Source of the DNA: Minisyncoccota bacterium | Lineage (GTDB): Bacteria; Patescibacteriota; Minisyncoccia; Phycocordibacterales; Phycocordibacteraceae | Assembly: GCA_035547315.1 (NCBI GenBank) | Contig: DASZVH010000001.1 | Coordinates: 1 to 58,458, forward strand | Length of the DNA stretch: 58,458 nt | Reading direction: 5' to 3' | Part shown: positions 1 to 58,458 of the stretch, piece after piece | How positions within the stretch are numbered: the first letter of the stretch is position 1 | How the letters are laid out: the number at the start of each line of letters is the position of its first letter | Made by a program: the position numbers and the translations under genes | Notes under the pieces: model-generated | The model's database searches: none | Told to the model about the DNA's origin: nothing | Seen by the model: only the letters and a program-made list of their open reading frames with translations

Positions 1-429
1 CGGGCGGGAAGGCGGGCGCGTCTCGACAGTGACGACGCTTTCGCCGGCGCGCCCCAGCACGTCTTCCCCGCCCGCCCCGAGGAGGCGGCTCGCGCCCGCG
101 ACGACGACGCTCGCCTGCCCCGCCCGGCGCGCCGAGAAGGTCACGACTCCGAAGGTGGTCGTGCCGGTGAAGCCGCGCGGGTAGCCGGCCGTCTCGACGA
201 GGACGCCGCGGGCGTTGTCGACGAGCTCGTAGCCGGGCTCGGGGAGCGCGAGCCACCCCGGCGCGAGCGTGAAGCGCTCGACCGAGAGGAGCGCCGGATC
301 GAAAACGAGCCGCGCCTCGACCGTGCCGATGGTGGTGGTGCCCGCCGCCGCGGAAAGCGCGAGCGTGAACTCGCTCCCGGTGGGGACGGCGAGCAGCTGC
401 GGTACGAGGAGAAGCGCGGCGAGCGTCAT
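1..429 (-). CDS. Cohesin-like domain protein (3' end runs off the window)
   Basis: Hand translation from ATG 429: MTLAALLLVPQLLAVPTGSEFTLALSAAGTTTIGTVEARLVFDPALLSVERFTLAPGW...GFTGTTTFGVVTFSARRAGQASV. The pattern G-x-EF-x-V/L...ARL-x-FDP-x-LL-x-V is cohesin-like. ATG overlaps the upstream TGA (ATGA). Not in the supplied ORF track. Confidence 0.65.
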   Translation of the reverse strand, partial: MTLAALLLVPQLLAVPTGSEFTLALSAAAGTTTIGTVEARLVFDPALLSVERFTLAPGWLALPEPGYELVDNARGVLVETAGYPRGFTGTTTFGVVTFSARRAGQASVVVAGASRLLGAGGEDVLGRAGESVVTVETRPPSRP

Positions 430-989
430 AGGGAGAAGTGGAGCAGCAGGAGGTTGAAGTCGGAGAGGCCGACGGTCCCGTCGCCGTCGAGATCCGCCGG
501 GTCGAGAAGCCCCGCGAGGCCCCAGCGCGCGAGCAGGAAGGCCAGGTCGCGCCGGTCGACGCGCCGGTCGCCGTCGAGATCGTAGTCGCGCTCCTGCGGC
601 GTGGTGCTGCCGGCGGCCGGGCCGTTCGCGTTGCCGGGCGCCGTGCTCGAGGCGCTCCCCGGCGGCAGCGCGAGGTCGAGCTCGGTGATCGCGCCGCTCT
701 CGAAGCGCGCGCTCTGCCGGGCGGCCGCGCCGCCGATGGCGAAGGTAATAGGCTCGCCCGGCTGCGCGGCGCTCACGAGGAGCAGGTGCGGCGCGCGGCC
801 GTAGGTGCCGCCCGCGAGCGTCGTCGAGGCGACGACGCGGCCGCCGACGAGCGCGTCGATCTCGCTCCCCACCCGCCCGGGCGCAGTGCCCCAGAAGAGC
901 TCGGGGATGACGGGTACCGCCGCGGCGCTCGCGCCCGCCGGCAGCGCGAGCGCGAGCGCGAGGAGCGCGCTAGAGATCGCTCGGGACAT
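426..989 (-). CDS. Secreted protein with C-terminal dockerin-like domain (two Ca-binding loops)
   Basis: C-terminal 187 aa of ORF 426..1691, from MSRAISS: signal peptide, an Ig-like domain, then DLDGDRRVDRRDLAFLLARW and DLDGDGTVGLSDFNLLL. Confidence 0.75.
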   Translation of the reverse strand: MSRAISSALLALALALPAGASAAAVPVIPELFWGTAPGRVGSEIDALVGGRVVASTTLAGGTYGRAPHLLLVSAAQPGEPITFAIGGAAARQSARFESGAITELDLALPPGSASSTAPGNANGPAAGSTTPQERDYDLDGDRRVDRRDLAFLLARWGLAGLLDPADLDGDGTVGLSDFNLLLLHFSL

Positions 990-1935
990 AGTTCTCGGGC
1001 GCGGGCGTATAGATCCAGAAGGCGGCGCCGGGCGCCACCGCGCTCGGCAGGCCGAAGGATTCGCTCCCGGGCAGGAAGGAATAGAGCGCGGTGTACTCGA
1101 TCCCGGCCCAGCCGATCGAGGCGAACGCGTCGTCGAGGTCGGCCGTCGAGGTCGCATAGCTGCCGATAAGATTCCACCCCGCGGCGAGCGCGCGCGAGGG
1201 CGGCGTGCGGCCGGGAGCGAGATAGGGCGTGCCGTTGCCGGAGAGCTGCGCCTCCGCGCGTGCGCGGACGAAGTAGCCAGCGCCCGGGGCTGTCGCGGCG
1301 AGCGTGGAGAGCTCCGGGTGCGCCGGGTCGAAGACGAGCCAGCCGCCGACCGCCGCCGGATCGGCCAGGTCGTAGCTCCAGACCGAGTCGATCGCCGGGC
1401 TCGCGAAGACCTGCGCCGCGCCCGGGTCGTCGGGTACCACCGGCAGCGAGAGCAGATTCCACCCCCGCGCGAGCGGGAGCGCGTACTCCTCGGGAGTGAA
1501 GTCGGGCGGCGGCTCCTGCGGCGGGAGCGCGACCGCGACCGTCTTGCTCGTGTCGTAGAGCGCATCGCTCTCCTGCGCGGTCGAGGTGGCGGCGAGCGCG
1601 AGCGTGTAGGTGCCGGGCGCGACCACGGCCCCGGCGGCGTCCGTGCCGTCCCAGAGCTTGGGCTCGGGGTTGGTGACGCCGCTTGAGGCATAGAGCGTGC
1701 GGATGCTCTCGCCTGAGGGGCCGAGCACCATAAGCGAGACCTTCGCCCGCTCGGAAAAGCCGAAGGTTATCGCAGTGGAGGTCGCGAGCGCCGGCGAAGA
1801 GGTCGCGGAGGGGTAGATCGTCACGGGCGCGACCTCATAGTGCGTGAGCGCAAGCGCGTCCGCGCGCGCCCAAAGCGGCGCGAGGAGCGCGAGCAAAACA
1901 GCCGATACGGTGGCGGGCCGTGCGAGCGGGGCCAT
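970..1935 (-). CDS. Secreted surface protein with FlgD-like Ig domain and two GWNL repeats
   Basis: Signal peptide from MAPLARP; FlgD-Ig-like V..GPSGESIRTL...WDGTDAAGAVVAPGTYT; repeats LARGWNLLSLP...PGAGYF and LAAGWNLIG...PGAAFW. Confidence 0.65.
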   Translation of the reverse strand: MAPLARPATVSAVLLALLAPLWARADALALTHYEVAPVTIYPSATSSPALATSTAITFGFSERAKVSLMVLGPSGESIRTLYASSGVTNPEPKLWDGTDAAGAVVAPGTYTLALAATSTAQESDALYDTSKTVAVALPPQEPPPDFTPEEYALPLARGWNLLSLPVVPDDPGAAQVFASPAIDSVWSYDLADPAAVGGWLVFDPAHPELSTLAATAPGAGYFVRARAEAQLSGNGTPYLAPGRTPPSRALAAGWNLIGSYATSTADLDDAFASIGWAGIEYTALYSFLPGSESFGLPSAVAPGAAFWIYTPAPENYVPSDL

Positions 1936-1979
1936 CGCGATACAGTCTAGCGCGCAGGGCGCGGCGCGCACGCGCGTTA

Positions 1980-2405
1980 TCAACAGCGCGCTGAGGCGCG
2001 GTCCATCGCGGCGTTGGCAAGCGAGTCGGCGTCGGCGTTAAGCTCGCGCGGGATGTGGGTGAAGATGACCGATTTGAAATTGGGGACGAGCTCTTTGACC
2101 TTTGCGGCCAAGGGCTTCATGTTCGGGTGCCTGATCTTGTACTCGCCGCGCATCTGCTTGATCACGAGCTGCGAGTCCATCTCGACGAGAATCTCCGTCT
2201 CCTTCGTGCGTTCGCCGAGGAGCTCGGCAAGGCGCTCGAGCGCGCGCAGGATAGCGGTATACTCCGCGACGTTGTTGGTGGTCTCGCCGAGGTACTCGCT
2301 GACCTCGAGCACGGTCTCCCGCCTCTCGCTATAGACGACCGCGCCGCTTCCGGCCGGCCCCGGGTTGCCGCGCGCCCCGCCGTCGGCATGGATAGTGAAC
2401 TTCAT
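1980..2405 (-). CDS. rnhA: Ribonuclease HI
   Basis: Motifs ADGGARGNPGPAG, TNNVAEY, MDSQLV, NADADSLAN. Confidence 0.95.
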   Translation of the reverse strand: MKFTIHADGGARGNPGPAGSGAVVYSERRETVLEVSEYLGETTNNVAEYTAILRALERLAELLGERTKETEILVEMDSQLVIKQMRGEYKIRHPNMKPLAAKVKELVPNFKSVIFTHIPRELNADADSLANAAMDRASARC

Positions 2406-4063
2406 GCGGGCACTATACCAATCAGGCGGAGCCGCGGCGCGCGGGAGAAGGAGTCGCGCTCGAGGTGCCCCAGGAGAGTCGCTTGCGAGCCGGGGGAGAG
2501 CGCGTCAGCGTATGTGGCGAGCGCGCCTTTGGCGAAGAAGGCGACGGCCTCGAGCGGCTTCTCGGATTCGTCGCGCGCGACCTTGAATTTCACATGCTCC
2601 TTCCCCTTGCCGAAGCGCTCGACGCGCGCGATCTCGCAGCCGTGCAACCGCAACAGGGGTTTCTCGTTCCCCTCGCCATAGGGGGCAAGCCGCTCGAGTT
2701 TGGCGAGGAGCGGGCCGTCCGCCTCGCACGGCGCGAGGTCGGCATCCGGCTCCCGCTCGACCGGCGCCTCCTCGACCGGCAAGGTGGCGAGCGCCGCGAC
2801 GAGCCGGTCCTCGAGCGAGAAGACGGCCTCATCGAGTACCGTGAACCCGCCGGAGAAAGCGTGCCCGCCGAATTCCGCAAAGGTATCCTCCGCCGCCTGC
2901 ATGAGCGCGACCATGTGGGTCGCGCCCTCGGAGCGGCACGAGCCTTTCAGGGTGTCGTTGCCCTCCCTGCCCCAGAGGAAGACGGGCCGCGCATATTCTT
3001 CCGCGATGCCGTTCGCGACGAGCCCGAGGAGCGCGGGGCGCCAGGAGGGGTCGCCGAGCGCGATGACGCTTTGCAGGTTCGAGCGATCCGCAAGCCGCTC
3101 GCGCACCGCGCGGGTGATCGCGCCCGTCTGCGCTTTGCGCTCCCGGTTCAACTTCTCCAGTTTCTTCGCGAGCGCGTCGGCCTCGCTCTCGTCGGCGGTG
3201 ATGAAGAGCCTGAACGCCTCGAGCGGGTCATCCATGCGGCTCGCGGCGTTGACGCGCGGGGCGAGCATGAAGCCGACGTCGTCCTCAGTGATGCGCGACT
3301 GCTCGAGGCGCATGAGGCGGCAGAGCTTCCCCACCCCGATACGCGGCGATTTCCGGAGCACGAGGAGGCCGTAGCGCGCGATGAGGCGATTGTCGCCTAC
3401 GAGCGGGACCATATCGGCGATAGTCGCGAGCGCCGCCATGTCGAGGAGCCACTTCTCCCAGCCCTCCGGCACGCGCTCCCGCAGCTCGGGCGCGACCGAA
3501 AGCGTCGCGCAGACGAGCTTCCAGGCGAGGCCGGCGCCGCACCAGCTCTTGAATGGCGCGGTTTCATCCGGGTGCGCGTTCGGGTCCACCACGATGCCCT
3601 CCGGCAAACCATCGCCGGGGAGATGGTGGTCGGTGACGATCGTGTCCATCCCGAGCGCGCGGGCGCGCGCGATCACCTCCGTATCCGTGATCCCGACGTC
3701 GGCGGTTATGAGGAGTTTCGCGCCGTTCTTCGCGAGCTTCTCGACCCCCGCGCTATTAACGCCGTAGCCCTCCAGATGCCGGTGCGGGATATAGTTCTCA
3801 AAATTCGCGCCCGCCTTCTTCAAGAAATCATGGAGGATGACGGCCGCGGGGATGCCGTCGCAGTCGTAGTCGGTCCACGCGGCGATTTTTTCTCCGGAAA
3901 GGATCGCAGCCGCAAGCCGCGAAGCGGCTTGCGGCATATTCTTGATCGTGAGCGGGTCGACGAGGTGCTCGTCGTAGGAGGGGTTGAGGAATTTCTCGGC
4001 CTCCTCGGTGGTCGTGATGCCGCGCTTTGCGAGCAGGAGGTTCGTCAGGTCGTCGTACGGCAT
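2402..4063 (-). CDS. recJ: ssDNA-specific exonuclease RecJ
   Basis: Motifs DYDCDG, DHH, TIADMVPL, PRVNAASR, KGSCRS, GGHAFSGG, PYGEGNEKP. Start taken at MPYDDL. Confidence 0.95.
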   Translation of the reverse strand: MPYDDLTNLLLAKRGITTTEEAEKFLNPSYDEHLVDPLTIKNMPQAASRLAAAILSGEKIAAWTDYDCDGIPAAVILHDFLKKAGANFENYIPHRHLEGYGVNSAGVEKLAKNGAKLLITADVGITDTEVIARARALGMDTIVTDHHLPGDGLPEGIVVDPNAHPDETAPFKSWCGAGLAWKLVCATLSVAPELRERVPEGWEKWLLDMAALATIADMVPLVGDNRLIARYGLLVLRKSPRIGVGKLCRLMRLEQSRITEDDVGFMLAPRVNAASRMDDPLEAFRLFITADESEADALAKKLEKLNRERKAQTGAITRAVRERLADRSNLQSVIALGDPSWRPALLGLVANGIAEEYARPVFLWGREGNDTLKGSCRSEGATHMVALMQAAEDTFAEFGGHAFSGGFTVLDEAVFSLEDRLVAALATLPVEEAPVEREPDADLAPCEADGPLLAKLERLAPYGEGNEKPLLRLHGCEIARVERFGKGKEHVKFKVARDESEKPLEAVAFFAKGALATYADALSPGSQATLLGHLERDSFSRAPRLRLIGIVPA

Positions 4064-4091
4064 GCGTCTCCCAATGATACACTGAGCGCAC

Positions 4092-4478
4092 ATGGAAAAT
4101 CCCTCGACTCCGCCCGAGACAAACTGCATCTTCTGCAAGATCGTGCGCAAGGAGATCCCGGCCGAGATCGTCTACGAGGACGACGACTTCCTCGCGTTTC
4201 TCGACATCCACCCGCAGGCACCCGGCCACGCGCAGGTGATCCCCAAGCAGCACTACCGCTGGGTCTGGGACGTCCCGAACGCAGGCGCGTATTTCGAAGT
4301 TGCCAAGAAGGTCGCGCTCGCCGAGCGCAGCGCTTTCGGCGTCGAGTGGATTCTCGCCAAGATCATCGGCGACGAAGTCCCGCATGCGCATATCTGGGTG
4401 TTTCCCGAGAATGGCGCAAAAAGCGACAAATCCGACCTCGACGGCAACGCCGCTAAGCTCCGCGCCGCACTCTCTTGA
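4092..4478 (+). CDS. HIT family nucleotide hydrolase
   Basis: N-terminal CIFCKIV and histidine triad VPHAHIW. Confidence 0.92.
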
Positions 4479-4486
4479 ATAAGAAA

Positions 4487-4512
4487 AAGCGCCGGTGTTT
4501 CCACCGGCGCTT
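4487..4512. terminator. Probably bidirectional intrinsic terminator
   Basis: AAGCGCCGGTG-TTTC-CACCGGCGCTT between convergent genes, with an A-run upstream (U-tract on the minus strand). Confidence 0.75.
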
Positions 4513-4515
4513 CAT

Positions 4516-4926
4516 TCAAGGAAAGAACTCGAGCACGAGATTCTTCGCCACGATCAGCATCGCGACGAATCCCGGCAGTATGACGATGAGCCAGGGGGTC
4601 CAGTACCCCGCATGCATCGGCCAGCCGAAGGCGCCAAGGAAAAAGGCACCGCAGGTAAGCAGTACGCCTGCCGCGACGATATCTTCGGCTTCAGAGGCGT
4701 TCGACGAATAGACATCTTCCCTTATCATTGCCCAGAATAAGAAGATTCCAGCGACGGCCGAAATCATTGCGCCAAAGACGATAAAGGACCCTTCGGTGAT
4801 AATCTTTCCTGCGACATGCTCCATACCCCAGAATAGACTGACCGACACGCTTATCGCCTCGACTCCCCACAGCGTGAGATAGGCGAACGCGAGCATGCTG
4901 AAGAAGATGAGGATCTTGTTGAACAT
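4516..4926 (-). CDS. Hypothetical multi-pass membrane protein
   Basis: 136 aa with about four hydrophobic segments; GGAGG 5 nt before ATG; more AT-rich than its flanks. Confidence 0.7.
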   Translation of the reverse strand: MFNKILIFFSMLAFAYLTLWGVEAISVSVSLFWGMEHVAGKIITEGSFIVFGAMISAVAGIFLFWAMIREDVYSSNASEAEDIVAAGVLLTCGAFFLGAFGWPMHAGYWTPWLIVILPGFVAMLIVAKNLVLEFFP

Positions 4927-4988
4927 TTCTGCCTCCGTTCATCAAGCCAAGACCGGCTCGACTCCGCGGACGAGCATATATATATTAC

Positions 4989-5053
4989 TTATTTGTCAAG
5001 CGCGGCGATGCCGGGGGGGGTGCCTGCGGCGAGGAAGTCGAGCATGGCGCCGC
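4989..5053 (-). pseudogene. Diverged duplicate of the pgk 3' end
   Basis: 4999-5053 matches 5643-5697 at 48/55 nt. Reads GAMLDFLAAGTPPGIAALDK* versus pgk GAMLDFLTSGTLPGIAALG*. Confidence 0.8.
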
Positions 5054-5316
5054 TACGAGCCGTAGAGCTCGTGATGCGTGCCGACCAGCAGCAGCACAAC
5101 ATTGCCATCATTGAGCGCGTAATAAATTACTCGGATATCTCCGGTGATATTGATGCTTCTTTGGCCTTGGTATTTGCCAGAGAGCGGATGATTCTCTAAG
5201 AGCGGATTGAAGGGATCGCGCAGAAAAAGCTCGAGACGCTCAATAACTCGGCGCTGGAGAGGCTTCGGAAGTTTCCGATATTGTTTCCTGAATCGTTGCG
5301 AGCGGAACGACTCCAT
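5053..5316 (-). CDS. Type II toxin, RelE/YafQ-like mRNA interferase
   Basis: FRKQYRKL, LENHPLSGKYQGQRSINITGDIRVIY and C-terminal VGTHHELY; 6 nt downstream of the antitoxin gene. Confidence 0.9.
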   Translation of the reverse strand: MESFRSQRFRKQYRKLPKPLQRRVIERLELFLRDPFNPLLENHPLSGKYQGQRSINITGDIRVIYYALNDGNVVLLLVGTHHELYGS

Positions 5317-5322
5317 GGATCG

Positions 5323-5592
5323 TTATGAGTCGAGATCCCGTCTCAGTTCTTCTATCGAGTGGAATTGTTTCGCCTTGCCTTCTCGGAACTCTCTCATCGC
5401 GGCGTCGATGGCGCGGCGTGTCCTCGCGTTCGGGATGAGCGGCTCAAGATCGAGGTGCGGATCGCGGACGAACGCGCGCAAGGAGGCGTTAACGACGACG
5501 GAGAGCGGAACGCCGAGTTCTTTCGCGGCCCTCTGCGCCGCCTTTTTTATCTTGGCGTCGGTACGGACGTTGAGGATGACTTTCGTGTTCAT
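5323..5592 (-). CDS. Type II antitoxin, RelB/DinJ family
   Basis: RHH-like LNVRTDAKIKKAAQRAAKELGVPLSVVVNASLRAF and PNARTRRAI. Confidence 0.88.
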   Translation of the reverse strand: MNTKVILNVRTDAKIKKAAQRAAKELGVPLSVVVNASLRAFVRDPHLDLEPLIPNARTRRAIDAAMREFREGKAKQFHSIEELRRDLDS

Positions 5593-5602
5593 CGGATAAG
5601 TA

Positions 5603-5615
5603 TATACATTGTATA
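5603..5615. promoter_or_regulatory. Candidate TA autorepression operator
   Basis: Perfect palindrome TATACA-T-TGTATA in the AT-rich spacer just upstream of the antitoxin. Confidence 0.5.
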
Positions 5616-5635
5616 CACAAAGACAAGATGAAGCG

Positions 5636-6793
5636 CTAGCCGAGCGCGGCGATGCCGGGGAGTGTGCCTGAAGTAAGGAAGTCGAGCATCGCGCCGCCGC
5701 CGGTGGAGACGAAGGAAAATTTATCTAAGATATCGAGCGCCTCGATGGCGGCGATGGTGTCGCCGCCGCCCACGACCGAATGTGCGCCGCTTCTTGCTAT
5801 CGCGACGGCGAGCGCGTCGGTCGCCTGCGTAAAGCCGTTTTCATAGTTGCCCAAGGGGCCGTTCCAAAGGATGCTCTGGGCTTTGCCCGCGACCGAGGCC
5901 AAGAGGGCCTCGGTCGCGGGGCCGTGGTCGAGGATCATCTCCTCGGGCGCGATGTCGCCGAGCGCCGCGACGCGCGCGGCGCTCGCAGGCTCGCCTTTTC
6001 TCGCGACGCGCGCGTCAAGCGGCAGGAGGAGCTTGGGGTTGGCTACGAGCGCGTGCATCTTCGCCAAGGGCGGCGGCGGCGCGGAGAGGAGCGAGGCGCC
6101 GACGCCAAAACCCTTCGCCTTGATGAAGTCGTTGGCCAGTGCGCCGCCGACGAAAACTCGGTCATAGCGCGCGAGGAGCGCGGCGACGACCGGCTCCTTG
6201 GTCGAGAACTTCGCCCCGCCGATGATGGCGAGCGAGGGCGAGGCGGGCGCGAGCGCGGCGGTGAGATTCTCTACCTCCGCAAGGAGCGTAAGCCCAGCGT
6301 AGGCGGGCAGGAGCGTCGGCAGAGAAACGATGGAGGCGTGCCTACGGTGGCAGGTGTCGAAGGAATCCTCGACGAAGGCGTCCGCGAGCGCGGCGAGGCG
6401 ATTGGCGAAGTCCGGATCGTTCTTGACCTCGCCCGGGTCGCGGCGCAGATTCTCGAGCACGAGGATATCGCCGGGCGCCATCGCGCGCACCGCCTCGCGC
6501 GCGGCCAGGTCGGCCGTCGTCGGGCAAAAGGAGGTGCGCGGGAGCAGCTCGCCGAGCTTTTTCGCCACCGGCGCGAGCGTCTCGGCGCCGCTCGCCTTGG
6601 CCCCGCCGGGCGGGTCGATATGGCTTGCGACGACGACGCGCGCCCCCGCCTCCTGGAGGAAAGAGAGCGTCGGCAGCGCGCGCCGGAGCCGGAACGTGTC
6701 GCCCACTTCCCCGCCGGAAACCGGTTCGTTGAGCGCGGCGCGCACCAAGACCGGCAGCGCCCGCAGAGCCGGAATGTCGCGGACGCTCCTCAT
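5636..6793 (-). CDS. pgk: Phosphoglycerate kinase
   Basis: ASH, LENLR, D(S)F.TCHRRHAS, GGAK, LWNGPLG, GGGDT, STGGGAML. Confidence 0.97.
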   Translation of the reverse strand: MRSVRDIPALRALPVLVRAALNEPVSGGEVGDTFRLRRALPTLSFLQEAGARVVVASHIDPPGGAKASGAETLAPVAKKLGELLPRTSFCPTTADLAAREAVRAMAPGDILVLENLRRDPGEVKNDPDFANRLAALADAFVEDSFDTCHRRHASIVSLPTLLPAYAGLTLLAEVENLTAALAPASPSLAIIGGAKFSTKEPVVAALLARYDRVFVGGALANDFIKAKGFGVGASLLSAPPPPLAKMHALVANPKLLLPLDARVARKGEPASAARVAALGDIAPEEMILDHGPATEALLASVAGKAQSILWNGPLGNYENGFTQATDALAVAIARSGAHSVVGGGDTIAAIEALDILDKFSFVSTGGGAMLDFLTSGTLPGIAALG

Positions 6794-6795
6794 CG

Positions 6796-7539
6796 CTACG
6801 CAAGCGCTTTCACCAAGGCGGAGAACATCGCCGCGTCGACCGACGCGTGCCCGACGAGGAAGCCGTCGACCTGGCTGCCGCCCGCAAGCGCGCGGATGTC
6901 GGCCGCCTCCACCGAGCCGCCGTAGAGCACGCGGGCCGTGCCGCCCTTGCCGGGCATGAGCGCGAGCGCGATCTTGCGGATATAGAGCAGCATCTCGGCG
7001 AGGTCGGCGGGCTCGATCGCCTCGGCGGCGCTCTTGCCGATGGCCCAGACGGGCTCGTAGGCGAAGATGACCGCGCGGCGCTCGCGCGGCGAGAGCGGCG
7101 CGAGCGCCGCCGTGATCTGGTCGCGGACGAAGCCGAGGTACTCGCTCGCCGCGTCGCGCTCGCGCTCGCCGACGCAGAGCACCGGCGCGAGCCCGTGCGC
7201 GATCGCGTGCTGGAGCTTCTGCGCGATCTGCGCGCCGCTCTCGCCGGCGGCGCGCCGCTCGCTATGCCCCACGATCGCGTAGGCGGCGCCGAGGTCGGCG
7301 TAGACCTGCGCGCTCACCTCGCCCGTCTGGGCGCCGCCCGTGGTGGCGGAGAGGTCCTGCGCGGCGTAGGCGATCCGCGAGCGGTTGCCCGGCGCCAGCA
7401 TGCCCAGGTGCGGCGCGCAAGGCGCGAGCGCGATCTCGATCTTTGGGTAGCGCGCCGCGAGCCGCTTGGCGGCGGCGGCGAGCCGCTTGGCGCGCGCAGC
7501 GTCTTCCACGTACGCCTTCCAGTTGGCGAGGATGAGCAT
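6796..7539 (-). CDS. tpiA: Triosephosphate isomerase
   Basis: ANWK, GHSERR, AYEPVWAIG, LYGGSV. Confidence 0.97.
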   Translation of the reverse strand: MLILANWKAYVEDAARAKRLAAAAKRLAARYPKIEIALAPCAPHLGMLAPGNRSRIAYAAQDLSATTGGAQTGEVSAQVYADLGAAYAIVGHSERRAAGESGAQIAQKLQHAIAHGLAPVLCVGERERDAASEYLGFVRDQITAALAPLSPRERRAVIFAYEPVWAIGKSAAEAIEPADLAEMLLYIRKIALALMPGKGGTARVLYGGSVEAADIRALAGGSQVDGFLVGHASVDAAMFSALVKALA

Positions 7540-7576
7540 ATGGGGAAAGTATAGCGCGGCCTGCCCGGGCGCGGGC

Positions 7577-8986
7577 TCAGTCGACCTGCCGCCAGTCGGT
7601 GAACTCGTATTGGGTCGAGGTGACGGGGGTGAAAGGCGGCGGGTCCGCCGCGTTGGCCCGGTCGAAGGAGGTGGTGCGGTCTTCGTAGCCGGAGATCGAG
7701 CCGCTGCGGCAGTAGGAGTCGCCGTAGACCCACTCGGTGCCGGGCCGGAGCGCCGAGACGATGGAGCCCAGGATCGAGAGCGTGTGCTTGTCGTCGTAGC
7801 CGCTGTAGCGGCAGTCGTAGAGATTGCGCCCGAAGGCGCCGCCCTGGGCGACGAAGATGCCGTCCATCGTGAGCGAGTCGGGCGTCGCGGGGCCGATCAG
7901 GAAATTATTCTGCGCGATGGCGGTGAGCCCGTCGCTGCCGTCGGTCGCGGTATACGCGAGATTGTCCGGGACCACGATGTTAGCGTCGACGACCGTGTCC
8001 GCGACGTCCGCGGCGACCAGCGTGACCTTGCCGTTCACGGTGCCCTCGATCCACGCGTTGTCCTCGACGAAGATGAGCCCGCAGGAGGAGGGCACGGCGT
8101 AGGTGCCGAGCGTCTTTTCCTTGTTGATGAGCGAGTAATCGTTGACGAAGCGGCCGCCCGAGGAGCCGTCCACCGGCACCGCGCTTAGGGCGGAGACCGA
8201 GGTCACCTGCTTGACCGTGACCGTGCCGTCGGCATTGAAAATGAGGTGGTAGCCCAGGTGCGTGTCGCTGCCGGTGGAGACGCGGCCGAAGTAGAGCCCG
8301 GAGGACTGCGCCGTGCTCTTGAGCGCGGCGAAGTCGGCCGCGATGCCCGCGAAGTCGACCTGCGGCGTCGGGTACTCCCAGAGGCTCTGATTGCTGCCGT
8401 CGCCCACGACGCCCGGCGCGCGCCGCTGTTCCGGGCTGCATCCGTTGGAGGGGCCGCAGTCCCAGGTCGAGAGCGAGGAGGAGACGGGCGCGTTCGGATC
8501 GCCGTCCATCCGCAGGCCGCCGTTGGTATGGAGCGGCCCGTAGGTGGTGGAGGTGAACCAAGCGTTCGTGTCCAAGATATAGGAGTAGTCGGCGATCGAG
8601 GGCTGCGCATAGGTGGCGACGATGGTCGAGGCGATGCCGGGCGCTTCGGCCGGGGCGCCGGTCGAGCGGACGGTGAGCGCGGTAGTGACGCCGCAGGCGG
8701 TGTCGGCCGCGACGGCGAGCGTGTAGGAGCCCGCCGCGCCGCCTTCCGGGTCCGCGTAGGAGAAGGTGCCGCCCGCCGTGTCGCCCGGGAAGTGCGCGAG
8801 CAGCCAACGGTAGTACTCGATGCCCGCCTCGGCGATCGCGAAGGCCTCGCTCTTCTGCCGCAGCTGGTCCTCGGCGCGATTCTCCGCCAGGACGTAGCCC
8901 GAGAGCGCGGAGAGCACGACGAAGAAGACGGCGCCGAAGACGAGCACGAGGAGGGTGATCGAGCCGCGGGAAGGAAGCGTGCTCAT
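7577..8986 (-). CDS. PilX-like minor pilin / pilus tip protein
   Basis: C-terminal part of ORF 7577..10405 from MSTLPSRGSITLLVLVFG (G then hydrophobic, no E5); A..IAEAGIEY motif; large C-terminal domain. Confidence 0.75.
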   Translation of the reverse strand: MSTLPSRGSITLLVLVFGAVFFVVLSALSGYVLAENRAEDQLRQKSEAFAIAEAGIEYYRWLLAHFPGDTAGGTFSYADPEGGAAGSYTLAVAADTACGVTTALTVRSTGAPAEAPGIASTIVATYAQPSIADYSYILDTNAWFTSTTYGPLHTNGGLRMDGDPNAPVSSSLSTWDCGPSNGCSPEQRRAPGVVGDGSNQSLWEYPTPQVDFAGIAADFAALKSTAQSSGLYFGRVSTGSDTHLGYHLIFNADGTVTVKQVTSVSALSAVPVDGSSGGRFVNDYSLINKEKTLGTYAVPSSCGLIFVEDNAWIEGTVNGKVTLVAADVADTVVDANIVVPDNLAYTATDGSDGLTAIAQNNFLIGPATPDSLTMDGIFVAQGGAFGRNLYDCRYSGYDDKHTLSILGSIVSALRPGTEWVYGDSYCRSGSISGYEDRTTSFDRANAADPPPFTPVTSTQYEFTDWRQVD

Positions 8987-9588
8987 AGCGACTGGTCGCG
9001 CAGGTTGCGCAGCGTCGCCTCGCCCGAGAGGGTGAAGGCGACCGGCGCGCGATTGATATTGACGTCCACCACCACCGTCGTCTCGACCGAAGCGACCTCC
9101 GCGATGTCGACCGGCGCGGAGAGGGGCGTGCCCGAAGCATCGTAATAGGTGAAGACGGGCGCGTCGGCGCCGTTGGTGACATAGCTCGCGATGGTAGTGG
9201 TCGCGGTGGCGCCGCCGGCGTACGAGGAGCTGGCAGGCTCGACGACCGCCGCGTAGAGCACGCCCTGCGCCACCGCGTAGGTGACCTGCTCGATCGTGCC
9301 GCCGCCGTCCAGGTCGGCGAAGAAGGTGATCGAGGAGGTCGCGGCGCTCTTGATCGGGTAGGAGCCGTCCGCGCCGTAGGAGGCCTCGCGCAGCGCGCGC
9401 ATGGAGTCGTCGAGCGCGCGCCGCGCGCTCGCGACCGCCTGCGACTCCTGGAGCGCGTAGGAGTCGGTAGCGTAGAAGTAGCGGAGGAGCTGGCCGATAG
9501 CGAGCGAGACGAGCGCGGTGAGGGCGATCGCCATGACGGTCTCGACCAGAGTGAAGCCCTTCGTCCGGCGCAGAGGAAAGCTTTTCAT
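8983..9588 (-). CDS. Prepilin-type minor pilin (PilW/GspJ-like)
   Basis: MKSFPLRRTKG-FTLVETVMAIAL class III signal peptide. Confidence 0.85.
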   Translation of the reverse strand: MKSFPLRRTKGFTLVETVMAIALTALVSLAIGQLLRYFYATDSYALQESQAVASARRALDDSMRALREASYGADGSYPIKSAATSSITFFADLDGGGTIEQVTYAVAQGVLYAAVVEPASSSYAGGATATTTIASYVTNGADAPVFTYYDASGTPLSAPVDIAEVASVETTVVVDVNINRAPVAFTLSGEATLRNLRDQSL

Positions 9589-10874
9589 GGGAAGGAGACG
9601 GCCGAGAAGGTCTGCCCCGAGACGGCGACCGACGAGCTCGCGCTCGCGTAGCCCGCGGCCGAGGCGGTGGCGACGTAGGTCGCGGACGCCAGGCCGCCGA
9701 AGTACGCGTTCCCGCACGAGCTCGTCGTCGCCGTCTCCTCGAAGCCGCTGCCGGCGAGCTCGACGGCCGCGCCCGCGACCGGCTGCCCGGCGGCGTCCGC
9801 GACCGTGAGTAGGAGCGCGTTGGCCGTCGAGCTCGCCAGATACAGCGCCGCGGAGAAGCTCTCGGCCGGCGAGAGCGCGTAGGGCGGCGCCGGGCAGGCG
9901 TCCGCGATGTCGTAACCGGGAGCGGCGAGCGCGTAGTCGTCCCACTCGAGCGATTCGTGGTCGGCTCCCGCGCCGTCGGTCGAGAGGTCGAGCGCGTTCT
10001 TGTAGATCGGCGCGCCCGCCGCGGTGGTGCCGATGGTCTTGGCGCCCGTGAGCGTATACGCCGCGTCGGCGAGCGCGGTCGAAGTGCCCGCGTAGTAGGT
10101 ATAGAGCGAGAAGGAAGCGAGGCGGTCGATCGCGAAGGTCCCGGTCGTGGTATCGTCCTTGGCGACGGTGAAATAGCCGGGCGAGGGGTTCGCATTCTCG
10201 CCGTCGCGCGCATACGTCTGCGCCGAGGAGTACCCGGCTTTGGCGACGTAGACCTGGTATTGGGCGGAGGGCAAGGCGCCGGGCAGTTCGACCCGGCCGC
10301 TCGCGTCCGTGTACGCGGTGAGGTCGACCGCGGGCGTGAGCGAGGCGTCGACGATATGCACGCTCGCGTCGGGGATGCCCGCGCCCGCCGCGTCGACGAC
10401 CTCAATCTCGAGCGTGCCGCCGCCGTCGGTGTTCTCGATCCCGGGCGGGGCGAAGGTGGAGACGAGCGCGATCTCCTCGGGCGTGCCGTAGAAGCTCCAA
10501 GAGACGCTCACTCGCGCGATTTTATAGTCGGTGGTGATCCCGTTCGTGTCGCTCGCGCCCGTGCCGTCGGCCGGGTCGTCGGCGTACTCGATGAACGTGC
10601 TCACGGCATAGGCGACGCCGTCGACGGTGCTCGCGCTTCGCTGCGCGACGGGGCCGGCGGGGATCCCGCCCTCCGTGCCGAGCGTGTCGTAGTCGAGGCC
10701 GCGCAGGTATTCCATCTGATTCTCGGCCAGCGCGGTCGCCGCCGCCTTGGTCTTGGCGAGCGCGGAGACGGCGAGCGAGGCTTTGAGCACGCCGAAGAGC
10801 GCGAGGAAAAGGATGAGAAGCAGCGCGACGCCCACGACGACGTCGATGAGGCTCATGCCGCGCGCCTTCCCCAT
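9585..10874 (-). CDS. Prepilin-type minor pilin (PilV/GspI-like) with C-terminal Ig/carboxypeptidase-regulatory-like domains
   Basis: MGKARG-MSLIDVVVG; repeats V.DAAG..I/V.GA.V.I...T...G. Confidence 0.78.
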   Translation of the reverse strand: MGKARGMSLIDVVVGVALLLILFLALFGVLKASLAVSALAKTKAAATALAENQMEYLRGLDYDTLGTEGGIPAGPVAQRSASTVDGVAYAVSTFIEYADDPADGTGASDTNGITTDYKIARVSVSWSFYGTPEEIALVSTFAPPGIENTDGGGTLEIEVVDAAGAGIPDASVHIVDASLTPAVDLTAYTDASGRVELPGALPSAQYQVYVAKAGYSSAQTYARDGENANPSPGYFTVAKDDTTTGTFAIDRLASFSLYTYYAGTSTALADAAYTLTGAKTIGTTAAGAPIYKNALDLSTDGAGADHESLEWDDYALAAPGYDIADACPAPPYALSPAESFSAALYLASSTANALLLTVADAAGQPVAGAAVELAGSGFEETATTSSCGNAYFGGLASATYVATASAAGYASASSSVAVSGQTFSAVSFP

Positions 10875-10876
10875 AC

Positions 10877-12091
10877 TCAGCCGATCGCCGATGAGAGCGA
10901 GTAGATCGGCGCGATCATCGAGACCGCGAAGACGCCCACCGCCGCGCCGATAAAGAGCATCAGCACGGGCTCGATGATCGTCGAGAGATCTTTGGTGCGC
11001 TCCTCGACGTCTTCTTCGTAGAACTCCGCGATCTTCTTCAGCATATCGGCGACCGAGCCAGTCTCCTCTCCGACCGCGGCCATGTCGCTCATGAGGACGG
11101 GATAGAGCTTGGGGTGCGCGGCGAACGCGCTCGACATCGGCTGGCCCTTCTCGACCGCGTCCTTGGCCTCGCCCACCACGCGGCCGAAGACGTTCTCTCC
11201 CACCACCTCGCTCGCGATCGCGAGCGCCTCGACCACCGGCACGCCCGAGGAGAGGAGCGAGGAGAGTGTGCGCGCGGCGCGCGCGGCGAAGGTCTCGCGC
11301 ACGAGCTCGCCCACGACCGGGACATAGAGCGCGAGCGCGAGCACCGCCTTCTTTCCCGGCCGCGAGCGGACGAAGAGCACGAGTCCCGCGCCCAAGAACG
11401 CGAGGCCGCCGAGCACCAGCGCCACGTGCGCGACCATGAAGTTCGAGACGTCGGTGATGATCCGGGTCGCGAGCGGCACCTTGACCTTGAGCGAGACGAA
11501 GGTGGCGGTCAGGGTCGGAACGACAAAGATCATCATGAGCACACCCACCACGAGGATCGCGGAGACGACGATGGCCGGGTAGATCATCGCGCCCTTGACC
11601 TTGCGGATGAGCGCGTTGCCGCGCTCCATCTGCAGCGCCACCACCGCGAGCGCGGGCGCGAGGCCGCCGGACTCCTCTCCCGCCTTGACCATCGAGATGA
11701 AGAGCTCGGAGAAGAGCTTGCGGTGCTTGCGGAGCGCCTCGTTGAAGGAGGAGCCCTGCTTCACCGATTCCTCGACGTCGGCGAGTATCGCCTTGAGCCG
11801 CTTGTTGCCGGATTGCCGCTCGAGGACCGAGAGCGCGCGTGAGAGCGAGAGCCCCGCCGAGAGCATCGCCGAGAGATTCTTGGTCATGATGATGAGCTCG
11901 GTCTCCTTGACCCCGGTGCCGAAGGTGATGTCGAGCCAGGAAGGCAGCGCGAAGCCGCCGCCCTGCGCGAGGGCGCTCACCGTGCCGCCCTCTTTCTCCA
12001 CCTGGTCATAGACCGCGAAGCGCGAGGCCGCCTCGATGACGCGCTTTTCCGCGCTGCCGTCCGCCTTCTTCACCGTGACGCGGAATTTCAT
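10877..12091 (-). CDS. pilC: Type IV pilus platform protein PilC (T2SSF)
   Basis: LSAMLSAGL, GEESGGL, YP, LLSSGVP, GEETG, IEP. Confidence 0.95.
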   Translation of the reverse strand: MKFRVTVKKADGSAEKRVIEAASRFAVYDQVEKEGGTVSALAQGGGFALPSWLDITFGTGVKETELIIMTKNLSAMLSAGLSLSRALSVLERQSGNKRLKAILADVEESVKQGSSFNEALRKHRKLFSELFISMVKAGEESGGLAPALAVVALQMERGNALIRKVKGAMIYPAIVVSAILVVGVLMMIFVVPTLTATFVSLKVKVPLATRIITDVSNFMVAHVALVLGGLAFLGAGLVLFVRSRPGKKAVLALALYVPVVGELVRETFAARAARTLSSLLSSGVPVVEALAIASEVVGENVFGRVVGEAKDAVEKGQPMSSAFAAHPKLYPVLMSDMAAVGEETGSVADMLKKIAEFYEEDVEERTKDLSTIIEPVLMLFIGAAVGVFAVSMIAPIYSLSSAIG

Positions 12092-12120
12092 TCATATAAA
12101 TCGTAGCACGCGCGACAACG

Positions 12121-12153
12121 AGCCCCGCGTCCTCGAGAGAGGAGCGCGGGGCT
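12121..12153 (-). terminator. GC-rich hairpin, probable terminator
   Basis: AGCCCCGCG...CGCGGGGCT stem just downstream of 12163..12510. Confidence 0.55.
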
Positions 12154-12162
12154 AAGGCGTGC

Positions 12163-12510
12163 TTAGTGTCCGTGGGCGGCCGAGCGCGCCTTGCGCAGCA
12201 GCAGCGGCGCCCAACCGGCGAGGGCGAAGAGCGCCGCCGCCAGGGCGAAGCGGAGCGTGGGGTCGAGCCCCGCATGACGCGGAAGCACGGCCACCATCAC
12301 GACGGCAACGCTCAGCACCATGGTCGTGGTGCTGGCGAAGTTGACGCCCTCGCTCGAGGTCGGCTTGCCCAGATAGAACGCCGGCGTCCCGACGCCGGCG
12401 CATAACGCGAGCAGCAGCGCTTCGAAGCGCGGCCCGCACAGCGCCCAGGCGACCGCTACATAGGTCGCGGCGATCGCCGCGATCACAAGCGCATTCCAGA
12501 TTATTCTCAT
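12163..12510 (-). CDS. Hypothetical small membrane protein
   Basis: 115 aa, about four hydrophobic segments; GGAGG 7 nt before ATG. Confidence 0.65.
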   Translation of the reverse strand: MRIIWNALVIAAIAATYVAVAWALCGPRFEALLLALCAGVGTPAFYLGKPTSSEGVNFASTTTMVLSVAVVMVAVLPRHAGLDPTLRFALAAALFALAGWAPLLLRKARSAAHGH

Positions 12511-12617
12511 TCAGTTCCTCCAATGAGCAGCGCCGAAGGCTTCGGCGCGTTCCTCCTCTCGCACCGTACCGCTCGCGGTGTCATATGTCAAACTGGGGAC
12601 AACCTACGGGGCCGGCA

Positions 12618-12812
12618 TCAAAGCCGGCCCCTCTCGCGCCAGCCCGCGCAGCGGAAGAGCGCGCTCCCGAACAAGAACGCGCCGACCATATACGGCCATC
12701 CGTGGGCCAGGATCGGCCGGTACTCCTGGGCGTGCGTCCCGAGGAACGCAAGGCCCAGTACCACGAGCATCATCGCGGGCGCGACGATGAGCATGGCGCC
12801 TAGTGATCTCAT
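12618..12812 (-). CDS. Hypothetical small membrane protein (2 TM)
   Basis: MRSLGAMLIVAPAMMLVVLGLAF...WPYMVGAFLFG; GGAG 8 nt before ATG. Confidence 0.45.
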   Translation of the reverse strand: MRSLGAMLIVAPAMMLVVLGLAFLGTHAQEYRPILAHGWPYMVGAFLFGSALFRCAGWRERGRL

Positions 12813-12848
12813 GCGCGTCACTCCATGTTCCTCCAAGCGATAAGCATA

Positions 12849-12871
12849 GCGCCGCTTCGCGGAAGCGGCGC
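12849..12871 (-). terminator. Hairpin after rpsG
   Basis: GCGCCGCTT-CGCGG-AAGCGGCGC, 20 nt past the rpsG stop. Confidence 0.55.
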
Positions 12872-12891
12872 CGTAATCCACAGTATTCGAA

Positions 12892-13356
12892 TTACCAGGC
12901 GAAGTGGGCGAAGGCCTTGTTCGCGTCGGCCATGCGGTGCATCTCGTCCTTCTTCTTGATGGCCTCCCCCTCGTTCTTGGCGGCGAGCGCGAGCTCCTCG
13001 GCGAGCTTGATCGCCATCGGACGCCCCTTCTTGCCGCGGGCGGCGCCGATGATCCAGCGGTAGGCGAGCGCCAGGCGCCGGTTCTGTGGCACCTCGCGCG
13101 GTACTTGGTAGTTGGCGCCTCCGACGCGGCGGCTCCGAACCTCCATCAGGGGCGAGACGTTGCGGATCGCCGCCTCGAAAGTCTCGAGCGGGTCGGCGCC
13201 GTCACCTTTCATCCGGGCGAAGGCGGCGTAGACCACCTTGCGGGCGGTGTCCTTCTTCCCGTCCCACATGACGGCGTTGATAAAACGGGTTACGCCCTCC
13301 GACTTGTACTCCGGATCGGGCTGCCAGCTGCGCTTCTTCTTGATGGGGCGGCGCAT
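12892..13356 (-). CDS. rpsG: 30S ribosomal protein S7
   Basis: GKKDTARKVVY, SRRVGGANYQVP, MADANKAFAHF. Confidence 0.98.
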   Translation of the reverse strand: MRRPIKKKRSWQPDPEYKSEGVTRFINAVMWDGKKDTARKVVYAAFARMKGDGADPLETFEAAIRNVSPLMEVRSRRVGGANYQVPREVPQNRRLALAYRWIIGAARGKKGRPMAIKLAEELALAAKNEGEAIKKKDEMHRMADANKAFAHFAW

Positions 13357-13361
13357 AGGGA

Positions 13362-13769
13362 TTATTTGGGCTTCTTCGCGCCGTAGCGGGAGCGGCCGCG
13401 GCGGCGTTTCTCTATGCCGGCGGTGTCGAGCTTGCCGCGCACGATCGTGTACTGCACGCCGATGTCCTTCACGCGGCCGCCGCGCAGCAGCACCACCGAG
13501 TGCTCCTGGAGGTTGTGGCCCTCGCCCGGGATATACGCGGTGACCTCCATGCCGTTGCTGAGGCGCACGCGCGCGATCTTGCGGATCGCCGAGTTCGGCT
13601 TGCGGGGCGTCTTGGTGGTGACCTTGGTGCAGACCCCGCGCTTGAAAGGGGCGGCGTAGTAGGTCGGGCGGTTCTTGAGTACGTTAAAGCCGCGACCAAG
13701 CGCCAAGACCTTGGTCTTGCGCTGCTTGTCCTTGCGGTGCTTCTTGGTGAGCTGGTTGATGGTAGACAT
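13362..13769 (-). CDS. rpsL: 30S ribosomal protein S12
   Basis: [38 protein letters not shown]. Confidence 0.98.
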
Positions 13770-13815
13770 GTAAAAACGACCCGAGCGCGCCTCCCGGCAG
13801 GCAGGGGTCGAGGCC

Positions 13816-13844
13816 ACTATATAGAGGTATGGCCGGAAATGCAA
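13816..13844 (-). promoter_or_regulatory. Sigma70-like promoter of rpsL-rpsG
   Basis: TTGCAT-N17-TATAGT on the minus strand. Confidence 0.6.
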
Positions 13845-13850
13845 CCGTCG

Positions 13851-15599
13851 CTACTCCGAGACCGCCCGCAGGACCTCCTCGAGCGAAGTGACGCCGCGCG
13901 CCGCTTTGTAGAGGCCGTCCTCGAGCATGGTGAGCATGCCCTCCTTGCGCGCCTCCTCTTCGATAGCGTCGGTGGTGCTCTGCTTGAGCATGATCTCGCG
14001 CAGCGCGGGCGAGACAGCGAGCACTTCGTGGATGCCGATGCGGCTCTTGTAGCCGTCCTCGCACTCGCCCGAGGGCACCGGGCGGTAGAAGGAGAGATCC
14101 TCAACACGCGCCTTCTCCTTGACGATCTTTTCCTCCCGCAGCGCCTTGAGCGCCGCGACGAAGTGGTCCGCGCCCGCCACCTTGTCCGCCGCCGCCTGGT
14201 CGAGATGGTACTCCTCCTTGCTCTCGCAGAGGCGGCGCACCAGGCGCTGGCCGACGATCACCTTGAGCGTTGAGACGAGGAGGAAGGGCTCGACGCCCAT
14301 GTCGACGAGGCGCGGGATGGCGCCGGCGGCGGAGTTGGTGTGGATGGTGGAGAGCACGAGGTGGCCGGTGAGCGCCGCGTTGATGGCGAGCGAGGCCGTT
14401 TCGCCGTCGCGGATCTCGCCGACCATGACGATGTTCGGGTCCTGGCGCAAAAGCGCCCGCAGCCCGTTCGCGAAGGTGAAGCCGATCGCCGGGTTGACCT
14501 GCGTCTGGTTGACGCGCTTCATCTGGTACTCGATCGGGTCCTCGATGGTCGAGATGTTGACGTCGGGCGTGTTCAGGATGTCGAGGATGGTGTAGAGCGT
14601 GGTCGTCTTGCCGCTCCCGGTCGGCCCGGAGATGAGGATGATGCCGGTGGTCTGCTTGATGGCGCGGTGGATGCGCTCCAAGTTCTCGCCGTGGAAGCCC
14701 AAGGCGTCGAGCGAGAACCCCTCGCCGCTCTCGCGCAGAAGGCGCATCACGATCTTCTCGCCGAAGAAGGTCGGCAGCACCGAGACGCGGAAGGAGACGC
14801 GCATGCCCTCGGTCTCCATCTTGAAGCGGCCGTCCTGCGGCAGGCGCTTCTCGTCGAGCTTCAGGCTCGAGAGCACCTTGATGCGCGCGACGATGCCCGC
14901 GGCGGCGGCGGGCGGCAGCGTCATCGCGTCGTGGAGGATGCCGTCGATGCGGTAGCGGACCAGGACCTGTTCCTCCTCTGGCTCGATATGGATATCGGAG
15001 GCGCCCTGGACGATCGCATGGCGGAGCAGGGTGTCCACGATGCGCACGATCGGGAGATCCTCGGCCATCTGCTTGAGCTCCGCGCCGGAGAGCTCTTTCC
15101 CCTTCTCTCCCACCACCCTGATCTTGCCCGACTCGCTCGCGATGATGTCGCCGAACTCGTCCTTGAGGGACTTCTGGTACTGCACCAGGGCGTGCTTGAG
15201 CGAATCGGTGTCGGTCAGGCGCGGCAATATCTTGAGGCCGGTCGACTTGCGCACCGAGTCGATCGAGGGGAGGTCCTCGACGTCGAGCATCGCGACCTCG
15301 AGCGAGTCGCCCTCTTTCTTGTACGCGACGATGTTATGAGTGCGGGCGATCGGCTCCGGGATGAGCGCCAGCGTCTCGGGCGGGATCTTGTGCTCCTTGA
15401 GGTTAACGAAGGGGATGCCGAGCGTGTAGGCCTGGATGCGCCGCAGCGCGTCCTCGGAGAGCGAGCCGCGCGAGACGAGCGTGTCGCCGAGCGGCATACC
15501 CCGCCCCTTGGCGTCTTCGGCCGCCGCGTCGATCTCCTTCTTGGCCACGAGGCCCGAGTCGATGATGAAATCCTTCAGCTCTCCCTCTGAAACGTGCAT
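13851..15599 (-). CDS. pilB: Type IV pilus assembly ATPase PilB/GspE
   Basis: ASDIHIEP, RLPQDGR, GPTGSGKTTTLY, TIEDPIEY, LRQDPN..MVGEIRD, TGHLVLSTIH. Start taken at MHVSEG. Confidence 0.96.
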   Translation of the reverse strand: MHVSEGELKDFIIDSGLVAKKEIDAAAEDAKGRGMPLGDTLVSRGSLSEDALRRIQAYTLGIPFVNLKEHKIPPETLALIPEPIARTHNIVAYKKEGDSLEVAMLDVEDLPSIDSVRKSTGLKILPRLTDTDSLKHALVQYQKSLKDEFGDIIASESGKIRVVGEKGKELSGAELKQMAEDLPIVRIVDTLLRHAIVQGASDIHIEPEEEQVLVRYRIDGILHDAMTLPPAAAAGIVARIKVLSSLKLDEKRLPQDGRFKMETEGMRVSFRVSVLPTFFGEKIVMRLLRESGEGFSLDALGFHGENLERIHRAIKQTTGIILISGPTGSGKTTTLYTILDILNTPDVNISTIEDPIEYQMKRVNQTQVNPAIGFTFANGLRALLRQDPNIVMVGEIRDGETASLAINAALTGHLVLSTIHTNSAAGAIPRLVDMGVEPFLLVSTLKVIVGQRLVRRLCESKEEYHLDQAAADKVAGADHFVAALKALREEKIVKEKARVEDLSFYRPVPSGECEDGYKSRIGIHEVLAVSPALREIMLKQSTTDAIEEEARKEGMLTMLEDGLYKAARGVTSLEEVLRAVSE

Positions 15600-15651
15600 G
15601 GATAAAAGTATAGCGCGCCGAGACTGTGTCTCGACGCGCTGCTGGTGAGAA

Positions 15652-16260
15652 CTATGCGGCAGTAACGGCGTCCCGGATCCGCCTTGCTTCTTTCCAAGGG
15701 TCGTCATGCTCCGCAGGATGCGCATGCCAGACTCGTGCACTCAACACATCGCAGGAGTGGCAGAAGCCAGCAAGCTCGTTCATCACGCGCCTTCTCGGGC
15801 TGTAGTCCGCCATCTCTCCTTCGACGTATTTGAGGGCGTTCATTTGAGCATCGGTCAGGACGATATTGTATTCGCGGAGTTTTGCGAGGCGGAATGTGTG
15901 GTCATCCTGCTTCCCTGCAAATTCCGGCTTGTGATGGAGCTGTCCGTCCGGCCGAAGCTCATATTTCCACGGCTTCTCAATGTCGTGGAGAAAAAGAATC
16001 AGGACCGCATCACCGAGCGTGAAGGGCAGCGGCCGACGCTTATTCATCCACTCGTATTGGTTGCTGGCGATGTTCAGTATCTCCTGAACATGGTCGAAAT
16101 AACCTCCAGGCCAATTTTGATGGTTATTGGTCGAACCCTGCGCCTTTTGGAAAAGCGCGCGATAATACTTGAGGATTTGGAGACACGCCTGGTTCTGGTC
16201 GTAATCCGCAATTTCTTCAAGCATCTCCTCGATTGTGTAGTACGGCTTATCGGAAGCCAT
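15652..16260 (-). CDS. HD-domain phosphohydrolase-like protein
   Basis: GSTNNHQNWPGGYFDH, LHDIEK and C-terminal HSCD; GAGGTG before ATG; AT-richer than flanks. Confidence 0.7.
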   Translation of the reverse strand: MASDKPYYTIEEMLEEIADYDQNQACLQILKYYRALFQKAQGSTNNHQNWPGGYFDHVQEILNIASNQYEWMNKRRPLPFTLGDAVLILFLHDIEKPWKYELRPDGQLHHKPEFAGKQDDHTFRLAKLREYNIVLTDAQMNALKYVEGEMADYSPRRRVMNELAGFCHSCDVLSARVWHAHPAEHDDPWKEARRIRDAVTAA

Positions 16261-16310
16261 GAGTCACCTCTTTGTTAAAGAACCGCCGCCATCCTACCGC
16301 TTCCGCTTCA

Positions 16311-16339
16311 TTGACGCAATGGGGGAGAGGTGGTAGGGT
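16311..16339 (+). promoter_or_regulatory. Possible sigma70 promoter of nusA
   Basis: TTGACG-N17-TAGGGT. Confidence 0.4.
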
Positions 16340-16416
16340 AGCGGTATGTGAATGCCCGCGAGGGCATTTCTTTATTAAGGTAAGATTAGTGCTACATACA
16401 TAACCCATATCCCGCC

Positions 16417-17775
16417 ATGCTAGACCTCAAGACCATCAACGCAGTGCTCGGAGAATTCGAAGATCGCGGCATCTCGCGCGCGACCATGGTCGACGCTATC
16501 GAGAACGCGATGGCGACCGCCTACAAGAAGGAGTACGGTAAGCGCGGCCAGGTCATACGCGCCAAGCTCGACATGAACACGGGCACAATCTCATTCGAGC
16601 AGGTGAAGACGGTCGTGGACGACACGATGGTCCGTTTCCCAGAGGAAGGGGAAGAGGCTCCCGAGCTCCACGCGCACGGCGAGGAGGAGATCGTCGTGGA
16701 GGGCCAGCTCCCGCGCTGGGACAGCGAGAAGCACATGCTCCTCGAGAACGCGCGCCGCATCAAGCGCGATGCCGCCCTCGGCGAGGAGATCGTCTTCCCG
16801 CTCGAGCCGCAGGAGGATTTCGGGCGCATCGCGGCGCAGACGGCGAAGCAGGTCGTGATCCAGAAAGTACGCGAGGCGGAGAAGATGAGCATGCTCGAGG
16901 AGTTCGGCGAGAAGAAGGGCGAGATCGTCGGCGGGATCGTGCAGCGCATGGAGCGCGGCGCGCTCTTCATCGACCTCGGCCGCACGACCGGCCTCATCCC
17001 CTACGAGGAGCAGATCCCCGGCGAGCGCTATCGCCCGGGCGAGCGCATCCGCGCGTATCTCTACTCGGTCGACGAGGGCTTCCGCGGCGTCTATCTGCGC
17101 CTCTCGAGGGCGCACCCCAAGTTCGTCGTGAAGCTCTTCGAGCAGGAGGCGCCCGAGCTCGCCGCGGGCTCTATCGAGGTCAAAGGCATCGCGCGCGAGC
17201 CCGGGAGTCGCACCAAGATCGCGGTCGCCTCGCTCGACCCGCATGTCGACCCCGTCGGCGCGCTGGTCGGCCAACGCGGCGTGCGGGTCTCGACCGTGAT
17301 GGCCGCCTTGGGCGGCGAGCGCATCGACATCATCGAGTGGAGCGAGGATCCGGTCGCGTTCATCAAAGAGGCGCTCTCGCCTGCGACCGTGATCGACGTC
17401 ACGCTCGACGAAGCCGACCACCGCGCGACCGTTTCCGTCTCCGAGGACGAGCAGTCTCTCGCGATCGGCCGTGGCGGCCAGAACGTCCGTCTCGCGGCCA
17501 AGCTTACCGGCTGGAATATCGACATCGTCTCCTCGGGAGGCGCCTCAGTCGCGGGCTCGGACGGCGACTCGGTGGATATCACGCCTGTCGAAGAGGTAAA
17601 AGATCCTGCCGTCGAGGCGGGCGTGGACCCGGGCGAGGAGGATTCCATCATCACGACCGAGGAGCAGGGCGCGGCGGAGAGCCAGCTCCCGGCCGAGGAG
17701 GAAACGACCGAAGAGGACGGCGCGCCCGTCGTTGATCAACAGGAGTCGCGCGACAAAACGGCCGCGGACGAATAA
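16417..17775 (+). CDS. nusA: Transcription factor NusA with acidic C-terminal tail
   Basis: FGRIAAQTAKQV, AREPGSRTKIAV, AIGRGGQNVRLAAKLTGWNIDI. Confidence 0.98.
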   Translation: MLDLKTINAVLGEFEDRGISRATMVDAIENAMATAYKKEYGKRGQVIRAKLDMNTGTISFEQVKTVVDDTMVRFPEEGEEAPELHAHGEEEIVVEGQLPRWDSEKHMLLENARRIKRDAALGEEIVFPLEPQEDFGRIAAQTAKQVVIQKVREAEKMSMLEEFGEKKGEIVGGIVQRMERGALFIDLGRTTGLIPYEEQIPGERYRPGERIRAYLYSVDEGFRGVYLRLSRAHPKFVVKLFEQEAPELAAGSIEVKGIAREPGSRTKIAVASLDPHVDPVGALVGQRGVRVSTVMAALGGERIDIIEWSEDPVAFIKEALSPATVIDVTLDEADHRATVSVSEDEQSLAIGRGGQNVRLAAKLTGWNIDIVSSGGASVAGSDGDSVDITPVEEVKDPAVEAGVDPGEEDSIITTEEQGAAESQLPAEEETTEEDGAPVVDQQESRDKTAADE

Positions 17776-17784
17776 TATCTCTCT

Positions 17785-18303
17785 ATGAATCTCTACAATG
17801 GAATCGAGCCCGGAACCAAGGAGGAGATGAACGTCATCATCGAGAACCCCCGCGGCAGCAAGAATAAATACGAGGTCGACAAGAAGCTCGGCATCATCGC
17901 GCTCGACCGCGTCCTCCACACCGCGCAGGATTATCCCGTCGAATACGGCTACGTCCCGCAGACGCACTGGGACGACGGCGACGCGCTCGACGTGATCTTG
18001 CTGTCGACCTATCCCTTTACGCCCGGGGTGCTCGTCAAAGCCCGCCCGATCGGCGTGCTCAAGATGGTGGACGGCGGCGACAACGATGACAAAGTGCTCG
18101 GCGTGCCGGTGGGTGATCCGCGCTTCGCGCATATCAAGGATGTCGCGGACGTGAACCCGCATACGCTCAAGGAGATCGAGCATTTCTTCGCCGTCTACAA
18201 GCAGATCCAGAAGAAGGAAGTGATCGTGAAGGGGTTCGAGGGCCGGACCGCCGGCGAAGCCGCGTTCGAACGCGCGTGCCAGATGTACGCGGAGAAGAAA
18301 TAA
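17785..18303 (+). CDS. ppa: Inorganic pyrophosphatase (family I)
   Basis: KNKYE, YGYVPQT, DGDALD, DDK. Confidence 0.97.
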   Translation: MNLYNGIEPGTKEEMNVIIENPRGSKNKYEVDKKLGIIALDRVLHTAQDYPVEYGYVPQTHWDDGDALDVILLSTYPFTPGVLVKARPIGVLKMVDGGDNDDKVLGVPVGDPRFAHIKDVADVNPHTLKEIEHFFAVYKQIQKKEVIVKGFEGRTAGEAAFERACQMYAEKK

Positions 18304-18364
18304 TTCGCAGACGCAAAGCGCGCGGCGGCCTTTGGCCGCCGCGCGCATTGCTATAATCGCGGCA

Positions 18365-18592
18365 ATGGAATCGCCGCTGCCGCCCTACAAGCCCGACCCG
18401 GCCGAGGCGCCCGCCTCTCCCGCGCCGCGCCCGCTTATAACCGCGCCCTCGCCGCGCCGGCAGAGCTGGGGCGCGGTCATCTCGATGGTCATCATCGTGC
18501 TCATGATCGTGGTGGGCGCCTTCTACGCCTGGGGCAAGCGGATAGCGCAGGAGCGCGCCGTGCAGGAGGCGGCGAGTTCGACAGCGCGATAA
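18365..18592 (+). CDS. Small single-pass membrane protein
   Basis: Pro-rich N-terminus then [25 protein letters not shown]; TATAAT 7 nt before ATG. Confidence 0.65.
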
Positions 18593-18614
18593 TTCCTGCT
18601 ATCATCCGCGTACT

Positions 18615-19223
18615 ATGACTATGAAAACCTACGCATCCCCGCGCGCCAACATGCTCGTGCCCATGGTGATCGAGAAGTCGACGCTCGGCGAGCGCGCCTA
18701 CGACATCTACTCGCGCCTCCTCAAGGACCGCATCATCTTCCTCGGCGGGCCGATCGTCGACGAAGTGGCCAATCTCGTCATCGCGCAGCTCCTCTTCCTC
18801 GAGAGCGAGGACCCGAAGAAGCCGATACAGTTCTATATCAACTCGCCGGGCGGCTCGGTCTCCGCGACGCTCGCGATGATCGACACGATGAATCACATCA
18901 AGCCGGAGGTCGCCACGGTCTGCGTCGGCATGGCGGCCTCGGGCGCGGCCTGGCTCCTCTCCTCGGGCGCGCCGGGCAAGCGCTTCGCGCTCCCCAACGC
19001 CGAGGTGATGATCCACCAGCCTTTGGGCGGCGCGGAGGGTCAGGCCTCCGACATCGCGATCACCGCCAAGCACATCATCGCGACCCGCGACCGCTTGAAC
19101 AAGATCATGGCCAAGAACACGGGCCAGCCGCTTTCGCAGATCGAGAAGGACGTCGAGCGCGACTTCTTCATGACCGCGGAGGAGGCCAAAAAGTACGGCC
19201 TCGTGGATCAGGTCTATAAATAG
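18615..19223 (+). CDS. clpP: ATP-dependent Clp protease proteolytic subunit
   Basis: DIYSRLL, YINSPGG, GMAASG (catalytic Ser), MIHQP (His), ERD. Confidence 0.98.
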
Positions 19224-19251
19224 CCGCGCCGGAAACGTCTATATTGGAGCG

Positions 19252-19578
19252 ATGAACGAGGAGAGCGGCAGTATTTCCGACGGCTACCATACCTTCGACG
19301 AACTCTATCGGCATCGCCGGGAGCTTTTCTTCGCGCTCTGTAGAAACGTACAAGGTGCCCATATCGTCTGGCGGAGCAAGCTGCACCACGAAGGCGATAA
19401 CGACATATACGAGGGCATGTTTATTGCCGGCATAGACGCGGAGCCGGGCAAGCAGATCAGCTACCATTTCGGGCTCAAGCATTGGGACGACATGGCGTTC
19501 GCGGAAACCTACGAGCGCGCGCCGAAGTGGGACGGCCACACGCCGGACGACGTGCTCGAGCGCTTGAAAAAGCTGTAA
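19252..19578 (+). CDS. Hypothetical protein, phage-associated type with SDGYHTF and WDGH motifs
   Basis: ISDGYHTFDELYRHR...QISYH...PKWDGHT. I recall this pattern from phage proteins; not verified. Confidence 0.6.
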   Translation: MNEESGSISDGYHTFDELYRHRRELFFALCRNVQGAHIVWRSKLHHEGDNDIYEGMFIAGIDAEPGKQISYHFGLKHWDDMAFAETYERAPKWDGHTPDDVLERLKKL

Positions 19579-19592
19579 GCGGCCGGGCTTCC

Positions 19593-20102
19593 ATGAAACT
19601 CATTCTTATCAACGGCCCGGCGGGAATCGGCAAGTCCGCCGTTTCCGCTCGCTTGCATGCCGAACTGCCGCAGTCGATCCTCATTGACGTGGACGAGTTG
19701 CGCCGTTCGATTCCCGAGTACAGAGAGCGCCGCAAAGAAAGTCTGCTTCTCTCCTATGAAAAGGCGCGCGAAGCCGCGGCGGAGCATCTGCAAAAGGGCG
19801 AGACCGTGATCGTAGACAAGGGGATTTCATTTTCGGAAACGCTCGATTCTTTTATAGAAATCGGCAGGAGGCTCGGGGCGGAGGTATGTGAGATACTTCT
19901 GTTCGCGGCCAAAGAAACGCTTCAAAAACGCGCTGACGCGCGCGGCTACAAACCCGGGAGCTTGCTGACGCGAGAACGCGTGGGAGAACTGTGGGATCAG
20001 TTTGACCGGCTGCGGCAGGAGCGGCCGACGGCCGTCTTTATAGACACGACCAACTTAACCGCGGAAGAAACGTACGAGCACGTAAAGCGCGCGATTGAAT
20101 AG
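19593..20102 (+). CDS. P-loop kinase / AAA_33-like protein
   Basis: MKLILINGPAGIGKS Walker A, then IDVDELR and L..R lid. Confidence 0.85.
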   Translation: MKLILINGPAGIGKSAVSARLHAELPQSILIDVDELRRSIPEYRERRKESLLLSYEKAREAAAEHLQKGETVIVDKGISFSETLDSFIEIGRRLGAEVCEILLFAAKETLQKRADARGYKPGSLLTRERVGELWDQFDRLRQERPTAVFIDTTNLTAEETYEHVKRAIE

Positions 20103-20246
20103 CTCTAGGGGAGCATTTTACCCCGATCGCGACTTATAGTAAGGTGCTTCCATACCGCCCCGCCGCACGACCGCCCCGGAAGCCTGGCCGAAGCTCCTCT
20201 TTCTTCGATCCTCGGGCGATTTTTATCGGGCTAACCGGAACGGGCT

Positions 20247-21755
20247 ATGTCGATCAAGCTCATATTGATATTGCTCGCGCTCTCGGGCGCGGGAGGGATC
20301 GCGCTCGGCTATGTCCTGCGCGTCCTGATCGGCCTCGCGCAGCGAGGCTCTTTGGAGCTCGAGATCAAGCAGAAGATGCTCGCCGCCAAAGAGGCCGCCG
20401 CCAAGGTGGTCGCCGACGCCGAGTACCGTGCGGAGGTGCTCGAGACCGAGCGGCTCGGGCCGCTCGAGGAGCGCGAGGGCAAGCTCGCGGAGGCGGCCGA
20501 GCGGCTCGGGAAGCGCGGCGAGTTCCTCGACGAGCGCCAGCGCGACCTCGACGAGAAGGAGGAGGAGGTAAAGCGCCGCGAGGCCGAGGCCGCGCGGCTC
20601 TCCGCCGCGCGCGCCAAGGAGCTCGCCAAGATCGCGCACACCACGGAGGAAAAGGCGCGCGAGGAGCTCTTCGCCGAGCTCGAGCGCGGGAACGAGGAGG
20701 CGATCCTCCTGCGGCTGCAGAAGCTCGAGGCCCACGGCCGCGAACTCCTCGAGGAGAAGGCGCGCGCCATCCTCACGGCCTCGATCCACCGGCTCGGCAA
20801 CGCCGTCAACGCCGACGTGATGAGCCTCTCGGTGGCGATTCCCTCGATCGAGATGAAGGGCAAGATCATCGGCAAGGAGGGGCGCAATATCAAGGCGTTC
20901 GAGCGCGCCACCGGCGTCGAAGTGATCATCGACGACGCGCCGGAGCGCATCACGCTCTCCTCCTTCGACCCCCTGCGCCGCCATATCGCCAAGATCGCGC
21001 TCGAGGAGCTTATCGCCGACGGCCGCATCCAGCCCGCCAAGATCGAGGAAGTGGTCGAGAAGACCAAGCAGAAGGTCCAAGAGATCGTCCGCGAGAAAGG
21101 CGAGGCCGCCTGCTACGAGGCGGGCGTCGTGGGGCTCGATCCTAAATTGGTCGCGCTCTTGGGCCGGCTCCATTTCCGCACCAGCTACGGCCAGAACGTG
21201 CTCACCCACTCGATCGAGATGGCGCATATCGCGAGCATGCTCGCCGAAGAACTCGGCGCGAACGCCGCGGTCGCGCGCGCCGGCGCCCTGCTCCACGACA
21301 TCGGCAAGGCCGTCGACCACGAGGTGCAGGGCACCCACGTCGAGATCGGCCGCCGCATCCTGGAGAAGTTCGGCGTCGCGCCGGCGGTGATCGCCGCGAT
21401 GCAGTCGCACCACGAGGAATATCCTTACGAGAGCCCGGAGGCCGTCATCGTACAGGTCGCCGACGCGATCAGCGCGGGGCGGCCGGGCGCGCGGCGCGAC
21501 ACCGTCGAGCGCTATCTCGAGCGGCTCGGCGACCTCGAGCGCATCGCGGCCGGCTTCGAGGGCGTCGAGAAGAGCTACGCGGTCTCGGCCGGCCGGGAGC
21601 TGCGCATTTTCGTGAATCCGGGCAAAGTCGGCGACCTCGCCATGCATAAGCTCGCGCGCGATATCTCCGAGCGCATCCAGAAGGAGCTCAAATACCCGGG
21701 CGAGATCAAAGTCAACGTCATCCGCGAGAACCGCGTCGTCGAGTTCGCCCGCTAG
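20247..21755 (+). CDS. rny: Ribonuclease Y
   Basis: N-terminal TM, coiled coil, KH domain (KGKIIGKEGRNI), HD domain (SYGQNVLTH, LHDIGK). Confidence 0.97.
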   Translation: MSIKLILILLALSGAGGIALGYVLRVLIGLAQRGSLELEIKQKMLAAKEAAAKVVADAEYRAEVLETERLGPLEEREGKLAEAAERLGKRGEFLDERQRDLDEKEEEVKRREAEAARLSAARAKELAKIAHTTEEKAREELFAELERGNEEAILLRLQKLEAHGRELLEEKARAILTASIHRLGNAVNADVMSLSVAIPSIEMKGKIIGKEGRNIKAFERATGVEVIIDDAPERITLSSFDPLRRHIAKIALEELIADGRIQPAKIEEVVEKTKQKVQEIVREKGEAACYEAGVVGLDPKLVALLGRLHFRTSYGQNVLTHSIEMAHIASMLAEELGANAAVARAGALLHDIGKAVDHEVQGTHVEIGRRILEKFGVAPAVIAAMQSHHEEYPYESPEAVIVQVADAISAGRPGARRDTVERYLERLGDLERIAAGFEGVEKSYAVSAGRELRIFVNPGKVGDLAMHKLARDISERIQKELKYPGEIKVNVIRENRVVEFAR

Positions 21756-21764
21756 CGCGCGGCG

Positions 21765-23783
21765 CTAGAACTCGATATAGCCGGGCACCACGTTGACGGT
21801 TACGCAGACCGGCGCGCCGCCGTCGCAGACGATGCAGTATTTGGTCTGCTGATTGACCGTGTCGGTGTCGCCGGTCTTGTCGAGACCGCAAGTCTGCCCG
21901 TCGCTTGCGAGCGTGCCCGAGTCATAGCCGTCGGAGCCGGTGACGCGGCAGGAGTCCGCGACGCTCGAGACGGCCCAAGAGAGTGCCGTTTGCCCGCCCT
22001 GCGCGACGCGCGTCGGGTTGGCGGCGATGGTGGGGGGCGCGCCAGCCTTGCAGCTGATATCGGCGAAGCACTCCACGCTGGTCGCCTTTTGATCTTGGGT
22101 GGCGGCGGTCACCTGCGCGCCGTAGTCGGAGCGTGTCGCATAGCTCACGTCCCATGGGTTGCCAGCGCCGGTGTTGCCCGCCGTGTCTTTCCAGGAGAAG
22201 CTTGGCGTTCCGTCGAAGCCGGTAGCCGAGGCGATCCAGTCCACCGAGAGGCCCGCCCCATTGCCGAGACAGCTGACGCTCGGGGTGGGCGACTCGAAGA
22301 CGGTAAGCGCGGTCCAGCTCGCGCTGCAGTTATTGTCGTAGCTGGACTCGTTCTGCACGCCCGCGCCGCCCGCCGGCGGCGTGTTGCCGGCCGTATCGGT
22401 ATTGGCGCACAGGCGCACCCACCAGCTGCCGGCCACGGGGAAAATGTAGGAGACGGTGTCGGCGCTCTGGCCGCCGCTTGCAAGCGGCGCGGATTCATCG
22501 AAGGAGCGCGTCGCCGTCAGATCGGAAAAGCGGGCGGGCGGTTCGGCGCCCTGGTAGATCTCGAAGAGGTCGTTCGCGGTGGCCGAAGCGTCGGTGCCCG
22601 CGTTGCTGACGGTCCCCGAAAGGTTCGCGGGCCGCCCCACGACCGGGGCGGCGGGCGTCGAGAGGGCGCTCGAGGCGACGAGGTCGGGCGCGTGGGAAGT
22701 CTCGCCGACGGAGAGTTCGGTCCAACTCGCGCTGCAGTTATTGTCGTAGTTGGATTCGGCGGTGCCGCCGTAGGAGGAGCCGGGCGTGTTGCCCGCCGTG
22801 TCGGTGTTGGCGCACAGGCGCACCCACCAGGTCCCCGCGTTCGGGAAGGTATAGCCGACCGCGTCGGTGACGCTCTTCCCCGCGGCGAGCGCCGCGTTGG
22901 GTCCGGCCGCTTTGACGTCGGTCAGGTCGGAAAAGCGCGCGGGCGGCTCGGCGCCCTGGTAGATCTCGAAGAGGTCGGAGAACTTCGCGCCCGTCGAAGC
23001 GTCGCCCGTGTTGTGCACGACGCCGGTGAGCGTCGCCGGGACGCCGGCGGGCGGCGCGGGCGGGGCGCTCGTTACCGAGTCGGCGGTGAGATCGGGCCCA
23101 CCCTGCGCGCCGTTGACGGTGACGGTCGCCTGGGCGGTCGCCTTATCCGGGTCGTCGCTCGCGCCATCGGTGCAAGTGATCGTGTAGACGGTGGTCTTGG
23201 CGGGCGAGACGTTCTTGGAGCCGCCCGCGGCCGAGACTTTGCCCACGCCGTTGTCGATCGAGCAGGCGGTGTCCGCGTCCTCGTCCTCGTTGTAGACGGA
23301 CCAGGTCAGGGTGGAGGAGCCGCCGGCGTCGATAGCCGCCGGCTTGGCGGCGAGCGAGACGGTGATGTCGGTGATCGCGTACCAGATCGTGTAGTCGTCG
23401 CCTTTTTGCTGCTCCTCCTTGGCGACCGGATGTGTTTGGGTCTTTGAATAGCCGTAGAGCGTGAGGTTGTAGCAAGGCGCCGTGACGGTCTCGCCGCTGC
23501 AGGTACCGGACGAACGATGCCAGGCGACGAGGTTGCACGCGTCATAGCCGGTGAGAGCGCAGGTCCTTTCGGCGCTCTGGATCGAGGAGAGGAGCTCCTC
23601 ATCTCGGACTCCGATGGGATACGGCGGGAGGAGGGTGCCGCTGCCAGAGCCGTAGGCGGCGAAACCCTTATAAGAATAGCTTCCGAGGTTGACTGAGGCC
23701 GCACGCGCATGCGGAGCGAGCGTGAGCGAGCCGATGGCAAGTACGGCAAGGAGCACCGCACGGAGCCCGGTGAGGGTAGTCAT
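21765..23783 (-). CDS. Secreted Ig-like protein with two tandem CARDB-like domains
   Basis: Signal peptide from MTTLTG; two 128-aa repeats PDL...V.N.G...WWVRLCANTD...ES.YDNNC at 22713-23096 and 22305-22688. Confidence 0.75.
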   Translation of the reverse strand: MTTLTGLRAVLLAVLAIGSLTLAPHARAASVNLGSYSYKGFAAYGSGSGTLLPPYPIGVRDEELLSSIQSAERTCALTGYDACNLVAWHRSSGTCSGETVTAPCYNLTLYGYSKTQTHPVAKEEQQKGDDYTIWYAITDITVSLAAKPAAIDAGGSSTLTWSVYNEDEDADTACSIDNGVGKVSAAGGSKNVSPAKTTVYTITCTDGASDDPDKATAQATVTVNGAQGGPDLTADSVTSAPPAPPAGVPATLTGVVHNTGDASTGAKFSDLFEIYQGAEPPARFSDLTDVKAAGPNAALAAGKSVTDAVGYTFPNAGTWWVRLCANTDTAGNTPGSSYGGTAESNYDNNCSASWTELSVGETSHAPDLVASSALSTPAAPVVGRPANLSGTVSNAGTDASATANDLFEIYQGAEPPARFSDLTATRSFDESAPLASGGQSADTVSYIFPVAGSWWVRLCANTDTAGNTPPAGGAGVQNESSYDNNCSASWTALTVFESPTPSVSCLGNGAGLSVDWIASATGFDGTPSFSWKDTAGNTGAGNPWDVSYATRSDYGAQVTAATQDQKATSVECFADISCKAGAPPTIAANPTRVAQGGQTALSWAVSSVADSCRVTGSDGYDSGTLASDGQTCGLDKTGDTDTVNQQTKYCIVCDGGAPVCVTVNVVPGYIEF

Positions 23784-23999
23784 GCGCTTATTGTATAAGG
23801 GGCGCGCCGCGGGCGGCCCCCTTGTCCACATGGAAATGCACGAGAGGACATTTCGGCCGTCTGTCGAGGGGTATTGCGCCGAAAATGGCGCATCCTATAC
23901 TTTTAGAACGCGCCTCGCCCTCGCGGCCCGGCCGCGCCCACCCGCTCGGAGCCGAGCTCAGCAAGGCGAAGGAGGGGTTTACCAGCCTCAGCACCACCC

Positions 24000-24275
24000 A
24001 TGGCCAACAAAGCAGACATCATCGACAAAGTGCACTCGACCCTCGGCACCACCAAGGCCGACGCCGAGCGCGCCGTCGAGACCATGATCGACACCATCGT
24101 CTCCTCGCTCAAGAGCGGCGAGGAGGTCTCGATCGCGGGCCTCGGCATCTTCGCGACCAAGGCGCGCCCCGCGCGCGAGGGCCGCAACCCGCGGACCGGC
24201 GAGACCATCCGCATCCCCGCGACCCGCACCGCCAAGTTCCGCGCCGCCAAAGCGCTCAAGGAAGCGGTCAAATAA
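24000..24275 (+). CDS. hup: DNA-binding protein HU
   Basis: MANKADII, GLGIF, AREGRNPRTGETI.IPA, KF.AAK.LKEAVK. Confidence 0.97.
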   Translation: MANKADIIDKVHSTLGTTKADAERAVETMIDTIVSSLKSGEEVSIAGLGIFATKARPAREGRNPRTGETIRIPATRTAKFRAAKALKEAVK

Positions 24276-24295
24276 CTCCGCATCCGGATAGCACG

Positions 24296-24317
24296 AACGG
24301 CGCCTCGAGGCGCCGTT
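24296..24317 (+). terminator. Intrinsic terminator after hup
   Basis: AACGGCGCC-TCGA-GGCGCCGTT followed by TGTTATT. Confidence 0.7.
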
Positions 24318-24319
24318 TG

Positions 24320-24859
24320 TTATTCCCATGGTTTTGCTTTCCATCGCGGCTGAATGAGTACGCGCGGTTCGACGATCGGCGCCGTCGGATCTGCGAAGTG
24401 ATTCGTCTTCAGCTCCGGGTTTGTTCCGAGATGCGGGCCGATCCACCGCTCGATAAAGTATTCGCCCCGACCCTCGCGCGAAGGCACCGGTTCTTTGATG
24501 AAGAGAACGTCTACCCCGCCGCCGGCGAGCGATTCGGCATCGCCGAGCGTTGGCGCAAAACTCGTAACGGCGACTACACCGCGTTCCGGGATCGGAATGC
24601 GCGCAAGCTCGCAGTACCCCAGGAGCACGCTCTTGGCCGCGGCGCATGCCCCCCGCGTGTCAGTATGCCCGAATGAGCACCCGATCACTTCATTGCCTGC
24701 GACAATCACCACGCTCTGCTCTGGCAGATGCCGAGCGATGCGGCGCGCGCGATGAATCCGTTTGCAATCGATTGCCGAAAGCCTCCTGACCGGCGACTCG
24801 TGTATCTCAAAGTTCTTGCTGTTGATGACGACACTGTCGTCGGACCATACGTTGGCCAT
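24320..24859 (-). CDS. Hypothetical protein; possible degenerate cytidine/dCMP deaminase fold
   Basis: Own promoter TTTACT-N17-TAGGGT and AAGGAGG RBS. Secondary-structure order resembles deaminases (VVIVAGNEVIG, VAVTSFAP, LAGGGVDVLF), but HxE and PCxxC are absent. Confidence 0.5.
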   Translation of the reverse strand: MANVWSDDSVVINSKNFEIHESPVRRLSAIDCKRIHRARRIARHLPEQSVVIVAGNEVIGCSFGHTDTRGACAAAKSVLLGYCELARIPIPERGVVAVTSFAPTLGDAESLAGGGVDVLFIKEPVPSREGRGEYFIERWIGPHLGTNPELKTNHFADPTAPIVEPRVLIQPRWKAKPWE

Positions 24860-24923
24860 CGCGTCCTCCTTTGCTTCTGCCCGTACCCTACCGCACCGGG
24901 GGAAGAGAGTAAACGCTCGATTT

Positions 24924-26072
24924 TTACTTCTCGTCTTTCAAATACTTCTTCTTTTTGAGCTTGTCGGGGAGATACGGCTCTTTGTCGTAGAGCGTGTAGC
25001 CCTTGTGGTAGCCGAGCTCTTTCATGAGCTTGGTCGGGGCGTTGCGGACCTTCATCGGGATCGGCAGATTGCCGTGCGCTTTGACGTCCGCCACGGCCTC
25101 GAAGTAGGCGTCGTAGCTCTCGCGGCTCTTTTTCGCGAGCGCGAGATAGGCGGCGCCGTGCGCGAGGTTGGTAGCGCACTCCGGGTAGCCGATAGTCTCA
25201 GAGGCGCGGAAGACGTCGTTCGCTACTTGGAGCCCGACCGGGTCGGCAAGCCCGATATCCTCGGAGGCGAAGACCACCATCCGGCGCGCGATAAAGACCG
25301 GGTCCTCGCCTGCCTCCACCATCCGCGCGAGGTAGTAGAGCGCCGCGTCCGGCTGGGATGCGCGCATGCTTTTAATAAACGCGGAGATGGTGTCGTAGTG
25401 CTCCTCGCCCTTCTTGTCGTAGCGCAGATGCGGCGACTCGAGCGCTTTCGCGAGCGATTCCTCGTCTACTTTTCCATACAGCGAGAGCGAGCCTTCTATG
25501 ATGCCGAGCGCCTTGCGCGCGTCGCCATTGGCGTAGCCGATGAGCCAGGCGACCGCATCCTTCTTTATATCGGGTGCTGCGCGGTGGATGATCTCCTCGA
25601 GATCCTTCTCGCTAAGCGGATTCAGCACGAACACGCGAGCGCGAGAGAGGAGCGCGGAGATGACCTCGAAGCTCGGATTCTCGGTGGTCGCGCCGATAAG
25701 GGTCAATTCCCCGCTCTCGACATACGGCAGGAGGAAATCCTGCTGCGCCTTGTTGAAGCGATGTATCTCATCGAGGAAGAGCACGCGCGGGCGGCTCGCG
25801 AGCAATCCGCCGCGCTTTTCTTCAACAATCTTGCGGATGTCCTCCTTCCCCGCCGAGACGGCCGAGAGCTCGTGGAGCTCGGCGTCGAGCGCCCGCGCGT
25901 AGATGCGCGCGAGCGTGGTCTTCCCGCTTCCCGGCGGCCCCCAGAGGATGAAGGAGAAGAGATGCTTCTTCTCGATTGCGACCCGGAGCGGCCTCCCTAG
26001 CCCAATCAAGTGCTCCTGCCCCACGACCTCATCGAGCGTTTGCGGGCGGACTTTGGCGGCAAGAGGCTCCAT
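24924..26072 (-). CDS. rarA: Replication-associated recombination protein A (RarA/MgsA)
   Basis: [57 protein letters not shown]. Confidence 0.96.
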
Positions 26073-26192
26073 GCCGCCTATTGTACGCCTCATCATTTCC
26101 TCGCGCTCGGGGTGAAATAATCGATGCTCCCGCGCGTATAAAATATCCCGTGCGAAATGCGGGAAGTGCGGTTATCGGCTAATGAAACCCTC

Positions 26193-26843
26193 ATGATCAC
26201 CTTGAAACATATCGCGGGCTCCGCGCTCGGCGCGGCGCTCGCTCTCGGGCTCGCGGGCACGGCTCTCGCCGCGCCTTCGAACGGCGCGACGGCGCCCTTG
26301 CGCGGCGCGAAGGTCCACGGCAGCGTCAGTGCGATCAACGGCTCGACTCTCACCCTTACCAAGAACGACGGCACGACCTACACGGTCGACACGAGCAACG
26401 CGACCTCCTTCTACTCGGTGACGCGCGCCGGCACTTCCGGCACGCGCAGCCGCAGCGCCTCGAGCCTCTCGGCAGTCGCGCTCGGCGACACCGTGACGGC
26501 CAAGGGCGAGCTGCAGAACGGCAACGTCCTTACGGCGAAGAAGGTCTTCGACATCAGCGGCGCGCGCCCGCTCCACGGCACCGTCGCCGCCGTCTCGGGC
26601 TCGACCATCACGCTCGCCGCCAAGAACGGCACGACCTACACGGTCGACACGAGCAACGCGACGCAGTTCTGGCAGGTGGTCGCTAAGGCCGGCCTCTTCG
26701 GCAAGCGCGATAAGGTCCCGAGCTCGCTCGGGGACATCGCGGTCGGCGACGTCATCAGCGTGCACGGCAGCCTAAGCACGGACAACACGGCCGTGGTCAG
26801 CGCGAGCACGGTCGTCGAGCACCTGGGCAAGAGCAACTCGTAA
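26193..26843 (+). CDS. Secreted protein with two DUF5666-like beta-barrel repeats
   Basis: Signal peptide; repeats G.V.A..GSTLTL..K.GTTYTVDTSNAT...L..(V/I)A.GD.V...G. Confidence 0.7.
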   Translation: MITLKHIAGSALGAALALGLAGTALAAPSNGATAPLRGAKVHGSVSAINGSTLTLTKNDGTTYTVDTSNATSFYSVTRAGTSGTRSRSASSLSAVALGDTVTAKGELQNGNVLTAKKVFDISGARPLHGTVAAVSGSTITLAAKNGTTYTVDTSNATQFWQVVAKAGLFGKRDKVPSSLGDIAVGDVISVHGSLSTDNTAVVSASTVVEHLGKSNS

Positions 26844-26909
26844 ACGACGCAGCAAGCGTTAGAGCGCCGGCGCGGCCCTCGGCCGCGCCGGTCGCGTATA
26901 CTTCTCTTG

Positions 26910-27935
26910 ATGCGCTACCTCCTTATCGGCGCGACCGGCGACCTCGCGCGCGGCAAGATCCTGCCCGCGCTGGCGAATCTCTTTGCAGAGGGCGCGCTCC
27001 CGAGCGGCTTCGAGCTTATCGCCTCCTCGCGCCGGCCGTGGCGAGACGCGCAGTACCGCGCCTTCATCGCGTCTGCGGTCGCGAACGAGGCCTTCCTCGC
27101 GCGCATCCGCTATCTCCCCGCGGATTTCAACGAGCCGGATTCTCTCGCGCGCCTCTACGAGGCAGCGCAGAGTGCCGCCGCGCTCCAGCTCGCCATTTCC
27201 CCCGCCGAGTATGAGCGCGTCATCGAGGGCCTCGGCGAGGCGCTCGCAAAGACGAAGCTCCTTATCGAGAAGCCCTTCGGCACGAGCGAGGTCTCGGCGC
27301 GCGCGCTCGACGCGCTCATCACCCGCTTCACGCCGGAGGAGAACATCTTCCGCGTCGATCACTACTTGGGCAAGGAGCGCGTCCGCGCGCTCGCGGGGAA
27401 AGCGCGCGGCGCGAAGCGCGTCGAGATCTACCTCGAGGAGCGGCGCGGGCTCGCCGGCCGCGGCGCGTTCTACGACCGCGTCGGCGTCTTGCGCGACGTG
27501 GTGCAGAATCACGCGCTCGAGACGCTCGCGATAGCGCTTGGTGAAGAGGATCGCGCGGCGGTTCTCGACGAGCTCCGCTATGTCGAGGGCTCCCTGCGCC
27601 TCGGGCAATATGAGGGCTATCTCGCCGAGCCCGGCGTCGTGCCCCGCTCGCAGACGCCGACCGCCGCCGCGCTCGCGCTCTCCTATCGCGATACGGCGAT
27701 CGAGATCCGCGCCGGTAAAGCGCTCGCGCAGGATAAGAACGAGCTCGTCATCGACGGCATCCCGCACCCGCTCGGAGGCGGCCGCGCGTATGAGAATCTC
27801 ATCGCCGACGCGCTTTCCGGCAATCGAGAATGGTTCCCCACTATGGAAGAAATCCTCGCGGCCTGGCGCCTCATCGACCCGCTCATCGCCTCCGCCGCCG
27901 CGCCAACCACCTACTCTCCGGGCTCCGATTTCTAA
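26910..27935 (+). CDS. zwf: Glucose-6-phosphate 1-dehydrogenase, compact form
   Basis: GATGDLARGK, IEKPFG, FRVDHYLGKE, GVLRDVVQNH, GQYEGY, YENL. Confidence 0.9.
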   Translation: MRYLLIGATGDLARGKILPALANLFAEGALPSGFELIASSRRPWRDAQYRAFIASAVANEAFLARIRYLPADFNEPDSLARLYEAAQSAAALQLAISPAEYERVIEGLGEALAKTKLLIEKPFGTSEVSARALDALITRFTPEENIFRVDHYLGKERVRALAGKARGAKRVEIYLEERRGLAGRGAFYDRVGVLRDVVQNHALETLAIALGEEDRAAVLDELRYVEGSLRLGQYEGYLAEPGVVPRSQTPTAAALALSYRDTAIEIRAGKALAQDKNELVIDGIPHPLGGGRAYENLIADALSGNREWFPTMEEILAAWRLIDPLIASAAAPTTYSPGSDF

Positions 27936-27939
27936 ACAA

Positions 27940-28108
27940 AAGTGCAGTATTCTTGAATGATAATCTTTCCGAATTGCCAACATTTCTGAAAAACATCGGC
28001 TCGAACCATATTTTACGAAACCGCCAATTCGTTTTTGCCCCAAAAATTGAATACAAATTAGTCGCCGAGCGAAGCAAGGCGAACCAAAACTCTTTGACTT
28101 TTCCTACG
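27940..28108 (+). pseudogene. AT-rich relic resembling the C-terminus of a large serine recombinase, abutting the tRNA-Gly 3' end
   Basis: Reads NLSELPTFLKNIGSNHILRNRQFVFAPKIEYKLVAERSKANQNSLTFPTW into the tRNA; no start of its own; sharp drop in GC. Confidence 0.45.
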
Positions 28109-28182
28109 TGGTGCGGACGGCGAGAATCGAACTCGCGCTATCTGCTTGGAAGGCAGAAGTTCTACCACTAAACTACGTCCGC
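28109..28182 (-). tRNA. tRNA-Gly(TCC), CCA encoded
   Basis: GCGGACG acceptor stem, anticodon arm TCTGC-CTTCCAA-GCAGA, GTTCGA T-loop, ends GCACCA. Confidence 0.95.
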
Positions 28183-28241
28183 GCAAACGGGATACAGAGC
28201 GAGGATACCATTTTTGCCGGTTCATGGGAGTATAGAGGGGC

Positions 28242-29363
28242 ATGCGCACCGATCTCCTCGCTGTCCTTGCGGCCGTGGCGGCGGCGCTTTTCGTCGGCTA
28301 TTTCAGCACCGGGGTGAGCGTCGTGCGCGGGCGCGCGGGCGCGCCGGCAGCATCGACGACGCTTGCGGGCCTCGCCCCCGCGCCCCTGCCCTCGCTCGAT
28401 CTCCCGGGGCTCGCGAGCAGCACGGAGCGCGCGGGCGCCGCGACAAGCGCCCCCGCCGAGGCGGCGCCCGCCCTCCCGCCGCCAGCGGCAGGCGCGCCGC
28501 GCCCGACAGTCGCGGCTCCCGAGCCCGCGCTCCCCGCGGGCGACCTCTCTGCCGCCTCCGACATCCTGCGCCCCGCGCTCGTTAATATCCTCTGCATCTC
28601 CCCCGCCGGCTCGGGCCTCGAGTCCATCTCGGGGAGCGGCGTCTTGATCACGAACAGCGGCATCATCCTCACCAACGCGCACATCGGCCAGTATTTCTTG
28701 CTCGCGGACAAGGGAGTTTCTTGCGCGATCCGCACCGGCAGCCCGGCCACGACGCGCTACCGCGCAGCGCCTATCTTCGTCTCTCCCGCCTGGCTCTCCG
28801 CCAACCCGAACGTCTTGGTCGAGTCCGCGCCGGTGGGCACCGGGGAGCACGACTTCGCCCTCCTCGCGATCGACGCGACGGTCGACGGGAGCCCTTTGCC
28901 GGGCGTTTTCCCCTTCGTCCCGCTCGCGCAGGATCCGCCCGTGCTCGGCGAGCCGGTGGTCATCGGCTCATACGCCGCGCAGTTCTTGAAGGCGAGCGAG
29001 GTCGAGAACGCGCTCTCCGCCACGCTCGTCTACGGCAGCGTCGCAAACGTCTACACCTTCTCGGCCAGCTCGGTCGACGTCGTCTCGCTCGGCGGCTCCG
29101 CCGCGGCGCAGGAGGGCTCTTCAGGCGGGGGCGCCGTCGACGCCTCGGGCGAGCTTGCTGCGACCATCACCACCAGCACCACCGAGGGCAACACGGCCTC
29201 GCGCGAGCTCAACGCGATTACCGCCTCGTATATCCGCCGCGACTATAGCGCTCAGGTCGGCGCGCCGCTCGGCGCGCTCCTCGCCGCTCCCGTTGAGAGC
29301 GATATTGAGAGCTTTGCCGCGCAGATCCCTGCGCTCGAGGCGAAACTCACGCTCCCCCGCTAG
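28242..29363 (+). CDS. Membrane-anchored trypsin-like (S1) serine protease
   Basis: Triad motifs LTNAHI, HDFALL and GSSGG; N-terminal TM with Pro/Ala linker. Confidence 0.88.
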   Translation: MRTDLLAVLAAVAAALFVGYFSTGVSVVRGRAGAPAASTTLAGLAPAPLPSLDLPGLASSTERAGAATSAPAEAAPALPPPAAGAPRPTVAAPEPALPAGDLSAASDILRPALVNILCISPAGSGLESISGSGVLITNSGIILTNAHIGQYFLLADKGVSCAIRTGSPATTRYRAAPIFVSPAWLSANPNVLVESAPVGTGEHDFALLAIDATVDGSPLPGVFPFVPLAQDPPVLGEPVVIGSYAAQFLKASEVENALSATLVYGSVANVYTFSASSVDVVSLGGSAAAQEGSSGGGAVDASGELAATITTSTTEGNTASRELNAITASYIRRDYSAQVGAPLGALLAAPVESDIESFAAQIPALEAKLTLPR

Positions 29364-29434
29364 TCGGGCCGCTGGGAATCGAACCCAGTCTACGTCCTCC
29401 CAAAGGACGCGTACTACCGTCATACGCCGGCCCG
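29364..29434 (-). tRNA. tRNA-Pro(TGG), CCA not encoded
   Basis: CGGGCCG acceptor, CGTCC-TTTGGGA-GGACG anticodon arm, GGTTCGATTCC; followed by CTA. Confidence 0.93.
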
Positions 29435-29445
29435 TTCGCCCCACT

Positions 29446-29841
29446 CTACACGATTTGCGGCAGGTATTTCACGAGCGCCTTGCCGTCCCGCCGCCGCAGC
29501 CACACGAGGCAGCCGTCTACTTGCCACTCCCCTTCCCAGTGCTTCTCGAGGCAATACCACTCGGCCGTGCGCGCCACTTTGCGCAGCTTCGATTCGTGCA
29601 GATTCAAGGACGGGTCGTATTCATCGCGCGCTGAGCTTTCGTCCGAGAACTCGTCGGCGAGGACCGTCTTCACCTCTACTATGTGGAGCAGGTCTCTCTC
29701 TTGCGCGACGAGGTCGAGCTCTCCGGTCTTGCGCGCGACATTGCGATCAATCACCTTGAAGCCGCGCCGCCGCAGATACTCCGCGGCAATAGCCTCGCCC
29801 AAGTTGCCGATCTCCTTTCTGGATTTGTGAGTCAAATCCAT
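29446..29841 (-). CDS. YraN family putative endonuclease
   Basis: G..GEAIAAEYL...G, RN, GELDLVA, VEVKT. Confidence 0.92.
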   Translation of the reverse strand: MDLTHKSRKEIGNLGEAIAAEYLRRRGFKVIDRNVARKTGELDLVAQERDLLHIVEVKTVLADEFSDESSARDEYDPSLNLHESKLRKVARTAEWYCLEKHWEGEWQVDGCLVWLRRRDGKALVKYLPQIV

Positions 29842-29960
29842 GCCCTTTAATTATACCGCTTAGATGCTCGGCTTTCCTCGGACAGATGAAGAGCTTCATG
29901 TCCTTTATCCCCAATGTCCACATGTTTTTGCACACCCCCCGAACTAGCGTGCCTGCGCTA

Positions 29961-29976
29961 CGAAGCCTTGGCGAAG
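29961..29976. repeat. Short interspersed REP-like element
   Basis: CGAAGCCTTGGCGAA is identical at 29961-29975 and 46986-47000; variants at 56186, 20178 and 12531. Confidence 0.6.
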
Positions 29977-29979
29977 TAG

Positions 29980-30050
29980 TGCGGTTAGGGAGAATCGAAC
30001 TCCCGTCTCGTCCTTGGCAAGGACGCGTTCTACCACTAAACCATAACCGC
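29980..30050 (-). tRNA. tRNA-Gly(GCC), CCA not encoded
   Basis: GCGGTTA acceptor, CGTCC-TTGCCAA-GGACG, GAGTTCGATTCTC; followed by CTA. Confidence 0.95.
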
Positions 30051-30069
30051 GTTAGCGAGCACTATATCA

Positions 30070-30141
30070 TGCCTCGGCCAGGAATCGAACCCAGAATTCG
30101 ACGTCCGAAGCGTCGCGTGATATCCGTTTCACCACCGAGGC
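30070..30141 (-). tRNA. tRNA-Arg(TCG), CCA not encoded
   Basis: GCCTCGG/CCGAGGC acceptor, CGACG-CTTCGGA-CGTCG anticodon arm, GGTTCGATTCC T-loop (T-stem has two G-U pairs). Confidence 0.9.
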
Positions 30142-30180
30142 GCTGTACGGAGAGTAGCATACTGATGCTAGTATCTGGCT

Positions 30181-31662
30181 ATGTCCCGCCCCGCCCCAAG
30201 CGGCTCCTTCCCTGTTCCGCCGGCGGTCGCTGCGGTCGCCCGCACGCTTGCGCAGGCCGGCCATGAGGCCTACTTCGTCGGGGGCTGCGTGCGCGATCTC
30301 CTCATCGGCCGCGAACCCAAAGATTGGGACGTGACCACCAACGCCGACCCGGCGCAGATACAGGCCCTATTCCCCGATTCCTTCTACGAGAACGACTTCG
30401 GCACCGTGGGGGTCAAGACCGGCTCGGGCGACCCGACGACGGAAATCGTAGAGGTGACTCCTTATCGCACCGAGTCGGGCTATAGCGACAAGCGTCGGCC
30501 GGACGCCGTGGCCTTCGGCCATTCGCTCGAGGAGGATCTCGCGCGGCGCGACTTTACCATCAACGCCATCGCCATGGATGTTAAGGGACATATCGTTGAC
30601 CCTTATAAAGGACAAAAGGACATAGAGACAAAGGTCATCCGCGCGGTAGGCGACCCTTTAATCCGATTCGAGGAGGATGCACTGCGGCTTATGCGGGCTG
30701 TCCGCCTGGTGGCGCAACTCGGCTTCGCTCTCGATAGCGAGACGGCGGCCGCGATACAGCAAAAGGCCGCTAATCTAAGCCATATCTCACGGGAGCGGGT
30801 ACGCGACGAGCTCATCCGCATTTTGGAGTCGCAACAGCCGATGACTGCTCTCGTGCTTGCCCAGCAGCTGGGCATTTTGGCATTTATTGCGCCCGATCTT
30901 AGCCGCGGCGTCGGCGTGGAGCAAAATCAGGCCCACAGCTACGACGTCTTCGGCCACCTTATGCGGAGCATGCAGCATGCTGCTGACAAGGGCTGGGACT
31001 TCGACATACGTCTTGCCGCCCTCTTCCACGATGTCTCTAAGCCGGAGACCCGTCGTTGGTCTGATGAAAAGAAGGACTGGACCTTTCATGGGCATGAGGT
31101 AGTCGGTTCACGTGTAACGAAAAAAGCTCTCGAAGACCTTCATTTTTCACGCGAAACAATAGAAAGAGTCGTGAAACTCGTGCGATGGCACATGTTTTTC
31201 TCCGATCCAGACCAGGTGACCCTCTCCGCAGTGCGGCGCGTGATTACCAATGTTGGGAAGGAGAATATCGATGACCTCCTTAAGCTCCGCATCTGCGACC
31301 GCATCGGGACGGGGCGGCCCAAGGAGCAGCCCTTTCGCCTGCGTAAGTACATGGCGATGGTGGATCAGGCGCTCCGCGATCCGATCAGCGTTGGGATGCT
31401 CAAGACTAACGGCAGCCAGATCATGGAGAAGTTCCACGTGCAACCGGGGCCGGTCATCGGCTGGACCTTGAACGCGCTCCTCGAAGAGGTCCTCGATGAC
31501 CCTAAGCGCAATACTCCCGATTATCTCGATAATCGAACAGCCGAGCTGCTCGCGATGCCGCCTGAGGAGCTCAGGACGCTGGGCGAATCCGGCAAGCAAA
31601 AGAGGGAAGAACGCGAGGATCAGGAAGTGCGCGAAATAATGGAGAAGCATCACGTGTGCTAG
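30181..31662 (+). CDS. cca: CCA tRNA nucleotidyltransferase with HD domain
   Basis: VGGCVRDLL, DWD, EEDLARRDFTINA, EDALRLMRAVR, SRERV, HD domain (H.YDV..H, HDVSK, HGHE). Confidence 0.93.
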   Translation: MSRPAPSGSFPVPPAVAAVARTLAQAGHEAYFVGGCVRDLLIGREPKDWDVTTNADPAQIQALFPDSFYENDFGTVGVKTGSGDPTTEIVEVTPYRTESGYSDKRRPDAVAFGHSLEEDLARRDFTINAIAMDVKGHIVDPYKGQKDIETKVIRAVGDPLIRFEEDALRLMRAVRLVAQLGFALDSETAAAIQQKAANLSHISRERVRDELIRILESQQPMTALVLAQQLGILAFIAPDLSRGVGVEQNQAHSYDVFGHLMRSMQHAADKGWDFDIRLAALFHDVSKPETRRWSDEKKDWTFHGHEVVGSRVTKKALEDLHFSRETIERVVKLVRWHMFFSDPDQVTLSAVRRVITNVGKENIDDLLKLRICDRIGTGRPKEQPFRLRKYMAMVDQALRDPISVGMLKTNGSQIMEKFHVQPGPVIGWTLNALLEEVLDDPKRNTPDYLDNRTAELLAMPPEELRTLGESGKQKREEREDQEVREIMEKHHVC

Positions 31663-31721
31663 CCGTAATGGCTAGCACATACCGAGGCAGGCGGGAGATC
31701 AGGTTCCACGCGGAACGAGTA

Positions 31722-31975
31722 AACAAAAAGCCGCCCTATGACTTAGAGGTCGAAGGAGCGGGGCAAATATGATGACCTCTTAGGAGTGGGCGGGCGGCTT
31801 TTAGTTGCACAAAGAGCAGAGCGTTTCGCGTGAACCAGGACCCAAAGGCAGGTTCGTGGATGCGCCACGGCGTTGGCCAGGCCACGGATCAGCTGACTGA
31901 TGAAAGATCGCGCAAAGAACAGCCGAAAGCCAGCTGTCCTTGTGCGAGCTCAAGGTTAGCCAACCTCCTTTGCGT
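31722..31975 (-). ncRNA. Candidate structured small RNA (or small-peptide mRNA)
   Basis: Lies between a predicted promoter (31976-32003) and a terminator-like stem AAAAGCCGCCC/GGGCGGCTTTT. Includes a 13-bp helix (31911-31946) whose wobble pair forms only on the minus strand. Confidence 0.5.
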
Positions 31976-32030
31976 ATTCTAATGTCCTTTATCCTCGTGT
32001 AAAGGACACCCCTGTGGACAATGTCCTTTA
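31976..32030 (-). promoter_or_regulatory. Promoter overlapped by a triple TGTCCTTTA repeat
   Basis: Minus-strand TTTACA-N16-TAGAAT. TGTCCTTTA at 31983-31991 and 32022-32030, inverted TAAAGGACA at 32000-32008. Confidence 0.5.
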
Positions 32031-32828
32031 ATCGAGCGTGAGAGAAACAGGACAGTGGTCGGAGCCCATGAGCTCGGGGTGGATCTCGGCCTTTTTGATC
32101 TTGCGCGCGAGGGCGTGGCTCGCGAAGAGGTAGTCGATGCGCCAGCCCACGTTGCGCTCGCGCGCGTGCTGCCAGTGGGTCCACCAGGTGTAGGCGTCTT
32201 TTTCTTCGGGATGCAGATGCCGGAAGGTGTCAACGAAGCCGGCCTTGATGATCGCTTCTGCGCCCGCGCGCTCCTCTTTGGTGTAGCCGTGCTCGCCCTC
32301 GTTCTCCTTGGGGTGGGCGAGATCGATGGGGGAGCGGGCGACGTTCAAATCCCCGCCGAAGATGACAGGCTTTTCTTCCTCCAGCCGCTTCATGTATTCG
32401 AGGAAGGCCGGATCCCACTGCTTGTGGCGGAGCGCGAGGCGGGAGAGGTCGCCCTTGGAGTTGGGAGTGTAGACCGAGACGGCGAAAAGGTCGCCCAGAT
32501 CGGCCGCGATGACGCGGCCTTCTTCCGCCGGGTTGCCATAGTCGTCGCCCGCGAGCGTATATTTCTCGACTAGATCCGCCGGGAGGCCGAAGCGCACGTC
32601 TTCCGGCGTGCGCTTGGTGAAGACGGCGACGCCGCTGTAGCCCTTCTTATGTTTTGCCGACTCCCAGAACTCCTCATAGGCGGGGAGGTCGAGCGGCGAC
32701 TCGTGCTCCTGCGCCTTCGTCTCCTGCAGGAGGAGAATGTCCGGCTTCAAGGCCTTGAGCATGTGCTCAAAATCGCCCTTCTTGTGCACGGCGCGGATGC
32801 CGTTGACGTTCCAGGAGACGATCCGCAT
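32028..32828 (-). CDS. xth: Exodeoxyribonuclease III / AP endonuclease
   Basis: SWNVNGIRA, LQETK, GYSGVA, EGR, YTPNS, GDLNVA, GWRIDY, SDHCP. Confidence 0.97.
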   Translation of the reverse strand: MRIVSWNVNGIRAVHKKGDFEHMLKALKPDILLLQETKAQEHESPLDLPAYEEFWESAKHKKGYSGVAVFTKRTPEDVRFGLPADLVEKYTLAGDDYGNPAEEGRVIAADLGDLFAVSVYTPNSKGDLSRLALRHKQWDPAFLEYMKRLEEEKPVIFGGDLNVARSPIDLAHPKENEGEHGYTKEERAGAEAIIKAGFVDTFRHLHPEEKDAYTWWTHWQHARERNVGWRIDYLFASHALARKIKKAEIHPELMGSDHCPVSLTLD

Positions 32829-32889
32829 ACGCAACCGATGGTAGCACAACGCGGTTTATAAAGACGGACGCACTCAAGAGGAGCTACCC

Positions 32890-33204
32890 ATGTGCGACAT
32901 ACGCGAAGCGCGGCGCGTGCGGAACGCGCAGTTCCTCGCCTCGATACCCAAACGGCGGGAGCTGACAAAGGAGGAAACGGAGCGCGCGCTCAGAGCCTGC
33001 AATCTGCTCAACGCAATGCGCGAGACCTTCGGCATGGGCGACATCGCGTCGCTCGGGGCCGCCGGGCTCAAAGGACCCTATTGCCGGTATCTGCACGATC
33101 TCTCACTCATCCCCGACGCGGCGCTCGAATTCTTCCGCGAGGCGCTGCTGCCCGCATCCGATTTCCGTATCGCGCGCATCAAACGCAACGAGGTCCCGAC
33201 CTAG
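32890..33204 (+). CDS. Hypothetical protein
   Basis: 104-aa ORF with GAGGAG RBS, followed by hairpin GAGGTCCCGAC/GTCGGGGCCTC. Confidence 0.55.
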   Translation: MCDIREARRVRNAQFLASIPKRRELTKEETERALRACNLLNAMRETFGMGDIASLGAAGLKGPYCRYLHDLSLIPDAALEFFREALLPASDFRIARIKRNEVPT

Positions 33205-33213
33205 TCGGGGCCT

Positions 33214-34128
33214 CTAGCTATGCGAGTGGTACTTCTTATGCACCTCGCGCAGGTGGGAGTCGGTGATATGCGTGTAGATCTGCGTGGTGTTGATGGAGGC
33301 GTGGCCGAGGAGCTGCTGGACGCTCCGTAAATCGGCGCCGTTCCCGAGGAGGTCGGTCGCGAAAGCGTGGCGCAGGATGTGCGGCGTGACCTTCTTTGTG
33401 ATGCCGGCCATCGCGGCGTATGTTTTCAAATGCCGCTGGACGTCGCGCGGCGTGATGCGGTGCAGTTTGGTCTCCCGCCCGTCGAGGAAGAGCGCCTCCT
33501 CCATATCCTTGCGCGCCTTGAGATACTCGCGCACCGCCTGCTTGGCGCTCTCGGAGAGGAAGACGACGCGCACTTTCTCGCCCTTGCCGCGCACCGAGAG
33601 GTCGTCGCGCGAGAGGTCGAGGTCGCTGTCGAGCGCGCAGAGCTCGGAGACGCGCAGCCCGGTGGAGAAGAGGAGCTCGAGTATGGCTTTATCGCGAAGA
33701 TACGCGCGCCGTTTGTGCTCGTCTTTCTCCTTCGCGAGCGCCTCGGCGGGCGCTTTCATTAGTCGGGAGAGTTCCGCGGTTGTAATCAGCGTGATCTCGC
33801 GCTCAGGGAGCTTGGCGAGCTCGATGCGCTCCGGAGAGAGCGCCTCGACGCCGCGCTTGCGCAGATATTTGAGGAATGCGCGCAGCGCGATCATGTAGTA
33901 GTTCTGGGTGCGGCGCTTCATCGGGCCGTTCTGCGCTCCCGGCTGCCGGTTGAGCCAGAGGCGGAACTCGCGCACGTTCTGCTCGGTGATCTCGCTCGTA
34001 TCCTTGACGCCCATCTGGGCGAAGTAGCGGGTGAGATAGCGCTCATAGTTCTCGGTCGTCTTGACCGCGCGGCCGCGCTCGATCTCGAGATGCTCCAGAA
34101 ACTCTCGCTTGGCGCGCATCGACTCCAT
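33214..34128 (-). CDS. XerC/XerD-like tyrosine recombinase
   Basis: STGLRVSEL (R), GKGEKVR (K), TPHILRH (HxxR), LLGHA (H), TTQIYTH (Y). Confidence 0.95.
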   Translation of the reverse strand: MESMRAKREFLEHLEIERGRAVKTTENYERYLTRYFAQMGVKDTSEITEQNVREFRLWLNRQPGAQNGPMKRRTQNYYMIALRAFLKYLRKRGVEALSPERIELAKLPEREITLITTAELSRLMKAPAEALAKEKDEHKRRAYLRDKAILELLFSTGLRVSELCALDSDLDLSRDDLSVRGKGEKVRVVFLSESAKQAVREYLKARKDMEEALFLDGRETKLHRITPRDVQRHLKTYAAMAGITKKVTPHILRHAFATDLLGNGADLRSVQQLLGHASINTTQIYTHITDSHLREVHKKYHSHS

Positions 34129-34162
34129 GGGGCCATTCTACCCTGGCGCGCCGCGCGCGATA

Positions 34163-34597
34163 CTAGGCCGCGGGCTTGCGGAGCTTGCCGGCAAGCACGA
34201 TGCCGAGCGCGGCGAGCGCGTAGAGGACGGCGAGCGCGCGGGCGGCTGCGGCGCTCTCGATCGCGCCGCCGAGCGGGAGCCCGACAGGGAAGATGCCGAA
34301 GATGATGAAAAGCATCAGCGGCACATACCAGAGCGAGAATTTCACGAAACGACTGAACGCGCGCTCATCGGCGAGGAGGAGGATGAGAGCGGTGGGAAGA
34401 AGCCACTCGCCGAGGATCATTAATGTAAGGCCCAGATTTAAATTTGGTGAGTTGCAAAACTTCCCCCACTGATCGTAACTAAATTCGCATGAATTTATAG
34501 TAAGGTTCTGGAACCAGGGGCCTCGAAAATACTGCCCGACTAAATAAATTAAACCGGCGATACCAAATGCCGATGCTTTCTTAAGCGCGAGCTTCAT
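34163..34597 (-). CDS. Small multi-pass membrane protein, candidate immunity protein
   Basis: From MKLALKK (144 aa), about four TM segments, ATG overlaps the lipase TGA (ATGA); 5' half AT-rich. Confidence 0.7.
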   Translation of the reverse strand: MKLALKKASAFGIAGLIYLVGQYFRGPWFQNLTINSCEFSYDQWGKFCNSPNLNLGLTLMILGEWLLPTALILLLADERAFSRFVKFSLWYVPLMLFIIFGIFPVGLPLGGAIESAAAARALAVLYALAALGIVLAGKLRKPAA

Positions 34598-37500
34598 AAC
34601 TTCAAGTATTGTATCAGCCCGAGCATCGAAGCCGCTTGATCCTCGCTTAGTTTCACCCCCGCTTGAGCGCCGATGAGCGTTTCGAGCCAGGAGACATCGG
34701 CTTGCGCGCTCGCGAGCTCGCCCGCCTCGCCCGCGAGCTTCTCGATCTGCGCGAGGAGGCGATTCTTCACCCCCGGCCGCGCCGAGAGCGCCGCGACCTC
34801 CTGCCGCAGGAGCGAGAGCGCGTCGGCCGGCGCGAGCGCTGCGGGGGTGTCGCTCGCCACCTCGAGGTCGATGACGCCGTCGCCGTCGATATCCACTTGC
34901 GGCTCGCTCGCCGCGCCGCCCTCGATTGAGAAGGCCATCGTCGTCGAGGCCGTGGTCGGGATCGCAGCGAAGCTCTCCTCGCTCTGCACCGCGCCCTCCG
35001 CGTCTACCTCCTCGACCTCGAGCGTGGTGGGGCCCTGCGCATAGCCGGCCGCCGCGACGGAGTATGAGCCCTCTTGCGGGAGCGTCAGATACTCCTCGCC
35101 GCTCTCGAGGTCGACGGCGCTCTCGGGGATATGCGCGACCGTGAGCGCGAGGCCGGTCCCGGCGGCCGGCACGACGCCGGTCTCGTTGCCCGAGGCGTCG
35201 GTCGCGATGATATTGACGGGAGAGTGAGAGCTGATGATGACAAGAGGATCTTTTTTGGTCGAGGGCTTTAATGAGGTCAGATAAAAATTCGAGATGGGTT
35301 GTCCCTTTATCAAATCGCTGAGTGTTTCTTGAATAGGCTGGGCAGAGGTAAGATCCTGATGAGAGAAATTTTGATGGAAGTCCGTTCCGTATTTTTTCAA
35401 ATTGAAATACCACGCATCGGCGATGTCGCCGAGCGCGGAGGGCGAGACAACGGTGCCATCGCCGTCCTCCGTCTTCTTTTCGGTGTGCTGGAGGATCGGC
35501 TTGAGCTCGCAATGGGCCGGATTAAGCGGGTCCGAGCGGCCGCAGGAGAGGATGTTGAAGGCGGCTTTGGTGTAGTCGAGCGTCGCGGGAGTGAGCGAGC
35601 CCCACCCGGCGATGGCGCTCACCGCGATCCCTGCGGGCGGCTGCCAGGAGTCGAGCGCTTGGTGGCCCTCTTCCGCTTTCTGGATCGCGGAGACCGGCAG
35701 CGGCAGCGGCGCCTTCAGCGTCGAATTGTCGAACTGCTCGTCGATGCCTTTTCCGTCGTCGATGAAAGACTCGAATGCGCCGAAGGCGCTGATCGCGCTG
35801 CCGTATGCGTCGACGAACGGCTTGAGCAGCGCGTTGTCGGAAAACTCGACGACCGGCGTCGCCACGTGCGTGAAGTAGGCGGGCGAGGGCAGGAGCGCGT
35901 AGGCGTCGGGAATGACCTCGGCCTCGGCGCGCACCGCCTTGGCCGAGACCAGGTCGAGCCCGAAGCCGAGCCCGATCGACTGGCCGTCGCCATGGAGGAG
36001 CGAGCCGACCGCGGCGGGCGTGCCGAACTGCGGCGTGCCGACCAGGATGATGCGGTCGATATAATCGGCGGCGCTCGGGCCAAGCTCCTGCGTCAGCGCT
36101 TTGGCGAGGAGGCCGCCGTTGCTGTGCGCGATGATAGTGACTTTGCCGGTGGGGGAGGAGCTCGCCATCTGCGCGACGACGTCGGCGAGATAGACGCGCG
36201 CGATCGAGCCGTCGGGCTCCTCGGTGAGCGTGCCGTTCTTGACCACGTCGAGCGGGTCATAGCGCCAGTCGTAGGGATACGCGCGCCACTCCTTGATCGT
36301 GCTCGAGGCGACGAGCCCGTCGAGGAATTGCTCGAGCCCGCCGTAGACCTCGAGGTCGCCCGGCGCGATCGCTTTGACGAGGCGCGCGATGATGCCCGGG
36401 TCCTGGCTCCAGATCGAGTCGATTATGTCTTTGGTGTAGAGATTGTTCGCGCTCGAGCCGTCCAGGTTGATGGCGAGATACTTGAGGTCCGCGTCGCTCG
36501 CGGGCTCCCAGACCCGCTTCTCCGTGTTACTCGAGAGCTTCATATATAAGCGGCTCGCCTCGGTGCCGGGGATAAAGAGGACGCTCGAGTGCCCTGGCGG
36601 GGGCGCGAGGAACGGGTCGGCGGAGAGCCAGGGAGCATAGGAGACCGCGCCGCTTACGCTCGCTCCCGCGCCTTCCGGATTCCCTGCGGGCTCGGCGGGG
36701 CCGCTCGGGTCGCCCCAGTAGTCGTCTTCAGCCGAGGTGGTGGCGCTGCCGTCGTTCTCGATGCCGAAAGCGCCGGCCGCGCCGATATCGCTCTCGTGGA
36801 TCGTGAGCTCGCCCGAGGCCACGCGCGCGCCGGCGGGCAGATGCACGCGCTCGAGGTCGCTCGCGCCCTCCTCCTCGAGCACGTCCCGGCCGATCGAGCC
36901 CGAGAAGGAGGTGTCGCTGATCGAGAGCGTCCCGCCGGCGTTGAAGAGGGCGCTCGAGCAGGGGCTCGCGTCGACCGAGTCGTCCGCGCAGAGGCTCCGA
37001 TCCCACTCCTCGCCGCCGTGATCGAGAGCCGCGTGCGCGAGCGAGAGCGTGCCTCCGCTCTCGATCGCGATGCCGGGCCAGCCGGCGGCCTGCGCCTGCG
37101 CGCTCGGCGCAAGCGTCACCGGCGCCTCCGCGTTCCCCTGAGCGGAGAACGCGCCGGAGATATCGAGCCCGCCGTGCGGGCCGAAGGCGAGCGTCGCCCC
37201 CGGCGCGGCCGAAACGCTCGTGCCCTCGTCTACCGCGATGTACTCCTCGATCTCGTTAGCATAGGGCGGCGGCGGAAAGACCTGGGTATCGGCGAGATCG
37301 CTCGCGTCCCACTCGAGCGCAAGCGGCGCGGACTCCGGCCCTGCGAGCAGGAGCCCGCCCTCCACCGAGCTCGCCTCCGCAATAGTATCCTCGGCGAGCC
37401 TGAGCGTGCCGCCCGCCAGGTCGACGCCGCGGCCGCCCTTCTGCGAGGCGCCGATGGTCGTGCCCTCGATCGTGGTCGAGGCGGTATCTTCGCCGAACCA

Positions 37501-38046
37501 GCCGGAGAGGACGCCGCCTGCCAGGCCGTGCTCGAGGATTGACTCGCTGATGAAGAGCTCGCCGCGGCTCTGGATCATCGGCGGGAAGAAGAGCGTGTCG
37601 CCGCCCGAGCCCTCCGGCAGCGCGACGCCGTCGTAGCGCAGCCGCGCGTGCGCAAGCGAGAGGCGCGCCCCCGGCTCGACCACGATCGTGTTCACGTTGA
37701 AGACGCTCGGCGCCGAGGTCGCGGCGAGCGCGGCGGTATCGCCGCCGTAGCTCGCGTCGGCGATATCGGCGAAGACGACCTCCTCGGAACTCGAGGCGCT
37801 TCCCGCGACGAGCGCTCCCGAGATGTCGAAGGCGCCCTGCGGGTCGAGCTTGACCACGACGCCCGGCTCGATCGTGAGCGTCGCGCCCGCGGCGATCGAG
37901 AGGTCGGTATAGACGAGATACGGGCTCCGGTCGGGGGTCCAGGTGGCGTCGCTCGCGATGGATTCGGGCGCGACGGTGGCGGCGCGCGCGGAGAAAGGCG
38001 CGAGACAAAGGAGAAGCCCTGCGAGCATGAGCGTGCGAGCGCGCAT
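34594..38046 (-). CDS. Large secreted protein: beta-helix N-terminus plus LCAT/PLA2-like alpha/beta hydrolase
   Basis: Signal peptide from MRARTL; oxyanion FIPGTEASRL, PYDWR, nucleophile AHSNGG, GTPQFGTP, GDGTV (Asp), HQDL (His); DIDGDGVID near the C-terminus. Confidence 0.85.
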   Translation of the reverse strand: MRARTLMLAGLLLCLAPFSARAATVAPESIASDATWTPDRSPYLVYTDLSIAAGATLTIEPGVVVKLDPQGAFDISGALVAGSASSSEEVVFADIADASYGGDTAALAATSAPSVFNVNTIVVEPGARLSLAHARLRYDGVALPEGSGGDTLFFPPMIQSRGELFISESILEHGLAGGVLSGWFGEDTASTTIEGTTIGASQKGGRGVDLAGGTLRLAEDTIAEASSVEGGLLLAGPESAPLALEWDASDLADTQVFPPPPYANEIEEYIAVDEGTSVSAAPGATLAFGPHGGLDISGAFSAQGNAEAPVTLAPSAQAQAAGWPGIAIESGGTLSLAHAALDHGGEEWDRSLCADDSVDASPCSSALFNAGGTLSISDTSFSGSIGRDVLEEEGASDLERVHLPAGARVASGELTIHESDIGAAGAFGIENDGSATTSAEDDYWGDPSGPAEPAGNPEGAGASVSGAVSYAPWLSADPFLAPPPGHSSVLFIPGTEASRLYMKLSSNTEKRVWEPASDADLKYLAINLDGSSANNLYTKDIIDSIWSQDPGIIARLVKAIAPGDLEVYGGLEQFLDGLVASSTIKEWRAYPYDWRYDPLDVVKNGTLTEEPDGSIARVYLADVVAQMASSSPTGKVTIIAHSNGGLLAKALTQELGPSAADYIDRIILVGTPQFGTPAAVGSLLHGDGQSIGLGFGLDLVSAKAVRAEAEVIPDAYALLPSPAYFTHVATPVVEFSDNALLKPFVDAYGSAISAFGAFESFIDDGKGIDEQFDNSTLKAPLPLPVSAIQKAEEGHQALDSWQPPAGIAVSAIAGWGSLTPATLDYTKAAFNILSCGRSDPLNPAHCELKPILQHTEKKTEDGDGTVVSPSALGDIADAWYFNLKKYGTDFHQNFSHQDLTSAQPIQETLSDLIKGQPISNFYLTSLKPSTKKDPLVIISSHSPVNIIATDASGNETGVVPAAGTGLALTVAHIPESAVDLESGEEYLTLPQEGSYSVAAAGYAQGPTTLEVEEVDAEGAVQSEESFAAIPTTASTTMAFSIEGGAASEPQVDIDGDGVIDLEVASDTPAALAPADALSLLRQEVAALSARPGVKNRLLAQIEKLAGEAGELASAQADVSWLETLIGAQAGVKLSEDQAASMLGLIQYLKL

Positions 38047-38146
38047 GAACTCATACAGGATACGACGAATACGCCCGGCGCGTGTAGAGAAGGTTATCCC
38101 CAGTTCTTGGGCAGCGGCGGCGCGCATGAGGTATACTGGCTGCACC

Positions 38147-41100
38147 ATGCCGTCGTTCTCAAAGCGGTTCGTTTTCGCGGCAGCCGTGCTCCTTCTTCCG
38201 CTCTCCTTCGCCCTCCCCGCGCACGCCGCCGAGCTCTCCGAGGACCAAATCAACTCGCTCCTCGCGCTCCTGACCTCCTTCGGCGTCGACCAAGCCACGC
38301 TCACTACCGTCGACGACATCCTCCACGGCATCACGCCGCCCGCCGCCAACTGCCCTGACCTCGAGCGTACCTTGGGCGAGGGGATGAGCGGCGCCGACGT
38401 TACCGCGCTTCAGCAGTTCCTCGCGGCGGACCCGACCGTCTATCCCGAGGGCCTCGTTACCGGCTATTTCGGCTCTTTGACGCAGGCCGCGGTACAGCGT
38501 TTCCAAGCCAAGCAAGGCATCATCAACTACGGTACTCCCGCCACCACAGGCTACGGCCTCGTGGGGCCTAAGACGCGCGCGACTATCGCCTCGGTCTGCC
38601 AGTTGAGCACCGTTGGTACGGGCGGCTACACAGGCGGTGGCGAGGGCGGAGGGGGTGGCGGCGGTGGTGGTGGCGGTGGTGGCGGAGGAGGAGGGGGCGG
38701 CGGGGGAGGAGGAGGGGGCGGCGGAGGGGGCGGAGGCGGCGACACTAACCCGCCCACGACGCCCGGCAATCTCCAGGGTACGCCGACCACCACGACCGTC
38801 GCGCTCTCCTGGAACGCCTCGAGCGACGACACGGGCGTCGCCGGCTATGACGTCTACGAAAACGGCAGCATGATCGCCTCGGGCTCGGACACGAGCTATG
38901 TCGCGGCAGGTCTTACCTGCGCTACGAGCTACACCTTCGCGGTCGACGCCTACGATGCCGCCGGCAACCGCTCGGGCCAGGCGAATATCCAGGTAACCAC
39001 CCAGGACTGCGGCGGAGGGGGCGACACCAACCCGCCCACGACGCCCGGCAGCTTCGGCGCGAGCGGCGTTACCGCCTCGCAGGTCCAGCTCTCCTGGGGC
39101 GCCTCGAGCGACGACACGGGTGTTGCGGGCTACGACATATATAAGAACGGAGTTTCCTCCTGGTCGACCGCCTCGACCAGCTATTCCTTCACCGGCCTTA
39201 CCTGCGCGACCTCCTACACCTTCGGCGTCGACGCCTACGACGCCGCGGGCAACCACTCGGGCCAGGCGACCACCGCGACCACGACGCTCCCCTGCGTCGA
39301 CACGCAGCCGCCCTCCACCCCTGCGCCCGCCGTGGCCAGCTCATCGTCCGACTCGATAACGGCGCAGTGGAGCGCCTCGAGCGACGATACCGGCGTCGCG
39401 GGCTATGACGTCTACGAGAACGGCACCAAACTCGGCAGCACGACGAACCTCTCTTACGCCTTTACCGGCCTCTCCTGCGGTACGAGCTACACGCTCGGCG
39501 TCGACGCCTACGACGGCGCGGGCAATCACTCCGCGATCGGCACGGTGCAGGGCTCGACGCTCTCGTGCGGCGGCGGGGGCGGCAGTGGCGCGCAGATCGC
39601 CATCCCGACCTATCCGGAGAAGTCAGTGGTCATCGCGACGACGAACGTCCTCAACTACGGCGCCGACCCGACCGGGAAGACCGACTCGACCAACGCCTTC
39701 CAGCAGGCGCTCGATGCCGCGTTCGCCAAGGGCGGCGGCACGGTCTGGGCGCCGGCGGGCACGTACCGCTTCAACGGCCAGATCACGGTCCCCTCGAGCG
39801 TTACGCTGCGCGGCGACTGGAAACAGCCCACCGACTCCGACAAATCGGTTGGCGGTACCATCCTTGCGATTTACAACACGAGCAGCAGCTTCGTCCTCCT
39901 CGACGGTGCCGGTGGGCTCGAGGATTTGAATTTTTGGTATCCTTCGCAATCTATCACGAGCATTAATACGGCAGTTCCAGTGACGGTAGCGCTCGATCCG
40001 GACGCGCCGCACTCCTTGCGCAATCCTTCGGTTCTGGACAGCACATTCGTCAATCCGACCATGATTTTCGACGCGCGCGGAGCCTCTGGTAAGGGGATTG
40101 AACTTGACAATATATACGGTTCGCCGCTCGTGACCGGTGTCATCCTGGCCGACACGACAAGCGCTTGCCGTGTAAGCGACCTCCACCTCGGCGCCGTCTA
40201 TTGGGCCTCCTCGGGCCTCTCCGGCGCACCCTCGTATTCCGCGCTCGCGGACTACACCCGCACGCACACGATCGGCGCGGAGTATGACGATAATTGGCTC
40301 TCCTCGAACGTCTCACTCGATGACTTCGAGATAGGGCTCTATTATGCCGGCAAGTACAAGGGACCTAACAATCCGGTCGTGACCGGCGAGACCATCACGG
40401 GGCTCGAGATCAGTGGCGCCAATATCGGCATCAAGATCAGCCAGTACAACTTTTTCATGAGCGTTGCGTCGATAAGCGCTACCGCGGGCACGAATCCAAC
40501 CGCGATACTGATCACAAAGAATGATGCGAAGGGTAACCCTACCACGGGCCGGTTGGTGTTTGACGACACCACGCTCTCCTCGAGCGGCGCGGACATCACG
40601 AACCAATCGTCATCCTTCGATATCGACGCGGCCAATGACACCTTTGCCTCATGGGGCGGGTATGCGATCACCGTTGCCGGCGGCCTTGCGCTCGAGGGCG
40701 ATCACTTCTCTCAAGCGGCTTCGGGCAACACCAAGGATCTGTCGCTTGGAAGCTCAGTGCCGCGGGCCTTTATCGTCGGCAATACCTATCCGAGTGGGCA
40801 AAGCGCGATCGCCATGGATAGCGCGGCGAATCCGAGCAATGTTTGGGTTGCCGAGGGCCTCACTGATACAGTGCTTGCTGCACTCGGTATAAGCGGGTTT
40901 CCGAGCTCAGGCTACACGGTTGATGCGCTTGCCCACCTCGCGCCGCCGCAGCCCAAGCCCGCCCGCACTGGTACCGACTCCCTTTATGATGTCACCGCCT
41001 ACGGCGCGAAGGCAGACTGTATCGACAGCGATTTCAACGATTCGGGCATTATGACCGGCGGTTGCACCGACAACACAGCAGCATTCCAAGCGGCGCTCAA

Positions 41101-43624
41101 TGCGGCCGGTAATGCAGGCGGCGGCACCGTGTATGTGCCCGGCAGTCCGGCGACCGGCATGGGGTACTTTTTCACCGGCAACCTCCGTGTGCCCACGGGA
41201 GTTGAGCTTACCGGTGCGCCACAGGATTCCGCATTCCACACGCTTGATACGCAGACCGCGCTTTTCGTGCAAGGGAATTCTTCACCCTTCATCGCGCTTT
41301 CCTCGAATGCGGGCGTGCGTGGCCTCGCGTTCTGGTATACCAACCAAGACGCCTATCATCAGGCGCCGTACAATGGGCCGCAGCCTTTCGGCTACACCAT
41401 TCAGGCGCAAGGCGCCGGGGATTGGGTCGAGAATGTCGTTAACGCAAATGCGACCTATGGACTCGATTTCGGCACTTACGGCTCGACCGGCCACTTTATC
41501 GACAACTACCAAGCAGCGGTGCTCCGCGACGGTATCTTCGTGAGCAAGAGCACGAGCGGTTTTATTGGGAATCTGCAGACAGTCTTTACTTTCTGGCTCG
41601 ACCTTGGGAAAGGCTCCGGCGACAACCAGAAAATTCTCTCGTACCCCGAGCCTTTCGGGAATCCTCCCTCAGACTTGGATCAAAACGGAAACAGAGATAC
41701 TGACACCGGCGAACCCGCGGATGCGTATGCTTCGGGGAGTGGGCTTCTTTTGGGGAGTGCCAAGAACGAAGTCATCCAGAGCGTGTATCTCCACGGCCCC
41801 CATTACGGTATCCAGACAGTAAACGACAACGGCGGGCCCAGCTTCACGCTTCTTAATTTCGGCTCTGAGACGTATACCGGCCTTGATGTCGAGGCGCTCG
41901 ATCCGGCCGGCGCCAAGATACTCGCGGCCCAGTACCACACGATCGCGGACAGCTGCTATCCCGCCAGCTGCGGCGACGCGGTGGGCAAGCCTTATCTCAT
42001 CGTCGGCAGCGGCGTCGCGCCGACCACGCCGATCACCTTCTTCTCCTACGCCAATCATTCGATGACGCCGATCGGCTTCGATCTCTCCGGAGGAAAAACC
42101 ATCATCGAGCAATACTCAAGCGACCTGCAGGCTAACACAATCGCGAGCATTCAGACGGCAGCGGCAATCCACGGGGCTCTGACCGGCTTCGCGCTTCTCG
42201 ACGGGAAATTCCTCAATTCGCTCACCGCGCCGGCTCGGCAAGGCGGTCCGAGCAATCCGAACGCGACGGTCGTTTCCGACGACCTGAGTCCCAATGTTGC
42301 GCTCGTGGGCATCTGGGCGGTCGATAATCCGGCTCAAGTGAGCGGTCCGGTTGATCTCACCTACCAGCCTTGGTTCACGGGCGGAGGCAGCGGCCCCGAT
42401 ACGACGCCGCCTTCCGCGCCGACCAATCTTGCCGGCACCGGCGCGGGGGGCGTGGCGGCGCTCACCTGGACTGCCTCCACCGACGACGTTGGTGTCGCGG
42501 GCTACAAGGTGATCCGCGACGGCGCGCAGATCGCGACCACCACGCTCGCGCTCTACACGGATCTTGGGGTAACGGTCGGTCAGACTTACACTTATAAAGT
42601 CAAGGCCTTCGACGCGGCGGGCAATGTCTCAGGCGCTTCCAATGCGGCGCAGGTGACGATCCTCGGCCACAGCGGTCTTGGCACCCCTTCAGGCGGAGGC
42701 AGCTCGCAGCTTCAGGAGGGTGCCGGCACCTGCAACGCACCGGCAGCAAACCTCGCGTTTGGCGCCACCGGCGCGGCGGTGACCACCCTCCAGCAAGCGC
42801 TCATCGCGCTCGGCTACTCGCTCCCGGCCGGCGCCACCGGCTACTACGGCAGCCAGACCGTCGCGGCGGTCGAGGCCTTCCAAGCCGCGCACGGGATCGT
42901 CTCCTCGGGGAGCGCCGCGACGACCGGCTTCGGCGCCGCGGGCCCCACCACGCGCGCGGCGCTCGAGAGCGTCTGCGGCAGCGCGCCCTCCTCTCCTGTG
43001 AGCGGCACCGGCGCGGCCGGCGGCACCTCGGGCGCGGCCGGCGGCACCGGCGGCTCGGCCCCGGCGAGCGGCGCGGGGAGCGCCGGCGGCGGCAGCTGCC
43101 CGCTGCTGCCTACGACGCTCGCCGAGGGCTCCTCGGGCACCGCGGTCACCGCGCTGCAGCAGCTCCTGCTCGCGCTCGGCTACTCGCTCCCGGCCGGCGC
43201 CACCGGCTACTACGGCAGCCAGACCGTCGCGGCGGTCGAGGCCTTCCAGATTTCCCATACGATCGTCTACTCGGGCACGCCGGCCTCCACCGGCTTCGGC
43301 GCCGCGGGGCCGCGTACCGTCGCTGCGCTCGCTGCCGCATGTGGCTCCTCCTCGAACAGCCCAACCAACCCCTCTTCGGAGACTTCGGGCGGTCTCGGCA
43401 CGTCGACGCAATCGGGCACCGGCGCCGTCGGCGGAGTGAGCTCGGGCACGGGCACGGGCGGCACCGGCGCGGCCGGCGGCACCTCGGGCGCGGCCGGCAG
43501 CACCAGCTCCGGCACCGGCACCTCGGGCGCAGCCGACAGCACCAGCACCAGCTCCGGCACCGGCACGGCGACCTCGACGAGCAAGGGTTCTGCGGTCGGC
43601 GGCCTCAGCCCCTCCTCGCGCTAG
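38147..43624 (+). CDS. Giant secreted protein (1825 aa): 3 peptidoglycan-binding domains, 4 FN3, two Pectate_lyase_3-like beta-helix glycosidase modules
   Basis: PG-binding DVTALQQFL...TGYFGSLT.AAV..FQ (x3); FN3 DT.PP..P...W.AS.DD.GVAGY (x4); NVLNYGADPTGKTDSTNAFQ and YDVTAYGAK...DNTAAFQ with GGGTV..P.G.Y; poly-Gly linker. Confidence 0.85.
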   Translation: MPSFSKRFVFAAAVLLLPLSFALPAHAAELSEDQINSLLALLTSFGVDQATLTTVDDILHGITPPAANCPDLERTLGEGMSGADVTALQQFLAADPTVYPEGLVTGYFGSLTQAAVQRFQAKQGIINYGTPATTGYGLVGPKTRATIASVCQLSTVGTGGYTGGGEGGGGGGGGGGGGGGGGGGGGGGGGGGGGGGGGDTNPPTTPGNLQGTPTTTTVALSWNASSDDTGVAGYDVYENGSMIASGSDTSYVAAGLTCATSYTFAVDAYDAAGNRSGQANIQVTTQDCGGGGDTNPPTTPGSFGASGVTASQVQLSWGASSDDTGVAGYDIYKNGVSSWSTASTSYSFTGLTCATSYTFGVDAYDAAGNHSGQATTATTTLPCVDTQPPSTPAPAVASSSSDSITAQWSASSDDTGVAGYDVYENGTKLGSTTNLSYAFTGLSCGTSYTLGVDAYDGAGNHSAIGTVQGSTLSCGGGGGSGAQIAIPTYPEKSVVIATTNVLNYGADPTGKTDSTNAFQQALDAAFAKGGGTVWAPAGTYRFNGQITVPSSVTLRGDWKQPTDSDKSVGGTILAIYNTSSSFVLLDGAGGLEDLNFWYPSQSITSINTAVPVTVALDPDAPHSLRNPSVLDSTFVNPTMIFDARGASGKGIELDNIYGSPLVTGVILADTTSACRVSDLHLGAVYWASSGLSGAPSYSALADYTRTHTIGAEYDDNWLSSNVSLDDFEIGLYYAGKYKGPNNPVVTGETITGLEISGANIGIKISQYNFFMSVASISATAGTNPTAILITKNDAKGNPTTGRLVFDDTTLSSSGADITNQSSSFDIDAANDTFASWGGYAITVAGGLALEGDHFSQAASGNTKDLSLGSSVPRAFIVGNTYPSGQSAIAMDSAANPSNVWVAEGLTDTVLAALGISGFPSSGYTVDALAHLAPPQPKPARTGTDSLYDVTAYGAKADCIDSDFNDSGIMTGGCTDNTAAFQAALNAAGNAGGGTVYVPGSPATGMGYFFTGNLRVPTGVELTGAPQDSAFHTLDTQTALFVQGNSSPFIALSSNAGVRGLAFWYTNQDAYHQAPYNGPQPFGYTIQAQGAGDWVENVVNANATYGLDFGTYGSTGHFIDNYQAAVLRDGIFVSKSTSGFIGNLQTVFTFWLDLGKGSGDNQKILSYPEPFGNPPSDLDQNGNRDTDTGEPADAYASGSGLLLGSAKNEVIQSVYLHGPHYGIQTVNDNGGPSFTLLNFGSETYTGLDVEALDPAGAKILAAQYHTIADSCYPASCGDAVGKPYLIVGSGVAPTTPITFFSYANHSMTPIGFDLSGGKTIIEQYSSDLQANTIASIQTAAAIHGALTGFALLDGKFLNSLTAPARQGGPSNPNATVVSDDLSPNVALVGIWAVDNPAQVSGPVDLTYQPWFTGGGSGPDTTPPSAPTNLAGTGAGGVAALTWTASTDDVGVAGYKVIRDGAQIATTTLALYTDLGVTVGQTYTYKVKAFDAAGNVSGASNAAQVTILGHSGLGTPSGGGSSQLQEGAGTCNAPAANLAFGATGAAVTTLQQALIALGYSLPAGATGYYGSQTVAAVEAFQAAHGIVSSGSAATTGFGAAGPTTRAALESVCGSAPSSPVSGTGAAGGTSGAAGGTGGSAPASGAGSAGGGSCPLLPTTLAEGSSGTAVTALQQLLLALGYSLPAGATGYYGSQTVAAVEAFQISHTIVYSGTPASTGFGAAGPRTVAALAAACGSSSNSPTNPSSETSGGLGTSTQSGTGAVGGVSSGTGTGGTGAAGGTSGAAGSTSSGTGTSGAADSTSTSSGTGTATSTSKGSAVGGLSPSSR
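42804..43248 (+). repeat. 79-bp exact direct repeat (42804-42882 and 43170-43248)
   Basis: TCGCGCTCGGCTACTCG...GAGGCCTTCCA occurs twice, within the duplicated PG-binding domains. Confidence 0.9.
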
Positions 43625-43651
43625 CGTTTCCTCGGATGCGGCGCGCGCGCC

Positions 43652-43680
43652 TTGCACGGCGCGCGCGTTCTTGCTACATT
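43652..43680 (+). promoter_or_regulatory. Sigma70-like promoter of tuf
   Basis: TTGCAC-N17-TACATT. Confidence 0.55.
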
Positions 43681-43752
43681 CTTTAGTAACGCTTTCGGCG
43701 TCACTCGGCTCTTGCCGGGGTTTATTCGTGTCTTAGCAATAATTTATCCACC

Positions 43753-44952
<1,200 letters not shown>

Positions 44953-44972
44953 GCCTCTCCCGATTCTCAATC

Positions 44973-45006
44973 CAAGAACCCGCGGCCTTCCGGTCGCGGG
45001 TTCTTG
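44973..45006 (+). terminator. Intrinsic terminator after tuf
   Basis: CAAGAACCCGCG...CGCGGGTTCTTG followed by CGTTTTT. Confidence 0.75.
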
Positions 45007-45048
45007 CGTTTTTAATGGGCATAGTGCATACTCGGCTGTACACGTTCT

Positions 45049-45441
45049 ATGACAGCGGCAACGGCAACCAAAGAGCCTAAGACGCGCGCGGCGAAGCCGC
45101 GCGCGAAGAAAGCTGCTGCCGACGCCGCTTCTCAGGAGCACAAGCTCCGCATTCGGGTAAAGGCCTACGAGCACAAGATCCTCGACGTCTCCGTGAAGCA
45201 GATCATGGACACCGCGGCGCGCTTCGACGCGAAAGTCGTCGGCCCCGTGCCGCTCCCGACCGAGATCAAGCGCTGGACGGTCAATCGCTCCACCTTCGTC
45301 CACAAGGACGCGCGCGAGCAGTTCGAGATGCGCATCCACAAGCGCCTCATAGACATTTTGAATCCCTCGCCGAAGGTCATCGAAGCGCTCACCAATCTCA
45401 ATCTCCCCTCGGGCGTTTCCATCGACGTGAAGATGGTCTGA
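45049..45441 (+). CDS. rpsJ: 30S ribosomal protein S10 with Lys/Ala-rich N-terminal extension
   Basis: [32 protein letters not shown]. Confidence 0.98.
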
Positions 45442-45549
45442 GGAATCGAATGAGCCGCAGGCCGGGAACCGCCCGCGGCTTTTTGCTGCGGTTGCATTTG
45501 CTCGCGAAGCGCGTAGGCTGAGCGCGGAAACCACAGGGAGCAATAGAAG

Positions 45550-46098
45550 ATGGGGAAAATACTTGCGATCTTTACCGCATCCTCCGCCGGTGCGCCGATG
45601 GAGTCGGTGCGCTACGCGGCGCTTATCGCGGGGGCGGGCATCGCGGGCGACCGCTATGCGCTCGGCACCGGGAAGTATTCGCACTCGACCCCGCCGAAGA
45701 TACGCCACGTGACCTTCATCGCTCGCGAGGCGATCGAGCGAGCGAACCGGGAACTGCCCGCGGGCACACATTTCGCCCCGATCGACACGCGCCGCAACGT
45801 GCTCGTGGAGGGAATCGAGCTCAACGGCCTTGTTGGGCGCTTCTTCGGCAACAAGAAGGTGCTCTTCGAGGGCGTCGAACTCGCCGAGCCGTGCCTGCGG
45901 CCGCCCGCGCTGCTCAATCGGCGTTGGGCTGAGGTACGGAATGCCGCCATAGGAAGGGCCTTCGTTACGGCCTTTCGGCATCGGGGCGGCCTGCGCGCGG
46001 CGATCTATATGGACGCGCGTATCGCCGTCGACGATCCGCTCTGGGCCTTCAGCGAAGCGGAGGCGCGCCAGCGCTTCCCGGGCTTGGCGAGATCGTGA
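45550..46098 (+). CDS. MOSC domain-containing protein
   Basis: GIAGDRY, RRNVLVEGI.LN.LVG, EPC. Confidence 0.8.
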   Translation: MGKILAIFTASSAGAPMESVRYAALIAGAGIAGDRYALGTGKYSHSTPPKIRHVTFIAREAIERANRELPAGTHFAPIDTRRNVLVEGIELNGLVGRFFGNKKVLFEGVELAEPCLRPPALLNRRWAEVRNAAIGRAFVTAFRHRGGLRAAIYMDARIAVDDPLWAFSEAEARQRFPGLARS

Positions 46099-46263
46099 AC
46101 CAGGGGCCGCGAGCGCAAGCTCGCGGCCCGTTTCATACCCGATTCATCCGCGCCCTGCTAGAGTGGCCGCAACGCCGATCCGGATCGAGTTCTCTCGGGA
46201 ATTCTCAATGGATCGGCGGGACCAGCCGCCGCCTCCGGGCGGCGGCCGCGTACCCGGGAGGAC

Positions 46264-46292
46264 TTGCAATTTTACCGCACTAGTGCTATAGT
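46264..46292 (+). promoter_or_regulatory. Sigma70-like promoter of the small ORF at 46316
   Basis: TTGCAA-N17-TATAGT, then AGGAGG before ATG. Confidence 0.6.
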
Positions 46293-46315
46293 CTTTTCTA
46301 GAAAAGGAGGACAAA

Positions 46316-46549
46316 ATGTTCAAACAATTTTTGTTTTTCGCCAGCAGCGAGGCCCTCCGGGCCGAGCTGGAAGAGATCAACGGCAAGATCGGGGCGGTGC
46401 TTTCCGTGCTTGAGCAGCATCTCAAGCAGGGCAGCGACGACCACCGATCCGCCAGGTTGAACTGGGGACTCCTCGAACGGCTCCTGGAGCGGCGCTATGC
46501 CCTCTGCGAGCGACTCGAGATCCCGGTGCCCCTTCTCCGGCAGCGCTGA
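46316..46549 (+). CDS. Hypothetical helical protein (77 aa)
   Basis: Own promoter and strong RBS; amphipathic Leu-rich sequence. Confidence 0.65.
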   Translation: MFKQFLFFASSEALRAELEEINGKIGAVLSVLEQHLKQGSDDHRSARLNWGLLERLLERRYALCERLEIPVPLLRQR

Positions 46550-46605
46550 CGAATCACCTTTTTGAAGCCGGAGCTTTATCTGAAAAATGATGAAGCTTCG
46601 GCTTC

Positions 46606-46734
46606 TTGCATTTCCAGAGCGGGCACGGTAGAGTGCTCGGGTCGCTATGTCCTCCCGAGCCCTCGACGGGTTCTCGGGCAGGACCTCCAGCAAATCGCCC
46701 CGAAGCGATGCGCTGAGGGGCGATTTGTCTACCC
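46606..46734 (+). promoter_or_regulatory. rplC promoter and two-hairpin 5' leader
   Basis: TTGCAT-N17-TAGAGT (46606-46634); hairpins at 46649-46684 and 46691-46727 (11-bp perfect stem). Confidence 0.6.
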
Positions 46735-47367
46735 ATGAAATTCATCCTCGCGCGCAAGATCGAGATGACCCGAGTATTCGGGGAGGATGGCCGTGCGCAC
46801 GCGGGCACCGTGCTTGCCGCGGCGCCAGTCGTCGTGACCCAGGTCAAGACCGCGGCGGGCGCGGACAAATACGACGCCGTGCAGGTTGGCGAGGGCTCCC
46901 GCAAGGCCAAGAACGTCTCGAAGGCCGTCCTCGGCCACACCAAGAGCAAGGCTTTCTCGGCGCTGCGCGAGTTCCGGGTCCCCTCCGAAGCCTTGGCGAA
47001 AGAGGGCGCTGCGGCCGGCGCCGAGATCACGGTCGAAGCGTTCGCGGTCGGCGACTCGGTCGTGGTGTCCGGCCTCTCCAAGGGCAAAGGCTTCGCGGGC
47101 GTGGTGAAGCGCCACGGCTTCCACGGCGGGCGCCGCTCCCACGGCCAGAAGCACTCGGAGCGCGAGCCCGGCTCGATCGGCGGCTCGGGCGGCCGCGCGG
47201 GCGGCCGCGTCGCCAAGGGCATCCGCATGGCCGGGCGCCTGGGCGGCGCGCGCGTGACGGTCAAGAACCTCAAAGTGCTCGCGGTGGACGCGGCGAATCA
47301 TCGCCTGATCGTCTCCGGCGCGGTGCCGGGCGCGCGCGGCACGCTGCTCGAGGTCGTTTCCGCATAA
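46735..47367 (+). CDS. rplC: 50S ribosomal protein L3
   Basis: KIEMT.VF, SKGKGFAG..KRHGF, H.HREPGSIG-like HSEREPGSIG, MAGRLG. Confidence 0.97.
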   Translation: MKFILARKIEMTRVFGEDGRAHAGTVLAAAPVVVTQVKTAAGADKYDAVQVGEGSRKAKNVSKAVLGHTKSKAFSALREFRVPSEALAKEGAAAGAEITVEAFAVGDSVVVSGLSKGKGFAGVVKRHGFHGGRRSHGQKHSEREPGSIGGSGGRAGGRVAKGIRMAGRLGGARVTVKNLKVLAVDAANHRLIVSGAVPGARGTLLEVVSA

Positions 47368-47374
47368 TTTACGT

Positions 47375-48082
47375 ATGGCAACCACCCGCAAAACGCAAAA
47401 GAGCTCGGGGCCTTCGGCTCCGGCACCCATCTACTCGATGAGCGGCGCCTCCGTTGGGACCATCGAGCTCCCGGCAGAGCTCTTCGGCGCCGCGTGGCGC
47501 GCCGACTTGGTACACCAGGTCGCGACCGCGCTTGCCGCCAACAAGCGGCAGAACCGCGCGCACACCAAGGACCGCGCCGAGGTGGCGGGCGGCGGCAAGA
47601 AGCCGTGGAAGCAGAAGGGCACCGGCCAGGCCCGCCACGGCTCTACCCGCTCGCCGATCTGGCGGCATGGCGGCGTCACCTTCGGCCCGCGCAAGGAGCG
47701 CGACTACTCCGAGAAGGTGAACAAGAAGATGCGCGCGCAGGCCTTGGCGAGCGTCCTCTCCAAGAAGGCGCAAGACGGCGAGCTCATCCTGGTGGAGAAG
47801 CTCTCCTTCGCGGCGCCCAAGACCAAGGAGGCTGTCGCCGCGCTCGCGGCGCTCGGCAAGGGCGCGGGCGCGGCGATCTTCGGCAAGCGCAAGAACGCCA
47901 TGCTCCTCGCGCTCGCGCGCTACGACGCGAACGTGGTGAAGTCGCTGCGCAACGTGGGCGCGGTCGCCACCGAGGAGGCCCGCAACTTGAATCCGCTCGA
48001 CCTCCTCACCTACCGCTATCTCGTCATCGAGGATCCGGAGGAGTCCTTCAAGCAGCTCGCCGCTAAATTCTCTAAGAAATAA
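47375..48082 (+). CDS. rplD: 50S ribosomal protein L4
   Basis: TKDRAEVAGGGKKPWKQKGTGQARHGS.RSP.WRHGG..FGP. Confidence 0.98.
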   Translation: MATTRKTQKSSGPSAPAPIYSMSGASVGTIELPAELFGAAWRADLVHQVATALAANKRQNRAHTKDRAEVAGGGKKPWKQKGTGQARHGSTRSPIWRHGGVTFGPRKERDYSEKVNKKMRAQALASVLSKKAQDGELILVEKLSFAAPKTKEAVAALAALGKGAGAAIFGKRKNAMLLALARYDANVVKSLRNVGAVATEEARNLNPLDLLTYRYLVIEDPEESFKQLAAKFSKK

Positions 48083-48085
48083 TCT

Positions 48086-48448
48086 ATGGCTATCTTCGGC
48101 GGCAATAAAAAGGAGGGGAAGAAGGAGAAACGCATATCGCGTGCGCGGGCGGCGGCGCTCGCTCCCGGCCGCGCGCACGCGATCGTGCTTCACCCCTGGT
48201 ACACCGAGAAGGCGCTCCTCGCCACCGACACGGGCGTCTACGGCTTCGCGGTCGCCCGGGACGCCACCAAGCCGCAGATCGCCGCGGCGATCAAGGAGCT
48301 CTACGGCGTCGCGCCGCGCAAGGTGGCCATCGTGAACACGCCGGGGAAGCGCGTCTCTAAGCGCACGCGCCCGGGCAAAGCGACTCGCGCCGCGCGCCGC
48401 AAAGCGTACGTCTACCTCAACGCCGGCGAGAAGATCGAGTTCGCCTAA
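48086..48448 (+). CDS. rplW: 50S ribosomal protein L23
   Basis: P..TEK, ATKPQIAAA, RKAYV.L...I; position in the S10 cluster. Confidence 0.9.
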   Translation: MAIFGGNKKEGKKEKRISRARAAALAPGRAHAIVLHPWYTEKALLATDTGVYGFAVARDATKPQIAAAIKELYGVAPRKVAIVNTPGKRVSKRTRPGKATRAARRKAYVYLNAGEKIEFA

Positions 48449-48473
48449 TATCTAGAACCTAGCGCCTAACTCC
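48446..48473 (+). repeat. 28-nt intergenic motif repeated at 55437-55464
   Basis: TAATATCTAGAACCTAGCGCCTAACTCC vs TAACATCTAGAACCTAACCGCTAACACC, 23/28 identical. Confidence 0.75.
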
Positions 48474-48478
48474 TGTTT

Positions 48479-49327
48479 ATGAAATCTTATCGCCCCACCA
48501 CCAAGTCCCGCCGCTTCATGACCACGCTGCCGTATCGGCAGCTGCTCTCGGGCGACGCGCCGCACAAGCCGCTCTTGAAGAACAAGAAGGACCGCGCGGG
48601 CCGCAACGGCTTCGGCCGTATCACGACGCGCCACCAGGGCGGCGGCAACAAGAAGCGCCTGCGCGAGGTCGACTTCCGCTTCGATAAGCTCGATATCCCC
48701 GCCCGATTCGAGACCGTCGAGTACGACCCGTACCGCTCCGCGTTCATCGCGCTCGCGCTCTACGCCGACGGCGAGCGCCGCTACCACATCGTCCCCAAGG
48801 GCGCCAAGGTCGGCGATACGTTCGTAACGGGCGAGAACGCTCCGCTTAAGGACGGCAACCGCATGCCGCTCGGCAAGATCCCGGTGGGCACTTTCGTCTA
48901 CAATATCGAGCTCAAGCCGCGCGCAGGCGGCGTCCTGGTGCGTTCCGCGGGCTCCTTCGCCGAGGTGGTGGCGCACGATGCGGGCTACGCGCAAGTGAAG
49001 CTTCCCTCGAGCGAGGTGCGCCGCGTCAGCGACCTCTGCTACGCCTCGGTCGGCTCGGTCGGCAACGAGGAGTACAACCTCGTGGTCATCGGCAAGGCCG
49101 GCCGCTCCCGCTGGCTCGGCATCCGCCCGACGGTGCGCGGCTCGGCGATGAACCCGGTAGACCACCCGCACGGCGGCGGCGAGGGCAAGCAGGGCCGCGG
49201 CCTCCGGCGCGCGAAGTCCCTCTGGGGCAAGCCGACCGGCAAGGGGCAGAAGACCCGCACGCCGAAGAAGTACTCCAATGTCTTCATCGTCTCCCGCCGC
49301 CACGCCGGCAAGCGCAAGAAGGGCTAA
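48479..49327 (+). CDS. rplB: 50S ribosomal protein L2
   Basis: GRNGFGRIT.RHQGGG, EYDPYRSA.IA, RP.VRGSAMNPVDHPHGGGEG. Confidence 0.99.
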   Translation: MKSYRPTTKSRRFMTTLPYRQLLSGDAPHKPLLKNKKDRAGRNGFGRITTRHQGGGNKKRLREVDFRFDKLDIPARFETVEYDPYRSAFIALALYADGERRYHIVPKGAKVGDTFVTGENAPLKDGNRMPLGKIPVGTFVYNIELKPRAGGVLVRSAGSFAEVVAHDAGYAQVKLPSSEVRRVSDLCYASVGSVGNEEYNLVVIGKAGRSRWLGIRPTVRGSAMNPVDHPHGGGEGKQGRGLRRAKSLWGKPTGKGQKTRTPKKYSNVFIVSRRHAGKRKKG

Positions 49328-49337
49328 TCAATCTTTT

Positions 49338-49366
49338 GAAGAAACCCGCCGGCGGCGGGTTTCTTC
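49338..49366. terminator. Hairpin after rplB
   Basis: GAAGAAACCCGCC-GGC-GGCGGGTTTCTTC. Confidence 0.7.
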
Positions 49367-49384
49367 TTGCGCTATACTCCCGGC

Positions 49385-50215
49385 ATGAATCTGGCGGAGC
49401 TCAAGAGGGAGGGCCGGCTCTATGTGAAATATCCGGAGGAACTGCGCGCCGGGGTCGAGGAGGCCGTCGAGGCTTGGAGGAGATTCTGCGCGCTCTCGCG
49501 GGAACAAAAGCTCAAGTTCCCATATGCGGGCGACACCAACGTCTCGGGCAACGGCTACGAGCTCAAGGAGGGCGAGGCGATCGACCTCAAGGAGAACTTC
49601 CATCTGCGCGCCTCGGGCAAAGACGAGCTCGCGCGCAAAGCGGAGCGCGTGGACGACTTCATCACGCCTGCCTTCGTCAAGAAGGCGACCGCGCTCCCTG
49701 CGCTCATGGCACCTCTCTTGCAGGAATTCGGGCGCCAGGTGGAAGAGGAGCTCGGCGTCGAGGGCTTCGAGGAGGATCTGATGAGCATGCAAGAGAATTG
49801 GCTCGTGCGCTTCCTCCATTATTTCCCCGCACGCAGCGCAGGCGAGGAGATCGCCGCGCCGCACAACGATAAAGGCGGCTTCACCCTCCACCTCTACGAG
49901 AGCCATCCGGGCGTCGAGCGGCTCACCTTCGATACTAAGGAGTGGGTGCCGATGGATTTGGACCCTGGCGAGACCGTCATCTTCGCGGGCAATGGGCTCC
50001 AGCATCGTTCTAAGAATCAACTGCGCGCGCTCTCGCATCGCGTCCTCGCGACGCCCGAGACCGCTACGGAGGGCCGCTACTCGGCAGTCTGCTTCTTCTC
50101 CTTCAAGAACGCGAAATATTTCGACAAGTCGCGCTTCGGCTCCCAGCAGCTCTATCCGCCGGGCTCCTTCTACGACATGCCCTTCGAGAAGTTCGACGAG
50201 TTCTTCATCTCCTAA
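49385..50215 (+). CDS. 2-oxoglutarate/Fe(II)-dependent oxygenase (IPNS-like)
   Basis: HxD (PHNDKGGFTL), distal His (LSHRV), RxS (GRYS), DLKE; TATACT 6 nt before ATG. Confidence 0.85.
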   Translation: MNLAELKREGRLYVKYPEELRAGVEEAVEAWRRFCALSREQKLKFPYAGDTNVSGNGYELKEGEAIDLKENFHLRASGKDELARKAERVDDFITPAFVKKATALPALMAPLLQEFGRQVEEELGVEGFEEDLMSMQENWLVRFLHYFPARSAGEEIAAPHNDKGGFTLHLYESHPGVERLTFDTKEWVPMDLDPGETVIFAGNGLQHRSKNQLRALSHRVLATPETATEGRYSAVCFFSFKNAKYFDKSRFGSQQLYPPGSFYDMPFEKFDEFFIS

Positions 50216-50219
50216 AGAA

Positions 50220-50245
50220 AAAGGCCGCCCGAGAGGGCGGCCTTT
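50220..50245. terminator. Bidirectional terminator
   Basis: AAAGGCCGCCC-GAGA-GGGCGGCCTTT between convergent genes. Confidence 0.75.
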
Positions 50246-50256
50246 GCAGTGAATTC

Positions 50257-50673
50257 TCAAAGAGAATTCTTCGGGACGATGAAGTGATAGACCGCAAGAG
50301 CTCGTATAGTTCCGTCAGAGAAACGGACCTTGAGCTTCGGTTGTTCGATCGCGGAGCGCAGATCGTAGAGCATATCCGGCGCCGTCGGCTTCGCTCTGTC
50401 GACAAAAGTAAGCAGCCGACATTCCTGGCCCGCGTACTTCTTGCAGAAGTCGCTCTTCTCGCGGTTGTCTCCGCTATAGACGGTTGCCTCGAGTGGCGGA
50501 TCAAAGAGCAGAACAGTTCCCGCGCGTAGGGTAATCTCGCACCGAATTACGAGCCGTTCCGGCGGGACCAGGCCGCCCACAAGGCGCTCCGTATCCTCTT
50601 CGCGTGACGCACGCGTCTCGTCGAGAATGCGTAGCCCGCGCTCGAACTCCTCTTCGTTTGAAGAAGGATTCAT
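50257..50673 (-). CDS. Hypothetical protein
   Basis: From MNPSSNEEEF; GGAGG 7 nt before ATG. Confidence 0.6.
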   Translation of the reverse strand: MNPSSNEEEFERGLRILDETRASREEDTERLVGGLVPPERLVIRCEITLRAGTVLLFDPPLEATVYSGDNREKSDFCKKYAGQECRLLTFVDRAKPTAPDMLYDLRSAIEQPKLKVRFSDGTIRALAVYHFIVPKNSL

Positions 50674-50779
50674 CTGAGGCCTCCACCTCTTCCGCTTCTG
50701 CGTACATCCCAACACAAATTGACAAACATACGCAAAGATAGTATTTAAGTTGCAGAAACTAAAAGAAAGGAGCCTTAGC

Positions 50780-51340
50780 GTGCTCTCGATCTTTATAGGA
50801 ACGGGGAAACGTCAGATCATAACTCTAGACGGCGCAGGGATGACGGTACGCCCCTTGCTCGTACGCGTTGGAGGTAAAGTTTCTTGTCTCGAAGATGCCG
50901 AACTCGACGAAATCGACGAGGTGGAATTCATATACCGCTCTAGACTTCTCGGGCTCGGCAGAGTTCTTGCGCTGCCGAAGCCGGTGCTTGTCGGCGTGAG
51001 CGAATTCCTTCGGCGATACCACACCCAACCAGACTTGTTCTTCGACTGCTACGCATTCGTATGCATGGTGTACGGGATCCAACCGCACGCCAAATACGAT
51101 CTTGCCCACCACTGGACCGCGAAGAAGTTTCGCCGCAAACGCCGCGGCGACGTTGTTCTGCTAGATACCAAGCAGATGGACGACACAGCTCTCCTGCATC
51201 ACGTCGCAGTTTACATTGGTCGCGGCTTGTATCTCTCGGTATATGGCGTGGGCGGGTATATCGAGGTGACTAGTCTCGAAGAAATGATGGCCGATTACGG
51301 GGCCGAGTCTGTAATCTGTCTGACTCCCCGCAAAAGATAA
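50780..51340 (+). CDS. NlpC/P60-like (papain-fold) protein
   Basis: FDCYAFVCMVYG, GDVVLL and HHVAVYIGRG match the NlpC/P60 Cys/His layout. Promoter TTGACA-N17-TATTTA (50719-50747), AAGGAG and GTG start. Confidence 0.65.
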   Translation: MLSIFIGTGKRQIITLDGAGMTVRPLLVRVGGKVSCLEDAELDEIDEVEFIYRSRLLGLGRVLALPKPVLVGVSEFLRRYHTQPDLFFDCYAFVCMVYGIQPHAKYDLAHHWTAKKFRRKRRGDVVLLDTKQMDDTALLHHVAVYIGRGLYLSVYGVGGYIEVTSLEEMMADYGAESVICLTPRKR

Positions 51341-51364
51341 GGCCGCCGAGAAATTGGCGGCCTT
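51339..51364. terminator. Bidirectional terminator
   Basis: AAGGCCGCC-GAGAAATT-GGCGGCCTT followed by TT. Confidence 0.7.
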
Positions 51365-51371
51365 TTCGTAT

Positions 51372-51596
51372 TTAGTGATGATGGACGGGCGGGGGGAAGA
51401 GATAGCGGAGTACTCGATCAATCCCGGGGAAGCGCGAATAGCGCGGGCATCCGCAATCGAGGAGTCTGCGCACCTTGGCGCTCGCTTTCTCCAGATCGGC
51501 TTTGATCAGAGAATGCAGCCGATCTCGAATTTCTCTGTCGCGCGCCTCCTTTTCGGGCGAGCGCGTGCGCTGCGGTTCGATGCAATATTCGCACAT
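51372..51596 (-). CDS. Small hypothetical protein with CxxC and CxC
   Basis: MCEYCIEP...DCGCP; AAGGAG 7 nt before ATG and an extended -10 upstream. Confidence 0.5.
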   Translation of the reverse strand: MCEYCIEPQRTRSPEKEARDREIRDRLHSLIKADLEKASAKVRRLLDCGCPRYSRFPGIDRVLRYLFPPPVHHH

Positions 51597-51640
51597 GTCT
51601 GAACTCCTTTCCGCCCGCACTCTAGCATAGAAAAAGGCCG

Positions 51641-52408
51641 CTAGGGGTAGCCCGCCTTGAGGCCGGTCACTTGGGAAAGGGGGATGTCGAGCTCGATGGT
51701 GCCGGCAGCATAAGGTGCGACGGCGTAGGGAGGGAAAAGGAGCACGAGGTCGCCGTTCGCGAGATAGAACCATTGGAAGTTGGCGGCGTCCGGCGCCGTA
51801 CCCTCGTCGAGCATCTGCGAGTCAACCTCGTCGGGCGATACGCCCTCATGCGCGGCGATGACAGCGGGAAGATTTGCTCGGGCGTAGGCGCTCAAGAACC
51901 CCACATAGTTCGTGCTGATGGTGAAGAGGTCCGAGAGCGAGAGCGGCGCGCCGGTTTTAGCATCGAAGGTGTAGGTGAGGTAGGTGCCGTTCCCGTGCGC
52001 GCCGAGCGTATCCGCGTAGAGCGAGAAGATATAGGAGACGGTCGTCGGCGAGGAGGTCGCCTCATATGAAACGTCGAAGGTGTATTTGCGACCATCTTGC
52101 CCGAGCCCTATATACGCGGCGTCCGCCGGGATGATGGAGCCGTAGTCCGTGTCGCTCTTGAACTGCGCGACGGCGTTTTGGACTCCGGCGGCCATGAGCG
52201 CGACGGCCGCCTTGTCCGCGGCCGCCCCCGCAGAGGCCTTAAGGGACGTGGTGGCCGGCCACTTTGCGTCTATCGAGAAATAGGGGCTCTCCTCAGTAAT
52301 CGCCGAGGTGCCGGGTGCCGCCACCGGGGCAGGGCGCAAGAGGGCATAGGTGGCGATGCCGCTCACGATGACCACGAGGGCGATGGTGCCGATGAGGGTG
52401 TGTTTCAT
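51641..52408 (-). CDS. Membrane-anchored DUF3298/RsiV-PdaC-like protein
   Basis: N-terminal TM; GAHGN...TYTFDAKTG..LSLSDLF; F......L.L.F.PY.VAPYA.G...L.IP. Confidence 0.8.
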   Translation of the reverse strand: MKHTLIGTIALVVIVSGIATYALLRPAPVAAPGTSAITEESPYFSIDAKWPATTSLKASAGAAADKAAVALMAAGVQNAVAQFKSDTDYGSIIPADAAYIGLGQDGRKYTFDVSYEATSSPTTVSYIFSLYADTLGAHGNGTYLTYTFDAKTGAPLSLSDLFTISTNYVGFLSAYARANLPAVIAAHEGVSPDEVDSQMLDEGTAPDAANFQWFYLANGDLVLLFPPYAVAPYAAGTIELDIPLSQVTGLKAGYP

Positions 52409-52438
52409 CTCCCTAGGATAGCAGGGGGGCGGCCGGAT

Positions 52439-52467
52439 TTGACGATTATCCGCCTCTCCTGTATCTT
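52439..52467 (+). promoter_or_regulatory. Sigma70-like promoter of rpsS
   Basis: TTGACG-N17-TATCTT. Confidence 0.55.
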
Positions 52468-52502
52468 TCATGCATCCCGCTTCGCGGGCTTTTCATTGCT
52501 TT

Positions 52503-52841
52503 ATGGCGCGATCGCTCAAGAAGGGACCCTATGTGGATGCAAAACTCCTCAAGAAGGTCGCCAAACAGCCCTCCCGCGCCGCGGGAGTGATCAACACGTG
52601 GGCGCGCGGGAGCCAGATCAGCCCCGAGATGGTCGGCTATACCTTCGGCGTCCACAACGGCAAGCAGCATGTCGAGGTCCTGGTCTCCGAGGAGATGGTG
52701 GGGCACCGCTTGGGCGAGTTCTCGCCGACCAAGAAGTTCACCCGCCACGGCGGCAAGATGCAGAAGGAGCTCGAGCAGAAGCAGCAGGAGTCCGCTATCG
52801 CCGCCGCCAAGGCCGCGAGCGCCGCAGGGGAGAAGAAATAG
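52503..52841 (+). CDS. rpsS: 30S ribosomal protein S19 with C-terminal extension
   Basis: [38 protein letters not shown]. Confidence 0.98.
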
Positions 52842-52844
52842 ACC

Positions 52845-53165
52845 ATGAAAGCCACCCTCGATAGCTACAATCAATCCCCGCGCAAGGTCCGCCTCGTGGC
52901 AGGGCTCGTCAAGGGAAAGCGGGTCGAGGAGGCGCTTGCCGCGCTCTCCTTCCTGCCCAAGCGCGCCTCGATGCCGGTCGCCAAGCTCATCAAGAGCGCC
53001 GCCGCCAACGCCAAGGACCGCGGCGAGAAGGCCGCGAGCCTCACGATCAAGAACATCACGGTCGAGAGCGCCGGGATGGCCAAGCGCTGGATGCCCCGCG
53101 CCATGGGCCGCGCGACCCCGATACGCCGCAAGAAGAGCCGCGTGATCGTCGAGCTGTCTTCCTAG
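52845..53165 (+). CDS. rplV: 50S ribosomal protein L22
   Basis: QSPRKVRLVA, KRWMPRAMGRA. Confidence 0.97.
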   Translation: MKATLDSYNQSPRKVRLVAGLVKGKRVEEALAALSFLPKRASMPVAKLIKSAAANAKDRGEKAASLTIKNITVESAGMAKRWMPRAMGRATPIRRKKSRVIVELSS

Positions 53166-53182
53166 CATCTGAAGCCTGCGCC

Positions 53183-53860
53183 ATGACTCACACCGTACAT
53201 CCCTACGCGCATCGCCTCGGCATCATCCGGGACTGGAAGAGCCGCTGGTTCGCCGCCGACAAGAAGAGCTACCGCGAGAACATCCGCGTGGACGAGGCTA
53301 TCCGCGCCTTCCTCAAAAAGCGCCTCAAGGGCACCTACACCAGCAACGTCGAGATCGAGCGCTCCGCCGCCGAGCTGCGGGTCATCGCCACCACGGCGCG
53401 CCCCGGCCTCGTTATCGGCCGCTCGGGTGAGAACGCCGCCAAGCTGCGCAAGGAACTCACCGCGGTGATCCGCGCCGCGGCGCCGGCCGACCGCCGCGCG
53501 GTCAAGCTCGATATCGTCGAGATCCGCCAGCCCGAGCTCGACGCGGCGGTGGTCGCTTTCATGGTGGTCGAGGGGCTGGAGAAGCGCATGCCCTTCCGCC
53601 GCGTTCTCAAGCAGACCGCGGAGAAAGTGAAGGCGGTCCGCGAAGTCGAGGGCGTGCGCATCGTGATCTCCGGCCGCCTCGGCGGCGCGGACATGAGCCG
53701 CAAGGAGGAGGTCAAGCGCGGCCGCATCCCGCTCCAGACCTTCCGCGCGGATATCGACTTCGCGCACGAGGAGGCACTCCTGCCCTACGGCATCATCGGG
53801 GTGAAGGTCTGGATCTATAAGGGCAACGTCTACGGAGCTAAGGCGACCGCTCGCCCCTAA
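53183..53860 (+). CDS. rpsC: 30S ribosomal protein S3
   Basis: VHP...RLGI.RDW.SRWFA, ARPG.VIG, SGRLGGA, GRIPLQTFRADID, YG.IGVKVWIY. Confidence 0.98.
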   Translation: MTHTVHPYAHRLGIIRDWKSRWFAADKKSYRENIRVDEAIRAFLKKRLKGTYTSNVEIERSAAELRVIATTARPGLVIGRSGENAAKLRKELTAVIRAAAPADRRAVKLDIVEIRQPELDAAVVAFMVVEGLEKRMPFRRVLKQTAEKVKAVREVEGVRIVISGRLGGADMSRKEEVKRGRIPLQTFRADIDFAHEEALLPYGIIGVKVWIYKGNVYGAKATARP

Positions 53861-53871
53861 TATCTGCCGCC

Positions 53872-54291
53872 ATGCTTTTCCCTAAGAAAGTCAAACACCG
53901 CAAGTGGCAGACGCACCGCAAGAGCCCGGCGCGGCTCGCGCGCCCCGATACGCGCGGCACCACCGTCGCCTTCGGCAGCTGGGCGCTCAAGGCGACCACG
54001 CCCGCGCGCATCACCAGCAACCAGATCGAGAGCGCCCGCAAGGTGCTCACCCGCGCCACCGCCAAGGGCGGCAAGCTGTGGATCCGCATCTTCCCGGATC
54101 GCCCCGTGACCGCCAAGCCGGCGGAGGTCGGCATGGGCAGCGGCAAGGGCGACCCGGCGAAATACGTCTTCGAGGTGCGCCCCGGGCGTGTCCTCTTCGA
54201 GCTCGATGGCGTCGCGGAGGCCTCCGCCAAGGAGCACCTGCGCCAGGCGGGCATGAAGCTGCCGGTCAAGACCGCGATCGTCACCCGCTAG
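53872..54291 (+). CDS. rplP: 50S ribosomal protein L16
   Basis: MLFPKKVKHRK, QIESAR, RIFPD.P.T, MG.GKG. Confidence 0.98.
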   Translation: MLFPKKVKHRKWQTHRKSPARLARPDTRGTTVAFGSWALKATTPARITSNQIESARKVLTRATAKGGKLWIRIFPDRPVTAKPAEVGMGSGKGDPAKYVFEVRPGRVLFELDGVAEASAKEHLRQAGMKLPVKTAIVTR

Positions 54292-54307
54292 CTATTTCAT
54301 ACGAAAT

Positions 54308-54532
54308 ATGGCAAAACGTAAGACTATGCGCAGCGAGATCAAGAAGGCGTCCGACGCCGAGCTCCGGACGCTCCTCGTCGAGGAGCGCGGGCGGCTGCGC
54401 GAGGAGCGCTTCGCCGCGGCCGGGAGCCGGCCCAAGGACACCAACGCGCCGGCCAAGCACCGCCGGCAGATCGCGCGCATCCTGACCGAGCAGCGCGCGC
54501 GTTCGCTCCGCTCAGCATCTTCGACCGACTAA
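54308..54532 (+). CDS. rpmC: 50S ribosomal protein L29
   Basis: RRQIARILT; position after rplP. Confidence 0.9.
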   Translation: MAKRKTMRSEIKKASDAELRTLLVEERGRLREERFAAAGSRPKDTNAPAKHRRQIARILTEQRARSLRSASSTD

Positions 54533-54535
54533 ATT

Positions 54536-54814
54536 ATGGAAACCAGGCACCCCCGGCCCCAGACTTTCCGCGGCGTCGTCGTCAAGACGGCGATGAAGGA
54601 CACGGCGACCGTCCGCGTCGACCGCTACGTCAAGCACCCTAAATACAAGAAGTACTTCACTCGCTCCAAGAAGTACCTGGTCCACGACCCGGGCAACACC
54701 GCCCAAGTGGGGGAGCGCGTGACCATCGCCGCCACGCGGCCGATCAGCAAGCGCAAGCGTTTCGCTCTCGTCGCGAACGCCTCGGCGCCTTCGCGCCCGA
54801 GCGCCGCGGAATAA
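54536..54814 (+). CDS. rpsQ: 30S ribosomal protein S17
   Basis: GVVV...MKDT, HPKYKK, KKY.VHD, RPISKRKRF. Confidence 0.97.
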   Translation: METRHPRPQTFRGVVVKTAMKDTATVRVDRYVKHPKYKKYFTRSKKYLVHDPGNTAQVGERVTIAATRPISKRKRFALVANASAPSRPSAAE

Positions 54815-54816
54815 CT

Positions 54817-55194
54817 ATGTTGCAGGCCCAATCCATCGTGCGCGTTGCGGACAACTCCGGCGGTGCCATCGCGCGGGTCTTCAAGGTGCCGGGCGGCTCT
54901 AAGCGCCGCTACGCCGCCATCGGCGACACCGTCATCGTCTCGATCCAGGTCGCCGAGCCCCGCAAGCAGGTGAAGAAGAAGGAGATCTACCGCGCGGTCG
55001 TCGTGCGGCAGAAGCAGCCCTTCGCCCGCAAGGACGGCTCCTACATCCGCTTCGACGAGAACGCGGTCGTACTGGTCGAGAAGCAGGGCAAGGAGATGGC
55101 TCCGAAGGGCAACCGCGTCTTCGGGCCGGTGCCGCGCGAGCTCACCGAGCGGGGCTGGCACGCGATCGCCTCGCTCGCGCCCGAGGTCGTATGA
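54817..55194 (+). CDS. rplN: 50S ribosomal protein L14
   Basis: VADNSG, IRFDENAVVL, RVFGPVPREL, SLAPEV. Confidence 0.98.
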   Translation: MLQAQSIVRVADNSGGAIARVFKVPGGSKRRYAAIGDTVIVSIQVAEPRKQVKKKEIYRAVVVRQKQPFARKDGSYIRFDENAVVLVEKQGKEMAPKGNRVFGPVPRELTERGWHAIASLAPEVV

Positions 55195-55214
55195 CGAGAC
55201 GACAGAACACAATT

Positions 55215-55439
55215 ATGAAACTCCACGTTAAAAAAGGCGACAAGGTGAAGGTCCTCTCCGGCAAGGATAAGGGGAAGGTGGGCGTGATCGCGCGCGCGCT
55301 CCCCAAGGAGGGCAAAGTGGTGGTCGAGGGCGTCGCTATCGCCAAGCGTTCGATCCGCTCGCGCGTCTCCGGGCAGTCGGGCCGCATCGTGGAGACGGAG
55401 CGCCCTATCGACGCCTCGAACGTGGCTAAGGTTGCCTAA
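55215..55439 (+). CDS. rplX: 50S ribosomal protein L24 (short)
   Basis: KKGDKVKVLSGKDKGKVG, VVVEGV, PIDASNV. Confidence 0.95.
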   Translation: MKLHVKKGDKVKVLSGKDKGKVGVIARALPKEGKVVVEGVAIAKRSIRSRVSGQSGRIVETERPIDASNVAKVA

Positions 55440-55471
55440 CATCTAGAACCTAACCGCTAACACCCGCCCTT

Positions 55472-56020
55472 ATGATGTTGACCAAAGCCCGCCAGCAGAC
55501 CGCCTATGAAGCTCTCTCGCCGAGCTTCGGCTATACCTCGCGCATGCAGGCGCCGCGCGTTCTCAAGGTCGTGATCTCCTCGGGCGTCGGCAAGAAGCGG
55601 GACCAGAAGCAGGTCGCGCTCATCACCGAGCGCCTCGCGCGCATCACGGGCCAGGCGCCCGCGCCGCGCGCCGCCAAGCAGTCGATCGCCTCCTTCAAGG
55701 TGCGCGCGGGCGACACCGTCGGGCTCCAAGTCACGCTGCGCGGAGGGCGGATGTTCGACTTCCTCGATAAGCTCGTTCATATCGCGCTGCCCCGCACGCG
55801 CGACTTCCGCGGCCTCGCGGCCTCCGCCGTCGACGACATGGGCAACCTCACGATCGGCATCAAGGAGCACACTATCTTCCCGGAGACCTCGGATGAGGAC
55901 TTGAAGGACGTCTTCGGCCTCGCGATCACGATCGTCACGACCGCCAAGAACAAGGCGGAGGCCGAGGCCTTCTTCCGCCACCTGGGCTTCCCGCTCCGCT
56001 CCGCCGAGAGCAAGAAATAA
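55472..56020 (+). CDS. rplE: 50S ribosomal protein L5
   Basis: ITGQ.P, KQSIASFKVRAG, VTLRG..M..FLDKL, LPRTRDFRG, IFPE. Confidence 0.98.
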   Translation: MMLTKARQQTAYEALSPSFGYTSRMQAPRVLKVVISSGVGKKRDQKQVALITERLARITGQAPAPRAAKQSIASFKVRAGDTVGLQVTLRGGRMFDFLDKLVHIALPRTRDFRGLAASAVDDMGNLTIGIKEHTIFPETSDEDLKDVFGLAITIVTTAKNKAEAEAFFRHLGFPLRSAESKK

Positions 56021-56303
56021 TCGCTGTAACAAAAACGAGTGCGGCTCTGCGAGCTTGGTTGTAGTCCTTCGAATTGCTATAATCGCTCTGATGGTTTCGC
56101 AAAAGGACAAAACGGAAGCGGAAGCGCGCAAAAAGGAGATTCAGGCCTTTGCGCGTGATTTTATTCGCCGCTATAGGCCTTGTTTCGAAGCGCTGGCGAA
56201 GAAATAATTTCGTTCAAACGAATAGCACGGCGCCGGAGGCGCCGCGTTGCGTTTAGCGGGGGGAAGGCATAGGATTATCGCCGGATACCAAGGAGCCGAA
56301 CCA

Positions 56304-56687
56304 ATGCCGCAGTCGAAACTCGCAGGACTCGAGAAAGAGAACCTGCAGAAAATATGCCGCTCGGTCATCAGGCCGTATGCGGAGCTCGCCGTCCATGTGA
56401 GCAAGATGATACGGACGAGCCATTTCTCCGCCGACCCCGCAAGTAAGGTCGAGCGGTTGATGGAGAAATTCCGCACCGCCTGGCTGCCCGAAATCTTCGC
56501 GAAGGCGATCACGGGCTCGATGGTGGCAGATGTCGTCACCGACATCCCCGCGAACGAACCGATCCGCGAGGAGGTCGAGATGCTCCTCGAGGGCACCGGC
56601 TTCGTCGTGAAGGAATTTGGACAATATCATCTGCACCCCAAGTTTGCCGTCCATCGTCTCACCATCTCCTGGTTGGTAGCCGGCTAG
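56304..56687 (+). CDS. Hypothetical protein inserted between rplE and rpsN
   Basis: From MPQSKL with AAGGAG RBS; followed by hairpin GGCCCCGC/GCGGGGCC and a T-run. Confidence 0.6.
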   Translation: MPQSKLAGLEKENLQKICRSVIRPYAELAVHVSKMIRTSHFSADPASKVERLMEKFRTAWLPEIFAKAITGSMVADVVTDIPANEPIREEVEMLLEGTGFVVKEFGQYHLHPKFAVHRLTISWLVAG

Positions 56688-56732
56688 TGAATAATCGGCC
56701 CCGCCTCGTGCGGGGCCTTCTTTTGGGCTGGT

Positions 56733-56761
56733 TTGACGCCTGAATGCCCAGGTGATACATT
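56733..56761 (+). promoter_or_regulatory. Sigma70-like promoter of rpsN
   Basis: TTGACG-N17-TACATT. Confidence 0.6.
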
Positions 56762-56790
56762 GTTTTCACGCTCTTCGGAGCTTTTTATTT

Positions 56791-57060
56791 ATGGCGAAAA
56801 AGTCCCAGCTTGCCCGACAAGCCAAGCGCGAGCGCTTGGTCAAGAAGTACGCCGCCAAGCGCGCGGCGTTTAAGGCTGCGGGCGACTCCGAGGGTCTCCA
56901 GAAGCTCCCCAAGAACTCCTCGCCGGTCCGCCTCAAGAACCGCTCCGCGATCTCCGGCCGCTCGCGCGGCTATATGCGCGCCTTCGGCGTCTCGCGCATC
57001 GACTTCCGCGAGCTCGCGCGGCAGGGCAAGATCCCGGGGGTCAAGAAGGCTTCGTGGTAA
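56791..57060 (+). CDS. rpsN: 30S ribosomal protein S14, zinc-free 89-aa type
   Basis: MAKKS...[22 protein letters not shown]...IPGVKKASW; contains no Cys. Confidence 0.97.
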
Positions 57061-57073
57061 GCATTTCTATACT

Positions 57074-57469
57074 ATGACCAGCGACCGCGTCGGCGACTTC
57101 ATCACTCGGCTCGTGAACGCGAGCGCGATCGGCAAGCGCGCCGTCGAGCTGCCGTACGCCAAGCATCTGGAGGCGATCGCCCGCAAGCTCTCGGCGCTCG
57201 GTTTCGTCGGCTCGGTCTCGGTGCAAGGGGAGGCTCCCAAGAAGGCGCTTGCGGTCGAGCTCCTCTACGCGCCCTCCGGCGAGCCCAAGATCCGCGGCGT
57301 CAAGCGCCTCTCCAAGCCCGGCCGCCGTCTCTACGCGCCCCACACCGAGGCGCACCGGGTCGCCGGCGGCACCGGCGCGCGGCTCTTCTCGACCTCCAAG
57401 GGCATCCTCGCGGACGCCGAGGCGCGCCGCGACCGCGCCGGCGGGGAGGCGCTCTTCGAGATCTGGTAA
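57074..57469 (+). CDS. rpsH: 30S ribosomal protein S8
   Basis: D.VGDFITR..NA, KRLSKPGRR.Y, STSKGIL, GGE.L. Confidence 0.97.
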   Translation: MTSDRVGDFITRLVNASAIGKRAVELPYAKHLEAIARKLSALGFVGSVSVQGEAPKKALAVELLYAPSGEPKIRGVKRLSKPGRRLYAPHTEAHRVAGGTGARLFSTSKGILADAEARRDRAGGEALFEIW

Positions 57470-57473
57470 TGCC

Positions 57474-58004
57474 ATGAGCCGCCTCGCCAAAAAGCCGATC
57501 GCTCCAGGGAAAGCCGAGGTCTCGGTCGCGGCCGGCACCTTGACCGTCAAGGGCCCCAAGGCGACGCTCACCAAGCGCGTCCACCCGGCGGTCGCGATCA
57601 CGGTCGGGAGCGAGGGCGTCTCGGTCGCCGCCAAGGACAATTCGCGGCTGGCCAAGGCGCTGGTCGGCACCTACGCCTCCCACCTCAAGAACATGGTCGC
57701 GGGCGTCTCGAAGCCCTTTGTCCGCAAGCTCATTCTCGAGGGCGTCGGCTACAAGGTCGAAGTCAAGGGTAAAGAGCTCAATTTCCAGGTCGGGAAGTCG
57801 CACCCGGTCAAGCTCGCTATACCCGAGGGGGTTGCGGCCGCGGTGGAGAAGAATGCGATCACGCTTGAGAGCGCGGACAAGGAGACGGTCGGGCAGTTCG
57901 CCGCGAACATCCGCCGCGTGAAGCCGCCCGAGCCGTATCTGGGCAAAGGCATCCGCTACGAGGGCGAGGTTATCCGACGCAAGCAAGGCAAAAAGGCGGT
58001 TTAA
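57474..58004 (+). CDS. rplF: 50S ribosomal protein L6
   Basis: MSRLAKKPI, VKGPK, L.LEGVGYK, GKSHPV, PPEPYLGKGIRY. Confidence 0.98.
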   Translation: MSRLAKKPIAPGKAEVSVAAGTLTVKGPKATLTKRVHPAVAITVGSEGVSVAAKDNSRLAKALVGTYASHLKNMVAGVSKPFVRKLILEGVGYKVEVKGKELNFQVGKSHPVKLAIPEGVAAAVEKNAITLESADKETVGQFAANIRRVKPPEPYLGKGIRYEGEVIRRKQGKKAV

Positions 58005-58031
58005 TAGGCGCGAGGATTCCAGGCACCAGCT

Positions 58032-58382
58032 ATGAAAAATCAACCTGCAACCAAGAACGCGAAACGGCAGCGCCGCCATCGGCGCCTGCGCGCGCGCGTA
58101 TCCGGCACCGCCGCGCGCCCGCGCCTCGCGGTTTTCAAGAGCAACCGTTTCCTCTCTGCCCAGCTTATCGACGACGCGGCGGGGAAGACGCTCGCCGCGG
58201 CGCACGGGCGCACCGCGGGCGGCCCGCCCGGCAAACAGGCGGCCTATGTCGGCGAGGCGATCGCTCAGGCAGCCAAGAAGCAGGGCATCGAGAGGGCCGT
58301 CTTCGATCGCGGGGGCTACCGTTACGCCGCGCAGATCAAAGCGCTCGCGGAGGCGGCGCGCGCGGGCGGCTTGCGCTTTTAA
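58032..58382 (+). CDS. rplR: 50S ribosomal protein L18
   Basis: RPRLAVFKSN, AQLIDD, VFDRGGYRY, AR.GGL.F. Confidence 0.97.
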   Translation: MKNQPATKNAKRQRRHRRLRARVSGTAARPRLAVFKSNRFLSAQLIDDAAGKTLAAAHGRTAGGPPGKQAAYVGEAIAQAAKKQGIERAVFDRGGYRYAAQIKALAEAARAGGLRF

Positions 58383-58385
58383 GCC

Positions 58386-58458
58386 ATGACTGATACCACC
58401 ACTACCATGCCCGAGGGGACCAAGCAGGAGGCGCCGCGCGCGCCGGAGGCCCGCGCGG
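58386..58458 (+). CDS. rpsE: 5' fragment of probable S5 (N-terminal extension)
   Basis: ATG 3 nt after the rplR stop, reading MTDTTTTMPEGTKQEAPRAPEAR. Identity from canonical gene order only. Confidence 0.55.
   Translation, partial: MTDTTTTMPEGTKQEAPRAPEARA

What the first reader, a model, noticed from the sequence alone, without database searches (positions are those of the whole stretch)
34163..38046. Secreted LCAT-like phospholipase coupled to a small membrane protein: effector-immunity-like pair
Seen: a 1150-aa protein with a complete Ser-Asp-His set is translationally coupled (ATGA) to a 144-aa membrane protein. Two AT-rich patches interrupt GC-rich DNA: about 35270-35410, which encodes the catalytic-His region, and about 34420-34600, the partner's N-terminal half. 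Known: lipase effectors (Tle-like) sit next to cognate immunity genes and co-diversify. Inference: a secretion-system-independent polymorphic lipase module that lets a lipid-auxotrophic CPR cell attack or harvest host membranes, with swapped specificity segments.
Basis: partly seen in the sequence, partly recalled or inferred. Interest (0 to 1): 0.63.

Follow-up and report, generated by a model that had tools for sequence, protein, structure and literature searches.

The report
Exported lipase, membrane partner, swappable patches
An ultra-small soil bacterium that cannot make its own lipids exports an LCAT/LPLA2-type lipase encoded with a tiny four-helix membrane protein, and the two AT-rich patches in this gene pair are cassettes that differ between near-identical strains, which suggests a matched lipase/partner recognition surface.

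Summary
A 1150-aa exported protein overlaps (ATGA) a 144-aa membrane-protein gene, and two AT-rich patches are real.

- **Enzyme:** the core is an LCAT/lysosomal-phospholipase-A2-fold hydrolase. Ser642, Asp863 and His896 are invariant in 82 orthologues.
- **Partner:** an unnamed four-helix membrane protein with one disulfide-braced outside loop. It lies directly downstream in 68 of about 77 Patescibacteria loci that have room, sometimes as diverged tandem copies.
- **Genome:** 641 kb, and it lacks FabF-, PlsC- and PlsY-type genes.

The patches are not translation signals. A near-identical strain in independent soil metagenomes is 97-100% identical across the locus except for two sharp islands:
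- 35239-35403 (lipase aa 882-936, around the catalytic His; 31 of 55 residues differ);
- 34414-34541 (the partner's outside loop).

The same two islands separate paralogue pairs in other genomes. Both stay AT-rich in orthologues whatever the genome GC.

Best reading (about 0.45): these are the matched recognition surfaces of an exported lipase and its membrane-embedded protector or dock, an effector/immunity-like pair without a secretion system. Binding and protection are untested. A family-wide covariation test was null, and the partner almost never occurs without the lipase.

The parts
34594..38046 (-). Gene for the 1150-aa exported LCAT/LPLA2-like lipase (P0001)
   Evidence: ORF and translation. 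Pfam LCAT PF02450 scores 35.4 bits against a cut-off of 21. Foldseek top hits are LPLA2 4x97 (E 2e-13, TMt 0.68) and LCAT 5bv7 (E 1e-10, TMt 0.64). More than 466 homologues in Patescibacteria.
37978..38046 (-). Signal peptide (aa 1-23, MRARTLMLAGLLLCLAPFSARA|A), Sec/SPase-I type
   Evidence: Read from the sequence. The family consensus keeps a hydrophobic N-terminus followed by AxA. The cleavage site is inferred.
36604..37977 (-). Variable N-terminal region (aa 24-481) with beta-helix-like repeats, probably a targeting or adhesin module
   Evidence: Low pLDDT in the model. It is shared with only a few homologues. Other homologues carry NosD/Beta_helix or Bact_surface_Ig-like domains in this position.
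35245..36603 (-). LCAT/LPLA2-fold alpha/beta-hydrolase core (aa 482-934). Ser642 = 36121-36123, Asp863 = 35458-35460, His896 = 35359-35361. YDWR motif at aa 592-595.
   Evidence: Confident model, fold matches, invariant residues.
35239..35403 (-). Hypervariable AT-rich cassette 1 (lipase aa 882-936: helices around the catalytic His and the linker to the beta-sandwich)
   Evidence: In runs X2, X3 and X5 it is replaced by 165 other letters that are less than 80% alike, with sharp borders. In L102, 31 of 55 residues differ, against 3 differences in the rest of the protein. GC3 z = -8.0. The segment is AT-rich at the same position in orthologues. It is a divergence island between paralogues.
34891..35244 (-). 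Beta-sandwich domain (aa 935-1052)
   Evidence: Secondary structure and pLDDT of the model.
34597..34830 (-). C-terminal helical tail (aa 1073-1150), tail type T1
   Evidence: Model. Tail clustering gives T1 in 37 loci. Tail types need only 5 changes on the core tree.
34594..34597 (-). ATGA stop/start overlap (translational coupling)
   Evidence: The same 4-nt overlap occurs in 25 of 68 orthologous loci. In nearly all the others the partner starts within about 40 nt of the lipase stop; a few listed gaps are wider, from overlaps of 10-133 nt to gaps of 114-224 nt.
34163..34597 (-). Gene for the 144-aa four-helix membrane partner (P0002). TM helices 3-25, 53-73, 78-101, 115-139. Outside loop with a beta-hairpin between Cys37 and Cys48.
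   Evidence: Translation. Model pLDDT 91.8. No Pfam family and no PDB fold match (best E 0.9). The family lies directly downstream of the lipase in 68 loci. The public annotation calls only the last 85 aa (P0123), but the 144-147-aa form is conserved.
34414..34541 (-). Hypervariable AT-rich cassette 2 (partner aa ~19-62: end of TM1, the whole outside Cys loop, start of TM2)
   Evidence: Replaced by 131 other letters in X2 and X3. Nucleotide identity is 48-56% against 98-100% in the 3' half of the gene. Allele P0127 differs mostly at aa 10-63 (with four more changes at aa 74-82) and is identical from aa 83 on. GC3 z = -8.8. Among close pairs, aa 15-56 are 19-28% identical against 80-85% for aa 71-98.

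Best explanation
This is a two-gene module. Gene 1 encodes a Sec-exported, multi-domain enzyme: a variable N-terminal targeting region, an LCAT/lysosomal-PLA2-fold Ser-Asp-His hydrolase, a beta-sandwich and a helical tail. It most likely acts as a phospholipase A or CoA-independent transacylase on membranes outside the cell. Gene 2 is translationally coupled to it and encodes a dedicated four-helix membrane protein. Its only sizeable exposed part is a disulfide-braced loop. The two AT-rich patches are hypervariable cassettes that recombine between strains and paralogues. One encodes the lipase surface around the catalytic His. The other encodes the partner's outside loop. I infer that these are the two sides of a cognate contact. 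The partner would capture its own lipase at the producer's membrane and so protect (immunity-like) and/or tether it, while the enzyme attacks or harvests foreign membranes for a cell that cannot make lipids. The AT-richness is a by-product of hypervariability. It could arise from frequent import from a lower-GC gene pool, or from AT-biased mutation with weak GC selection in a fast-evolving segment. Shown: the fold, the triad, export signals, the conserved pairing, the cassette replacement and the lipid auxotrophy. Inferred: enzyme activity, physical contact, protection and the target.
For: Enzyme: Pfam LCAT above cut-off. Fold matches to LPLA2 and LCAT. S642/D863/H896 and YDWR invariant in 82 of 82 orthologues. 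Pairing: a partner homologue sits directly downstream in 68 loci (gap -4 to +42 nt in nearly all; a few wider), and another small 3-4-TM ORF sits there in 5 of the 9 remaining loci. It is the only conserved neighbour. In 40 relatives, 17 of 18 genomes with the partner also have the lipase. Cassettes: the strain in X2, X3 and X5 is identical to the window apart from the two islands, and these are the only well-supported replacement joints in 20 kb. The same two islands separate within-genome paralogues L013/L017 and L040/L080. Partner-loop classes are shared across lineages and do not correlate with the lipase core (r = 0.00). Patch GC3 stays at about 0.2-0.5 while flank GC3 ranges over 0.21-0.90 in 83 orthologues. 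Immunity-like traits: diverged tandem partner copies (27-65% identity) in a dozen loci. Both variable segments are extracytoplasmic. Context: no PF00109, PF01553 or PF02660 in a 98.8%-complete genome. CPR cells are reported to take lipids, with many lysolipids, from other cells (PMC7242380).
Against: No binding, inhibition or toxicity data exist. A partial Mantel test of lipase patch against partner loop was null (p 0.40 in the close clade, 0.91 over all pairs). Divergence between and next to the patches is 2.7%, against 0.5% upstream. One import of about 1.3 kb could therefore have carried both cassettes, so their joint replacement is not two independent events. The partner is almost never an orphan in lipase-less relatives (1 of 19), unlike many immunity genes. 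The best-conserved partner residues (F81, W84, K86, F87 and P93, on helix 3 of the model) are not in the exposed loop; I read them as lying near the cytoplasmic side (inferred). Known lipase immunity proteins are soluble or lipoproteins, not polytopic membrane proteins. Some close pairs changed the loop with little change in the lipase patch (L070/L077).
Confidence: 0.45

Rival explanations
1. Lipid-harvest machine with an anchor or acceptor partner. The partner tethers the lipase or receives lysolipids or acyl chains into the membrane. The two exposed segments vary independently because outside agents (phages using the loop as a receptor, host inhibitors of the lipase) select for change, not because they touch each other.
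For: Lipase and partner co-occur strictly, and orphan partners are nearly absent. The conserved aromatic motif of the partner lies on helix 3 rather than in the exposed loop. The covariation test was null. The loop can change without the lipase patch changing (L070/L077). The genome lacks PlsC and PlsY, so a CoA-independent transacylase would fill a gap. Lysolipids are enriched in CPR (PMC7242380).
Against: Only about 55% of close relatives carry the module, so it cannot be the general lipid route. Diverged tandem partner arrays are odd for a stoichiometric anchor. Within-genome paralogues differ mainly at both segments at once.
Confidence: 0.3
2. The AT-rich patches are nucleotide-level signals: unstructured mRNA for re-initiation at the ATGA junction, slow-translation clusters for membrane insertion or folding, or an internal promoter for the partner. 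Their variability would be secondary.
For: Patch 2 spans the coupled start codon and the first 60 codons of a membrane protein. AT-richness at both positions is conserved across orthologues without raised synonymous identity.
Against: In low-GC orthologues the patches are not GC3-enriched, so the codons are not selected for being rare. No sigma-70-like promoter was found on the coding strain in patch 1. The lipase is a Sec substrate, so folding pauses at a domain border have little to act on (inference). This reading does not explain 31 of 55 residue changes between strains that are otherwise identical.
Confidence: 0.1
3. Artefact. The patches are assembly chimeras, or the 'variant strain' is a mis-assembly.
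For: The metagenome assemblies have low depth (about 3-7x for X2-X5). X4 contigs break at the patch borders.
Against: The window allele lies in a 16-kb contig of X1 with 0 differences. The variant joint appears identically in three runs. Both alleles keep intact reading frames. The same islands are seen in unrelated genomes.
Confidence: 0.03

Closest known systems
Lysosomal phospholipase A2 (PLA2G15/LPLA2) and lecithin:cholesterol acyltransferase (LCAT), Pfam PF02450
   Same: Same fold (Foldseek E 2e-13 and 1e-10, TMt 0.64-0.68). Pfam match above the cut-off. Ser-Asp-His order and the YDWR motif are shared. Both reference enzymes are extracytoplasmic and work at a lipid interface.
   Different: About 15% identity. 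The protein is bacterial and embedded in a 1150-aa multi-domain exported protein with a variable N-terminal module, a beta-sandwich and a helical tail. It is encoded with a dedicated 4-TM partner and has a hypervariable post-His segment. Activity is untested.
Antibacterial lipase effectors with cognate immunity genes: T6SS Tle1-5/Tli (from my own knowledge) and the T7SS phospholipase A TslA with the immunity lipoprotein TilA in Staphylococcus aureus (PMC10730906)
   Same: A lipase gene lies next to a small extracytoplasmic-facing partner gene. Partner genes occur in variable, diverged tandem copies. Sequence is variable between strains.
   Different: No T6SS or T7SS context; export is by signal peptide. 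The Pfam Tle3 match is below the cut-off (14.2 against 27 bits). The partner is a polytopic 4-TM protein, not a soluble protein or lipoprotein. The partner is hardly ever an orphan. Neutralisation has not been shown.
Polymorphic toxin/immunity systems with swapped CT-immunity cassettes (CdiA-CT/CdiI, Rhs), and membrane-embedded immunity proteins of pore-forming colicins (from my own knowledge)
   Same: Short cassettes in the toxin candidate and in the adjacent small gene are replaced between near-identical strains with sharp borders.
   Different: The variable part is a 55-residue surface patch inside a conserved catalytic domain, not a whole C-terminal toxin domain. No orphan cassettes or silent copies exist in this genome. 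Tail types track the core tree.
Family I.1/I.2 lipases with their downstream membrane-anchored foldase (LipA/Lif; PDB 2es4 and 9g8u appear among weak fold hits)
   Same: An exported lipase is followed in the operon by a membrane-anchored helper gene.
   Different: Lif has one TM segment and a large periplasmic helical domain that wraps the lipase. P0002 has four TM helices and only about 30 plus 13 exposed residues.

Membership tests
LCAT/LPLA2 family (Pfam PF02450) | Match to the family HMM above the curated cut-off | tested here: met
   35.4 bits against 21 for P0001. Homologues match HMM positions 53-353 of 392.
LCAT/LPLA2 family (Pfam PF02450) | Alpha/beta-hydrolase core with the LCAT-type accessory domains (fold) | tested here: met
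   The top 8 Foldseek PDB hits are LPLA2 and LCAT, TMt 0.62-0.68, with about 470 aligned columns. Model pLDDT is mostly 80-97 over aa 482-930.
LCAT/LPLA2 family (Pfam PF02450) | Ser (xHSxG elbow), Asp and His catalytic triad in that order | tested here: met
   S642, D863 and H896 are invariant in 82 of 82 orthologues.
LCAT/LPLA2 family (Pfam PF02450) | Phospholipase A or acyltransferase activity | not testable with these tools
   Needs an enzyme assay.
T6SS Tle/Tli lipase effector-immunity pairs | Membership of a Tle sequence family | tested here: not met
   Only a 54-residue elbow match to PF24322 Tle3, 14.2 bits against a cut-off of 27.
T6SS Tle/Tli lipase effector-immunity pairs | Genetic linkage to a secretion apparatus (VgrG, Hcp, PAAR) | tested here: not met
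   The only conserved neighbour in 80 loci is the small membrane protein. In the window the neighbours are a XerC/D-like recombinase and a divergently transcribed giant surface protein. The whole genome was not scanned for T6SS genes.
T6SS Tle/Tli lipase effector-immunity pairs | Adjacent cognate immunity protein that binds and neutralises the lipase | tested here: inconclusive
   The adjacent dedicated partner is conserved and co-variable cassettes exist. Binding was not tested and the covariation test was null.
Polymorphic toxin systems (CdiA-CT/CdiI, Rhs type) | Conserved delivery region with a swappable C-terminal toxin domain plus immunity gene | tested here: not met
   The catalytic core is the conserved part. 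Tail types change only 5 times on the core tree. The swapped unit is a 55-residue patch plus the partner loop.
Polymorphic toxin systems (CdiA-CT/CdiI, Rhs type) | Orphan toxin-end/immunity cassettes | tested here: not met
   One lipase copy and one partner copy in the genome, and no second copy of either patch. Remnant-like copies do exist in relatives (G017, G024).
Diversity-generating retroelement target | A template repeat near-identical to the variable region, differing at adenines | tested here: not met
   blastn of both patches against the whole genome finds only the patches themselves. The alleles are about 50% identical and patch 2 has a 3-nt length change. A reverse transcriptase gene was not searched for.
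Lipase/foldase (LipA/Lif) pairs | Partner with a large extracytoplasmic helical domain that embraces the lipase | tested here: not met
   P0002 is four TM helices with short loops.

The most novel reading that the evidence does not exclude
The module is a secretion-system-independent, bacteriocin-like lipase weapon of ultra-small bacteria. A Sec-exported LCAT-fold phospholipase would be neutralised on the producer's own single membrane by a polytopic immunity protein. That protein's disulfide-braced loop would plug the surface next to the catalytic His. Matched allelic 'lock and key' cassettes in the two genes would be kept in populations by frequency-dependent selection and shuffled by recombination. 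They would decide which neighbours (rival CPR cells or hosts) can be attacked and which are protected.
Probability: 0.3. Interest if true: 0.8.

Novelty: new variant of a known kind. Interest (0 to 1): 0.62.

Why it matters
Patescibacteria (CPR) make up a large share of bacterial diversity, and most cannot make fatty acids or phospholipids. How they obtain lipids, or breach other cells, is unknown.

- This module is widespread: more than 500 species-level genomes carry it. It is also patchy, present in about half of close relatives.
- It pairs an animal-type lipid-transfer/phospholipase fold with a membrane protein family that has no name and no structural relative.
- I found no paper describing it.
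- The two genes carry matched, recombining hypervariable cassettes at exposed sites. That makes the specificity hypothesis concrete: two natural alleles of each side are now in hand for cognate versus non-cognate experiments.
- It also gives a practical rule. Sharp AT-rich, low-GC3 islands inside genes of a GC-rich genome can flag hypervariable interaction surfaces.

Tried and rejected
1. **Patches as conserved translation or rare-codon signals.** I held this view until the strain data arrived. The patches are AT-rich at the same place in orthologues. But in low-GC genomes they do not become GC3-rich, and they are replaced between strains.
2. **Internal promoter in patch 1.** No sigma-70-like site on the coding strand.
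3. **DGR or silent-cassette donors.** No second copy of either patch in the genome or in 100 loci.
4. **Shuffling of whole C-terminal modules.** Tail types need only 5 changes on the core tree.
5. **Link between tail type and partner presence.** None is evident.
6. **Family-wide covariation of patch and loop.** Null.
7. **Sequence search of solved structures with the family profile.** Only elbow-level hits.
8. **Pfam and PDB fold search for the partner.** Nothing.
9. **JGI metagenome scan for more strains.** No relatives found.
11. **Genome-wide survey of low-GC3 patches.** My crude GC3-based gene calls included many wrong frames. It supports only the statement that internal patches are rare.


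Full report
**1. What is there**

On the minus strand, 34594..38046 encodes a 1150-aa protein (P0001) and 34163..34597 encodes a 144-aa protein (P0002). The stop of the first gene and the start of the second overlap as ATGA. Sliding-window GC confirms two AT-rich patches. GC is 0.41-0.42 at 35225-35374 and 34400-34624, in DNA of 0.65-0.77.

The drop is in synonymous sites too. GC3 falls from about 0.9 to 0.40-0.50. Given the encoded amino acids and the window's codon usage, this is 8.0 and 8.8 standard deviations below expectation.

**2. The large protein**

- Pfam LCAT (PF02450) matches above its cut-off, at 35.4 bits against 21.
- An AlphaFold2 model built on 25 homologues is confident for aa 482-1150 and poor for aa 1-481.
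- Foldseek against the PDB puts lysosomal phospholipase A2 (4x97, E 2e-13, TMt 0.68) and LCAT (5bv7, E 1e-10, TMt 0.64) first.
- Ser642 in AHSNGG, Asp863, His896 and the YDWR motif are invariant in 82 of 82 orthologues.
- The N-terminus looks like a Sec signal peptide with an AxA site.
- Homologues carry different N-terminal modules (NosD/beta-helix, bacterial surface Ig-like) in front of the same core.
- After the core come a beta-sandwich (aa 935-1052) and a helical tail.

**3. The small protein**

The model is very confident (pLDDT 91.8). It shows four TM helices (3-25, 53-73, 78-101, 115-139) and a beta-hairpin in the first outside loop, between the nearly invariant Cys37 and Cys48. The positive-inside rule places both termini in the cytoplasm (inference).

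No Pfam or NCBIfam family matches, and no PDB fold matches (best E 0.9). The public annotation calls only the last 85 residues (P0123). The 144-147-aa form is conserved in relatives.

**4. The pairing is conserved**

- A scan of one genome per prokaryotic species found at least 519 loci encoding relatives, all apparently Patescibacteria. I kept 80.
- A jackhmmer search from P0002 finds a family member directly downstream of the lipase in 68 loci, 25 of them with the same 4-nt overlap; in nearly all the others the gap is no more than about 40 nt.
- Nine loci with room lack a family member. Five of these have another 3-4-TM small ORF at that position, and four have none.
- No other neighbour is conserved.
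- A dozen loci have two to four partner copies, mostly 27-65% identical.
- In 40 relatives, 22 genomes match the lipase query (21 if G031, which matches only the N-terminal region, is left out) and 18 have the partner, and 17 have both. Identity within the genus is only 33-51%.
- One relative (G022) keeps a partner without a lipase at a site syntenic with G020, which keeps a lipase without a partner.
- The window's genome has one copy of each gene.

**5. Context**

The genome is 641 kb and 98.8% complete. It has no ketoacyl synthase, no PlsC-type acyltransferase and no PlsY-type acyltransferase, so the 'lipid-auxotroph' premise holds here. Probst et al. reported that CPR lack lipid synthesis, carry ordinary acyl lipids with many lysolipids, and probably derive them from other cells (PMC7242380). 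A secreted phospholipase was proposed for this role in Vampirococcus (PMC8080830). I found no paper on this LCAT-like family in CPR.

**6. The AT-rich patches**

*First result.* The same two positions are AT-rich in orthologues from other GC-rich genomes. Across 83 orthologues, patch GC3 stays near 0.2-0.5 while flank GC3 ranges from 0.21 to 0.90. The patch-minus-flank difference by flank GC3 is:

| Flank GC3 | Mean difference | Share negative |
|---|---|---|
| 0.7 and above | -0.30 | 8 of 8 |
| 0.5-0.7 | -0.14 | 89% |
| 0.3-0.5 | -0.10 | 83% |
| below 0.3 | -0.03 | 60% |

The N-half versus the C-half of the partner behaves in the same way. Synonymous codon identity is not raised in the patch. 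Taken alone, this looked like a conserved compositional constraint and argued against 'swapped segments'.

*Second result, which changed my reading.* Independent soil metagenomes hold a near-identical strain (X2, X3 and X5 from one study, X4 from another). Its contigs match the window at 34000-34413, 34542-35238 and 35404-38092. The contigs carry 131 other letters in place of 34414-34541, and 165 other letters in place of 35239-35403. These letters do not align even at 80% likeness.

I recovered the contig (L102) through the partner allele P0127.
- Nucleotide identity is 100% over about 1.4 kb of the 5' part of the lipase gene and 93-100% elsewhere. It is 47-57% in the two islands.
- At protein level, 31 of the 55 residues from aa 882 to 936 differ, and His896 is kept. 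Only 3 residues differ in the rest of the lipase.
- In the partner, the differences lie mostly at aa 10-63 (four more at aa 74-82), and residues 83-144 are identical.
- Both alleles are AT-rich.
- In 20 kb around the locus, these are the only well-supported replacement joints.

*Third result.* The same two islands separate recently duplicated modules inside single genomes.
- L013/L017: lipase core 92% identical, patch 62%, partner loop 48%, rest of the partner 92%.
- L040/L080: 94%, 73%, 28% and 57% for the same four regions.
- Over ten close pairs, partner aa 15-56 are 19-28% identical against 80-85% for aa 71-98. Lipase aa 885-934 (with 835-859 and 785-809) are the least conserved windows of the core.
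- Partner-loop classes are shared between distant orthologues and do not follow the lipase core (r = 0.00 in the close clade).

No template or silent copy of either patch exists in the genome, so a DGR or an intragenomic cassette store is excluded.

**7. Interpretation**

Two exposed segments, one on each gene product, are hypervariable and exchanged by recombination. Their AT-richness is best explained as a consequence of that. Either the cassettes circulate in a gene pool that is mostly lower in GC, or fast adaptive turnover under AT-biased mutation overwhelms the weak forces that keep GC3 high. This point is inference.

The simplest functional reading is a cognate contact between the lipase surface next to the catalytic His and the partner's loop. 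The partner would neutralise and/or dock the cell's own lipase on its only membrane.

I hold it at about 0.45 for these reasons:
- Nothing shows binding.
- The family-wide partial Mantel test was null.
- The slightly raised divergence between and beside the patches (2.7% against 0.5%) fits a single import of about 1.3 kb carrying both cassettes.
- The partner is almost never an orphan.
- Its best-conserved residues lie on helix 3 rather than in the exposed loop.
- No polytopic lipase immunity protein is known to me.

The main rival (0.3) is an anchor or acceptor partner in a lipid-harvest device, with both exposed segments varying under pressure from phages or hosts.

**8. Novelty**

The enzyme fold and the idea of lipase/immunity pairs are known. 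The partner family, the Sec-only architecture in CPR and the matched hypervariable cassettes are not described in the literature I could search. Earlier notes of this scan had already recorded the lipase plus 4-TM module in many other genomes. None mentions the AT-rich cassettes. Those notes agree with my sections 2-5 but are not independent evidence.

Noticed in passing
window 24946-25742: Against the near-identical strain (X2) this stretch has 66 differences in 797 nt (about 8%), while neighbouring contigs differ by less than 0.7%. It overlaps another AT-rich patch (24870-25040), in ORF 24924..26096(-) if that frame is the gene. It may be a further divergence island.
   Followed up: no
window 31028-31235 (ORF 30181..31662 +, with an HD..GHE-type segment): An internal low-GC3 patch (50-codon GC3 of 0.42) sits on a segment containing an HD..GHE motif in a housekeeping-type gene (I read it as a CCA-adding/HD-type enzyme from the sequence; not searched against families). 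So not every AT-rich intragenic patch in this genome need be a hypervariable cassette.
   Followed up: no
window 34163-34597 and 34594-38148: The public annotation differs from the conserved gene models. The partner is called as only 85 aa (P0123, starting MILGEW, downstream of the AT-rich half). The lipase is called as 1184 aa (P0126) from an upstream start, while a Logan call gives 1144 aa (P0003).
   Followed up: partly
L100 (G020:C6) and L099 (G022:C63): Two same-genus genomes share a downstream gene whose N-terminus looks PEBP/YbhB-like to me (not searched against families). G020 has a 746-aa lipase, without the C-terminal tail, overlapping that gene and no partner. G022 has a partner homologue but no lipase ORF upstream. 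These look like reciprocal losses.
   Followed up: partly
L046, L063, L053, L079, L057 (directly downstream of the lipase stop): Some lipase clades are followed by other small 3-4-TM proteins (92-123 aa) that the P0002-family profile does not recognise. They are either very diverged partners or replacement by other families.
   Followed up: partly
L098 (G024:C2:66500-74500) and L095 (G017:C1): Partner homologues sit next to truncated lipase remnants. One is a 317-aa ORF with only the beta-sandwich part. The other is a 569-aa ORF that ends just as the lipase domain begins. They could be decayed paralogues or orphan-like cassettes.
   Followed up: partly
L096 (G037:C10:44500-49740): Two partner copies with identical C-terminal ends are separated by two unrelated genes (430 and 245 aa). 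This suggests an insertion into a partner array. The inserted genes were not identified.
   Followed up: no
window 37943-43624 (+): A divergently transcribed giant ORF (about 1.8-1.9 kaa), apparently a secreted surface protein, with a poly-Gly run and a Gly/Ser/Thr-rich tail visible in the translation. A first-stage note (e1-5213469) also lists PG-binding, FN3 and beta-helix modules, which I did not check. It starts within about 100 nt of the lipase start. Together they form a surface/attack gene neighbourhood.
   Followed up: no

What the first reader, a model, noticed from the sequence alone, without database searches (positions are those of the whole stretch)
38147..43624. Giant cell-wall-binding glycosidase-like protein, a possible host-docking and digestion device
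Seen: signal peptide, PG-binding domain, poly-Gly, 3 FN3, two tandem Pectate_lyase_3-like beta-helix modules, 1 FN3, 2 PG-binding domains, and a Gly/Ser/Thr tail. It is divergent from the lipase, with only ~100 nt between starts. Known: tandem beta-helices with this N-terminal motif occur in GH55/GH87-type glucanases and phage tailspikes. Inference: PG-binding domains at both ends could tether or bridge cells while the core degrades host capsule or EPS. With the lipase, this would form a divergent host-attack locus.
Basis: partly seen in the sequence, partly recalled or inferred. Interest (0 to 1): 0.68.

Follow-up and report, generated by a model that had tools for sequence, protein, structure and literature searches.

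The report
Wall-anchored tandem beta-helix glycanase-like protein
A very small soil bacterium encodes a 1825-residue secreted protein in which the organism's usual cell-wall-binding and spacer modules carry a rare, probably imported, sugar-cutting-type core distantly related to fungal beta-1,3-glucanases; it looks like a surface-displayed polysaccharide enzyme, and its pairing with the neighbouring lipase is not a conserved unit.

Summary
Gene 38147-43624 (+) encodes 1825 aa: signal peptide, PG_binding_1, a 36-residue poly-Gly run, 3 FN3, two tandem PF12708 beta-helix domains, 1 FN3, 2 PG_binding_1 and a Gly/Ser/Thr tail. It starts 100 nt from a divergent LCAT-like lipase gene.

The core (aa 484-1410) is homologous to GH55 in a collinear profile alignment. 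GH55 is also the best structural match. However, TM-scores are only 0.28-0.38 and the GH55 catalytic motifs are not literally present. The core belongs to a large uncharacterised tandem-beta-helix family. Its Paenibacillus members are wall-anchored proteins (SLH or CBM9) placed behind sugar ABC transporters.

The gene looks chimeric. The leader, PG-binding and poly-Gly modules recur in other proteins of this 641-kb genome and in a congener. The core is absent from 60 relatives and 400 genomes of the phylum, and it has lower GC3 than the rest of the gene. Its nearest relatives (40-56%) lie in other small-genome-like contigs and one Polyangiaceae MAG.

The lipase family occurs in 37 of 61 relatives without the core, so a "divergent host-attack locus" is not supported.

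Most likely this is a surface-anchored glycan depolymerase of unknown substrate. Host bridging remains untested.

The parts
38147..43624 (+). Whole gene, 1825 aa plus stop
   Evidence: the start is supported by the signal peptide and by the collinear N-terminal match to a congener's protein
38108..38137 (+). Promoter-like site TGGGCA-N18-TATACT, ending 9 nt before the ATG (weak consensus match)
38147..38227 (+). Signal peptide (aa 1-27, AHA|AE)
   Evidence: read from the sequence; no signal-peptide predictor was available
38228..38326 (+). Leader helix motif LSEDQINSLLALLTSFGV... (aa 28-60), shared with three other PG_binding_1 proteins of this genome
38351..38599 (+). PG_binding_1 copy 1 (aa ~69-151)
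   Evidence: (1lbu match 69-130)
38633..38740 (+). Poly-Gly linker (aa 163-198, one Glu inside)
38741..39568 (+). Three tandem FN3 domains (aa ~199-474), each with two Cys
39596..40921 (+). Core N-terminal right-handed beta-helix (aa 484-925) with a PF12708 cap motif; conserved D557, Y598, Q601, T633, N636, W686, S689, D715
40964..42376 (+). Core C-terminal right-handed beta-helix (aa 940-1410) with a second PF12708 cap; conserved E1020, D1027, N1101, D1107, H1116, W1150, E1208; position 1241 is acidic in 48/48 sequences
42392..42661 (+). Fourth FN3 (aa 1416-1505)
   Evidence: 1k85 ChiA1 FN3, E 2e-13
42731..42976 (+). PG_binding_1 copy 2 (aa ~1529-1610)
43097..43342 (+). PG_binding_1 copy 3 (aa ~1651-1732)
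43343..43621 (+). Gly/Ser/Thr-rich low-complexity tail (aa 1733-1825); no visible sortase motif or TM segment
   Evidence: read from the sequence
34594..38046 (-). Divergent neighbour: secreted 1150-aa LCAT/PGAP1-like alpha/beta hydrolase ('lipase'); a neighbour only, not shown to be part of one system

Best explanation
The gene encodes a cell-surface polysaccharide-degrading enzyme of an ultra-small soil bacterium. The genome is 641 kb and 98.8% complete.

Proposed mechanism:
- A Sec signal peptide exports the protein.
- Three PG_binding_1 domains, one N-terminal and two C-terminal, hold it non-covalently on peptidoglycan. This is most simply the cell's own wall.
- The poly-Gly run, four FN3 domains and the Gly/Ser/Thr tail act as flexible spacers.
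- The 927-residue core is two tandem right-handed beta-helices. It is distantly homologous to GH55 exo/endo-beta-1,3-glucanases, which cut glycan at a site formed between the two helices.
- Here the best candidates for that chemistry are E1241 (acidic in all 48 family members compared) and E1208 in the C-domain, with Q601, T633/N636 and S659 in the N-domain.

The gene is a mosaic. The leader, anchor and spacer modules are native to the lineage. The core was acquired laterally from a donor of about 59-60% GC.

Shown: the architecture, the homology, the patchy distribution, the compositional break and the independent assemblies. Inferred: catalysis, the hydrolase mechanism, the substrate (unknown; a beta-glucan is only a guess) and which wall the anchors bind.
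For: Architecture.

Core fold:
- The AlphaFold model built from 48 sequences has pLDDT 87 and pTM 0.92 and shows two beta-helices.
- The best PDB matches are GH55 entries 5m5z, 3eqn and 8jhh, aligned over both domains.
- hhalign of the family profile against GH55 gives probability 99.2% and E 1.4e-19, collinear over core residues 11-844 against residues 21-722 of the 733-residue 3eqn sequence used.
- Counted from each cap motif, W1150, E1208 and E1241 fall at spacings like those of the GH55 WxW, SEH-Glu and general-acid Glu once a 30-40-residue low-confidence loop is allowed for. Motif definitions come from PMC10637969, sequences, and columns.

The family looks like glycanases:
- 3239 cluster representatives match at E<1e-3.
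- The named genomes that carry it are polysaccharide degraders such as Paenibacillus, Cohnella, Bacteroidota and rumen Clostridia.
- The P. glycanilyticus homologue has tandem PF12708 + CBM9 + 3 SLH domains. It follows a sugar ABC transporter and lies beside a GH3 gene. The P. paridis homologue follows an ABC permease gene of the same type.

Native display scaffold:
- The N-terminal 150 aa are 42% identical and collinear with a 401-aa PG_binding_1+PKD protein of a congener.
- Three more proteins in this genome start with the same leader plus PG_binding_1, and another has a poly-Gly run before its PG_binding_1.
- The organism makes its own peptidoglycan: 4 Mur-ligase genes and 3 PBP genes.

Foreign core:
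- It is present in 0 of 60 relatives and 0 of 400 genomes of the phylum, covering 320 genera.
- Core GC3 is 0.71-0.74, against 0.79-0.90 in the flanking modules and 0.87-0.96 in neighbouring genes.
- The contig of the nearest homologue has GC 0.59.
- In the tree, the query groups with small-genome-like contigs and one Polyangiaceae gene.
- Another protein, 53% identical in the core, also carries PG_binding_1 and the same FN3 type, but in a different order.
Against: - No activity data exist for any member of this subfamily.
- TM-scores to GH55 are low (0.28-0.38, rmsd about 14 A) even with a confident model. The packing of the two helices may therefore differ and the active site may not be at the interface.
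- The literal GH55 motifs (Q[ST]ETxY, SEH, WxWxxDH) are absent. The hhalign confidence is high only at the two cap motifs and one C-domain segment, so the residue equivalences are tentative.
- I had no access to model coordinates and could not check whether the conserved acids cluster together.
- Some conserved residues (YPxQ, VNxY) recur in both halves and may be structural.
- Beta-helix proteins with the same cap include epimerases, lyases and pure adhesins such as AlgE, PL6 and PfbA.
- The compositional argument for transfer rests on one gene.
Confidence: 0.6

Rival explanations
1. Host-docking and digestion device acting together with the lipase. PG-binding domains at both ends bridge the small cell to a host's wall, the core strips host capsule or EPS, and the divergently transcribed lipase attacks host lipids as part of one locus.
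For: - Both genes encode large secreted proteins and share a 100-nt divergent spacer.
- A genome of this size implies dependence on other cells.
- PG-binding modules lie at both ends of the protein.
- The giant's leader helix and the lipase's C-terminal helix share an LSEDQ...L..L motif.
- One Polyangiaceae gene is nested among the nearest core homologues, which could reflect physical association.
Against: - The lipase family is found in 37 of 61 relatives and the core in none.
- In one relative whose lipase neighbourhood I read, the lipase sits in another context.
- The closest core homologues have no LCAT-like neighbour.
- The leader plus PG_binding_1 module is a generic head of secreted proteins in this genome.
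- The cell has its own peptidoglycan to bind.
- No expression data were obtained.
Confidence: 0.15
2. A non-catalytic adhesin. The tandem beta-helix is a rigid binding platform for a glycan or protein ligand, as in the pneumococcal beta-helix adhesin PfbA, presented on FN3 stalks from a wall anchor.
For: - PfbA (4mr0, 3zpp) appears among both the sequence and the fold matches.
- The GH55 catalytic motifs are not literally conserved.
- The FN3 and poly-Gly stalks are typical of adhesins.
Against: - Position 1241 is acidic in 48 of 48 family members at only 24-56% identity. Further conserved polar residues are D557, E1020, D1107, H1116, N636 and W686.
- Paenibacillus homologues sit with sugar importers and a GH3 gene.
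Confidence: 0.12
3. An enzyme with non-hydrolase chemistry: a polysaccharide lyase or C5-epimerase acting on an acidic polymer such as alginate or pectin-like EPS, as in AlgE or the two-domain PL6 lyases.
For: - AlgE4/AlgE6 and PL6 lyases rank directly after GH55 in the profile and fold searches.
- PF12708 is the rhamnogalacturonase/epimerase family.
Against: - Matches to AlgE cover only the 45-residue cap motif or a single domain.
- PL6 TM-scores are 0.15-0.2.
- The only collinear match over both domains is to GH55.
- No Ca-binding lyase motifs were looked for, so this remains open.
Confidence: 0.1
4. A remnant of a phage tailspike or depolymerase, or a gene within a mobile island bounded by the nearby integrase.
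For: - Tailspikes give generic single-domain fold matches.
- A tyrosine recombinase gene lies at 33214-34128.
- The core appears to be laterally acquired.
Against: - No phage genes flank the gene. The neighbours are the lipase, an XerC/D-type recombinase, exonuclease III, the CCA-adding enzyme and tuf-rpsJ.
- Viral structures match no better than GH55 and only over one domain.
- There is no particle-binding N-terminal domain.
- Only the core is compositionally odd, not the whole gene.
Confidence: 0.03

Closest known systems
GH55 beta-1,3-glucanases (PcLam55A 3eqn, CtLam55 5m5z, MnLam55A 8jhh, SacteLam55A)
   Same: - Two tandem right-handed beta-helix domains, each opening with the YGAxGDGxTDDTxAxQxAxxxAxxxGGGxVxxPxGxY cap.
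- Collinear profile homology (probability 99.2%).
- Best structural hit.
- Conserved Trp and two acidic residues in the C-domain at similar spacing from the cap.
   Different: - 11-13% identity, TM only 0.28-0.38 with rmsd 14 A.
- The core is about 180 residues longer, with a 30-40-residue disordered loop.
- The literal motifs Q[ST]ETxY, SEH and WxWxxDH are not present.
- It is embedded in PG_binding_1/FN3 modules, whereas the three solved GH55 chains compared here are ~750-residue proteins made up almost wholly of the two helices.
- Substrate is unknown.
Paenibacillus/Cohnella wall-anchored tandem PF12708 proteins (e.g. the 1981-aa P. glycanilyticus NBRC 16618 protein at L035:4915-10860)
   Same: - Same core family, 30-32% identity over both domains.
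- Also a giant secreted protein, held on the producer's own wall by non-covalent anchor modules and placed for extracellular glycan breakdown.
   Different: - The anchor is SLH plus CBM9 instead of PG_binding_1 plus FN3.
- It is encoded in a sugar-utilisation cluster (ABC transporter, GH3), whereas the gene here sits between a lipase gene and tuf.
- It is uncharacterised biochemically as far as I could find.
Core-only homologues P0003/P0018, P0020, P0021 (small-genome-like contigs) and P0019 (Polyangiaceae MAG, HEY1955785.1)
   Same: 40-56% identity over the whole 927-residue core, forming one clade in the tree.
   Different: - They are about 950-1030 aa, and the one read in full (P0003) has an N-terminal TM segment.
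- Their only recorded Pfam family is PF12708, with no PG_binding_1 or FN3.
- P0004 is the exception, with PG_binding_1 and FN3 in another order.
Phage tailspike depolymerases (Sf6, HK620, CBA120 TSPs)
   Same: Right-handed beta-helix with the same cap superfamily, and a glycan-cutting role.
   Different: - The match covers a single helix only.
- There is no trimerisation or particle-binding module and no phage context.

Membership tests
GH55 | Two tandem right-handed beta-helix domains joined by a linker | tested here: met
   Two PF12708 caps at aa 499-610 and 964-1029. The AlphaFold model (pTM 0.92) shows two beta-helices.
GH55 | Sequence-profile homology to GH55 across both domains | tested here: met
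   hhalign of the 48-sequence family profile against 3eqn/5m5z/8jhh gives probability 99.2% and E 1.4e-19, collinear over 11-844 against 21-722. Confidence is high only at the caps and one C-domain segment.
GH55 | Same global structure (side-by-side 'rib-cage' packing with the active site at the interface) | tested here: inconclusive
   GH55 is the top Foldseek hit (E about 1e-9), but TM is 0.28-0.38 and rmsd about 14 A with both models.
GH55 | General acid Glu in Q[ST]ETxY, relay Glu-His in SEH, the WxWxxDH aromatic block, and N-domain Glu/Thr/Gln, Gln and Ser (PMC10637969) | tested here: inconclusive
   The literal motifs are absent. Candidates at similar spacing are W1150, E1208 (KNE; Glu in 29/48 sequences), E1241 (GSETY; acidic in 48/48), Q601 (47/48), T633/N636 and S659.
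GH55 | Beta-1,3-glucan hydrolysis with inversion | not testable with these tools
   Needs an enzyme assay.
Pfam PF12708 (Pect-lyase_RHGA_epim) | Score above the gathering threshold | tested here: met
   70 bits against a cut-off of 27, in 2 stretches. In the genome search, 60.8 bits (above the cut-off) and 24.5 bits (below it).
Pfam PF01471 (PG_binding_1) | Score above the gathering threshold, in three copies | tested here: met
   110.9 bits against a cut-off of 23, in 3 stretches. All three copies are above the cut-off in the genome search. Binding to peptidoglycan itself was not tested.
GH28 rhamnogalacturonidase / galacturonidase | NCBIfam equivalog score above the cut-off | tested here: not met
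   38.7 bits against a cut-off of 500 and 33 bits against 800. The matches cover only the roughly 50-residue cap.
GH87 alpha-1,3-glucanase | Best structural or sequence match to the GH87 catalytic unit | tested here: not met
   7c7d matches one domain only (TMt 0.32-0.42) and ranks below GH55.
Phage tailspike | Phage genomic context and a particle-binding or trimerising module | tested here: not met
   The neighbours are housekeeping genes. BFVD matches are generic and cover a single domain.

The most novel reading that the evidence does not exclude
The core defines an uncharacterised glycoside-hydrolase family. It would be a sister of GH55 with a different packing of the two helices. Ultra-small, host-dependent soil bacteria have repeatedly captured it by lateral transfer and mounted it on their own wall-anchor scaffolds. 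In this protein, the PG-binding modules at the two ends would bind two different walls, the cell's own and a partner's. The enzyme would then be held in the contact zone, where it cuts the partner's surface polysaccharide.
Probability: 0.15. Interest if true: 0.7.

Novelty: new variant of a known kind. Interest (0 to 1): 0.42.

Why it matters
Ultra-small bacteria with genomes of about 0.6 Mb carry few enzymes, and how they obtain nutrients or interact with partners is largely unknown.

Spending about 0.9% of such a genome on one surface protein marks this gene as important to the organism's lifestyle, particularly as its enzyme-like core is absent from hundreds of relatives.

The case shows module shuffling at work. 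A lineage-specific export and wall-anchor cassette serves as a platform for an imported catalytic core.

It also points to a populous family that has not been characterised biochemically: 3239 cluster representatives of tandem beta-helix proteins related to GH55. Determining the substrate of this family would benefit carbohydrate-enzyme classification well beyond this organism.

Tried and rejected
1. A plain phmmer search of the whole protein against PDB found only FN3, PG-binding and poly-Gly noise (antibody linkers), and nothing for the core apart from two marginal matches reaching into it (2uve, 5olp).

2. A profile search against PDB matched only the 45-residue cap shared by AlgE, PfbA, GH55, GH87 and tailspikes. 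It is not diagnostic.

3. The first AlphaFold model, built from 12 sequences, had pLDDT 75. I repeated it with 48 sequences (pLDDT 87, pTM 0.92), expecting a better fit to GH55. The fit did not improve. The modest TM-score is therefore not due to a poor model.

4. The word-indexed homologue search found only 15 relatives, which suggested a tiny family. The exhaustive HMMER search corrected this to 3239.

5. I looked for a conserved lipase-plus-core pair in relatives and found none.

6. I considered a phage or island origin for the whole gene and rejected it on context and because only the core is compositionally odd.

7. My first tblastn script on relatives' loci returned nothing, because those locus files were not present in the Python box. 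I used the ORF listing and Pfam instead.

8. NCBIfam hits to CbhB and SleB reflect only the FN3 and PG-binding modules.
Full report
**What is there**

The window has about 65% GC. It belongs to a genome of 641,353 bases in 13 contigs, estimated 98.8% complete. That size suggests a very reduced, probably partner-dependent bacterium.

The ORF 37943-43624 (+) is open. The ATG at 38147 yields a textbook signal peptide, MPSFSKRFVFAAAVLLLPLSFALPAHA|AE. From residue 1 the protein aligns with the N-terminus of a secreted protein of a congener. I therefore accept 38147 as the start, giving 1825 aa.

Pfam finds PG_binding_1 three times (110.9 bits), fn3, and PF12708 twice. Together with the PDB sequence matches and the genome scan, the order of modules is:

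1. Signal peptide.
2. A short helical leader, aa 28-60.
3. PG_binding_1, aa ~69-151.
4. A poly-Gly run, aa 163-198, encoded by mixed GGN codons.
5. Three FN3 domains, aa ~199-474.
6. A 927-residue core, aa 484-1410, with PF12708 caps at 499-610 and 964-1029.
7. A fourth FN3, aa 1416-1505.
8. Two PG_binding_1 domains, aa ~1529-1610 and ~1651-1732.
9. A Gly/Ser/Thr tail.

The divergent neighbour (34594-38046, minus strand, 1150 aa) has LCAT/PGAP1-type alpha/beta-hydrolase hits. Its start lies exactly 100 nt from the start of the giant gene.

**It is not an assembly artefact**

Near-identical sequence is present in soil metagenomes from at least three further studies. Contigs from those other studies cross both the FN3-to-core junction (39396-41035) and the core-to-FN3/PG-binding junction (40825-42855), at roughly 98-99% identity. 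Assemblies break only in the repetitive poly-Gly/FN3 stretch.

**The core**

A word-indexed search found few relatives. An exhaustive HMMER search found 3239 cluster representatives at E<1e-3 and 366 at E<1e-30. The core therefore belongs to a large family.

Structure prediction and fold search gave these results:

- With 48 homologues aligned, AlphaFold gives a confident model with pLDDT 87 and pTM 0.92, made of two right-handed beta-helices.
- Foldseek against the PDB ranks the GH55 beta-1,3-glucanases first (5m5z, 3eqn, 8jhh), aligned across both domains. AlgE epimerases, two-domain PL6 lyases, GH87 and tailspikes follow, each matching one domain or matching poorly.
- The GH55 TM-scores are only 0.28-0.38, with rmsd about 14 A. 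They did not rise with the better model.

For a residue-level comparison I recovered the GH55 sequences from the tool output and ran hhalign. The family profile against GH55 gives probability 99.2%, collinear over both domains. High-confidence columns are limited to the two cap motifs and the C-domain segment GFIGNLQTVFTFW, which aligns with YLEGMWVWLADHD.

According to PMC10637969, GH55 catalysis uses:

- a general-acid Glu in Q[ST]ETxY;
- a Glu-His pair in SEH;
- a WxWxxDH block;
- three N-domain residues.

None of these motifs is literally present here. Across 48 family members at 24-56% identity, however, the following are conserved:

- position 1241 (GSETY here) is Asp or Glu in all 48;
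- D557 is acidic in 48/48;
- E1020 in 46/48;
- D1107 in 43/48;
- H1116 in 38/48;
- W1150 in 40/48;
- N636 and W686 in 48/48;
- Q601 in 47/48.

Counted from the caps, W1150, E1208 and E1241 lie at offsets comparable to the GH55 Trp, relay Glu and general acid, once a 30-40-residue low-confidence loop is allowed for. This equivalence is my inference from spacing, not a superposition. I conclude that the core is homologous to GH55 and probably catalytic, but that it is not demonstrably a GH55 member.

**Independent support for a glycan-degrading family**

Among species-representative genomes, the family occurs in Paenibacillus, Cohnella, Armatimonadota, Bacteroidota and gut or rumen Clostridia. 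In P. glycanilyticus the homologue is a 1981-aa protein with tandem PF12708, CBM9 and three SLH domains. It is encoded directly after a sugar ABC transporter and next to a GH3 gene. The P. paridis homologue likewise follows an ABC permease gene of the same type. This is the classic layout of a wall-anchored depolymerase feeding an oligosaccharide importer. It is also a close architectural analogue of the protein here, with SLH in place of PG_binding_1.

**A mosaic gene**

The N-terminal 150 residues (signal peptide, the leader helix LSxxQIxSLLxLLxSFGV, and PG_binding_1) are 42% identical and collinear with the head of a 401-aa PG_binding_1+PKD protein in a congener. In that genome the gene sits directly upstream of tuf.

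Within this genome:

- Three more proteins open with the same leader plus PG_binding_1.
- Three others carry a C-terminal PG_binding_1, one of them behind a poly-Gly run.

The anchor and spacer modules are thus the lineage's standard display kit. The organism also makes its own peptidoglycan, with four Mur-ligase genes and three PBP genes.

The core shows the opposite pattern:

- It is absent from 36 species of the genus and 24 other families of the order.
- It is absent from 400 genomes sampled across the phylum, covering 320 genera.
- Its GC3 is 0.71-0.74, against 0.79-0.90 for the other modules of the same gene and 0.87-0.96 for neighbouring genes.
- Its GC of 0.60 equals that of the contig carrying the closest homologue.
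- The nearest relatives (40-56% identity) are proteins of about 950-1030 aa whose only recorded Pfam family is PF12708. The one I read in full (P0003) has an N-terminal TM segment. Three lie on contigs with dense housekeeping content typical of small genomes. One lies in a Polyangiaceae MAG with a genuinely myxobacterial context. In a quick tree these form one clade.
- Another metagenomic protein, 53% identical in the core, also carries PG_binding_1 and the same FN3 subtype, but in a different order. Fusion to such anchors has therefore happened or been reshuffled more than once.

**The lipase pairing**

The LCAT-like protein family is found in 37 of 61 relatives, none of which has the core. 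In one congener the lipase homologue lies beside T4SS-like genes and ComEC. None of the close core homologues has an LCAT-like neighbour. The divergent arrangement here is therefore a juxtaposition specific to this genome, not an inherited two-gene module. Co-regulation through the shared 100-nt spacer remains possible but untested. The only promoter-like match for the giant gene is weak.

**Mechanism and rivals**

I favour, at about 0.6, a surface-displayed glycan depolymerase anchored by PG_binding_1 modules, with the substrate unknown. The main rivals are:

- a non-catalytic adhesin (0.12);
- lyase or epimerase chemistry (0.10);
- a phage remnant (0.03).

Which wall the anchors bind cannot be decided by sequence. 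The presence of anchors at both ends is compatible with bridging, but it is also compatible with a two-point attachment to the cell's own wall.

**Novelty**

The modules and the general logic, a wall-anchored multi-domain glycanase, are known. What is new here:

- an uncharacterised GH55-related family;
- its rare, patchy presence in ultra-small genomes;
- the clear case of a native display cassette capturing a foreign core.

I rate it a new variant of a known kind, of moderate interest.

Noticed in passing
window 38228-38290 (+) and 34594-34650 (-); genome C4:79795, C8:6443, C8:40029; L014:6219-6290 (-), L015:10460-10530: A short amphipathic helix motif, L[ST]xxQ(x)2-3 hh x L h, heads the mature N-terminus of four PG_binding_1 proteins of this genome. 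A variant ends the LCAT-like lipase (KLSEDQAASMLGLIQYLKL*) and its homologues in two congeners (ITQAQALFMLQLVGLLSP*, ITQAQMLLSMLSYLKTLL*). The giant and the lipase share the exact LSEDQ form. It might be a sorting or docking signal.
   Followed up: partly
L006/L007/L028 (Polyangiaceae MAG DASXHD010000034.1), gene at L006:10001-12862: A myxobacterial gene (51% identical over the core) sits in a genuine myxobacterial context of sigma-54 activators, Ser/Thr kinase, MMPL and sulfatase. It nests inside a clade otherwise found on small-genome-like contigs. This hints at gene exchange between these groups. The direction is unknown.
   Followed up: partly
window 43753-44952 (tuf); genome C12:45329-48022; L021, L022: In two congeners tuf follows rpsL-(rpsG)-fusA. 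One of them has a 401-aa PG_binding_1+PKD gene inserted between fusA and tuf. In this genome tuf is preceded by the giant gene, and the likely fusA lies near the end of another contig (C12). The spot upstream of tuf seems to accept surface-protein genes.
   Followed up: partly
genome C10:6661-9690: Another large secreted protein of the same genome has a 16-residue poly-Gly run just before a C-terminal PG_binding_1 domain. Poly-Gly linkers next to wall anchors therefore recur in this organism.
   Followed up: no
window 39566: Strains in two soil samples of another study carry an in-frame 3-nt insertion (GCG) near the Gly-rich linker between the third FN3 and the core. They also carry about 1% substitutions across the core.
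   Followed up: no
window 38108-38137: The only promoter-like match for the giant gene (TGGGCA-N18-TATACT) ends 9 nt before the ATG. If real, the mRNA would be nearly leaderless.
   Followed up: no
L004:6134-7138: Two genes upstream of the closest core homologue (P0003) lies a 334-aa Abhydrolase_3/BD-FAE esterase gene. It is a different family from the LCAT-like lipase here, so this is probably coincidence.
   Followed up: no
window 45550-46098 (+): A 182-aa ORF with a weak MOSC-domain match (E 1.5e-4, just below the cut-off) sits between rpsJ and rplC, interrupting the S10 ribosomal-protein cluster.
   Followed up: no
genome C4:100796-105442 (-): A 1549-aa secreted protein has repeated Ig-like modules, what looks by eye like a LamG/concanavalin-type segment (not scanned against a domain library), and a C-terminal PG_binding_1. 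It is another large wall-anchored protein in this tiny genome.
   Followed up: no
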